The position numbers and the translations under genes were made by a program. Shown here piece by piece: positions 1-64,000 of a stretch of 64,000 bases of DNA. Each line of letters begins with the position of its first letter. Positions within the stretch are counted from its first letter, which is position 1. The DNA lies in contig OZ316897.1 in assembly GCA_973895155.1 (NCBI GenBank), positions 3,442,211 to 3,506,210 on the forward strand, written 5' to 3'. The notes under the pieces are model-generated. The model was not told the DNA's origin. It made no database searches and saw nothing but the letters and a program-made list of their open reading frames with translations. The stretch is from Marsupella aquatica (lineage: Eukaryota > Plantae > Marchantiophyta).

Positions 1-247
1 CATATGCTCCTATCTGTAAGATATTGCTGCAAGTAAAACTTTTTTGCATCTCTTTTAAGCCATCCCTCAAAGGAAGGACATGCAAGAACCATAAAGGTTT
101 TGAATTCATGAAGACCTTGGAATAGGAAGATGTACGGCAATACTACAACCCTAGGAGAAGCTAGGATTGTTCATTATCATCTCTAATCTGCTCAGCTTAG
201 CGGAGGAGCGTGTGTATAACATGGATCCTCTATGTGGCTCTATACAG

Positions 248-3200
248 CATTCCCTCTCACAGGAGATAGACAAGAAGCGATAGAGAAAGCCGAGTCTGCA
301 GGGAAGAGCAAGAGGCTCCCTAGAGAAGTCAAGCAGAAGCTTGCAAAGGTTGCACGTTTGGCGGTACGTCCGTACTTCTCAGTTGAGCTCTAAGCATATC
401 ATTTCCCGACTTCTTCCTGAGTCATAGGATTTAGCTGCATCGCGAAATAGGACGTCTGGAACTCAACGTTGCCGGACTTTGTTCTGATGGACCAAAAAAA
501 CAGGCGCTCTAGAAAGAATGGACCTTATGCTCTAATGCACTATTTTTGTACTTTAGTTGAAGCTCAATCTGTTCTAGGAGCTGCACGTGAGGGCGGAATT
601 TTAGATTGGACCCTGGTTTTGGTTTCTGCTTATATATAGCATTGGTTAGCTGTCTTTTGTTATTGTCAGGATGGGGAGCACCTGTAAAAGATGGGTCATT
701 TTTGGACTTATGAACGTGCGGTTACTTGTTTATGGTGATCTGTGAAACAGGCGAAGAAGGGTAAAATCCCTGATGAATTTATAGAACGCCTGATGAATAT
801 AATTGGACATGTTATGCGACTCAAGACTCTAAAAGTAAGATTCAAAATCTGTGCGAGTTGTTCCTTACAGCATGAAGCACTCCTTGTCAAAAGACCTGTT
901 ATGGTGGTTGAATCCTCACTCTTGAAAATTAAAGGTGGTGAACCCCCGCCTTGAGCAGTCTGAGTGCAACATACTCTCACTCTACGACTTTCACTTGCAG
1001 AGAAACTTGAAATCGATGGTTGAAATGGGGTTGAATGCGAAGCAAGCTAAGGATGTTAGACTGCAAGACATGAAACGTGAAGTTACAGAACTAGTGAAAT
1101 CTAAAGTTGCTACTTTTCGAGCCTTGGTGAGTATGACTGTGACATGAAGAAGAGTAAATCCTATATATGTTGTTGAAACTATTTTGTTCTGAAATATTTT
1201 TGTGCAGGGCTCATATTCAGATCTTCTAGGAAATTCTCTTGGGGTACATATTAGTCACGTACTGAATAAATGAACCCAGATTTGGTTGTATCTTTCGTTA
1301 TTGAATCCTCCTATTTATGGAGGGTATGCACCATGAAGCTATATAAGTGTGGCCAGAGCTATTGTGTGCATATATGCTTTGATTGGTCAGTTGTCGTGAA
1401 CCCATGTATGTCAGTGAACGTCGTTCTACTGATTGAGATCATAAGGGCCCTTGTTCCGGTGGTGTGAACCGCGATAGTTGAGATTAAACAGTGGAGGGTA
1501 CCTTTCAAGAAGTCGTTTTTAAGGTTCTACCCCGAACATGCTTTGGTTATACAGGACGCTGAGCAGCCGGATGGCTCCTCAGATGATATCCAAGCAACCC
1601 CAGGCTCAATGGAAAGAGGTCCTCCCAATGGACGGTTCAAGTGGGATGAGGCCACTGAAGATCGCATTTGTGATCTCTATGACCACTATCTAGAGGTAAG
1701 AGTCCTTTCGTCAAGTTTCCTAGATGCCGTTGACAGCGGCCTTTCGATTCTCTTTGGGTTTGTACAATGCGGGTTCATTTGTTTTGGGAGGAAAATTTCG
1801 TTCCAGACTCATTGTTTCCAGATTTAGAGAGTAATTTAAAGATGGACGTTTGGCCCTTCGGGTGGAGGAAGTCAGCAGGGAGGTATTGACAACCCAAATC
1901 TGCTTTTCTTGCAAACCTTAGCCCAACTTTATGTAATGTCAGATTTGAGAAGTGCGAAGCACTCTCAGGACCTAAAGAAACAGAGAACTGTTGTATTGAC
2001 AGGGGATGGATGAGCACAAGGGACCACAGATCAGAAAACTTTACATTGAGGTTTGGCTTTTATGCATATATGCTGTCTGATAGTTTTAGGGGTTTCTTGT
2101 TTTACGTTACTGAAATGGTGTAAGAGAGGTTAAAATGCTGTCCAAATTTCTTGTTTCTAGCTCTGCAATTTTTTGTCCTCAGGATTTCTATTGTGTGGGC
2201 CTGCCATTCTTGTGTCTTAGTCCATTTCGTCTTATTTGGTAAATCCTAAAGTTTTTCCGCTCACTGAATGCAGCCTTTTGTTAGAAAATGTCCTTCTACG
2301 TACAGGTCTTTTTAGACAGGCACGATCATGTGGGCATGGTTAGACTGCTAAGCTGTCAAGAGAAATGTTCAGCATACTTATAACCGAGGTCTTCGTTTTC
2401 CCAGCTGGCCGAATTGTGGCCTAATGGATGGATGGACAATCATGGCATTAAGAATGCTGTGTTCCGAGCTAAGGAAAGGAGGAAGAAGCAGAACAAGCTG
2501 AAGGTATGTGTGAAGTCAGAGAACATATTCGTGTTCCGGGCCCGGCCACACATCATTGATTTGGTTGCTCTAGATATTGTCGAAAGCTTTGAGTCGACGT
2601 TTAAAAGAAGCTCTTTGAACGATTAGGGTCATGAACACTGTCAAACTGTATCATTCAAAGTTATCAGGGGAGAAAGCATTTCCGCATGTGGGAGGCTACA
2701 AAACTTTGTCCGAAGACGACCAAATTCCCTAAAGATGAGTCCTTAAGTCCACTAGTGATATATAGTAACCACCACTACCCTTTGAAACTTAATGCTGGCC
2801 GAAGTGGGCGCTTCGAAGTACAGCGTATTTGAATTCTTCTCCTGACCATCTCATCTCCCTTTTACCAATCTTGTACACAGATAGAGGAAGGTCATCATGC
2901 ACTACTCTCTTAGAGATTAATTTGAATAAATCAATAATTGAATACTGTTACTAGCAGGTTGGCCATGATGTGAAAATAGAAGCAGTGATGGAGACCAAAG
3001 AGTCCGAATGCCGAACAAGGGATCCAAGCTCTGTTATATAATGCAAACTGGTCTACTAAATATCTTTCGATAAGAAATATTTTAAACGGTACTGCAAGAG
3101 CATACCTTGAATGTATTTGCTCGGATATCCTGGCACATGGAACCATCTCAAACCTGAACTTACATTCCCCATGAGTCTATGTAACACCGAAAAGTTACAC

Positions 3201-4353
3201 TGGGTCATTGCCTGTTCTGGGTGCTTTATTCGGTTTTGGTCCCATTGTCCATGCTGGTCCCTCCATATTTAAAGTTCATTCATTCATTCTGGGAGAAGGA
3301 TACTAAGATGGTCATCCTAGCCTGCAAGCCTTTCCCAAGTGCTCATATACCTGTCTTGTAGCCCTCGTCTTTCTTGATTTCCCATTAAGTATTCGTTGAA
3401 GTTTTTGTACTCTAATCGAATCCATGTTGCCGAGTGATGTTTACCCCGTTTACCCCGATGACATCGAATATAGTTTCAATGTGAAGTGTGATGACTCAGA
3501 AGCAGTCTGATGACTCAGAAGCTTTTTCTCGACTGGCTGTTTGTGCTCTCAGATGGGAGAAGAAAAGAGGAGGAGGAAGGCTGCTTTGGTTGCCGACAAG
3601 CAGAAGACCGACATGATGGAGAGAAAGCCTCCAAGCCCTCCATCTCCACCCGTTGTACTGCAATTGAATAAAGGAGTGACACAGAAGGAAAAGCTGACCG
3701 TAAAGTCAAGTAAACAGCGCGTGGATGACACAAGTAAAGACCTGAAAGAGCGAAGTAAGCACGCAGATACGGAGATCCAACTTTCAATGGAAGAAGCAAG
3801 AAGACTGGCAGTGGAGTTAGTTTCTAGACATGGAGTGGAGTATGCCAAGAGACTGCGGTTGGCTGAACAGGCAGCAACCAGAGACCACAGTATTTCAGGA
3901 TCCAAGTTGTTGAAGCCGAAACCAATTTCGAAGATGGAAGATTCTCCTAAAGGGACAAGAACTGATGACGGAGGTATTATTCAAAGAAAGCTTCCTCGGA
4001 AAAATTTTGAAGGGAAAATTGTTGAGCATTTGGTAAGGAAACGGCCAAGGAATGGGAACGGAGAAGATGACAGTGCAGACACATTGCGAAGCTCTAAGAA
4101 TATACTTAATTCGCCCCTCATAAAACTTAAGAAAAAAAAGATCCGGCCCTCAGATGGTAAACCTTACTCCTCATCAGATGGTAAGCCATATCCGTCCTCA
4201 AGAGTAGGTATGACGCCTGTAAGGCTTGTGAACGGCGCGCTTACTTCTCAAAGTAAGATCAGAGGTATCTCTCCGCTAAGAGGTGCAGAACCCGAGAGAG
4301 TCAAAGATGTTGCCAGGTGGCCAAGTGAAGCTTCTCGCCTTTTGAATGATTAG
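248..4353 (+). CDS. UBN: Ubinuclein (HIRA-complex histone chaperone subunit) homolog, 3' portion; 5' exons lie upstream of the window
   Basis: GT-AG exons 248-363, 751-834, 1001-1126, 1555-1695, 2003-2050, 2405-2503, 3553-4353 splice in frame. They give KRLPREVKQKLAKVARLA-AKKGKIPDEFIERLMNIIGHVMRLKTLK-RNLKSMVEMG...EDRICDLYDHYLE-GMDEHKGPQIRKLYIE-LAELWPNGWMDNHGIKNAV, matching the plant ubinuclein middle domain, followed by a low-complexity basic tail. The first acceptor could be at 247 or 262. Confidence 0.85.
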
Positions 4354-7300
4354 TCCTACCTTTCTCCCTTTTGAGAAGTGAAGGTATCCTCTCTCGACAT
4401 GAAGAGCAACGAGACAAGGTGGAGATGTGTACAGTCAGTGAAAGTTCAAAGTGGTCAAGCACTTGCCGCCAAGAATTTGCGACAGTCCTGCTTCGAAGGT
4501 CTGTGTGGTCGATCACCTCGAGAATGAATGAGTGAATGTCGGTGAGGTTGAATTCTGTCAGCTGTGCATCAGTGACTTGTCAACCAAATGAGCCCTCCAT
4601 CAAGTTGTGCGGTATAGTCCTCGCTGGATGAGGGAAGCAAGCAAAGTTCTGCTTCAGGCACCAGATACTTTCATCTTTCTCAAAGGGAAAGAAGGAAATG
4701 ATGATTCGTTGCCAGATCACAAGTTCAGACTCTATCTGCGTCAGGTGAACTCCTATCTTTCATAACGTCAATAATCTCTAATGTGGAGATACCAAAACCT
4801 TGGAGTTCTGTTTTAATTTAACGAAGGTTTATTGCACATGTAGTGTCGAATATTATGCAGCTTATTGAAACTGCTGTTATCAGCTATATCTGCCATGACC
4901 AGATTTGTTGAATACGTCATTGAGTCACTCATTCAATAAAGAGGCTTTCAAGTTTCGGTGTGGGTTCTTTGCAATAACGTATCAAGAGGTAGCATCTTGA
5001 ACCTTTGGGCTTTGCTCAGACTTGGGTAACTTTTGGTCTTGCAGACGAACGAGATTTATTGCACAAAGAAGTTTTCGAGTGTGGCAAGTCCCTTGGTTTT
5101 CTGAGTTTAGGCACTTTCAAATAGCATTGGTGTCTGTGTTATACCGGATTGGATCTTCCTGGCCCTTTTTATTAGCGTCCACTGAGCAATTGCTCCTTTC
5201 TCTGCCAAAGTTCGGGCCTCTTTGGCTTCCTACCTTCATATCGCATGGGAGGACAGGCACGGTCACCCATTGCTTACGTGGTTCAAATGGGCGTGGTGCT
5301 AGTTTGGAACGAGAGATGGTGCATGGAACTATAACTTCCTATAGTTGAAGCCAGTTTGTTGATTTTGGACATTGTGTATATCTCAGGAAGTGCACCTTGT
5401 ACAATGTGGGGGGCTTGTTGACAGAACAATGCCTGCCAAAATTATATTAAAGATCTGAGACAGATGAACTAATAGGAACTTGCTTTTTCCCAAAGCGGCT
5501 TGAAATTTTGTAGCTGAAATATTTTGGATCAGCTGTTTTGGAGTCTTTCCGAATATGGCCCAAGTTATCTTGCCCTGGTTAGACAGTCAGCATTGAGCAG
5601 TTGATGTTCACATACTTACAATGTATATACAGCTATGGACTGTTGGCCATCCATTTTACCCGAAAATATGGACAATCGTTTTACTAAATCAAGCGGATTC
5701 ATTTGCATACACGGGCAGATTGTTCAAAGTATGACCCACAGCTAGAGCGAGAACAAAATGGTATCAGATCCATGTCAACTACGCAGAATTCTGGGATGTG
5801 AACTCCCCACAGCCAGGGCTCTGATAAGCTGGCCTCTCTGAGCGATCTGTTTGTACAGCTCATCAGGTTCGACTTCCAACCGTGATCGGATGTACTTCGC
5901 AGGGCAATGTCCTTATGTGATTTTCTTCCACTTAGCATTGCCCTTCTGCTAACCGACTATGCAGAGTAGCTCGCTGAAAAGCTGCATGGAGATATTATAG
6001 CTAATTGGGTTGAATTTAATGATTGCCGGCCCCCATATATTGTGAAAAGGCATCTTCACCTGGAGGAACAGGCTCCTAGAAGTGTCATTGATAATTAGTG
6101 TAATAAAGTAGTGTGATTATTAGGTCTACATGGGTGCCAGGTATAATATTGAGGTGAAGAGGCTTGATCTCTGGTTATAAAGGAGTCCAGAACACGCCTG
6201 TACACTCGACACAGAAAGGTATAGAAAGACGGGGGACTTGGAGAGTGGGAACTTGAGAGAGGAAAGAAATCTCTCTAGAAGACGTGCCCTGCCTACCAAG
6301 TCTACGGTTCAAATGAGAAGCTCGACTTCAACAGTGTCGACACTCACAGTGGCACAAATCTCAACAGAAGGAAAAATATGCGAGGTCTAGCAGGTACACT
6401 GGGAAACCTGACGCACAAATTCAAACAAATCAATGGTTGCCCTCAAATTTGATGCTATCAGGGCTTCAATTTCCTGAATCAAGACTCGGAATGAAATTTT
6501 TTCTATGACACAAAAGAAAACAATGACTGCACCAAGAAAGTGAACTAGGTTAGCACCAATGGATTGAATCAAGAAAAGTGAACTAGAGTGGGCACCCGGT
6601 GAAGTAGAAAGTGTAGGCTACTTTCTTTGCCTGGAGGAACACAAGACCAGCATCGGAGTAACAGCGGCAGATCCAACCCTAGAGCAACTTGGTCTTATGC
6701 TCTGCCGATCTCTAAACCAATCGACGTTTCGTCATGAACCCTCATGGGTGTTCGGGTGGTGCCCGGCCAAAGGAGGTCTTCCCCGTCTCTCCTCACACGC
6801 CCCACAACTATAATGGCCTCCGGTTGAATTGCTCCACAAGACACCCATAAACTGAAAGATGCTGCTGCAACTTACTGCCCCTCACTATCGAAGTAGCTGT
6901 TTGTCCCATTCTCTCTTCACAGGTACAACAGCGACCAGGTTCAGTTCCAGTCAAAAGCTTTACATGCTGTTGTTGGTTCTCTGGCACGGCCTTCCTGGCA
7001 GATCTAAGTTGTCCCGTTTGGTTATTGGGTCTTTGATTCTGTGGCATGTAACTCTTGGGTTGGGTTCCTGGTTGTTGAGGCCTTTTCAGCGATTTATATG
7101 TATCAATAGGGAGTTTTAGCAAGTTTTTACTACATCCCAGAATGAGGTGGTTTTGACTGTAACCCACGGTGTATTACATTAAACTCACACTCATTCTGGG
7201 AATAGTTATTAGTGTGGTTAACAAACGCATTTGCTGTTGTTTTAAAACATTTAACTCGCAGAGCCTGTTCCGATTGCTATGAACTGGTTCCACCTTGAAC

Positions 7301-9688
7301 GAGTTGGAGGCCCCAAAATCATTGGGGTAGAGACGCCAGCTCGTTCTGCAGATAGTTGTTGTCAGACACATCACCTTTTCAACGTGATTTGTTCCTTGAA
7401 GTGACTTTACGACTTTCTTAAACTTCCTACAGTTTGGGTTGATTGAGTTCAGCTGTTGAGGTATACATCTTGGTTTTGCCAAATGGCAAGTACAGTCCAC
7501 TATCACTGTTAGCAATAGTGGACAACAGAAGCAACCCAAAGAAAGTGACCCTGCAGCACAGCAACATACTGCCGCTGCCTTAGTTCTTTGAACTGTCACA
7601 CCACACGAGCTGCCTGACCAATGCTGCAATGCCAGCCAATCTCTAGCTGGCCCCCGCTTCTTCCCATGTGAGCATTTGAGCCGGTTCTCAGTGCTACGGG
7701 CTCGGTGTTCAGTCGAGGTGGAACTGCTGGTCGAGTCTTCTTCCTCTGCGTTTCTTTTTCTGCCATCTCCGCTCTCCCCCCCCACTCTTTCCGTTCCACT
7801 CCATAACCAATAGCCAGATTCTCCGTACTGTACCACACCCTCTCCCCCAAACGCCGAAGGGAAACTCCACCGTGTACTGGACTGTGCGAACGAGTACGTA
7901 CTCTGTAGCTGGTGTCTACTCTAACCACAGACGCACCTCCACCTCCGATCTCGATGGATCGACGCCCAGTATCGGCAAGATCCATGAGTCAAGGATATCG
8001 AGTCAAAAGGCAATTATTAGTGGGCGGACAGGCATAATAAATGTGGAGTAAAGAGAGGTGGAGGGTTTGGTGGGCCACACTCGTTGGGCCCCACTTTTAT
8101 GCTCTCCGCCCAGTATTGTATGGTATCTCTGATGGCCTTTCGTCTCGTGTTTTCATCGCTGTGTAGGTCTCTGCCCGATGTCAGGTTAAGGTTTTTCGTC
8201 AGAGGGCAAGACGACAAGGATATCACCTGATGCATATGGATTACTTAGTACTCCTGCAAACAGAATCCCTCCTTTCGGAAGGAGAGCTCTGATGGTTACA
8301 ATGATCAGTAATGACGTTCCTGTTATTGCCCGTTACCATCCCCATCTGGACGCATAAAGTTCATAAAAGCCCCGCTGCAGTTCGGATTGGAAAAGCTTTA
8401 ATGCATGTGATCCCAATTACAAAGTCAAAAGCACGAGAGAATCGCAACCAAAGTGAAGATTGATTTTACTCGAGTCAGCATGCTCTGCGGTGCACTTTTC
8501 AGGCTTTAGTGACAGATCCGAGAGGAGTTAGATACTCAACAACCCAACTTCATGAGCATGGTGACTGACTCAACGTCATAATCTGACAACCATCGATTGT
8601 TGCAGTGTAGATGCCCTACCATGTTAACTCGATGAACACAAAACATCGTTAAACTGACTAAGTTCCCTTCCGAGACACAGGTTTGGAGACTTGGGGAGTG
8701 AGTCACTAGACAGCCCAAAAGAAACTCGAAAATATTGGCAAAATATGTTTTTCCTTCTTGAGTCTTCGGAGTATTCGTAGATATTCACGGCCATTTTAGC
8801 CCCCATGGCAATCTCCAATTTGCTGAGTACTCCCCAACCGTAGTCAATTTATGCTCTACGGGGACCCATGGTTTTCCAGGAACCTTCAACATTCAAGTTG
8901 AGCCCAAAAACCGTAAAGGACGCCAATCAGATGCAAGCTTCCCCACCAAGTCTAGACCTACTACCAACATACACAGATATGTTATCAGAGATTACGTTCG
9001 TCAGGGACGACAATATTGGCGGCATGCCACACGCGACCTGCGACTTCAACCTTAAATTGTCTTAAAAACAGATTACATGTGTGCATGTTCCAACTACAAT
9101 AACAATGCAGGCTACCGAGAAACGGCATTCGTCCTTCTCCAGCTCCCATTGTGGAAAGCCCTTCAGACACTAATACAACCAACGCGGTTTAATTTCTGCA
9201 CTGCTGATAATGTTATCACAAATCCCAAACCTTCCAATCGCGTCGTCCACCTGCCCATGGTCCGAGAAACGCAACTACCAGTCCAGCTACCAGGATGCGT
9301 AATGGACAAGTTTTACGAGCAGCAGTGATATCATAGATTGGGTGGATATGAAGCGGAAATTGGGGCTACAAGGCAGTGAGCTAAAGCGCATTCTGGATTG
9401 TCAGGTAAACAGATGAGACGAGCTACTGCACGCTGTGGTATTCTGTAAATCAAGTGAACACACATCCGTCTATATAGATCCAAATTAATAAACTATACAT
9501 TCTGTCACGTTAATCGTGATGTCACATCCTACAACATTAAAATCCCGACGCACCAACGAAGTACTTCGGGGACCATCATCTGTCACAATGGATGAATATG
9601 AGACATATTCACGGACCGACAACGATGTCTACAGTTTCAAAACTATGGATCCGAGATGTCCTACTCGGATATCAGCCCTCAAAGTAGA

Positions 9689-11243
<1,555 letters not shown>

Positions 11244-11253
11244 CTTGATCGGT

Positions 11254-11762
11254 CTGAATGAAGGAAAACGAGACTCAGTTTAAGCTGTTGCACTGCCGGG
11301 GCTGGAGTGGCCGGCACAAGATACCCTGATCAAAGAATCAAAGCTGAGACAACAACGGGAACACATCTGTAACTCTGAGACCAACCAACTGCTACGATTT
11401 CCGATCCGACATCCCGTACCCGGATTTGCCTGGCTAAGACTGGGGACACCGAGAAAAACAGGGGGACCTATACGATGCTAAAATGTGCCAAGAAAGTCAC
11501 TTTCAAACTGTTACTAACAGATCAAGCACATTGTCCAGAAAACCATTCGAATGCAGAGGGAACACACCAAACTGGACAAGCTCGCACCTGTACAAAGTAA
11601 TGCTAAGGAATGCAGCCTATCTCTCGCTAAAACCACACACGGGAAACATAGCTGACAGAAGCGCAAATCAGCTGAGCAATGGATACATCAAATGCGGAAA
11701 AAAAACCGACGAGATCATCTCACGAACATGCACACATTAGATCGATCAATCAATCCACAAAC
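11254..11762 (-). other. 5'-UTR intron of beta-tubulin
   Basis: On the minus strand, donor CCAG|GTTTGT at 11762 and acceptor TTCATTCAG| at 11254, 10 nt before the ATG. The upstream exon is CT-rich on the sense strand. Confidence 0.7.
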
Positions 11763-12420
11763 CTGGAGGTGCCCGACCTGTCGTCCGGTGCAGCAAGAAC
11801 GCGGGCGGGCGAGATCGCTCCGCGAACGAGCGAGCGAGAGAGAGAGAGGGAGACGAGAGAGACGCAACGACGAGAGCAAGAGGAGGGAATGGAGGTCGAA
11901 TGCCGGAGAAGGCGATCTTCTAAACACAATGGAGAGGAAGAGCAGCTCTGCCCCGCCAGCTCAAATATCCACCTACAGATCGGACGCTCGCGATTGTGCC
12001 CATCGACGGTCAAAGAGGGCAGTGGCGGACGGTCGCGGAGCACCGAAATCCGGCGGTCGGAAGCTCGCGGACCGGGGGGCAAACCGCACGATGGTATCGG
12101 CTGAACGGGAAAACGGCGCGCATTTTGAACTGGGAGAGGGCTGAGCGGAAAGGTCGGGGGGACGGGTTCACCGTGAAGACAGAAAGAGCGGGAACTGGTA
12201 TGGATCGGGCAGGCGCCATGCCAGGGCAGCAGCGACATGCCGACATGGGCAGAAAGGGCAGGCCGGCCAGCTCGCTCGATAAAATCGCGTTTGTCCCGGT
12301 CGAAAGTGGTTCAGGGCTCTCCTTCAGACTGTTTGTAGTGAAGGTCTCTTTCTTACAAGAACCTCGTCCCTGCGACCCGGGCCGAGCAACGCCGGGCCGC
12401 CCGGGCGACCCCCCTTCAAA
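11763..12420 (-). promoter_or_regulatory. GC-rich leader exon and proximal promoter of beta-tubulin with a (CT)n tract
   Basis: (GA)n on the plus strand at ~11836-11862 and a GC-rich block ending abruptly at ~12420, where AT-rich TE-like DNA begins. Confidence 0.5.
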
Positions 12421-14729
12421 ACCCTTTACTAAGCATGTTGTTGATTTACACTAGAGTTGCGAGTTCACCTAGTTCATTTTATGGCTCTAGACAAATTACT
12501 CTTGATTACCTTCTTATGTTATTTATCCGTTTTTAAGCGGATGGTCACTAAAAGATGTTTGAATTTATAATATTGTCATTTTTATTTACGGACCCCACTA
12601 GAGGTCCCTTCCAAAATTCCTGGCACCACAGCGTGCCACATCAACAACAACTGCAACAAACAAGACTCGTCACTTTTGTGAATCAAACTTATAATTTCCA
12701 TTCGTGTTTGTGTCAATTTGGGTGTAAATTTTGGGATGCCGTGCCGTAAAAAGAAAAGTAAAAACATTGGAAATGCAAAGAGCAAGACAGTTAAAACTAT
12801 CACTATGTAACCGTTTTAGTTACATTTTCAATTTTAAAACTTAAATTCAAAAATTTATAAAAAGTATTTTTCATATAATAAATAATGACTAATAACTAAC
12901 TTGATAACTTCCTTGTTAAACCGCAACTCCCGGTATGTAAGGACCTCTCGTATTGTACAGCCATTAATGTTGAGAAGAGCACATAGAAACCCAGGATTGA
13001 GGAGGAGGAATGGCTGGAATCTTGAAAGTTCATCGAATTTTATACTCAAAACTATTTACTCATTCTCAAAACAAAAAATACCCAGTCGTAGATCTCATTG
13101 AGATCTTTCTTTTGCACCTAGATCGCCTTCTAACATGGATGAATAAGATTTCTAGAGGCGTTACAAAATGGACGGCAAAGATCGTAAAATCAACAAAATC
13201 GACGGTTAGGAAGACTTGGATTTGTTTAATTTTTCATTTGAAAAATATTAACCCATTTGCAAAACGGACAGAACCCATCCATAGATCTATTTGCGATCTT
13301 TCTTTTGAGCCATAGATTGGCCATTATGATGAACGGACGAGATTTCCGGAGATAAGAAATGGAGACGGCTCAGGTCGACTCTTCCCCCTGATTCTATTAG
13401 CCAAGGGGTCCACGAACTAATTTTATTTACAAAAATTCAAGGTTTAGTATATAGTGCCCTTGGTTAACTTGGTAAAACTTGTCATCCATATGCACTATCG
13501 TGACATCTTATTAAATATCAAAAAACATTGTCAATTAGAACATCTTTGGTGACAAAGTACTTACCAGCTGCATTGTTTATTCCAGAGTTTTATTCTACTC
13601 TTTTTGCTGTTGTAGGGACTCTTGGGCTTTCTGGGTAGTTGGTCTTGGTAGGTGTTTCCCTTGTTTTCTCCCCTTTACTACAACTCCTACCGTTAGGATC
13701 ATGTCTCTTGCTTTACTGCACAGCCATAAGCTTAATTGGCATGTTTATCCAAACTTGTGAACTTTGATGAGATCCCAAAGTGCTATTTTAACAAAGTCTA
13801 GATCTGTTACTATGTAGTTAAGTCATCTTAGTTAAAATGTATGTTTCCATAAATCCCATTGTATCTTATATACGCTTGTATTGCCACTTGAGTCCTCTTC
13901 AAGCTGGTGCTGTAGGCGTTGAATGTATTGCCAATTTTTTTGAAAGGGCATAAAACTGGGCAGGAAATCAGAGAGAGTCATAAATTTGGAATGGATCCGA
14001 GATACTTTTTGAGTGAGTATCAAGCATTTCACTCTAAATATAGATGTCAAGCATTTATTTAAGTACTGCTCAATCCAGGGAAGAGGGTGCAATTTAACCA
14101 ACACTCTCACCTATGCACTCTAATAGGTCATTCTAAGATGCACTACCCAAGATTTGTATTGTGGTACCCATATGTTTTTTAAAGGATGTAGGCTGAGATA
14201 AAAATGGCTTCTTGTCCCTAGGTTTATGAAAGCTTGGCATCATCAACCCAGTTTAGAGTTGCAGGGTGTTGTTTGGAAGACATTTGTAACAATAGACCCA
14301 AGGTCTTTGCAAGGATCCTTCAAAAGATATCTAAAAGAGTTGGTGACACTAATACCCCCTCCGAGAGTTCCACTGAGCTTCATAACCAGAATGATTAAGG
14401 GCAAAATATAAAGATTTATTTCTGGAAAATAAAGTCAGATTAAAGAAGGTTTTGTGGCAAGAATTGATCTGAATTAACTTTTATTTATTTAACTAATTTA
14501 TCTTAATGAGCTTAATTACAAAGGGAGTCATTCTTCAAGGTAATAGTGATAATTGAATGTATCCCATGCTAAGGTGGCAAGGCAATGGCTGGTTTTGTCC
14601 CTAGAAGTAATAAAAGATAATGCATTAGCTCTGTCAGTGTTTGTGGTGATCTGTCGAGTCGGTTTTCATGTTCATTAGGTTTATCATTTGAAATACAAAT
14701 CTTTGTCAGCTTCCTCTATGGCAAGGATG

Positions 14730-15150
14730 AGCGTTGGCCTCTCCTCTCTGTACGTATAACAATCGTTAGCAATCAACTTGTTACATAGGGAGATAAAATT
14801 TCATTCTTGAGACATGCACCTCTATCTCGATGATTTGGGGAGGCTCGGCTACCAAACCCGTGGATAAGCTGAGTTTGGCCGTTTGTACAGTCCCCGTCTT
14901 TCCTCAACCTGGCAACAAACATCTTCAGTGGGGCAATTCCTATCAGGTTCAGGTCACCAAGCTCGACTCCCTTGCTCTCTGCTCCAACGAGTTTCCAGGC
15001 TGATCCACCTGCACTTGGTCATTTGCTGAATTTGACTGTTGTGGACGTGCTCAGCAGTAGTCTGAATGGGGTGGTTTACTCCAAACGTGAGAATACTCAG
15101 GCTAGGTTTCCCGAAGGTTTTGCGCCTCTGAATGCACTGGATTCCAGAGG
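14730..15150 (+). pseudogene. Degraded plant leucine-rich-repeat (LRR-RLK/RLP-like) gene fragment
   Basis: Frame-broken peptides FLNLATNIFSGAIP, KLDSLALCSNEFPG* and PPALGHLLNLTVVDVLSSSLNGVV fit the plant LRR consensus LxxLxLxxNxLsGxIP. Stops and frameshifts are present. Confidence 0.5.
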
Positions 15151-18100
15151 CTAGTTTTTCTAAGGTAAACTTTCGAGGGTGGCATGTTGGAGCTCTTGCC
15201 TCAATTTGATCATACTGCCTTTGGGCACCATTTTTTAGTTGGGGCTTGCCAGAGTCCATGTGTAATTCATCTATGAAGAATACCTGTCATGCAAAGCATC
15301 TATCATACTGTAACCTGAGAAATGTAGTTAGCGAACCAGGCGACCTTACACAGAATCTTGGTTGAGAAACTGAACTGAAGTCCGGAATACCGGCCATTTT
15401 TTAAAGCATGGAGAGTTGCTTAGACTGTTGTCAATCTTCGAGTCAAAATATTGCTAAATTACAATCAGGACCATTCAGCATTAGGGAGCAGGGATAAATC
15501 CCAGGAGGATGACAAAACTGAACGTCATGGTCATAAAGCGAGTTTTGGGGCCGCCCTTCGATAATGAGTGCCTTATCCTCACGCTATCTCTGCCTGCCGA
15601 GAACCATCCTGCAATTATCATGACTGTATATGACGAGTTGTGGCAGCTAGGGTAGGTTTGCTGTGTGTCAATCATGGCAGAGACAACAGGGGCTGTTGGG
15701 GCAGAGATAACAGGGTTCTACCAATGCTACATGTGCGCAAAGCAATTCTTAAAGCTCTAACTCTTATTGTATTCACCGAACCAATCATAGAAATGACTCC
15801 AACAAGTGGCTTTGCTTCAGTTTACACAAAAAACAAAAACAAAAGGATTCTTTGCCTTCTTCTCATTCAAAAACCAATGAGAGATTCATTCATTTCATTT
15901 CACTTACTGTCATCCTTGGTTTGGTATAATAACATTTTTACATCTGCCTTCCAAAAGAAGGACAGGTAGAGTCCCAAATTTGTAATGAAAAGCAGTTGGA
16001 GTCCTTCAATCCTGTTCATTGTGTCAATAGCATTTTGCCAAAATAATGGTCGTGGATCCTCTATAATTTCTGCCAATTGAGTGATGTCTTTCTTTGGCAG
16101 CCGGTTTAGTCCATTATCTTGTGAACTCTTGGCAGCTTAGAAGAATTGTAAAAATGAATCATGCTAATTGTATTTCTGTCACCTTGTGCAAATTGAAGTG
16201 CAAGCTGCGAAGGATTGAAGAGCTCAACCACAAGCTATTCATTCTAAGGACCTACTGCACTTAAGGTCGAGTGAGTGCCTCATATGTGAGCTTTTTGTGC
16301 CCTCTTGCTCGATTGTTTTCATTGGCCATTATATAGTGTTCCGAGTCGTGATCAGAACTAGTATTTGGATGGTCTGCTCACTTGTCTGGCTTCAAAGAAG
16401 AAAGTTAGATCGAGATGAAATAATCAGATCTCCTGATAATTACGTGATTACGTGATCCTCAGTACGACCTTGAGAAGCAAGGCGACATTGGAGGTCAAGC
16501 GCAGTGCTGCAGAGTTGTTGTGGGAGCTGGCAATTTGGGAGCCAAAAGCTGTAGGTAGCCTAGCTCGGGAGGACGACAACTTTAAGGAGCTACATATAGT
16601 TGTCAAAGGATGTGTTGACTGAGGTGTTGATGAAACAGTATGTTGAGGGGAAATTGATGTGGAGACTCAACAATCTTCTTCTAAGTGAAATTATAGCATC
16701 GTGTACAATAAGGTGTGGCACTAGCTACATCTGTATTTGCTCCTTTCTTTGTTGCTATCCTATGAGGTACATACATTCTTTATCAATAATGTCATCTGAT
16801 ACAATTGGCTTCCGCCCTCCCTGTGTTTTGCTAAATTGTAAAGTCTTAAATCAAGTTGCTATTTCTAGATTAGTCATAGTTTCTTGCTTAACGGTCAAAC
16901 AAGAAGCTGACGTTATCTGCCTTCATGGTAGAGTATGTCACTTTGGATTTTGTTACCTACGATCGGAGCATAGGTTTGGGCATAGGTTCTAATGCTGCAA
17001 AATGTACTGGTTATTGTCTTGAAGGTACTAAAACAAGTCAACAAGCCAACAACACTCTTCACAAATTTGACAGAGGTAGGTCATTCATTCGAGCTTCATC
17101 ATATCATTCTATTATCTTGTATTTTATTTTATGACTCAGGTGTTCTAGTTGTTTAAGGTGGCTATTCAATTCAAAAAAAATTCTATTACACCTAATGACA
17201 GGAAGTGTGCATGTTACCCAGGTGAGATTAGACTAAGAGTCATTTATTTCTTTCAGCTATTTCTTTTCCTGCACTTGCATGTGTGGGCTGGCAGGGATAC
17301 TCACATCTAAGTAGACCCAGGGAAGTCATGCCCTTGGTGGAAACTGTTGGGAAGTGATGTCCCAACAGCCTAGCGCTACTTAGAGGAGAGACAGGTTGCT
17401 TATGAAGGGGAGGGGGCCTTGGAGGTGATTGCCAATGGCAGAGAGTTTAGAGCCTAGTCCTTACATGTGGGTGGTCCAAGAGATATTCTTGGTTGTGGAT
17501 CATTCAACTTACAGAGTGAAAGTCTATGAGTAAATGTCAAACAGACCCTCCAACTCAGAGGAGAGGGATTGGAGTGTGGCTTGGCCCCGACTGCACATGG
17601 ATCTAGCACAATTGGGACAAGCTATATCTGGACAAGCTAATGAAGGCCATGTGCAGATCCCATACCCTCTTGTGCTTACACTGAAGCAAGAGTCCTTGCC
17701 AGCAAAGGGTACAACCCTTCCCACCCGAACAACTTTGGAGAAAGCTGCATGGATCTGGAAAAGTGAATCACCAAGAGAAATGGCTCGGATGGGGCAAGGC
17801 TCTCTTGGGGTTTGTCTTGTGGACGTGGTTCTATTGGTGAGAATCTATAGGTTTGTCTATATTTTTCTCATTCACGTATCAAATACTAATTTGTTCTTTG
17901 GTCTAGAGTTAAGAATTGTTTGCTTGAAAGGTTACTAAAGCCATACTAAGCAACTAAATGCCTCCAATAATTCTTGTGTTCTATCCTGCTTGACATGGTC
18001 CTCCACCATTAAGGCCAACTATCAGCCTTTATTGAAATATTCTTGATACACTTCCATCCAAACATAAGGGCCTTTTAAAACGCCTGAAGAGACTAGACGA

Positions 18101-18229
18101 TTCGGAAACAACCTGCCTTGGATGAGATTCATGTAACTATCCAGGCTTCTGATCTTCTCGCTTGCCCGCTCACTTGTCAAATGTTTACTTGTTCAAAATG
18201 AAAATGTATCATCTAAAATACAATTCATA

Positions 18230-19625
18230 TGTAGGAGGAAGTCCTTGCGGCCTACAATGTTGGCATTTCACCATCTCAGTCTGAACCTCCTGAAGACAAT
18301 CTAGAAGATACTTATCGATCAGTGTAAGGTAAAGTATTCATCCAATATAAGTACTTCAAATATATTTGTTCGCATTGAATCAAATAGATTTAATGCTAGA
18401 TTGAATTATTATTGATAATTGTTGAGAAGTTTTTGGGGAAGTTTTAAAGTTGTGGCTAAAGCGGTCAAGTTCATTTAAGTATTCACTTAAACATTTTTAC
18501 TAACAGCCTTATTGTGGGTTGAATAGTTTCAGCTGGGGGACAAAGTGAAACTAAAGGATTTGATTGGCAACAAGCAAGTGGCTGTAGGAATAGTGGTTGG
18601 AGTGTGGGGAAGCGGTGCTATGTTTCATGGGAAGTCCATCAGCCTTGGTCGAGTGAAAGTCAGGGTAGATAAGGTTTTTGTCCCCAAGTATGAATTGCCA
18701 TTTCCTAATCGTAACGATGATCCCCCTTAGGAGTACATTAGAGATGTTGCAGATAATTGGTGTTTGTTGTATGAACATTCTATGCGTCTCCAAAAATAGG
18801 TAGAAACTTTGGATATGTGAAAGACCTCAGTCAACTTGGATATGCAAATGGTTACACATGTGCCAATGCGGATATTGAAAAGTGTTGGAAACAACTTTCA
18901 TTTTTGTTATGATAATAGTAACAATGTGATGTTATTGTTCATCATTCATTTGTATCCACTTGCCGAAGGGATTGAGGTATGAGTACAAGTATATAAAGGT
19001 TACCATGAGTTATTGTTTTGTAAGTCTACCATATAGAGTTGCAATCATTTCAAATGACTACTGTCTTAATACAAGTATAAATGTGTTACCATGAATCATT
19101 TAATCTTACACCATATATACTGTCCTACCATTTGAAATGACTGAGTTCTAAATACAAGTATGGAAGTGCAGCCCTGAGTCATTCAATATTATTACAAGAT
19201 TGCACTATAGTCACTGTTCACAAGTATGAAAACATTACTGTACGTCATTAAAACTCACTATTGATTTACTTGCTAGTCATCAAAATGACTGCATTTTAAT
19301 ACAAATGTGTACCCATCCTATCCATACACTTGTCTGAACAAGATGTATATCCATCGTATCCATACACTTGTCTCAAGAGGGTGCACAATGAACATATTAA
19401 CTAGAGACAATATTAATTACCAAAATGCCTTTAACGACTACATATTGGTAGTCATTTTTAATCACCTATGATTTTAATGACCAAAAACATTTAAGTCATG
19501 CACAAATGACTTAATGCCCTAATCGATTGGCCATTTTTCACTGAAGTATTTTGGTAATTGCATGTCTGAAATGACTATATAAATGACTATAATCTTAGTA
19601 AGAAAATACACGATTGGTACTAGTG
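18230..19625 (+). mobile_element. CACTA (En/Spm) transposon 3' remnant
   Basis: Terminus GGTACTAGTG (reverse complement CACTAGTACC) ends at 19625. About ten ATGAC(T)/(A)GTCAT subterminal motifs occur in both orientations at 19050-19590. Peptide VAVGIVVGVWGSGAMFHGKSISLGRVKVRVDKVFVPKYELPFP (18545-18730) resembles the TnpA/TNP1-type C-terminal domain. The left boundary is not defined. Confidence 0.65.
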
Positions 19626-20636
19626 TCAGTTGGTGGCGTGCCCAGACAAACGGTTGGGGTCCAGGTGGGGGGGGGGGCCAAAATTTGGGGACCAAAGTAG
19701 GTCCGAGGGTGGTGGGTCTCTAGAAGCATATATGAGGGGAGTGGTGTCTCCCTGGGGGCTAAGGGAGAGTCGTAGTCGTGAGTCGCGGCGGTCGAGACAC
19801 TAAGGGAAAATGTCAAATGGAAACGGTTATGACTTCCAAACGGTGATGACTTCCCAACAGGAAGTTCATTGGAGGACTTCTTGGATGCATTGGAAAGCTC
19901 TCAAGGAGGACTACATCCTCTTGAGCTCAACTGGGTCTAGAGGTACCATGGATTCTCAGGGTCTGCGGGGGCTAGCTTGCCCGCTTGCCAAATCCTATCG
20001 AAACAGCAGCCAAGCCGCGTCCCAAGGGAGCTTGCGTTTAGGAGGCAAGGCCGAGTAGGCATGGAGGATGAGTTCCAAGTACACTTGGCCCCTAGGCTAC
20101 CAGCGGGCAAGAATTGGGAGTTGGTTGCTACATATGGGGCTTTTGGTCTCTGCGTGTTGGGACAAACTTTAGGACAAGCTACACTATTTGGGCCATGAAC
20201 ATGTCCTGGAGGCAGGGTAGTCAGTTGGTGATGGATAGGTACAAGGGGAACCCGGGTTGCACCCAAGGAAGGAGTTGTTCTTAACAAACAATGGGTGTCG
20301 GTTTTGGTTTCGGCTTATGGCATCTAGAGGACCTATCGCTGACCTACTTACCAATGTCTGTTGAGCTTGAGTTAGGATGCTAGACCGGGTGCTAGACTTG
20401 GGAGATCAGATGAGGGGTTACTTACCGGAGTGTTTGGTTTGCTTGTGTAGACAGTGTGGACCGTTGAGCGACGGTCGTGCTAGGGAGCGAGTGCGGCTTT
20501 GTATGGGAGGGGTCGCAGGTAACATTGAGGGCACCAAGTTGCTTGCTCGAGGAGTTCCATGGAGGTGTCCGGGAACCAAGGGCACTTAAGCGTGAGTGCT
20601 CGGATTGGTGAGGGTGCTGGGTGGCTAGGTCCATCA
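19626..20636 (+). repeat. GC-rich LTR-like repeat, copy 1 (5'-truncated by the CACTA end)
   Basis: Colinear with 27729-28705 at roughly 80% identity by eye (shared CCAAAATTTGGGGACCAAAG and GGAAAGCTCTCAAGGAGGACTACATCCTC). Ends in ...GGTCCATCA. Confidence 0.75.
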
Positions 20637-23600
20637 CTCATCAACATACCCTCTAAGTATCATAGTGGTGCACATGGTCATTGCAAGTGAAAGGTGCAGG
20701 GTTCAAAGCATTGCTGATATTAATACTTTGGTATTTATTGACCTGGATTTGTGTGCTCCTTTTATGTCATTTCTAAGTAGGAACAATTATTGGGAGGAAA
20801 AAACTTGTTTAGAGGTAATCTAACACAATAAAGAAAAATATAGGACATAATTCTAAGAGGGTTTACATCCAATTTCATATGGATAGATATACAAGGAAAG
20901 ACTACATAGGATAAATCAGATCTTAGATAAGGACAATTGAAAAATATACATTTTGAGCAGGTCAGGTGTCTTGTCTTTATATTGTACTCATCATGGAGTT
21001 ACTGAATATTTAGCTTTAGGGGGTGAGGCTCTCACTATACCAAATAGATCGCTTATACTCATTTGACCAGTCAATGGAGTGTAAACCTTATTCAAGCAAT
21101 TTTTCCGCTAGACCCTCATTTGAATGAGCTTCTCAAGGAGCCCATATGCATTATCTGTCTCCAAATGTTTCAATCTGCTGGCAAGAAGCCCGCAAGCATT
21201 CAATATGATGTTGATTGATGTTCTTACATTTTGTGTGGCTGAAAAAATGTAGTTGCAAAGCATGATGGCGACATTGTCAAGTTTTCCAACATCAGCCCCA
21301 TCCACAACTGTCCTGTCAGCATCTATCATTGGAGAATGGTCTTGATCACCTTCTACAAGAAACATGTTGCACCATACACAAATAGATGGCCAGGATAAAC
21401 TAGTTAAAATCTGCATTGTGTGAGCATGAGGAAAGATGGCTTTAGAATTGGCTGACAATTATTCAATGGAGAATGAAATTTAGATCAGAAGTTCTTCAAC
21501 ATGCAAAATAAAACTCACACCACCATTCTATGCAAAAGCATTTGGGTAACTCAAAGTAGTGGCCTCACATCCTCACTTTAGCTTCTTGGATAGTACGATG
21601 CTCTTGTCTATATACAAAAACTGCAAAACCCCGTCCAACTTGCTCCAAAAGATGCATTTGATTCAAACAAGGTTTCCACCTTGTTAAATTGTTTACTTTA
21701 TTACAGAAACCCTAAACTTTTTGTGTTTCTCCTTTTTGTAGTGTTCTCAGGTTGTAGCACAAAACTCCAAAGGAGAGACCTTGTAACCCCCTAGCCAGCT
21801 TGGCCCAATCATAATCCAGATTCAATTGTAATTATTGGGCATCAATACTCTAAGGAAACTTACATAGGGTATCCCATCTCCTATTGGCGATCATGGGTTG
21901 TGTAGCCCCCTTCAAGCGATTGTGTGACAAGCTTCTCCAACAATTATACATATTAAGTAAAGAGATTAATTTTTTTGCACTGGAGTCATAAGTTTAACTT
22001 GGATTTCCATCTAAACCTATGGACTTTCAAGGGATCTTAAAATACCATTTTCTGAATTTTGCTTTTTCCACTTAATTACGTGTCATCATAGTTGTTCAAA
22101 GATATCTTACTCATACAATATGAATAGAAGCTAGAGTTGGGATCTAGACTTCTAGAGTGAAACCTCTAGATCGTGACTTTGGGGCCCCACTGTGAGGATG
22201 GAAAGAATGATGATCATACATGTTTTGTGTCATGGTTCCTATTGACATTTAAAGAAATCAATGGACATTCAGGCTTGTATTTCGACGAATCACATCAACC
22301 ACTATAACCTTGCAATCTTGCCAAAACTCATCCATTGAGTTGTAGAAGGAAGAAATCCTTGCCGTTGGATCATGAGCCTGTTTTCTATTTACCTTAACAA
22401 TCACCCTGACACTACTCCTAAAGCCTTCCCACTTGCCTCTCCCGCTCTTGCAAACTTCTCCAACTTGCTTGCACTGCCAGTGTTGCACCTCAATCTACAT
22501 GCAACATTCTGCCTCCCAAATCAACGCCTATGCATGGGGGGTTGATTAAAAAAAATATAGGAACCACGTATCCAAAAGATGTATTATTGATAAATAAGTA
22601 GGAGGCACAAAAGAATAAGGTAAACTTGCATTTCTAGAATACTCTCTAATATATAAATTTTATAAACTAAAAGAGATCATTAAGATTGAAAATAAAGAAT
22701 ATTCTTGGAACATTTTTTGTAAAATAGGTGTATTTATATTAAGCTAGAATCACAAGTGGCACCCCAAAAGAATACACTAGGTTAACCGCCCAAGGTGCAA
22801 GGAGGGGGAGGAGAGAAAGGAAATAATGAGGAGTGAGAGAGGAAAACAGAAAACTGTTTTCTCCCTTGTCATTGCCTTTCTTTTTTCACACCTGTGCCGC
22901 CCCTCCATCTCCAACAACACATAAGAGTGCCACAGGCCTGACCTCATGTGTGACTTCCCTGACTAGATTTTGCTTGGACAACTCTTTTGCATTAATCGTG
23001 GTATCACAACACCCTAGATGACAATTCATTTCTCAATGACCTTCTTGCCTTTCAGACTTTTGAATCAATGACACATAAGGTGCTATATCTATTTCCTTGC
23101 TTGGCCTATATATTTTTTCCCTCACCTCCACAATTTACATACAAAGCATGTGCATTGGGCTTGTGTAAGTTTAGAAATACTATTCTAGCAAAAGATTTGA
23201 ATGGAAATCAATAGTGCACCACAGATTACAAATAATTAGGGAAGGTCGCATAGAGAAGTCAAAATACAATCATCCTTCTCTAACTGCGCCTACCAGGAAG
23301 AAGCATCTATAGTGCAAACCCCAATAGTACAAGAAAGTACAAGAAATTTAGAAGGATTCTGCCCATACCGATAACTGCATGTACACTTATAAAGGGTTCG
23401 CACTTACTAATTGTCCAGTTAGAAAAAGAACTTAGGCTTTGCACTTGCCAAAAGTGAAAATAAAAGGTGCAAACTTCGAGTAGGAAAATGGAAGAAGGAG
23501 ATGCGTTGCAATTAGCCAAGCTTTGCATTGAAGCAGTGTGCACTTAGAGCCAGGTTTTGCACTTACTGTGTGCAAAGGATCCGTGGTGGTACCGGCTGGC

Positions 23601-26600
23601 GATGAAAAGTGGGTGTACGGTTAACACTGCAAGCACGCGTTAAAAGTTTGAGGCGGTTCGGGTTAGCTACTCGTCGTGCATTCATCACTGGCATCAGTCC
23701 ATCCATCCAACGCATGGCTCCAGTACCTAGATCGATAGATAAAAAGTTTATCACGTCCAGGTACATCTAAAAGACTCATGCTCATCCAGAGGTACCTGAC
23801 ACTCACATATCTACTACAGTATGTATGCATCATTCCGTCCATGTGAATGCCATGTCAATTGAATGTAACGTCTATACGACAATCGACAATGCTTGTCACA
23901 CACTAAAGACATACACTGTATGAATTTCCATATATTATACGTACTATATATCCTCTATACTCTGGAGTTTCACATGCGTGTATTGTGTACATGGCCACAT
24001 GCAGCCATGCAGGCTTCCATGGTATGTGAACACATGGGACACATGCTCTGCTTTATCTCTTTAGACAATCAGGTAAGGTAATTACTGCAACAGGGTCTGT
24101 ACGTATGTACAGGGAGTATCATGCACTTCCGTGCTGTCTGAGGCACTTTCCTTTCTCGTTTGTCATTATGAAAATGTTCAAATTCAATTACCAGCTGGTA
24201 ATTTGCTCGCAGTTTTAACTTATTCCGACTTATTCCACTCATTGTCGCACGTCTCTTACAATTCTATTTCCTATGTCCTGTTTGCTAAGCCAACATGATG
24301 AAACAAAAGCTTCAGGAGTTTGCTTTTTACATTGTATATTTGGCATGTAATTTAGTTCTGTATCAATTGGTGGTTCCCCTCACCAGGATATTGGTAGTGG
24401 CAATTTTGCCACACTCCACCTTTCACAAAAACTTTTGCCACACCTTGTTAAAACCTAGGAGCTAGTCACACCCAATAATTTTTTGTGAGCTGAATGAGAA
24501 GGTTTCTCCAAAAGTTGAGGGAGTCCTACAGTAGCATTTTAATCTGAGCAACTCTGGTCCTTAACAATGGTCCGTAAAATCCTCCTGAAAAGATTTGACA
24601 GTAGTACTCTGGTAATTCTCTAAATGCATTAAGTAATGGTCATGTTCTTATTTTGTATGCAATGCTTTGCTCAGAGGGTGCATGGAAAAACTTCTCACAA
24701 GATGAATGTAATAACTGCACCAAGCATGATTACATGAAACAGAAAAGGAAAGGTATGAGATGCAGCACATTCCAAAAATCATATTTAGAAACGCACAAAA
24801 CGACATCTAACTATACAATCACTATCAAAAGCTTGTCTTCAGGGCCTACAACCATGATTCCCCTGGCATAACTGAAGTTGGAGATGTGAGTGAAAAATAG
24901 ACTCACTGGGTGTAGGGTGAGTGCTTGAAAATGACACACTGAACTCCATTTTTGTTCAAATAACAGACACCAAGGTTAGTTTGTCCTTCTCCATTTTCCT
25001 GCTGCAACAAGATAGCATAGTGTTCCTCCCACATAGGACCTCCTTCTGCCATGAATTGTGGATCATGAGGAGTAGGTACAGAGAACTCAAGGTGAAGGAC
25101 TTTAACGTGACTTTGAGAAGGAATGAATAGGAAGAAACGATACTCACATCAAAAGTCATTCCTTCACAAAAAATCTTGAAAAGCAAAAGGATGTTTTCAT
25201 TGGTAATTTCTGGTTAGAACGAATCCAAGGTCAGTGGAATTTCTAGTGGCACATCTCTTTACTGAATGGAATGATATTTCACTAGCACATACCCTATGTT
25301 TCTTGCATCTTTTGAATTTTTGGCAAAATGGATTTCAAGAATCTGGGCAAAATTCTAGGGTCAACTGAACTCAGACTAGGAAATAAATAAAAACCAGCAA
25401 GTTAGAAGGAGGAGAGTATTTTGGAAAAAACAAGAAATGAAATGAAATGCACTGATTATTGAAAGGATATAAGGTCAGGATATAAACGTTACGGTGAGAT
25501 ATGTCGTATTTGGACCATATAAAATACATTAATTTTACAATGTGGTAGGGGGTTAATTTTCGTCTCCCATCAGCAAGATGAAGGTAAGAGTACTTTATGC
25601 GAACAATAATTTCCCTTTACCAATTCTAACTTTAGCTGCCAAAAAATATAATTAAATACTAATTGTGTCGAGTGCATTCATAAATGATCCACACAGCCTG
25701 CATGACCACTTAAACGGTACATCGGTATATTTATAAATGATGATGCCAACTTTGTGCATGGTCATCCATGCAGGACCCCACTCTTTATCCATCGGTCATC
25801 CATCCATGATGATCATTCTGTACCTGGGGAAAGCGGAAAGAGAAGGAAGGTTAGACACCAGGATGATGAAAGAGAGCGGAGGTAAAGCGGGACTGTCAGG
25901 ATTGTGGATACCGGGACCAGGAAACGACGTTGGGAACAGGACAACTTCTGGTGCACCGAATATCGGCAGGGGAGGATTCTGGTATGGGCCCGCCGGGAAC
26001 GAGCGGGAGTTTTCCCGGCCAGCCTTGATAGGCTTCCAATTCGAGACAGAAGTGCTAGCTGTAGTGCTGTACCGTGTCGACGGCTGCCGATAGGCTTGTT
26101 GACCGTTGGGGATGTAGTACCCTTTGTTCAGGGAGAGTAAAGGAGATGCTTAGTTAAGTACCGTAAGCTGTCGAGCGTAATTAAGTACCAATTCACATTC
26201 AAATGTTATGCTCGTATTATCGACAAAACACCCAAGTTCATTTACAAAAGAGGCCAAATAAAGTACAATGAAAACAAGCAAAGGATTACAAAATTGGAAG
26301 CCCCCATGTGTAGGTTGGTGGAACCCCATAAACCTCATGTCCCAAAAATTGAGTTTAATTGTAAATAATTTGATAAACATAAATTCAAATATTTTTTGGT
26401 TTTGGGATATGCCTGGGGAGATATGTAAACATGGACATTTAATTTTTGGTGTATGCCTGAGGATATATCTAAACATGGACATTTAATTTTTGACCATTTT
26501 GGTTGAGTTTTTAATCATGAAATGAGGAGAGGTAAATTCTATTTGATTAGTTTTCATTGTGTTAATATAAAATATTTGGGTTTGTGATGTTTCTCAGTCT

Positions 26601-27236
26601 CCTCCTCTAGTTGCCTTGCAGGTGTAGGACTCAAAATTATTTTAGGATTTATAATCATCAAGTTATGGACCCAAAATTGTACAGTAGCTCAAAATTTCAG
26701 CCCTCAATAACAATCACGAGCTCCAAATTGTGAGCAAGAAAATGACATATTGTGGAGACAGTTTTCTTCACAAAAACATCTGATGTTTTTGTGAGGCACA
26801 TTAGGAGGGCTGAGAACAATAGTAAGAGCGCCATAGATGCCTCCATCACCAACAGTCCAATGTGACAACATGTGACAAAAATCTCCATATTTATTTTGAG
26901 AAAAACACAGGGAAACTAATGTGCCAACATGTGTAAAGTTTTTTGGTGGAAACAAGTGGTTTTCAAGTGGGCCACAGAAATATGACTACCAAGGTGGGAG
27001 GCTCAATCGGAATTTTTCTGAAAGGTTTTGATACCAGGTTGGACTGATGTTGGGCCAGGTTAGATATAGAGCAATGTAGTCTGTCCAATTGTGTGCTCTC
27101 AACATTGGATGACTTGGGGTAATCATACAGGATTTAACTTAACCAGTGCTGGAAAAAGTGGCAAAAATAGGATAAAGTAAACGGCTGATGGAAGAAGGTT
27201 GCTAGGAGATTTTGTACAAAACAGGGTTTTACTTTT

Positions 27237-28705
27237 CAGTCGTGGAACTCGACTACCTTAACACTTAGCTCCGGCATAGCTGATTCTGACGCCAAGCTCC
27301 CCTATGGTCCAGGCCCAGAACGGCCATCCAGGAGGACTTAGCATGGGGAAACTTGTGGGCAACGGGGTGTGGCACTGGCGAAGGCAAGGCGCTAAGCTTG
27401 GGACACACACTAAGGACTTAGACTAGCCGAGGGCTGGTCGGGTCAAGGAGAAAGGGCGTGATTCAAGATCGACCTGTCCGGACCCCAGGACAGACTTTGA
27501 GTTCTGAGGGCTTAAGTGAGAGCTCCTCTTGGGCCCAAGGCAAATGAAGTTCTCTCCATGGGCAACGGACGCTTGGGACATGAGTTACGGCCCAACCTAG
27601 GTTTGGCCGATCGGGGGTCCTGGGCGAGGACAGGTTCTGAGGTCCTAGGCATGAGCATTGAGTCAGCCCAATCACAACGGGCTAAGGCACTCTACTTATA
27701 GACGCCTAACTAGAAAGTTAGGGCATTGCCAGCTGGTGACGCGCCCAAACGTGTGGGTTGGGGTCCAAGAGGGGTGCCAAAATTTGGGGACCAAAGTGGG
27801 TCCGGGGGTGGCAGGTCTCCAGAAGCATATGTGAGGGGAGTGGTGTCTCCCTGGGGGCTAAGGGTGAGCCGAAATCATGAGCCGCGGCGACCGCGACACG
27901 AAGGGAAAATGTCAAACGGAAATGGTGATAATTTCCCAACGGGAAGTCCGTTGGTGGACTTCTTGGATGCGTTGGAAAGCTCTCAAGGAGGACTACATCC
28001 TCCTGAGCTTAGCTAGGTCTAGGGGTGCCATGGATTCTTGGGGTTTGCGGGGGCTATCTTGCCCGCTTGCCAAATCTTGCCGAAAGAGCAGCCAAGCCGC
28101 GTTCAGTCTCTCTAGGGAGCTTGCGTCGGGGAGGAAAGGCCAAGTAGGCATGGAAGTTGAGTTCCAAGTGCACTTGGCCCCTAGGTTGTCAATGGAGTGA
28201 GAACTAGGAGTTGGTCGCTAAAGTTGGAGTCATGTCCCGACGTGTTGGGACAAGCTTAAGGGCAAGCTACGCTAGTTGGGTCATGAGCATGTCCTGGGGA
28301 CAGGGCAGTCAATTGGTGATGGATAGGTATGAGGGGGAACCTGGACTGCACCCAAAGTGGGGCTGTTGTGGACGAACAATGGGTTCCAACTTATGGCAAC
28401 GGGAGGACCTATTGCTGACCTATTTACCAATTGTCTGTTTAGCTTGAGTTAGGATGCTAGACTTGGGGGATCTAGTCAGATCCTATTGGTTTACTTACCG
28501 AGGCACTTGGTTGCTTGTGCAGATAGTGAGGATTGTTGAGCAACGATCGTGTTAGGGAGGAAACACGACTTTGTATGGGAGTGACCGTAAACGGTGCAAG
28601 GAGCATCTAGTTGCTTGCTCAAGGAGTTCCATGGAGGCGTTTGGGCACCAAGGGCCCTTAGGCGTGGGTGCTGGGATTGGTGAGGGCATTGGGTGGCAAG
28701 GTCCA
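27237..28705 (+). repeat. GC-rich LTR-like repeat, copy 2 (longer; possible solo LTR)
   Basis: The 3' ~1 kb is homologous to 19626-20636, preceded by ~490 bp of extra GC-rich sequence. CTTTT occurs on both flanks (27232-27236, 28706-28710) as a possible TSD. The 5' end is not TG, so the boundaries are tentative. Confidence 0.6.
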
Positions 28706-28849
28706 CTTTTTCCCTGAATATGAAATTCATGAAATTTCCTTTAATTTTTATGATCTTTGTGTACATGAATAAATAAAGTATTCCATTCGTCCATATTGGC
28801 AACTTATCTTGTCAAATACTAGGGGTCCTCACTTATTTCCTTTCTACCC

Positions 28850-29194
28850 TGTTAGAATGAACTCTTGGGTCTAGAGTTATGACTGTACCACAGTTCCAAC
28901 TAACCTTAGTTGTAGACTAGATTAGGTTAGTCATGTTGCACACCTGCCATACCCAAACAGTGTTTGCTTGGAGAGTGGAAATTCATGCTCATTGTTACAG
29001 AGCCTATTGAGAAATAGGGAGAGCTTGTGTTGTGGATACTTGGTATGGCCGGTTGGTCTAGAGTACAATAAATCTCTTGTGTGTTCCTGTGGACGTAACC
29101 TCATGTGGAGGTGAATCACATATCTCTTTGTGTCAAATACTTGATTGTTGGATGGTAATGGGCTTATTGTTGTGAATATCGTCAATGCTCAACA
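28850..29194 (+). mobile_element. Old, diverged Copia solo LTR related to the LTR family at 56594-63148
   Basis: TGTTAG...GCTCAACA ends with a near-TSD TACCC/TACTC. Internal blocks (GTTGCACAC, GCTTGGAGAG, GCTCATTGTTA, ATAGGGAGAGCTT, CTCTTGTGTGTTCC-GTGGACGTA, GGAGGTGAA, GTTGGATGGT) are colinear with the young Copia LTR. Confidence 0.85.
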
Positions 29195-30499
29195 TACTCA
29201 TCACACAAAAGTAAATATAAAATTTGCTTATTGGGTTTAGAGAAATACTTTTAATTTTTTGTCAAAGGACATTAGGGTTTTTAAAATTCAATTTTGAGAA
29301 TTATAAGAAAATATAGGGTTTTAGAAATGAGTTATTGGGAATATTTTTAGAATATTTTGGAAAGATAGGAGTAGAAAAATAGTTCAAACAAACTTTTTCC
29401 TTCTTATTTTTTAGGGTGTTTAATTGCTAAAAAAGTTGAGCATGATATGAGATCCCCTTTGGAATGAGGCCCACGAGGTCAAGGATAATAATTTCCTTTG
29501 ATAAATTGGTGCATAACTCTATTATTAGAGTTGATTTACTTTTAGAGATATGTAATGAGCAAAATTGTCCACAAAACCATCCTCTCACTAGCGAACAAAC
29601 TCAAGTAGATATAGAGATGAATCTAGTAGATTGATACTGGTCAGGTTATATGGGGATTCATCAAAGAACAACATTTTCCTCCAGGAATTTCTTTTCACAA
29701 ATAATCTTTGCCAACACCTTGACAAATACTGGTTTCTTGTCATTTAAGCCAACAGGTAGTGCATGGCCTTGACTGGCAATGAAACACAAGCCTTTTTTCC
29801 TCATTGGGACTCAAAAAGGTTTGCAGTTGACTTCAAAAAATAATTTTAGATAAATGCATAACCAAAGTGCAACGTGAAGATTTCTTCATTTGATATACTT
29901 GAGAAAAATGGGTGCAAGTATGACCTTAATAGGACAATCTTGCCCCTAATACACAAGGACAAGGCTGCTCAAAAGGGTTGGCTGGATGGTAGCGTCAACG
30001 AGCTGCTAGTTTATGATCTGGATTGACAAAGGGGATGGGGAGGGGTGGAGACTGGGGGTTCCAGTTTCAAGTTGGCGCACAGTAGAGTGAAGGATCCCAA
30101 TTCTCTGTCTACAACAATATCCCAATAAAATCACTCCTCAATCATGCATAGATTGCATTATCAAGGGAATACTCCCATTGTGACAAGTAAAGTGGAAGTG
30201 TCAAGGAATGGCCCCATACCTGGAACAAGGGCACCCTTATGATTGTCAATGTGTGAATTTATTTTCCCATTCAAATGCAGGGAGAGATTTTATTTCTAAT
30301 CATTGAGAATCTTCTAAACACTACAGTATCCAATCTTGCTTTTTCATTATCTTGGTCTATTTACAAAATGTTGTTATGGCCAGATGCCTCCCTGGCCGTT
30401 TGATTATGGTGACATCATTTTTCTAGGTATGAGATGGACTTGAAAGTGCCCCTATGTACCTTTTTCTATGCACAAACTCTTCACAACTCACACTGTTTC

Positions 30500-31045
30500 C
30501 CAAATCCAGTTGCCAGGCCAAGTTGCCACTCTCTTTGAAATCCAGTTGCCAGGCTTAGGGCCAGGTTCCATGGGCCAGGGAGTACGATCACTCCCTCTGA
30601 CACCCCCTGGGCCCAAATACACCCTATGTCAAGGTGTACACAGTATTTTAAATGTATGAATTCTGACTTAACGAGCCAAGTTGCCACTCTCTTTGAAATC
30701 CAGTTGCCACGAATTCTGACTTAACTAGCCAAGTTGCCACTCTCGTAAATCCTGTCAGGAGAAGAGGTTACCGGTGTGTAACCATTTTTACAGGGGCCTG
30801 CTATAGTCATAATCTGGTGTCCTGAAAAGTTGAGCCGGTAACCTCTTTCCGGGCAGGAGTTACGTACACTAATGTAGGGCAGGGCTGGGGTTATAGGCTG
30901 TAACCTGCTCCCGGAATATTCAAAGAAGCTTCCCAGCTGCCGCCAGTCAGTTTCTTTTCATATTCCGGACGCAGGGTTACAGCCAGTAACCCTGCGCCCA
31001 GACCTGCATTACCCTATACTTTGAAATCCAGTTGCCACTCTCTCT
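30500..31045. repeat. Dispersed CAAGTTGCCACTCTCTTTGAAATCCAGTTGCCA repeats upstream of MetRS
   Basis: The unit recurs at ~30518 and ~30677, and again at ~30730, where it is split by an insertion and resumes at ~31020. Confidence 0.7.
30744..31011. mobile_element. Two adjacent fold-back (MITE-like) elements
   Basis: Hairpin 1 (30744-30864): CGTAAATCCTGTCAGGAGAAGAGGTTACCGG ... CCGGTAACCTCTTTCCGGGCAGGAGTTACG. Hairpin 2 (30870-31011): TAATGTAGG..GGCTGTAACCTGCTCCGGAATA ... TATTCCGGACGCAGGGTTACAGCC..CCTGCATTA. Confidence 0.6.
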
Positions 31046-31311
31046 CACTGAATACTCACCAACTCCCAATACTCACCAACTCCCAAGAGTGTGGGATTAC
31101 CTGGCCATGCTCTAGAACACTTACCCTAAACATGAGTCACTTATGAGCATAATTATGGTGTGAGTGGATTGGGCTCGTAGGAGAGTAAATTTCCTAACCA
31201 TCCAAATATTGAAAGGGGAGTTTTTTTTCCAATGGAAGGTTGGCTGCTAAAATCGAGCTTTGGGGGCCAACTGTACAAGTCATCAGGATTTGGCTCTTTA
31301 GCTCTGTGTAA

Positions 31312-36115
<4,804 letters not shown>

Positions 36116-36629
36116 ACCAGGATCTTATTACGAATTCTTCGTAAGCGAAGGTATAAAATTAACTTATTCATACCCGGACGACCGAGATTTTTGTAACCTA
36201 GTGATTTTTTCCGAGTTCAAAGGATTAGCTTAAAGTGAAAAGTATTGCACTACGTAAGCTCAGATATTTCCTGCGGTTGGTGGATTCTCCACTTTGGTGG
36301 GTGGGGATCACCACGAGCGTTTGTAAATTGTTGCTAGTATTTGTGGAGAACAGTCTAGGGAATGCGATATGCTACGAGATCAGTTCACCATTATGGCAGA
36401 CAGGTGAAATGGTACCTGTTGAGTCAGATGCTGTAATATCCCTTAGCTGTGCGTAGCTTGCGCCTTTGGCTTTTGGTAATGGTATACTGCTATAAGGCAT
36501 CTAATTCTCACATTAAGCCTCATGACATTTCACTTTCAAGCCCCATCCAAGTGTCTAAAAAGATGGTAGATTCGATTGGGTTAACTTCACGGGAGGGGAA
36601 GGACGATCATTAAATAGTAGAGGGCATAC

Positions 36630-36858
36630 AATCCATCCCCAAATGCCCTCCCAATACCCCGAAAACATGCACTGGCTGAAATTTAGAGTCCTCGTGCATT
36701 GAATTCATCCCCAAATACCCACCCAATACCTTGAAAACATGCACTGGCTGGTTGGTAAGGGCTAGGAATGAAATTTAGCTCTCTGCATGTAATCCATCCC
36801 CAAATACCCACCCAATACCTTGAAAACATGCATTGGCAGGTTGGTAAGGGCTAGGAAG
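36630..36858. repeat. Imperfect tandem repeat (3 copies, ~75-85 bp)
   Basis: ATCCCCAAATACCCACCCAATACCTTGAAAACATGCACTGGC-type unit at ~36635, ~36707 and ~36796. Confidence 0.8.
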
Positions 36859-37087
36859 TCCACCGCCTGCCTTCCAAAGGCTCTATAATGTCCACACAAC
36901 GCTCACAAAGTTATCCAGTGGGAAATATAAGGAAGGATGAAAGTTAAGGGGTGAAGAATATATCATCGCAACTATGCTTCACTGGGTAATTGCTAACTAC
37001 TGATTGTTGGTGACATTGAATACAAGTGCACATTTTGGCTTCAAGGCCTAAGTGCACTCCCACCTTTTTGTTCTGTGGCCCTGCCTG

Positions 37088-37278
37088 GAGTGAGTATATC
37101 AGGAGCCAGCTGGCCCAGTTTTGGAACCCCACCATGCCCTGGTCTGCCCACCCCAATGTTGTGGTCCAGCCTGTTTGCTCTGGGGCCCTGCCGGGAGTGA
37201 GTATATTGGGACCAGCCAGCTGACCCAGTTTTGGAACCCCACCATGCCCTGGTCTACCCACCCCAATGTTGTGGCCCA
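37088..37278. repeat. Tandem duplication (~107-bp period, 2 copies)
   Basis: GGAGTGAGTATAT...CCAGCTG-CCCAGTTTTGGAACCCCACCATGCCCTGGTCT-CCCACCCCAATGTTGTGG occurs twice. Confidence 0.8.
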
Positions 37279-38516
37279 TAAATTTTTCTTACTTATCTAG
37301 GTTGGCAGTCCTGCTCTCCACAACCTAATGGGAAACAACCTGCCAAGACCACAATAGTGTGTGTCAAAGTTCTCCCCTAACACTTTGGTTACGGCTTTAG
37401 TTTTTTGGACGTACCACCCTTATGGGGTACGTATTGTGGTAACCCATAACAATTCTGTCCTGGCTGTAAGTGCGTTTTATGTCCTGAGCCGTAACTCAGG
37501 TACAACTGTGCTTTGACACGACCTAATGACTGCAATCAGCCGTTGATTGAATGTCTGTAGCGGCAAGAGCAGAGACGCCGTAGCTGAGAAAGGCGAGATG
37601 GGTGGGGAAGGTTGTCAGCCCCTTCATGACCCAGACACATGGCGCCAAACTGGGCTCACTCATCCCCGATGGCGGGGTTGTTTTGGTGGGAGTGCTCTAA
37701 TGGAACCCAAGTAGAACACCTTTTATGTTGAGGGCGTAAGACAGCCATGGAACGCCCTTCGTTCTTGAGGGCGCGGGGTAGGCATGGACCCCGGAGTACT
37801 GTACCCTCACCCTGACTCTACTCATCCTTTGCGAAACAGAGTGAGAGGCGCTCGTGGAAACACCACGGACATCCGCATCACATTTTATCCTTGTTCGCGT
37901 TGTGCACGGCCTCCTCTCAACTCGAAGAATGATGCGTCTGGAGCTGTGATGCTGGAGTGTCCTTCTGGCACGGTAAGATCCATCACCGCTGCGCATTATG
38001 ATTCCGTTCTTGTGCAACGACATTCTGCAAGATTTGTTTCGGTGAATTTGGCTCATCATTGAGTTTTTCTGCATTATCATCCGTCGAGCTTTGTTTTGGT
38101 TAATTCCCCGTCATTTTGTATATTTGCATTGTTATTCGGTTTCATTTTGCTTTCCGTATAATTCCAGCTTTCGTTTTGTATCGTCATCCAACAAGTTTTC
38201 TTTTCGCTTGATTTGGCTTTATTTCTGATTTGTCCATTGCCATTCTTCAAGTTTTGTTAGATTGGTTCTGATCTCAGTCAATTTTTTATTTTCTGTCTTT
38301 GGAGGGAGGTCCATTGATTGACGTTCCTCTGTAGGATTTGACATCGTGGACAGTGAGAATGTGCTGATGAATGATTTTGTTTGTTTTGCTGCTTCGTGTC
38401 TGCTATCATCACTCCTCATGGCGTTCCTTTTGCCTCTAATTTTCAGTTTTTATTTGTTGTTTTAGCTGTGAAATCATCAGGTGCAATAGGAGGGACTCGT
38501 TAACAGCAAAACAACG

Positions 38517-41500
38517 ATGCGGTCTCTTACGGGAACTGGTGCCCCGGTTTTGCCTCTGTGCTGCGCCTCTTGCACCCGGCCTTCTGGCTTGAATGCTTCA
38601 TTGAAACCTGTCTCTCCTCATGTCTACAATTCCCCTTCGCCAAATTTTCGTCTGAGGCTGCTCTTGAAGAGAAGGCGTCAGGATGGCTCGCAGATACCCC
38701 GGCCAAGCGGGAGACGTGTCATGGCCAGCAATGGCGACGGGAACTCAGACTCACCTTCTTTTGTGAGTCTTTGCAGACCTTTCGTTTGCAATTGGGCAAT
38801 TTAGAATGCCTCACCCGAGTATGGAAGCATTGTAGTTATCTCACCGAAGCTGAGGTGGTGGTATTCAGTTTTGAAATGCTTTTTTGTAAAATTCGGGCGA
38901 TGAGAAAAACAAAGATGAGGCGGTGAAGTCAAAAGACTCCTCGTTGAAGCGAAATGCTGTTTTGTATCTGATATTGTCATTTACGTGGGTGCAGAACTCG
39001 ATAACAAAACAATCTGACTCTGAGAAAGACGTACTGGCTGCCAAGGTAAACTGCGTCGCCCAACTTGAGCACAGTGCCATTAATTACTGTTTAACAATAA
39101 ATTGTTTGATAAATGTTAATGTTAAACAGATGAAGGCATTTCTTCACTATGTTGTGCAAAACGATTTCGTAAGCAGAAAATCTTATACTGCTTTCCTTTT
39201 CCACCATATGCCTCGTACTGAGTTGAAAAACTTCAGGCAAACGATACTGTGGTTGTCACCAGTTTAATTCAAATGGAGAAGCTGCACAGCGGTCAGTTTA
39301 AGTGTGTGAGTTTCTGAACATAAGGAAACAGGACCATTAGAATTTGGAGCTAGAATATTCTTAAAGAAAATTCAGAAAGAATGATACGAAATTCAACAGT
39401 GAAATGCCAGTTGGCAGCCGCAGAGGCAGAGGCAGAAGCTCTAAAGAAGGAGCTCGCAGCACGACGTGCGGGTGCAAGAGATGTCGATTTGGCAAAGCAG
39501 AAAATACCAACCCCTGAAAAGCGCATCGACGGAACTGGTTACCGAGAGCAATTATTTTCGGGCCCAGGTATGGAACGAACACTTGAACAACTCATCTAGA
39601 GGAATCCCCTTAAAAGATTGCCTTAGCCTATTGCACCTTTGAGAAGGAGATTCGTTTTAGAGTGAAGTGTTTGTTTGGATGCTGTGAAGAAGGATTCCAT
39701 TCATATATATCAAGTGGAACATGTAACTAGGAGAAGGTCACAAGATCGTGGATTGAAGAATGTCCTTGACTACTTCGAAAGGGCAGAGACTAAAACTATA
39801 CGCTGGAAGGAAACTAATTCGCTAATGATGATTTTTAGACCAATGAAATATCAACAGGTCCCTTTATTCTAGCATCTCTTCCTGCAGGGAGCTTAGTTAA
39901 AAGTCGCAATGCCTCAGAGAGGTGCAAGAATAACCTGGAAGTTCATTCAACCTGTCCAAACCGTTTGGAGTAACAGCTCCGAAGGGCTGAGACGTACTTT
40001 GACGTTTTCTGTCCCAAACAGGTGCAAGAAAGGAGCCGAAGAAGTGGGGTATCACGGAGGCAGAATTGTTCCTGTCAAAAGGAGCACCGACTGAAGGCTC
40101 GGGTTTGGGAGGGGAAGCGATGGAAGCAGGTGCCGAAGCAACAATAAGGAGACGCTTGCTGATTGGGCTTGGTATAACGGCAATAGCTGGGGCATTGGCT
40201 TTTGTATGTTTCTCACGCCTCTGTGCACTGTCACGTTCATATTGGTCGTCAGGTACTTAGACTTGTCCAGCTAGAGAGCATTCAAACCACTGGACAGGTC
40301 ACGTCAGTTTCTATTAACTGAGTTGGCATCTCAAGGAAGTGTTAAAAAGTCAAGATGATGGAAAACTTGTGTAGAATCGAGATAGCTTAATTGATAATAT
40401 ATAACAGTGATTGCAGAGACGTTAATTGGGCACTAAGCAGTGGCCCGTTCACCCTGGAAATCTCTTAATGCTGCAAAAGAAGATAGAACAGTTTGCTTGA
40501 AAAATAAAGTTTGGAGTTAACTTCTAGTTGTCAGACTGCCATATGTGATAATTTCAACAGTGTTGGTAACATACGAGGTGGACCTTGCTTTGGTTGTTGG
40601 CAGATTAAACTCCCCGTAAGTTTGAACAAGCCCTCAAAGCCTTTGTTTTTTTACGTAATCTTTATTCTCCGGCTGAAAGACCAACTACAAATTTTGGAGG
40701 ACAATGCATCAGGTAAGCGTGTCTTGCCACTCGGGTTGAGTAGCGGATCAGGGTTGTGAATTTTTAGCTAGATATTGAGAACACAGGATTTCCCTGAGGC
40801 TGAGGTGCTCGATGAATATTGTCAGAGGACGGTTGGGACTATCATACATCAAATCAGCGAACTACTCCTGACATATTTCTATCTCGCTCTATTAGATGTG
40901 AAATTTGCAGGAACACAACTGAAAAGGATTACAGGAAGCAGAGAGGAACTGAAGGATAACTTTCTCAGGTATTTCTCGGCACTATCTTATTATATGCTGT
41001 CGAATTGAGGTGTCCCTCATTGTATCTTAACGGGTAATGGATTATCGTCTGGAGGAAACTCTGGAAAATAAACGAATCCCTTGCCATAGCTCTAAGACAA
41101 CATACAGGAGCTTGACTGTCCTTCACTTTAGATGGTACCGGAATGTCATGATTCTGAATGATACGGGTTGGATGGTGGGATTTTACAAAAGTGAAAACTA
41201 GCCGAACTGTGAATCGCTTACTGGTTGGTGAGGACTTAAACCCCCGAAGATTGGCATCTGTTTACAAGTAGGCACTGATATTGTAGAATTAGAGTAACCT
41301 GGGTCAGCTGTGGCGTCTTATTGTTAATCTGGTCTGGAATCATCTTGAGTAGATCTTCATTGGTGCGATCTTGCCAAACAATGACCTCTTGCAAGCCATC
41401 CTGGTAAAACAAATCTGACTTGTTTGCTGTTTTCTGGCATTGTGGGGTGGAGTGCGGCTGCTCTAATCGGTGGAGCAGATGGAGATCGTGCCACTCAACT

Positions 41501-42615
41501 TGCCTTTGACGTATTTGAGTATCTCAATCAGGTAACAGCCATTCTAGGATTTGCTTTTCTGTATTACAGGGAGATCTGGTGCTCCATTTTGACCCACTGG
41601 TTTGTAGTGATGCCCGAAAATATTATTGCAAAGTTTGCTGTGAGATTGGAGGGAGTGTGGTGTAAATTTGTACGTCTTTCATTAAATTGATTTGTACAGT
41701 CAAATCCATCTACTGAAAGAAATGTTTCATATCGGAACTCTCATCTACAGGCAGACTACAGCAAATACTTTGAGAATGTGGGGGAGCCAACTAGCGCGCA
41801 AGAGTGAGTGACATTCCTAGCAGATTAGCTTGTCATTAATTAACGGAGATATTTCATTTTTGTGAATATGGCTTGTCTTTATGATATCTTGTTAAGATGA
41901 ATTAAAATCAGAGATACAGCGTCTAACGTTTTGGTCCAACTGGCTCATCATCAGTCAGGTCAAAGTTGTGACGGTCAACTGATGACTCGTCCTGGTGCAG
42001 AGTTGAGTTTCTCAAGTTCAGCCTCCAATCAATAAAGGTGACCATGAGACACTCTTACTCTCCCTCACGTGTAGTAACGCTCAGAACATTACTCTTTGAC
42101 GACGTAGATGCCACCTCGGAATTTGGAAGGTTGATTATCATAGTCGCCCATGCAGTCATTTTAACTCAAATGCTGCTTTTCGAGAAGACATTCAGGCCTT
42201 GGATCCATAGGACTTCCTCTTTGGGACTTTTAGCCCGATTGGATGGTTGGTCCTCGCGTCCAGTTCTCCAGGAAATGGGATTCATTACACTATCCATTTC
42301 CAAGAAAACTTGCGGAATGAATAGTAGATCTGCCAGGTGTAGCTGATATTGGTCCTGAATGTATTCTCGGGGCATAATAATTAATTCTGTAAAACAAGAA
42401 GAGCAACACGCTCGGCAATGTGGCTTCCAAGTTGGGCACTTTGTGTCGCGACATTGTATGCACTAGACCAACGCGTTGTTTGCTCAGTATGTTTGGAAAG
42501 AGACCTAATGAAAGTTTCCGTCCTCTTGCAGGCTGCGCGTCTGAAGATAGAAGAGTATCTGACCCTTGTTCCGGCTGAATCATTGCAAGGTGCAACATTG
42601 CAACTAGCAACATGA
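38517..42615 (+). CDS. Uncharacterised plastid-targeted single-pass membrane protein, ~356 aa
   Basis: Ten exons splice in frame to 1071 nt: 38517-38762, 38995-39045, 39411-39567, 40022-40203, 40604-40712, 40896-40968, 41453-41531, 41751-41803, 42001-42037, 42532-42615. Ser/Arg-rich transit-like N-terminus, coiled coil (LAAAEAEAEALKKELAARR), RRRLLIGLGITAIAGALAF hydrophobic segment and helical C-terminal domain. The exon 7 acceptor is a weak GAG. Confidence 0.75.
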
Positions 42616-43772
42616 CTTAGAGCAGTGTCACCCTCTGGGCCCTGTCATTACGCCGTACATCACATTTATTGGCATAGAATGTAAATCTATCTAGCAGCTC
42701 ATTGTTTAGAGGAAGGACTCGGAATTTTGATCGTTCTCTCAGACGGATAAATGTCGATCTGAGCGAAAGCAGGATCGTTTGTACTCTATTGAATTTGCTG
42801 CAACCAGCTCAGCCTTCCTTCCTGCATCACACTCTTGACTATTCTGTTTGGGATCATGGGTTTGTAAAGGATCTAAACGGTTTTCCGGAGAGCCAAATTC
42901 TATCAGATTGAAGTGTCAGTTTCGTACCCAATGAATTTGAAGCCATTAGTGTCACTGAATTGTGATTCATATCTTGCATTTACTCTCTTGCACTGGACTG
43001 GAGTCCATCTCTGTTGGGCGGAACATTTTGTTACGTACACAGTGGTTGCAAACTGGTAGAAATTAAAGTGATATCTTCTTGAAGTCTTCCTTTCATGTTA
43101 ACATTGTCTATGATCGTGAAAGATAATGGTCCCTGTGGATTCTCCTAGCTCTCGTCAACCAGTGTAGTGATAGGTGTCTTCATCTCCCTCAAGTTTAAAC
43201 AATCATTCTAGATCATTGAGAGCCCTACAGACCACTGATTATGAGGAAACTCTGTCAAATGAAGAAACTCATTTATCCTACGCGATTTCGTATGGGATTT
43301 TCCATCTGGTAATATTCGAACCAGCTATTGCTGGAGCCAGACTGAACCTTTCCGGAGTTTTATCTCCAAAACCTCAGCCAAGAAGCAAATGAAGGTTGAA
43401 CGTGGATAGAAGTGACATATACAGTGTCGGGTCTCATGTTTCGACGGGTCTCATGTTTCGAAGCGAAATATAATGAAGTGTTGGAGTTCCCTAGAAACGA
43501 TGTCAGGCATGCTAAAAGTACTGTTCCGTAATTTCCCTTCAAATAATGTCTCCATTACAGAGGTTGGCAAAGTACGAGAAACTCGTAGAAAAGCGGATCA
43601 GGACGAGTATTGGCGACGGTTTCTTGAGAGGCATCCAATTTCTCTAGTAATGTGGTGTCAAGTGACAAGATACTGACCTCGACGTGTCAAAGGCAGGATT
43701 TGGCATTGTATCTTTTGAGTCTTGTCAAAACGCTCCTCCCGAAGGGTTGTTACGCGTCAGGGCTCAACGTAT

Positions 43773-44705
43773 TCATTTAAATTTTGAGAAATTTGGACAT
43801 CGTCCCTCCAGAAATGCTCCTCTCCCTTCCTCAGCCTCATCAGACACATAAGAGTACGTCGATAAGTTGCCTGTCAATGCCTGCTGGTCACTGCTCCCCT
43901 CTGTGGCATTGATAGCTGCCTTGAGGACACGGATTGCGGTGGGGCTATTTGACAATATTTCTCGACACCATTTTACCGTCTCCTGTTCCAGTTTATCAAG
44001 AGGTACTACTGTATTGACAAGGCCCATACCCAAAGCCTCCTGAGCATCATACAACCGTGCCAAAAACCAGACCTCCCTAGTTTTCCTGGCCCCAATCATA
44101 TGAGCCATTGTGCTGACTCCAAATCCGGCATCAAAACTCCCTAGCTTTGGCTGAGTGCAACCAAACACAGCATTGTCCGCTGCAATGGTGAGATCACACA
44201 CAAGCTGCAGAACATTCCCAGCCCCAACAGCATAGCCTGCAACCATGGCGATCACGGGCTTGGACAACCTCCGTATCTGCACTTGCAAATCGAGAATAGT
44301 CAAATTGGGAAGCTCCCTCTGTTCTTCTCCAACATGACCTAAATTGGAACGAACGGCCACCACGCCTCCACTGCAAAATGCCCTATCTCCCTTTCCTGTC
44401 AGAATCACAACGCCAATCTCTGGATCATCTCGGGCATCGGCAAAAGCAACCTGGAGCTCCTCCACCGTCTTGGCTGTGAATGCATTCCGTTGTTCTGGCC
44501 TGTTAATAGTCACCTTGGCAATTCGTTCCCCTTTCTCATACAGAATCTCCTCAAATTCTTTCGCACCTCCTACACACCAACAAGGTCTCCAGTCGACAGG
44601 CTCCATCAGTGCAATTCGGTGCAATCTCTCGTGTCTGCTATTGCCTTCACTCCTGGTTATGTGCCTCGCCACCTGAGCCACGCGCTGTAGACCCCTCTCC
44701 TTCAT
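43773..44705 (-). CDS. menB: Intronless, divergent 1,4-dihydroxy-2-naphthoyl-CoA synthase (MenB/DHNS) paralog, crotonase fold, peroxisomal PTS2
   Basis: Open 310-aa frame with motifs [47 protein letters not shown] and [10 protein letters not shown]-terminal RVAQVARHI fits the PTS2 pattern R-V-x5-H-I carried by plant MenB. Confidence 0.9.
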
Positions 44706-44883
44706 GTCGGTGTAGTATTTGGTGTGTCTCTCTCTCTCGTTTCCCTATCTGGGACCCGTTGACTTCGAAATTCACTTCTCTTTGCTTCAATTTTGAGCCT
44801 CTTGATATGCTCTGTGCATTCACGGAGAAGGATCAGGACCGGATGTACCTCGCTTGGCCCCTTAAAATTGCGTCCCCTACTAG

Positions 44884-45048
44884 TAATTCAAAATGTGACA
44901 ATAGAGGGGACTGGGTCACTCCATACCATGATAAACTCCTAATTCAAAAGTGACAATAGTGGGGACTGTGTCACTCCATAGGACGATAAACTTGTAATTC
45001 AAGTGTGACAATAGAGGGGACTGTGTCACTCCATACCATGATAAACCC
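44884..45048. repeat. ~56-bp tandem repeat x3 upstream of the menB paralog
   Basis: TAATTCAAAATGTGACAATAGAGGGGACTGKGTCACTCCATACCATGATAAAC repeated three times. Each unit carries an inverted GTGAC...GTCAC pair. Confidence 0.85.
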
Positions 45049-45185
45049 AATAATTTTTAAATCACTAAGTGCAATTCTTAATACATATCTGGTTTAATGT
45101 TTTTAATTTGCAAACCCAATTATTTGTAAATCACTAAGTGCTATGCTGAATACTTATCTGGTTGAATGTTTTTGATTTGCAATTT
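45048..45185. repeat. AT-rich ~70-bp tandem duplication
   Basis: AAATCACTAAGTGC...AATAC-TATCTGGTT-AATGTTTTT-ATTTGCAA occurs twice. Confidence 0.7.
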
Positions 45186-46922
45186 CCGTATGCCTTAAAA
45201 CTAGTGGATGCTTTCATTCAATTCTGGCCGGGATCAGTTCTTGCTAAGTGCATGCTCTGTAACCGCATGGCCTTGCTTGCAAGACGACCAGTTTTTGCCT
45301 TTTTTCTTTTCCCTTGTTCCGGCCATTTTGCACTTTTGTTGGACTTTTGGTAAGTGCAAAGGGTCTGCACTAATCAACAAATATTTAAGTGCAAACCCTC
45401 TATAATTGGTATGTTCACTTCTAGGTAAGGGCATGGTTATGGGACAAGTGGGGGTTTAAGATTACCATTTTGCTAACCACTTAAACCTGTAGTCTTTCTA
45501 TTCCTTTGATATTGCGGGGAGAATTTTGCCCCCTACATCATGGAAATCAACAATTTTGCAAGTCTTTCCCGTTAAATTTTGCATGGAGATTTGACCCTAC
45601 GTGGTAATCAATAATTCTGTTGCAAAACTTGTTTTTTAGTCAAAGTTAACACAATCATTCTAGATGGAATTTGAGGCACGTTGAGGCAATTTGTGTCAAA
45701 GTTGTCATTAGAACACACAATTATGTCTATTTTTCTGGTGTTTTTTCAATAGGATTAAAAGGTCATATGATTATCGCCACTGAGGCTGATACTGGTCTCG
45801 AATCGCACTGTCCTTGGGATGCTCCTGAATTGAGCTAAAGTTGAGCTCACCTGCAGCATGAGGGGCACCGTTGTGTCATCCTACACTGATAGTAGAATGC
45901 TCAATTTCACTCGAAATCAAACACAGCATACAAGAAGATCTGTGAAGCAAAAAAAATTTAGTCAGTAAGAGAAATAAATCTTACTAATAATCACTTGAAA
46001 TCAAACACACCATACAAAATGATTTGTCTAAGGCAAAAAAAATCAAGTAAGGCAAAGAAATCTTACTGGTAGAGCGCAATGCACTTAAGGACTATTGTGT
46101 AGAGTGAAGAATCTAAACCATAACTCTCAATAAAAACAAAACAGAAAAACAAAGTAGACAAAAAACAAAGATGGGGTAAAAATGACCAAAAATGCTATGT
46201 AATCATTTTTATTGCACTACTCTTATTATCTTGGTTTGTATCTATGTTCTTATGTTCAAGGAGTTTCTGGGCGATAATCAAATCAGGGGTGGGGTGAAAA
46301 ATACTGATGGGGGCGCATGTGAAGAGAGTTGGTGGAGTAGGGGCCACATGTGAAGAGAGTTGACGGATTAGGGAGGCCGCCTGTGAAGGAGTCAGCTGAA
46401 GGTGGCTATGGTGAAATGCCCACCTCTTCTTCAATTACTAGCTGCTGTCATTGAGGGTCCACACTTTTCTACCCTCATCTCTATTCACATTCAAAGAACG
46501 GGTACTTGGGCTAGTAAACTAAATGACTCATTTTAAGTGCATAAAACGAAGTCATTGCACGAGATGAATTCAAGTTCACCTAGATGCGATGCAATTCCAG
46601 TGCATCAAGATCAAGCTTCAAGGTACAGCCATTTACTTTGCAACTCTCAAAATCTGCAGCGGTCAAAGTCAGACCAAAATTAAGGCAGAAAGACCTGGGC
46701 GGGAATGCAACGATGGAAGATGACTGTTCAGATCTGATCCAGTACCTTAACATCCTACGCAGTTTTTCTGGGACCATGGCAATTTGGATCTCATTGTCAA
46801 GCGTGTCCCGTCGATCGTACAACTAGTCGAAAAGGCGAGGTGAATCCGTGGCGATAGGAGCCAAAAAAGCCAGGAACTTACAAGGTGCTTCAGTACGAAA
46901 CCTGAGTACCCAGCCCAATCAA

Positions 46923-48436
46923 TCAGGCTTTGATTGGACTCGATACTGTCGGTGCCAGCAGCTCCAGCAATGTGGAAATATCGTCCAGCTTCTCCAATTC
47001 GAGCACGCTTTTCTCAATATCATCCCTCCTCTTGTCCTCGACCACCCCCTTCACAAGCTCCCTCCACTTACAGACAATCTCCTCATTACTAACTGGTGGA
47101 TCGATTCCTCGAGGCGCAAATACGTCCTCCACAAATTCTGTCCCATCATGAAATCTCACCGTCATCCTGGTGAGCCATTTCGTGTTCAAGTTCATGTCGA
47201 ACTCCGGGTTATGTCGCGGATGAACCTTCTTCATCAACGCCCGTAGGATCGGTCGATTTAATTTCTCTTCCGAGAACTGCGCCATCAGAACGACCCCGTC
47301 TACAAGCTGGACGGATGCAGCGTACTGGATGCTCATCTGCGCGCTGGTGGTCGTGAGGGGCTTGTCCTCACCGGCAATCCAGCCACCATGCTCGTACGCT
47401 GCTTTGGCGCACTCTACCTCGATTGCTGTAATCGAGTCAAGAGCTCTCATCTTGTCCGTGTGTTTCTTCTGCAAATTTGCAACGCAATCGATCGTTCCGT
47501 GCAAGGCAGCCATAGAAGCATGCAATTTGACCCGTATCCCTTCGAGTTCCCACCTCATGCCGAGGTCTTTTGCAATCTCTTCCGGGAGGGGAGGGCCCTC
47601 ATCACTACCCTGGCCGAAACATGATAGGAATCCTCCATAACGTGTCTCGAAGACTTCGTGAATTCCAGTGTATCACCTCGGGCCATCAGGGCTGCGAAGA
47701 GACCATTCCGTGCTGCGAATCCGTGCTGCATTCTTTTTGCCATGGATCCAAACTGAGCGGACATGAGCCCGCCCGCCTGCGTGCAGGCGATGCCGAGGGC
47801 ATCCTCGATTTTGTTTGGTGGCAGGTTGAGGAAGCTGCTGACGGCCGCTGCGGCAGCTGAGGGGCCTTGGATGGCACCGCTGTGCCATCCTCGGGAGAGG
47901 AGGTCTGCGCCATGCAGGGCAAGACCGACTCGGGGTCCCATTTCGCAACCGATGATGTACGAGAGTAGGAGATCTTTCCCTCTGGCAAGATGATTTGGCG
48001 ATATGGTACTAGAAGCGGCTGAGAAGAGAGCTGGGAGGAGAATAGAGTTTGAGTGTACGGGAGCAATTGAGTGGTAGTCATCGAGTTCAAAGCCTTGGAT
48101 GAAGGTACTGTTGAGGAGTGACGCGCTAAGAGGTGGAAGCCTTTTGCCGCCCCATCCGATAATTGTGCAGGCTCCTTCAGGCTCCATGTTGAAGATTGCC
48201 TTTGCGGCGACCTCGGACCACGGCAGATGGGAGGCGATAATTCCACACGCGATGCCATCGAGGATGAGATACTTTGCTCTCACCTGAATTTTTTCTGGGA
48301 TGTCTGAAAGAGTTGTGGAATGGATCCAGTTACAGAGCTTGCCTGTCACGCCTGCGGCATTGCTTGGCGAGCTGCCTGGTAAAGCTTGGGAGCTCGTGTG
48401 CATAAATTCGTCATCAGTCGCAGCGCCAGAATCCAT
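46923..48436 (-). pseudogene. Fungal-type cis-aconitate decarboxylase-like gene (CadA/ACOD1-IRG1, MmgE/PrpD family), ~504 aa if the single 1-nt frameshift at ~47674 is corrected
   Basis: ORFs 47555-48511 and 46923-47558 join by restoring one G in CGA GGT G[G]A TAC ACT GGA ATT, giving ARGGYTGIHEVFETRYGGFLSCFGQG. Motifs RAKYLILDGIAC, PWSE, FIQGFELDDYHSIAPVHS, GWHSG, EDALGIACTQAGGLMSAQF, KRMQHGFAARNG, QMSIQY, VQLVD and LLELL..PV.SP closely follow Aspergillus terreus CadA as recalled. No introns. Probable start MDSGAATDD at 48436. Confidence 0.88.
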
Positions 48437-48634
48437 TCTTGTAAGAGCAAATTTAACGACTCTCGACTTCCTAAGTTGTGGAATGGATCCGTTACAGAGC
48501 TTGCCTGTCACGCCTGCGGCATCCCTTGCGAGCTGCCTGGTAAAACTTGGGAGCTCGTGTGCATGAATTCTTCATCAGTCGCAGCGCCAGAATCCATTCT
48601 TGTAAGAGCAAATTTAACGACTCTCGACTTCCTA
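48311..48634 (-). repeat. Tandem duplication (163 + 161 bp) of the leader and first ~42 codons of the CAD-like gene
   Basis: Copies at 48311-48473 and 48474-48634. The distal copy has two 1-nt deletions and several substitutions. Confidence 0.92.
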
Positions 48635-48793
48635 TGGCAGAGCTTTACACTACGACAATGCAGTTCGAGATCATCGGCTTGTTACCTTATTATTGTGTTG
48701 AGACAGATGGAAAACTTCTCGGCGTGCAAACAGAGTGTAGAACAATCTAGTGTACACTAGCTCGATGCACGATGACCCGTTCCTTGAACGTAA

Positions 48794-48875
48794 ATAGATA
48801 TTAATCTTGCACAATGTACATTCAGCAAAAGACTATAGATATTAATCTTGCACAATGTACATTCAGCAAAAGACT
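48794..48875. repeat. Perfect 41-bp tandem duplication in the CAD-like upstream region
   Basis: ATAGATATTAATCTTGCACAATGTACATTCAGCAAAAGACT x2. Confidence 0.9.
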
Positions 48876-50417
48876 TGATGGAGGGTGTTCGGCCCGATGT
48901 AGCGCTCCGTAGTTCACGGAGGGAGGACGGAGGGGAGAGTGAGAGTTGACCCGTTCCCTTAGCTTTTTCTTCAGGGGAGGGAGTGAGTGAATGCTGGGGA
49001 CCTTTTACCCATCTGACAGGAAGCCAGACCGTTCGCGATAATTTTTTCAAAATTCTCTGGCCTTTATCGCCAGAATTAGGTCCTGAGTGCCCCTAACCGC
49101 TCCTTTGGGATTACCCGGGCATTTTGTCTTACATTAACAGCTATCTGAGAGTAAGTAGGGTAATCCGGAAAATTACACACCCTGCGACTCGCAGCAGTGC
49201 AACGTTCAGTAAACCCCGCATACTACAAACTCAACGTTTTACTAAGGTTTTTGGCCCTGTTTGAATGGATGTTGCGTTTTCGATCTGCAAACCTCAGGTT
49301 CTGTCAGTCACAAAACTGAGACGCTGATCGTCTACCCAGTAATCCATCGCTATTCGACCTGCAAGTTCGTCCAGGGGCTCTATCTGGATTTGCCTCGGCC
49401 TGCCGGTGGGATTCCTAATGCATATTACATAGGCGATTCTTGGCATGTGCGGTTGAGGCTGAGCTTCCGGGATTGATTCCTCTCACTCAACACTGCGTTT
49501 TTTGGGCCTCCGGCGGTACCTATTGCTTCTGCAGACGTTGAAACAACAAGCTGATTACAATTTCGACTCTGCCACCCCACCATCGCGCCGTCAACGGGAG
49601 TCTTCCACCCCCGTTTTACCCACTCTCGTCGGGCATGGCCAGCGTCAGATCCAACAAAAACACGGGTTCAGTTTCTGGCCGATCAACGGCCTCCACACCG
49701 AATGTAGGGACCTCTGCGCAATCCGGCAGCCAGCGGCGTAGGGGAACGGAAAGCTTGGATTTGGCTCCCACGGTGGACACCACAGTAATCCACTGCATTC
49801 CACAGGAGATCTTGCAATCCGGGAACCGACGGATTTTTGGCAACAAGGTGGTGCTTGGTTTCGAATCTGAATTTGATTCCAGTCAAGCTAGGGACTGGAT
49901 TGCGGCTTACAACCAGGAGAACGTGACAAAATTGGCGCTGCACGATGAATTCCCCCATGCGCTCTTTGTGGTGCAATTTGATAACAATTTGGGAGATGGC
50001 ATCAAGGACCAGCTCCTAAAAGCATCACCTCTCAAGGCCCTGGATCGATTGGCTTCTGTCAACGACTACACTCCCACTTTCGACCCCTGTAACCAAGCAA
50101 ATTTCAAACACCTCGTCACCCTTTACATCAAGCAAGGAAGCCCTGAGATATACGAATACATTCGTTTTGTGGCAGCGCTGGTGGGAACTTTTATCCGGGC
50201 GAAACTGGCACCTGGTACTGAAAGGCACCACTTTTCAGTGATTGTGGAATCCACTTTGAAGGTGTTCCCGGCCCAAGGTAAATTCCAACTCAGTGGCCCT
50301 GGCGTCACTACTATTCATTTTGACTACATTGGCCGAAATTTTCGTTGCTGCTATTGCTTCTCCTATCGGCACCTTGCATCCAGCTGCACGCAGAAGAGAC
50401 CCCCTCTCCTGGCAAAT

Positions 50418-53148
50418 TGTCACCTGCTTATCAAACGATTTACATGACAAATACATATTTACTCATACTAAAATTGTTTGTTATCGTATGACGGGAACGT
50501 GGAGGGACGCTATTAGAATTCTATTGCATTTAGGATGAGTATGTTTATTTACGCTCCCGGAAATGTAGTTTTTGATCAAGTCTACCAACTAGCCGCTCTG
50601 CTTTTGATCAAGTCCCATGGACACACACACTCCTACTGGTCGTTGGTGGAGTGCTGTCACCACCCCTCCTACTCACATGGTTGACCAAACCGTGCAAGGA
50701 TTCCTTAGACATTTCTTGGGGAAAGAACACAATTTTGAACCAGAAAAGATAACGCCACACCAAAACTTGAGGAATCAAACCAAATCCATATCTTTTGGCA
50801 AAACGTCGTAACACATTGCAAGGACAACCCGGCCTACTGCCGTCTGCCCAACTACTGCCTCACTGGGGCAAGTGCTACACCTCTACCTCATTACTCTGGC
50901 TTGATTCCCTCTTCTGGCTATGAGCTAACTTCCCTAAGCAAACACTAGACTGAGTTCCCCCCCTCAGTACTCCGGGGCTCTCCCCCTAAATACTGAAAAA
51001 AACACACCAAAGCACCCCTCACGGGATCACCATGGTGGCGGCCACCCTAGCGGCGCCGCTAAAACCATGCATAAACTTTCACACAAGAAAATCCCTAATC
51101 CTAAAGCATGCGGCACACACATGCTCCTAAAACCCTAATCTAACAATGGGACCGACGATGCCTTCGACGGTGCCCCAACATCACTTCGTGAACCGCGAAA
51201 ATGCAAGTGACCCCATAATTGCCGAAACTAGGTGCCACTCCGATTGCACCTCTGAGCTCACCCCTGGGTAGCCCTACTCCCCATGATCATGAATCACAAA
51301 ACCGCTCTCGAAACGGACGCCAAACGACCAAGTTATGGCCGTTTCAGTATCACTTACTTACCAACTTCGTCGGGCCCTAACTTACTCATCCTGGCTCCGT
51401 TTGAGGAGCGCCGCCTCTTGTTGGAATCAGCTTCGCGAGCTCTTTCCAACAAGCCCGTGAGTGCACCCTTCCAAAAAGTTTCAAAATCCAGAGGTCGTAC
51501 GACAGGTCCGTATGGCTACCCTAGTCCTCCTCTTCACTCACGGTGCCATGGCTTGAGCCCCGTGAGTTGGTCTCCTCATCAATCCTCCTCCTCATTCACG
51601 GTGCCTTGACTTGAGCCCCGTGAGTTGGTCTCCTCATCAATCCTCCTCCTCACTCACGGTGCCTTGGCTTGAGCCCCGTGAGTTGGTCTCCTCATCAGTC
51701 CTCCTCCTCCTCACTCACGGTGCCCTGACTTGAGCCCCGTGAGTTGGTCTCCTCATCAGTCCTCCTCCTCCTCACTCACGGTGCCCTGACTTGATCCCCG
51801 TGAGTTGGTCTCCTCATCAGTCCTCCTCCTCCTCACTCACGGTGCCTTGGCTTGAGCCCCGATCCTCCTGTTCGCCACCACCGGTTCGTTGTAAAAGGAG
51901 GGGGCCCCTATAATTGTCGAAACTACAATTTTCTCAGAATTCATTTCTGAAAACATATCTGAGGAGCCCTCCTCTTCCTGATCATGGCTCCATAAATGGT
52001 GCACAAAACGGAGGTCAAACGGCCAAGATATAATCGTTTAAGTTTTTACGGGGCACCGTCTCCTTTAGTTTCGTCCGTACAACACGTTTCCCCCGGCTTT
52101 GCAAAACACGGATCACGGTTCCCCGTATGTGCTACTACCTCCTCCTTCCCTTGCAAAGCCGGGACCTCCTTCCGTACGGACGTCCATACGGCCTCAAAAC
52201 CCTCGTATTATCAAAAAACGCAATTTGTCGTATCTCCCCCGTCTTAGCTCCGTTTCGGCGCCGTGACACATCGTTGGATTCAGCTTGGCGAGCTCTTTCC
52301 AACAAGCCCATAGACTTCTGATTTTGAGATGGTCGAAAATTTGATGTTTGTACAACTAGGGTCCGTACACACGTTCAAAGCAAGCACAAGAGGGAAAGGG
52401 TTTAGGATTTAGGGTTTAGGTATGGGTGGAAACCCCACAAGTGAGAATAGAGAAAGAAGGGAAGGAAGAAAGTGTGAGGGCCCCTTCTACGGATGTGTTC
52501 TTCTACAGAGTGCCCCTCTACGGAATGGGGAAGGGAAAGAGAACAAAAACCATGTGAGGACCACACAAAGGTTGAAGGGGAACACAAGTGTGAGAACCCC
52601 TTCCTTCTAAGGGCCCTCCCACCATCACTACTCCAAGATTGCCTAGTTTGTTGTTTTATGGGCGTTGAGGTCCCTCAAGATGTCACTGTCTGATATAGAC
52701 CTAAAATCAACTAGAGAACCTCAGTTTCGCATGGGGCTCATTGAGGGCTTCAAAATGAATCCAAACATGACCATGTTTGGAATAGTACTAGCGTAGCAAC
52801 GTTTGTTTTAAGTTTTAACGTTTTCTATATTTTGGTCATTCTTCCCGTTTTGCGCCTTATGTGGAGCCTCCGACCAGCCCCCACCCCTCCAAGATGCTCA
52901 CACCTTGGCTCCAAGTCCTTGGGCTGCCTTGTGGCCTCCTTGTACCCCCTCAATGGTTCCCTTGTCATACATCACCGCCCGACACCCCTCTCAACTCCGG
53001 CCTCCGGTTGTTGCATCCATTTATTAGAACTAACAAAAATAAAAAATTTAAAAATCCAAACACTTTTACTACACCTACTTGTCTTTCTACTTATATACGC
53101 AATTATAAGTCATCACTAAGTTACTACCGGGTTTGGGGCCCTGTCACA
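50418..53148. mobile_element. Large solo LTR (2731 bp), probably Ty3/Gypsy
   Basis: TGTCAC...GTCACA termini with a perfect 5-bp TSD CAAAT (50413-50417, 53149-53153). No coding domains. Superfamily inferred from size and termini only. Confidence 0.85.
51535..51862. repeat. 58-61-bp minisatellite (~5.5 copies) inside the solo LTR
   Basis: CACTCACGGTGCCYTGRCTTGAGCCCCGTGAGTTGGTCTCCTCATCARTCCTCCTCCT unit, with length varying by one CCT triplet. Confidence 0.92.
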
Positions 53149-53222
53149 CAAATCAAGACATCTCCCTCAACGCCTCGGGAGGGGCAAAACGACTCTGGAC
53201 CAACACTGTGAAGAAACAACGT

Positions 53223-55536
53223 TGTCATCGGGATGAATGATAGACGAAGGGAAGTGAAGGCCCTATTTTTGAGTTGGAGGTATTTGGTGAAGGGATTCAG
53301 TTTGGGTGAGAGTTTTGTTGTTGTGGAAAAAGTTCAATAAGACAGAATAGGAATTAAAAAGAGAGAAGTGAAGCTTAGACTTAAGGAATTTGAGGCTTTT
53401 ATTGTGGAAGAGACACGTGGCGGGCTGGGAAGATTCGAATTTCATAAGGACATTGTGCACGTTGCAGTTGAGAGGGAGGTTAGAGTGATGTTCGGAGGCA
53501 GATCGAAGAAGTGTGGTGCGCGCTAGAGTGCTCGTGGTGTTTTGGTGAGATTCAGCCGAGGATGATGGTCGTTGCAATGTGGAGGTTTTGGAGTTTTTAG
53601 GTGAAGACTGAGGCGAGCGATTGAAATTAGAGTGAAGCTACGGATGGTGATTGCTGTGAGATAAGGTCTTTTTTTTGGAAGATTGAGTTTTCAGGAAAGA
53701 AAGAACTTCAGCGAAAGGAGGACAGGGATTTTGGAGGCGAAAGGTGATTGTTGGTGTAGTGTGGCGATGTTACGGAGCTTTTGATTTTCCACGAAAGAGA
53801 GCTATTATTGAATGTGTGGAGCTTCTGGGTAAAGGACACGCACAGCCAGTGTGGTTTGGTGCTTGAAGTTGTTGTCGGTGCAGGCAATTCGGAATCCAGT
53901 GGAGTGAGAAGAAGAAGTGGAGATGACAGAGTGATTGCGGGATAGCGTTGTGGGTAGTTATGGAGATTCAGAAAAAAAACACAGGGAGAAAACAGTCGAT
54001 GGTGATTATGACTAATGGACTTTTTGAGTGAAGCAACGAGAGAGGAGAGACGCTAAGGTCGAAAGGGGGGTTCTAGTGACAACGTGGCTGTTAAAAGAGA
54101 TTGTGAGGAGCTCGATTTCAGGAGGCTATGGTGAAAAGGGATTTCAGAGGAGCGCTTGAAGAGGCATTCAGATATGAAAAGGGGAACTTGAATCGAAAGC
54201 AAACGGGAGTTCCAGGGAAAGAGGCGCGTCGTGTGTGCTCCGAATTGAAGGAAGAAGGTGGATGGAGAGCTCGGGCTGAGGGGTGAATTTGTTGATGTTA
54301 TTACGGGAGAAGTTTGAAAGTATTTATTAAACATGCGGAAATGAACGGCTGATGAGGAGCGAAAGAGACTGAAAGTTTTAGGAAGCGAATAGAGTCGTTC
54401 AGGAGACAGTTACAGGAATGAATTATTGAAGTTCACAAGAAATTGATTGAACGGAGTAGGAGTTATTGAGAGAGAGGATGAACTCTAAGAGCAATGCTGA
54501 TCGTGAATGTTGCGGATAGAAATGGGATGACAAGGAGTGAAGAGAGACAAAATAAGTTATAGGGAATGCTGCGCACGAGATAGAGTGTGTGAATGGTATT
54601 TTCCTTCGAGAAAAAGAGGTTCGAGTGGAGGTGTGCTCTGCGACATCAGTTTGAGAGCAACGAGCAGTGATCGAAGGTGCTTGAAAGAGAAACTATTGAC
54701 TACAGCAAGAAGTAACACACAGAGCTTCGCGGAATGGCATGCTTACTAAAATTGGAACTACCGGAGATGGAAGAGATCGAGACTGTCAAGGGAGGAAATT
54801 TCACTTGAAGGAAAAGTAAAAAAATAAAAATAAAAATGAAGCATCTTAAAACAGTTTTGAGGACCAGCGAGACCGAGTGATTCAAAAGTGCTCATGTTTG
54901 GAACGGAATTTGAGAACAGATAGGAGGGGTAGAGACAGGAGAAATGAAGAAGAAAAGTGAAGACGAAAGGGAAGCTTGTCGGAGAATGAGGCTTTGTAAC
55001 AAGTGTCTAGGAGAAACAATTGACGACTGACCTGATGAACTGAGACTGACCTGAGCTGAATTGACGCCGAAAAACTAGAGTTTGAGACAACCAAAAGGCA
55101 ATGTAACTTCAATCCTGAAAAAGAAATAAATGAGTGGCTTTACAAAAGAAAAATTGATTGTAACTCTTGAATTTATAAATGAAATGGATGTTGATTCAAG
55201 GTGAATGGATGAAAAGAAGTTATATAAATGATTTTCATTCGAACTAAGCTTAAGAAAAGTTTGAGTATTAGACTTTAAAACAAAGACTGAACTTAACAAT
55301 ACTTTTGAAACTATTGGTTAAAATTAGGGTAAAAACAAACTGAAAGTTAAAGATTCTTAAAAGAATTCATGTTTGGTCTTTTAAAATGTTTAAATGTTAG
55401 AACCTTAGTTGAAACTAGCGAATGAGATTTGATGGAAGATAGAGTGCTTAGAAAGTGATATAAACTTAAGTTCAAATAAGTCCCTAAGATATTACTAAAA
55501 CTAGTTTTCAGACCGCTTCAAACGGTTTCCCGGACA
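53223..55536. mobile_element. Second large solo LTR (2314 bp), different family
   Basis: TGTCATCGGGA...TCCCGGACA imperfect inverted termini flanked by ACGT (53219-53222, 55537-55540). Purine-rich and non-coding. The LINE ORF1 frame resumes exactly after it. Confidence 0.8.
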
Positions 55537-56593
55537 ACGTCTGGATACCGAGGCTTTTCAACAATACCAAGCGAAAGCCCGTCGTGCAAAAGAGGTAGCT
55601 GACTATTGGCAGGAGCAAGCTGAAGAACAACAACAACGAGAAGTGGAGGAGCTACAACATTTAGCCCGACGAGCGGAGGATTTAGCTGTGATACCAGCTG
55701 TGAAAGGGGTATTACGGACATCATTTTCATCACACGGAGACACCTCCAAATCACTCAGCACCAAACAAAATTGGAGGCGACAACCATCGCACTCAGGGCA
55801 AGGATTGAGTCAGGCGCAGGCACTCCCCCTGTCTGGTGCAACTCCAGGACAACACATTACCCTGGAGTGTCACACCAGGCCACAAACGAGCAAAGGACAG
55901 GAGGAAAATGGTGCTAATGCTCTGAATGTCACTGCTGTGTATCCCATGGGAAGCCACAAATCCGCAGCACAAAACTACAATCCACGTCGGCCTCTGAAGA
56001 AGGTTTGGACTCCTAAACCTCCGTGTGCGGTGCCATCCCTCGGCAGCCCAGTGGAAGTGCTGGATACTCCCTCTCAGGATGTAACCCCCACCGATCCAGC
56101 AACACCAATTGCCCTGCCCTCCTGTTCCCCTGTTTTTGGGACGTCCAAAGAAAACGTCACCATTCGCAAACGTCCCAAGCCTAAAACATCATCGGACACA
56201 GAAACTGACCCCATTGCTACGGTGCCTTGTGCGGATTTGTTCCACCCGACAGTGGCCAACACGTCCCAAGACACGCTCCCTCCAGAGGTCGCATCACAAA
56301 GATACATAGCACCCCGCCATGTCTCAGCTGAATTTGATGACTTACAACCTCAGGGGGCTGGCATCAAGGAGGCGATGTCTCCGAGCTCGATCCAATTTGG
56401 AGGGGCTCCAATGCAGACCTGATGTCTTGTATATCCAGGAACACAAACTCAGGGAGCATAGGGTTCAGAGGATTCAACAAGAGGTCTGGCCTGCTGCACA
56501 CTGGGTTTATGCCCCTGCATTGGATGAAGCGCATGCCACCAGGAATCAAAATGTTGTGGCTGGGGTGGGCGGACTGGCAATTGGGATCCACAA

Positions 56594-57068
56594 TGTTGGG
56601 TATTTACTCTTACGTCTAGGTTAGGTATGACGTGGTTGGTACAACAACGTGGGTTGGTACAACTACGTGGTTAGGTACAACTACGTGATTAGGTACAACT
56701 ATGTGGTTAGGTACAACTACGTGATTAGGTACAACTATGTGGTTAGGTACAACTACGTGATTAGGTACAACTATGTGGTTAGGTACAACTATGTGGTTAG
56801 GTACAACTAAGTTGCACACTATATCATAAGAGGCATGTGTGCTTGGAGAGGTAGAACCAAGGCTCATTGTTATGGAGCCACTTGAGAGATAGGGAGAGCT
56901 TACACTGTGGAGACTCGGTATAGCCGACGGGCTTAGAGTTCAGTAAAGCTCTCTTGTGTGTTCCCGTGGACGTAGCCTCAAGGAGGTGAACCACGTATCT
57001 CTTGTGTCGACTATTGTGCGTTGGATGGTTCATGGGCTTGCCGTTGCGATCGTCGTCTATGCTCAACA
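56594..57068 (+). mobile_element. Copia solo LTR (475 bp)
   Basis: TGTTGG...CTCAACA with a perfect TSD CACAA (56589-56593, 57069-57073). Near-identical to the LTRs of the neighbouring full element but with four extra 18-bp units. Confidence 0.95.
56621..56808 (+). repeat. 18-bp tandem array (GGTTAGGTACAACTAYGT) in the LTR
   Basis: About 10 units here and about 6 in each LTR of the full-length element. The 72-bp length difference equals 4 x 18. Confidence 0.92.
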
Positions 57069-57596
57069 CACAATTCGTTGGCACCCTTCATCACCGGGGA
57101 AGGGGTTCTACCCAGCAAGCGAGCAGTTTGGGTGTGCATTGACCACACTGTTACAAGAAAGATTGGTTTCCTAGGAATTTACGGCCCGAATTCACCTAGG
57201 GAGCGGACTGATTTGTGGAGAGAACTTTTCAACTTGTTGGATCACTCATGTAACTGGATCGTCATGGGGGACTTCAATATGATCGAAAGCAGGACTGATC
57301 AGAGGGGAGGGCTAAGCAGCACCTTGTCTGGCAGCGAGATGAGGGCTTGACATCATCTGAAGCGCAAACTCCACCTGAAGGATACATTCCAACACCTCCT
57401 GGGGCACCTAAAATTTAGCTGGGACAACAAGAGAAGACATCGCCACGATCCCCAAGCACAAGCTGGTCCATGGGGGGATAGTGATCAGGCATTTGGACCG
57501 GATATACTCTTGGTCCAAGGAACAGAATTCCAGATTTAACATTACTTCTACAATCTTGCCTGGTATACCCATGTCTGATCATGCCCCGGTGTGTGC

Positions 57597-60500
57597 TGTT
57601 GGGTATTTACTCTTACGTCTAGGTTAGGTATGACGTGGTTGGTACAACAACATGGGTTGGTACAACTACGTGATTAGGTACAACTATGTGGTTAGGTACA
57701 ACTACGTGATTAGGTACAACTATGTGGTTAGGTACAACTAAGTTGCACACTATATCATAAGAGGCATGTGTGCTTGGAGAGGTAGAACCAAGGCTCATTG
57801 TTATGGAGCCACTTGAGAGATAGGGAGAGCTTACACTGTGGAGACTCGGTATAGCCGACGGGCTTAGAGTTCAGTAAAGCTCTCTTGTGTGTTCCCGTGG
57901 ACGTAGCCTCAAGGAGGTGAACCACGTATCTCTTGTGTCGACTATTGTGCGTTGGATGGTTCATGGGCTTGCCGTTGCGATCGTCGTCTATGCTCAACAA
58001 TTGGTATCAGAGCATGCTTGGGAGGTGACGTGTGTTCGTGACGGGATTTCATTACGGTTTTTCCAGCGTTGAGTGTCGGTGGATTTCCTGGAGTTCCGTC
58101 GCATAGAACTTGGAGTTTATGGGCTCAACGGATAGATCGGGGCAAGAGCTTTCTAACGGTGTGAAGAAATCGCTGAACGGAGCTTGTGGTGCAGAGAGAT
58201 CTAAGTTTTCGTCGTTCTGGATTTTGTGAAGTAAGTTGGCAATCGACTTGGAGGGAGAAGCGTCAAGTGTTTTGACTCAACGGAGAGATTGAGGCAAGAC
58301 GATTGTTTTGAGTCCGGGATTGGCTCTTTGATGCAAAGAGGAAGAGCACGTGACACCGATACCATCACCGGTGCGGCGTGTGGTGGAGGAAGCAGTACTA
58401 CTACCGGAGCTCACGGTAGTGCCAAAGAAGAAGATGGGGACTTTCAAGCTTGGGGGACCCAAGTATGAAGTGACAAAGTATGATGGGCGCTCTGACTACT
58501 TGCTATGGGAGAAGCAGGTGAAGGGAGTGCTCTATGCATCAGGGATGGGCCAACTGCTGAGCCCTCGTGAAGACGATGTTGATGAGAAACAATGGGACCG
58601 CATGCAGGAGCAGGGAGTGTGGTGTGTTACACTCTATCTCATGCCTCCCATCATCAAGCAGTTGGGTGCACATAAGGATTGCATGTCCTTGTTTGCAGAA
58701 TTGCAGAGCAAGTATCACCGCAAGGAGTTGTCGAACCGGCTCTACACTTCCTACAAACTCATGAGTTTCAGGATGAAGGAATCCGGCACAAAGTTGCAAG
58801 ACCATGTGGATGCTTTCAACGACATGGTCGTTGACTTGGAAAACCTTGGGGAGACTTTGAATGATGAGACGAAGGCTCTGCAGCTTCTTAGTTCATTGCC
58901 TCCATCTTACCAGTCCCTATCACGAGTGTTGTTGCATCGTGATAGGGATACCATTTCATATAATGACGTGGTAAGTTCTCTGCTTAGTGATGATCTTCAG
59001 CAGAAGATGCACATCACATCACAGCCTTCATCATCTGGTGCTGCCCTCAATGTTAACCGTGGGAGGGGTATGCAGCGACCAACTGGGGACCGTAGAACCC
59101 AGTTTAGATCTAAATCCAGATCTAAGTCCAAGGGTAAATCCCCTCAGAGGAGGCAGGTGACATGTTGGAAGTGCAACCAAGTTGGACACTTCAAGCGAGA
59201 CTGTAAGGGAAAGGCAGCGGAAACTTCATCGGCAAATGTGGCTAGGGCTGATGGAGAAGCTGATTTACTCAATGATGAGTATGTTTTATGAAGCCGGGGG
59301 TATGCCCTGTGCACGTCATCTAGGAGAGCAGATGATGTGTGGATTCTTGATTGTGCTTGCTCTTTTCATATTTGTTACATTCGTGAGTTTTTCAGTTCTT
59401 ACTCTATTTTAAACGGTTCAGTTCTGATGGGAAATGATCACTCCTGTCAAATTGAGGGAATTGGGTCTGTGAAGATTCAAATGTTTGATGGCGCTGTGCG
59501 CACAGTGTCCGGAGTCAGGTATGTACCTGGCATGCGTAAGAATCTGATTTCACTCGGTGTGTTGGATTCAAATGGTCATCAATGGAGCGTTATTGATGGT
59601 GAACTTCAAGTCAGGTCGGGAGAGACAGTGATTTTGAAGGGGAGTAGACAAAAGAATTTGTATGTGTTACAGGGCAATACTGTATGTGGAGAGGCCAATG
59701 TAACCAAGTCTCACGAGGAGATGACTCAACTGTGACATTCACGGCTAGGCCATATGAGTGAGAAGGGTTTGGCTATCTTACGGAAGAATGGACTCATTTC
59801 TGATTTGCAATCTTGTAAATTAGAGTTTTGTGAGCATTGCATTCTTGGAAAGCAGCATCGTCGTGCTTTTGGTGTTGGAACTCATCGTTCCAAAGCGGTT
59901 CTTGAGTACATACATAGTGACGTGTGGGGTCCATCCCCGACTCCCTCACACTCTGGAAAGTTGTACTATGTATCATTTATTGATGATTACTCAAGATTTG
60001 TGTGAATTTATTTCATGACGCATAAGTCTGATGTCTTGTCCATTTTTAAGAAGTGGAAGGCCCAGGTGGAGAATCAGACTGGAAACACGATCAAGTGTTT
60101 GGATACAAGGGTGAAGAGTCTGAGGTCAGACAACGGCGGGGAGTACACTTCAATGGAATTTGAAGAGTACTGTTCAGAACAGGGGATAACTCGCCATCTC
60201 ACCACAGTTTATACTCCACAGCAGAATGGTGTCGCTGAGAGGCTCAATCGGACACTGTTGGAGCGGTCACGGAGTATGTTGAGCCAATCAGGTTTACCAC
60301 AAGAATTTTGGGCAGAAGCTATCAATACCGCAGCTTATTTGGTAAATCTTTCTCCTTCTAGTGCTATCAATTTCAAAACGCCGTTTGAGATGTGCTATAA
60401 GCGGCAAGCAGACTATCATGGCTTGGTAGTTTTTGGAAGTGATGCATATGCTCTCACACCGAAGCAGAATAGGACCAAGTTGGATCCTACCTCCAAGAAA

Positions 60501-63148
60501 TATGTTTTTCTTGGGTACCAGAGTGGTGTGAAAGCCTATAGGCTATGGGATCCTATTGCCTGTAAGCTCGTTGTCAGTAGGGATGTTTCCTTCAATGAAT
60601 CCAGATTATTGAAGGAGGGGGAGAATACTCAGGTCTCCCGTACTGACAAAGGAAAATCTCCTATCCCGGATCTCGTTGAGGGGGAGATTGGTTATGAGGT
60701 GCATGACCGGAAAGAAGGAGTTGCTCCAATTATGGAGCTGGTTCCTGTGCCAGAGGAGTTTGTTGATGCTGGTGAGCAGCAAGTGGATGCTATTGAGCTT
60801 CAAATTGTACCAGCACACGCAGATCAACCGGAGTCATCGGCTAGAAGAACATCTGGTCGCACTGTACGCGCTCCACCAAGGTATGGACAGTGGGTTGATT
60901 CATCTCAACTGCAAGAGGATGATTTTACAGTTGATGATGAGGGTGATGTGTTAATTTTGGAAGAAGGGGAACCTTCTTCATTTCATGAGGCAAGTGCTTC
61001 AAAGGAGAAGTAGAAGTGGACTGCAGCAATGCAAACGGAGATGCAGTCACTAAAGGACAACAAAACTTGGGAGCTTGTTAAGCTGCCTAAGGGTCAGCAA
61101 GTGGTGGACAGCAAGTGGATTTACAAGCTGAAGGATAATTCCATAGGAGGTGGATCGAAGGTCTACAAGGCTAGATTGGTAGCAAAGGGATTCACACAAG
61201 AGAAAGGTGTGGATTACAATGAGGTCTTCTCACCAGTTGCTAAGTACTCTACAATACGACTATTGTGTGTACTTGTTGTAATGTTTGGTCTGCTGCTAGA
61301 TCAGATGGATGTTGTCACAGCTTTCCTCTATGGCACATTGGAAGAGGTGATCTTCATGAGACAACCGCTAGGTTTTGTGAAGAGAGGACAGGAGGAATTG
61401 GTTTGCAGATTGCTGAAATCCTTGTATGGGTTGAAGCAATCACCAAGACAGTGGAACAAGCGGTTTGACGATTGGATTCAGTCACAAGGTTTTCACAGAA
61501 GTGTATTTGACCCTTGTGTGTATTTGAAACCGGTAAAGAATGTTGTCTTTGGGTTCATTGTTTTAGTACTTTATGTGGATGATATGCTAATTGCAGCCAA
61601 GGATAGGTCTGAGATTGTTAAGCTCAAGGCACTGCTTAGTGCAGAGTTTAAGATGAAGGACTTAGGGCCAGCTAAGAGGATTTTGGGTATGGAGATCACT
61701 AGGGACTTGGAGGCTGGCAAGCTATGGTTGACGCAGAGCAGTTATGCGAGGAAGGTAATTGCAAGGTTCAACATGGGGAATAGCAAGCCAGTAAGTACCC
61801 CGTTGGCTCCACACTTCAAGTTATCATCGGCGTTCTGTCCTACGGATGACACAGAGAAGGGGTTGATGTCAAAGGTTCCGTATGACAAGGCAGTGGGGAG
61901 TCTCATGTATTTGATGACTTGCACTAGACCTGATCTTGCCATGGCTATGGGCAAGGTAAGCAGGTACATGTCAAATCCAGGGAAGGTACACTGGGAAGCA
62001 GTGAAGTGGATTATCAGGTACTTGAAGGGTACCGTGGATCATGGTCTTTTATTTGATGCGAATGCAAAGAATGCTAAATCATTGATTGGCTATGTTGATT
62101 CTGACTATGGACAAGATTTGGACCGAAGGAGATCAACAACAGGATACGTGTTCACACTTGGCGGTGGATGCATAAGTTGGAGGTCTACTTTGCAGAAGTG
62201 TATTGCTCAGTCTACTACAGAAGCGGAGTATGTTGCAGCTGCGGAAGCAGCAAAGGAAGCGATTTGGTTGGATAGACTTATCACTGAAATGGGATTGCCA
62301 CAGGGGAATGTGAAGCTCCATTGTGATAGTCAAAGTGCGCTCCACCTTGCTGTGAACCAGGTGATGGACAGCAGAGTGAAGCACATTGACGTTAGGTACC
62401 ATTTTATCAGGCAGGCTGTGTTTGATAATTTGTTTGAGCTAGTCAAGATTGATGGTAAACTCAACCCGGTTGATGCATTTACCAAAGTGATTCCTTTGGA
62501 GAGTTTCTCTAGACACCGTGACGTATTGCAGGTTTTGCAATTGCATCACAAGTAGAGTTTTCTTAACATTCATTGTAATTACTGATATATGCTCTTCCTC
62601 ATTCCTATGTATTAGGCTACGGCTTAGTTCTGGTTTGCTCTAGTTAGAGAGGGAAACCGGTTTGGTTTTTGTCAAGAACTTCCCGCTGAGGGATCATATA
62701 CATTGGCAGTATTACTCTCCCCTAGACCAGAGTCAAGGGGAAGATTGTTGGGTATTTACTCTTACGTCTAGGTTAGGTATGACGTGGTTGGTACAACAAC
62801 GTGGGTTGGTACAACTACGTGATTAGGTACAACTATGTGGTTAGGTACAACTATGTGATTAGGTACAACTATGTGGTTAGGTACAACTAAGTTGCACACT
62901 ATATCATAAGAGGCATGTGTGCTTGGAGAGGTAGAACCAAGGCTCATTGTTATGGAGCCACTTGAGAGATAGGGAGAGCTTACACTGTGGAGACTCGGTA
63001 TAGCCGACGGGCTGAGAGTTCAGTAAAGCTCTCTTGTGTGTTCCCGTGGACGTAGCCTCAAGGAGGTGAACCACGTATCTCTTGTGTCGACTATTGTGCG
63101 TTGGATGGTTCATGGGCTTGCCGTTGCGATCGTCGTCTATGCTCAACA
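57597..63148 (+). mobile_element. Full-length Ty1/Copia LTR retrotransposon (5552 bp)
   Basis: 403-bp LTRs at 57597-57999 and 62746-63148 (three differences seen by eye). TSD TGTGC, PBS TGGTATCAGAGC (tRNA-iMet) at 58002-58013, and polypurine tract AAGGGGAAGA immediately before the 3' LTR. Confidence 0.97.
58434..62555 (+). pseudogene. Copia gag-pol (gag, protease, GAG-pre-integrase, integrase, RT, RNase H) in one frame with four internal stops
   Basis: CWKCNQVGHFKRDC knuckle, WILDCACSFH protease, H-H-C-C zinc finger, HSDVWG/RSDNGGEY/QQNGVAER integrase, YKARLVAKG/LYVDDML RT and YVDSD/TEAEY/CDSQSA RNase H. Stops at 59289, 59733, 60003 and 61011; no frameshifts. Confidence 0.93.
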
Positions 63149-64000
63149 TGTGCTACAATTTGCCCAGCCAATGGTGTCAGGAGAGCTTCTCAGCACAGGA
63201 TGAACACGGCGCACCAACAACTGTTGCCATACCAAGAACGGATTTCCCATGTGTGGGCGGAGGAGGTGGAACGTTGTGACCGGACTGGTTTAACACCGGA
63301 TGTCACTCTCTCCCACTGCATCAAGATTGCTAGGAAGATTGATCATTGTTGGGGCAAGAGGAGGGCAAAGGAGAGACGCCTCAAGGAATCAATCCTGCGC
63401 GGCAACCTGTCCCAGGCACAGCGACACCTTGAATCACACACTCAGGACTGTCATGCGTAGGCGAATGTCAGGGAGGCTGAGGCCCTCATCCATGAGTTTG
63501 ATGCTGATCGAGTTCGGTGGATGGATTTTGTTATCCAATCAAGATGGATTGAAGATGGAGACAAGTGCTCCAGGCTCTTCTTTAAATCCTTCAAGGGCTT
63601 AGCGATGAACAATGAAATCCACCAACTCCTTGATAAGGACGAGCAGGTGGTGAAGGGTTGGCAGGAGATGGCTACGGTGGCCACTACTTTCTTCACGGAC
63701 ATCTTGGGTACATCTGCAGGTTGTCACCCGGATCATTTGACTCAGGTTCTTTCCATGCAGAATGAGACCATCTCTGTTGAAGATTGTGTAGACTTGAACC
63801 TTCCATTGACAGTGGAGGAATTGGGCAACGCTGCTTGGGCTCTTGCATCCAACAAATGTCCCGGCCCAGATGGAACCCCAGTCGAGTTTTTTGTGGCCCA
63901 CTGGCAAACAGTGGGACCCCTGCTACACAAAGTGATTCAACATGGCATGACTGAGGGCAATTTCAATTCTGAGTTCACTAGGGGATTTATTATTCTTCTA

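Follow-up and report, generated by a model that had tools for sequence, protein, structure and literature searches.

A CadA-like gene of probable fungal origin in the liverwort Marsupella aquatica, maintained under selection and present as a segregating frameshift allele

In animals, itaconate has a major role as an antimicrobial and as a signalling metabolite; from fungi it is obtained as an industrial product. Known relatives of the gene analysed here include the cis-aconitate decarboxylases (CADs), known as CadA in fungi and as ACOD1 or IRG1 in animals; the human and fungal enzymes share just 25% identity (PMC6789909). In plants, itaconate has been reported as an endogenous metabolite of maize and Arabidopsis, and a published search by BLAST for homologues of CAD in Arabidopsis, maize and rice was unsuccessful (PMC12143382). 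Transfer of fungal genes into bryophytes is already well known. The text of the bryophyte super-pangenome study reports 1,809 HGT families (Nat Genet 2025, PMC12513842), and the transfers documented there and in a study of HGT in Marchantia (PMC12890914) resemble, as those texts describe them, the case presented here: intronless, microbe-derived enzyme genes in TE-rich surroundings, restricted to certain lineages and held under selection. Neither text, supplementary HGT tables aside, mentions an MmgE/PrpD or CAD-like gene, and our literature search found no published report of either in bryophytes. The CAD-like case presented here is one more clean and well-controlled entry in the growing list of fungus-to-bryophyte transfers.

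The window, by which we mean the whole stretch of 64,000 nucleotides of Marsupella aquatica DNA that was analysed, contains a CAD-like MmgE/PrpD gene running from 48436 to 46923 on the minus strand, with its ATG at 48436-48434 and its TGA at 46925-46923. The gene is read from two adjoining minus-strand open reading frames, 48511-47555 (with the true ATG at 48436) and 47558-46923. Both Pfam domains that define the superfamily score well above their gathering cut-offs of 32.1 bits: MmgE_PrpD_N (PF03972) matches the upstream frame at E 1e-55 with 189 bits, and MmgE_PrpD_C (PF19305) the downstream frame at E 1.2e-36 with 127 bits. The N-terminal part (47675..48436, minus strand, 254 codons, MmgE/PrpD N domain) holds Glu117, Tyr121, His128, His185 and Lys234. 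The C-terminal part (46923..47672, minus strand, 249 codons plus stop, MmgE/PrpD C domain) lies in the -1 frame relative to the first and holds, in read-through numbering, Lys304, Met309, His313 and Trp353. Between the two, at 47673..47674 on the minus strand, one G of a Gly codon is absent in comparison with the gene of the leafy liverwort Calypogeia fissa. From ATG to stop the window gene is collinear with the 1506-bp intronless C. fissa gene, and has no intron; of six indels between the two, five are multiples of three, and the missing G at 47674/47673 is the only one that breaks the frame. Past this point the frame shifts and a stop follows 41 codons on. Reading through the break with an X gives a product of 504 aa; this form was used in the tree, and database searches were run on the two pieces separately. 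The open reading frames, Pfam domains and collinear alignment agree with the coordinates, family and intronless state given in a preliminary description of this DNA, its frameshift-corrected length of 504 aa is reproduced with a single 1-bp deletion, and the gene is, as described there, relatively GC-rich, at 0.54 against 0.446 for the window (GC3 is 0.59, and 0.49 in the neighbouring MenB-like host gene).

How does this gene compare with the characterised decarboxylases? With Aspergillus terreus CadA it shares the MmgE/PrpD superfamily, the two-domain layout, a length of about 500 aa, an intronless gene of fungal type and the His/His/Lys/Lys positions discussed below; this likeness goes by motifs only, namely those that we take to be characteristic of A. 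terreus CadA, all of which occur in the window gene. On the other hand, A. terreus CadA does not figure among the best 120 of 3122 matches, which all have at least 55% identity over the N-terminal part, and is therefore more distant than any of these. The window gene also differs in sitting in a plant, without itaconate-cluster partners alongside, and in being frameshifted in this genome. We looked for a signature of an itaconate cluster beside the fungal relatives as well: an MFS gene lies 3.4 kb off on one contig, and a mitochondrial carrier lies 4.4 kb off on another, its matches being to LEU5-like clusters and not to a tricarboxylate carrier; we draw no inference from either.

Among solved structures the N-terminal part matches IRG1/CAD first (E 1e-19 to 1e-16) and IDS epimerase next, and for both halves IRG1/CAD structures are the best matches (E 1e-19 to 1e-8), comprising human and mouse ACOD1/IRG1 (6R6U, 6R6T, 7BR9) and Bacillus subtilis IRG1 (7BRA). 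We compared the window protein with the eight active-site residues of human ACOD1 listed in PMC6789909. Four are kept (human His103, His159, Lys207 and Lys272 are His128, His185, Lys234 and Lys304 in the window), and these occur in all three liverwort copies described below and vary little or not at all among 113 relatives. The other four set the gene apart from its distant mammalian counterpart: Asp93 is Glu117, Thr97 is Tyr121, His277 is Met309 and Tyr318 is Trp353. This Glu/Tyr/Met/Trp pattern is common to the three liverwort copies, except for Val and Tyr in single copies, and nearly all of the 113 relatives are alike. According to PMC6789909, His103, His159, Lys207 and Lys272 are common to human CAD, fungal CadA and IDS epimerase, and the other four positions differ in fungal CadA. 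Since fungal CadA departs from the human enzyme at these positions too, the changes distinguish the window gene from the animal type and not necessarily from the fungal type. The preliminary description had claimed that the gene has the Asp/His/His/Lys/Lys/His positions of the ACOD1/CadA active site; the inner His/His/Lys/Lys set stands, but the Asp is a Glu and the last His a Met, and the four residues that are kept are common to other members of MmgE/PrpD.

These observations bear directly on what the enzyme would do. As IDS epimerase has the same four residues, the His/His/Lys/Lys set is to be read as necessary for, but not specific to, CAD activity, and as leaving the substrate unfixed. 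The protein nonetheless looks catalytically competent and looks to belong to a fungal, CadA-like branch of MmgE/PrpD. We give about an even chance to the reading that a gene of fungal origin encodes an enzyme for another carboxylate, such as an alkyl-aconitate decarboxylase, a dehydratase or an isomerase/epimerase like other MmgE/PrpD proteins. Besides IDS epimerase, 2-methylcitrate dehydratase strictly conserves three of the four residues, His103, Lys207 and Lys272 (PMC6789909); moreover, half of the eight human pocket residues differ and all close relatives are uncharacterised. There is also a precedent in HadA of Aspergillus niger, which is homologous to CadA and has hexylaconitate as its substrate. 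Against a different substrate speak the ranking of CAD/IRG1 as best structure matches and, as weak evidence because they are automatic, the source annotations of close relatives, which name CadA, cis-aconitate decarboxylase or IRG1.

The dehydratase option can be narrowed further. With 2-methylcitrate dehydratase PrpD the window gene shares the Pfam domains; in contrast, the search of the PDB found no PrpD structure at E 1e-5 or better, and the NCBIfam PrpD equivalogs, run on the intact C. fissa orthologue, reached only 28 bits where the cut-off is 950, and 26 bits where it is 575. The NCBIfam search with the two gene pieces of the window returned no match. On these scores the gene does not belong with the PrpD equivalogs. 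Conversion of cis-aconitate to itaconate in particular appears to us a serious possibility, at somewhat short of an even chance, and most of what remains would fall to a related carboxylate reaction.

We turn now to where the gene came from. The searches returned 3122 homologues, and among the best 120 the closest is the C. fissa protein (82% identity over the N-terminal part, 79% over the full length), followed by a Logan sequence, P0002 (78%), and then by metagenome proteins and black yeasts of the Chaetothyriales at 73-75%. Apart from C. fissa and one Quercus suber entry in nr, the best 120 are fungal or lack a taxon name, and in the tree the Quercus entry falls elsewhere, among fungal-type sequences. 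The C. fissa gene, intact and intronless, lies inside a 5.98-Mb contig. P0002 comes from run SRR33208280, and because the same run yields a liverwort-type MenB-like protein (75.7% identical to that of the window), P0002 is most likely a third liverwort copy.

In a maximum-likelihood tree of 64 rows (LG+C20 PMSF, supports given as UFBoot/SH-aLRT, no independent root), the window and C. fissa sequences group at 99/81 and are joined by P0002 at 100/99. This liverwort clade is nested in fungal diversity through a succession of supported nodes: one that adds P0033 (97/86), an 11-row clade of sequences without names (98/90), and a 50-row clade that includes named Chaetothyriales and Dothideomycetes (100/99). 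Outside the last of these fall Eurotiales, Leotiomycetes, Saccharomycotina and Mucoromycota. An AU test against the early-diverging fungal rows, a group chosen after a tree had been inspected, rejects the placement of the liverwort clade with them (log-likelihood difference 57.9, p = 3.7e-5). The nearest sister sequences are from metagenomes, and their contigs are gene-dense. On one of them (L003) the neighbouring ALG10 gene points to Ascomycota clusters (score 0.98), and on another (L004) a neighbouring mitochondrial carrier points to clusters of Ascomycota and Basidiomycota (0.91-0.92). These contig contexts are leads that suggest fungal sisters, and we use them as leads only.

Could the gene instead be an old plant gene that nearly all other plants have lost, or one that passed from plants to fungi? 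This is a formal possibility, given a gene tree that has no independent root, and we regard it as extremely unlikely. It would set three liverwort sources against hundreds of fungal sequences from Pezizomycotina, Saccharomycotina and Mucoromycota, with the liverwort clade several well-supported nodes deep among them, and it sits badly with the AU test against early-diverging lineages, with an intronless gene in an intron-rich host and with the published BLAST result for Arabidopsis, maize and rice cited above. No vertically inherited streptophyte clade, which the preliminary description had named as evidence that would count against transfer, appeared in the tree. A derivation of the liverwort CAD-like gene from fungi, and from Pezizomycotina among these, is thus well supported by the phylogeny.

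A gene of fungal type in a plant assembly raises the question of contamination, all the more as leafy liverworts host ascomycetes. The immediate surroundings of the gene are those of a plant. At 43773..44705 on the minus strand, 2.2 kb away, is an intronless gene of liverwort type for a MenB-like protein with an enoyl-CoA hydratase fold, whose best matches are from Calypogeia fissa (80%), Marchantia paleacea (72%) and Riccia fluitans (71%), after which come further land plants as well as green algae. To judge from this neighbour, the host genome is that of a leafy liverwort related to Calypogeia yet distinct from it. On the other side of the CAD-like gene, at 49635..50447 on the plus strand, is ORF1 of a LINE (non-LTR) element with a CCHC knuckle; it has 18 relatives only, which are followed by Exo_endo_phos/RVT_1 frames and so give the element its identity as a LINE, and we looked for an intact ORF2 downstream of it and detected none. 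A copia element at 58350-62555 and exons of tubulin and Met-tRNA synthetase complete the plant setting that the preliminary description had reported. The stretch that looks fungal is only about 2.4 kb long. As to how it arrived, we searched around the gene for inverted or direct repeats flanking it, as a transposon carrier would leave, and found none; dispersed repeats account for the peaks in depth at 46.3 kb and 48.7 kb, and we set the transposon carrier aside.

Read depth was examined in four runs (X1-X4) from two studies, taken as Logan contigs, which hold 77-97% of the sampled words of 44300-50200. The depth of the gene contig is on a par with that of single-copy flanks in each run: 12 against 17, 39 against 40-49, 38-54 against 47, and 86 against 57-100. 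A search for RNA runs that contain this stretch found none. We sought contigs that bridge the junctions in these four runs and found none, since the contigs break at dispersed repeats near 46.3 kb and at 48.4-48.8 kb, so that physical linkage rests on the assembly and on depth parity. No chimeric join, another outcome on which the transfer claim had been made to depend, was seen, although the short Logan contigs stop at the repeats and none crosses a junction.

What, then, is the probability that a plant-associated fungus supplied the gene and that the assembler joined it to plant DNA? Three points could be made for this: the ascomycetes that live with leafy liverworts, the absence of a Logan contig across the repeats on either side, and the raised GC of the gene. 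Depth parity in four runs from two studies, the orthologous copy within nearly 6 Mb of C. fissa contig and the host gene only 2.2 kb away make contamination or a chimera very unlikely, and it is also hard to reconcile with so short a fungal-like stretch lodged between a liverwort gene and a LINE, with three liverwort copies that form one clade and whose divergence keeps pace with that of a host gene, and with identities of only 66-70% between the liverwort copies and the nearest sequence on a fungal contig. Integration into the liverwort genome is the reading that we adopt.

Once integrated, the gene has been kept. Between window and C. fissa, amino-acid identity is 79.1% for the CAD-like and 80.0% for the MenB-like protein; between window and SRR33208280 it is 76.5% and 75.7%, and between C. 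fissa and SRR33208280 73.3% and 73.1%. The corresponding dS values are, for the CAD-like and MenB-like genes respectively, 0.82 and 0.55, 0.89 and 0.95, and 1.08 and 0.76. With dN/dS of 0.16-0.17 for the CAD-like gene in all three pairs, at dS of about 0.8-1.1, the gene has been held under purifying selection in at least three liverwort sources. The parallel divergences of the CAD-like and MenB-like genes fit a single ancestral acquisition with vertical inheritance thereafter.

The alternative would be that separate liverwort lineages each received the gene from related fungi in independent transfers, and we consider it improbable. In its favour, the CAD-like dS between window and C. fissa exceeds that of the sole host gene compared, and no flanking genes are common to the two species within 10 kb on either side. 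The preliminary description had looked to syntenic orthologues in related species, and here the result was negative: we compared the whole window, at the DNA and protein levels, with the CAD-like gene and both MenB-like genes of C. fissa, each taken with 10 kb of flank on either side, and only the genes themselves matched. However, the MenB-like locus is likewise without flank conservation, so the missing synteny of the CAD-like gene carries little information. Moreover, the three copies are monophyletic at 100/99 with the fungal sequences outside, they share an N-terminal extension that can be aligned at the DNA level, and their pairwise identities closely follow those of the host gene. We also considered whether the CAD-like and MenB-like genes form a conserved module and rejected this, the two lying on different contigs in C. 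fissa.

We therefore return to a single acquisition, and propose the following history, which as a whole we hold to be very probable: a CadA-like gene derived from Pezizomycotina, vertical descent under selection, and a null allele in the individual sequenced here. An ancestor of several leafy liverworts would have taken up an intronless CadA-like MmgE/PrpD gene from a filamentous ascomycete, and the gene would then have been inherited vertically under purifying selection, which implies that the plants have used its product as a working enzyme. The enzyme is presumably cytosolic, given an acidic N-terminus that lacks obvious transit-peptide character and a C-terminus that does not end in SKL. 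It most likely acts through the His/His/Lys/Lys site on a tri- or dicarboxylate resembling cis-aconitate, and our leading guess for the reaction is decarboxylation to itaconate or an alkyl-itaconate. The fungus-to-plant transfer suggested in the preliminary description is thus borne out by agreement among the phylogeny with its AU test, the host flank, the monophyly of the liverwort copies, purifying selection and depth parity.

As a land-plant gene of the CAD family whose derivation from fungi and maintenance by selection are well supported, the liverwort gene offers a concrete candidate for itaconate-type chemistry in plants, within this lineage only. A more far-reaching reading, which we put forward tentatively and consider rather doubtful, is that an enzyme taken over from a fungus enables some leafy liverworts to produce itaconate or an alkyl-itaconate, in which case this would be the first CAD-family gene identified in a land plant, its product might serve as a weapon against microbial isocitrate lyase, and the pathway would be polymorphic.

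The basis for such a polymorphism lies in the frameshift. Three of the four runs (X1, X2 and X3), drawn from both studies, cover 47673/47674 without an extra base; the frameshift is therefore genuine and no assembly error. In X4, by contrast, the sole contig over the site, at a depth of 90, carries on the plus strand one additional C behind 47673, which restores both the Gly codon and the frame, and the 1-bp indel is thus polymorphic. Elsewhere in the coding region X4 and the window disagree at just three positions, and in the flanks they differ much more. Run X2 for its part shows a 17-letter difference. The window allele lacks an intact reading frame on account of its 1-bp deletion; the copies of C. 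fissa, SRR33208280 and X4 are open at the site. By deleting one base after codon 254, the mutation truncates the protein ahead of the C-terminal half with Lys304, and since at least one other sample has the in-frame form, the loss is best read as recent and segregating, the window copy being a null allele of a gene that is conserved in other respects. As liverwort gametophytes are haploid, the sequenced individual would be without the enzyme. This loss-of-function allele and the indel polymorphism go beyond what the preliminary description had recounted. In-frame and frameshifted alleles that segregate amount to a natural knockout, so that the question of function can be put to the test by comparing accessions, and it is this knockout, together with the metabolite at stake, that gives the locus its above-average interest.

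One further feature lies just upstream of the gene. At 48474..48634 on the minus strand there is a tandem copy, about 161 bp long and 96% identical, of 48311-48473, which repeats the final few bases of the 5' leader together with some 125 nt from the start of the coding sequence; the ATG of this copy, at 48597, itself opens an upstream open reading frame of 29 codons.

In run X2, one of the sequencing runs matching the region of the CadA-like gene, the contig that covers this gene (positions 46777-48358 of the window) carries zero substitutions relative to the window and has 17 letters that the window lacks. The 5' end of the gene lies in a segment of about 161 bp that is duplicated in tandem at positions 48311-48634; the two copies are 96% identical and comprise the end of the 5' leader together with the first ~125 nt of the coding sequence. 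The upstream duplicate includes the start, at the ATG at position 48597, of an upstream open reading frame of 29 codons, and at many of its positions run X4, the only run with the frame-restoring base, differs from the window. Beside the gene, read depth rises three- to fivefold and many contigs branch at positions 44891-45055, 46270-46466 and 48634-48875; these peaks and branches mark dispersed repeats. A 55-bp unit is present in three copies at 44891-45055, and a 41-bp unit in two copies at 48794-48875.

The neighbouring MenB-like gene, at positions 43773-44705 on the reverse strand, has no introns, and neither does its counterpart P0121 in the liverwort Calypogeia fissa (locus L006, 10001-10933), to which it is 80% identical with a dN/dS of 0.21. 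The same liverwort has a second MenB-like paralogue, P0122, that does contain introns and extends over 3.2 kb (locus L007, 10001-13172). The intronless gene looks like an old retrocopy retained under selection. In C. fissa the MenB-like and CadA-like genes are unlinked.

How is the gene arranged in the fungal sister clade? On both contigs L003 and L005 an EF-hand gene lies immediately upstream of the CadA-like gene (at 8285-8671 and 8147-8482, respectively), and on L003 an MFS transporter gene follows 3.4 kb downstream (14891-16000), a pairing that we presume to resemble the cadA-mfsA arrangement of A. terreus. The nr entry P0065, labelled "cis-aconitate decarboxylase [Quercus suber]", clusters with sequences of fungal type, well away from the liverwort clade, and probably represents either fungal DNA within the Quercus suber assembly or a separate event.

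Retroelements also occupy the window. ORF1 of a LINE, with a CCHC knuckle, lies on the forward strand at positions 49635-50447 and has only 18 relatives in the protein collection. Since no ORF of at least 85 aa downstream of it (window ~50.5-57.5 kb) matched Pfam, ORF2 of this element appears to have decayed. Further along the same strand, at 58350-62555, is an LTR retrotransposon of the copia type; it encodes gag, integrase and RVT_2 and is broken into several ORFs.
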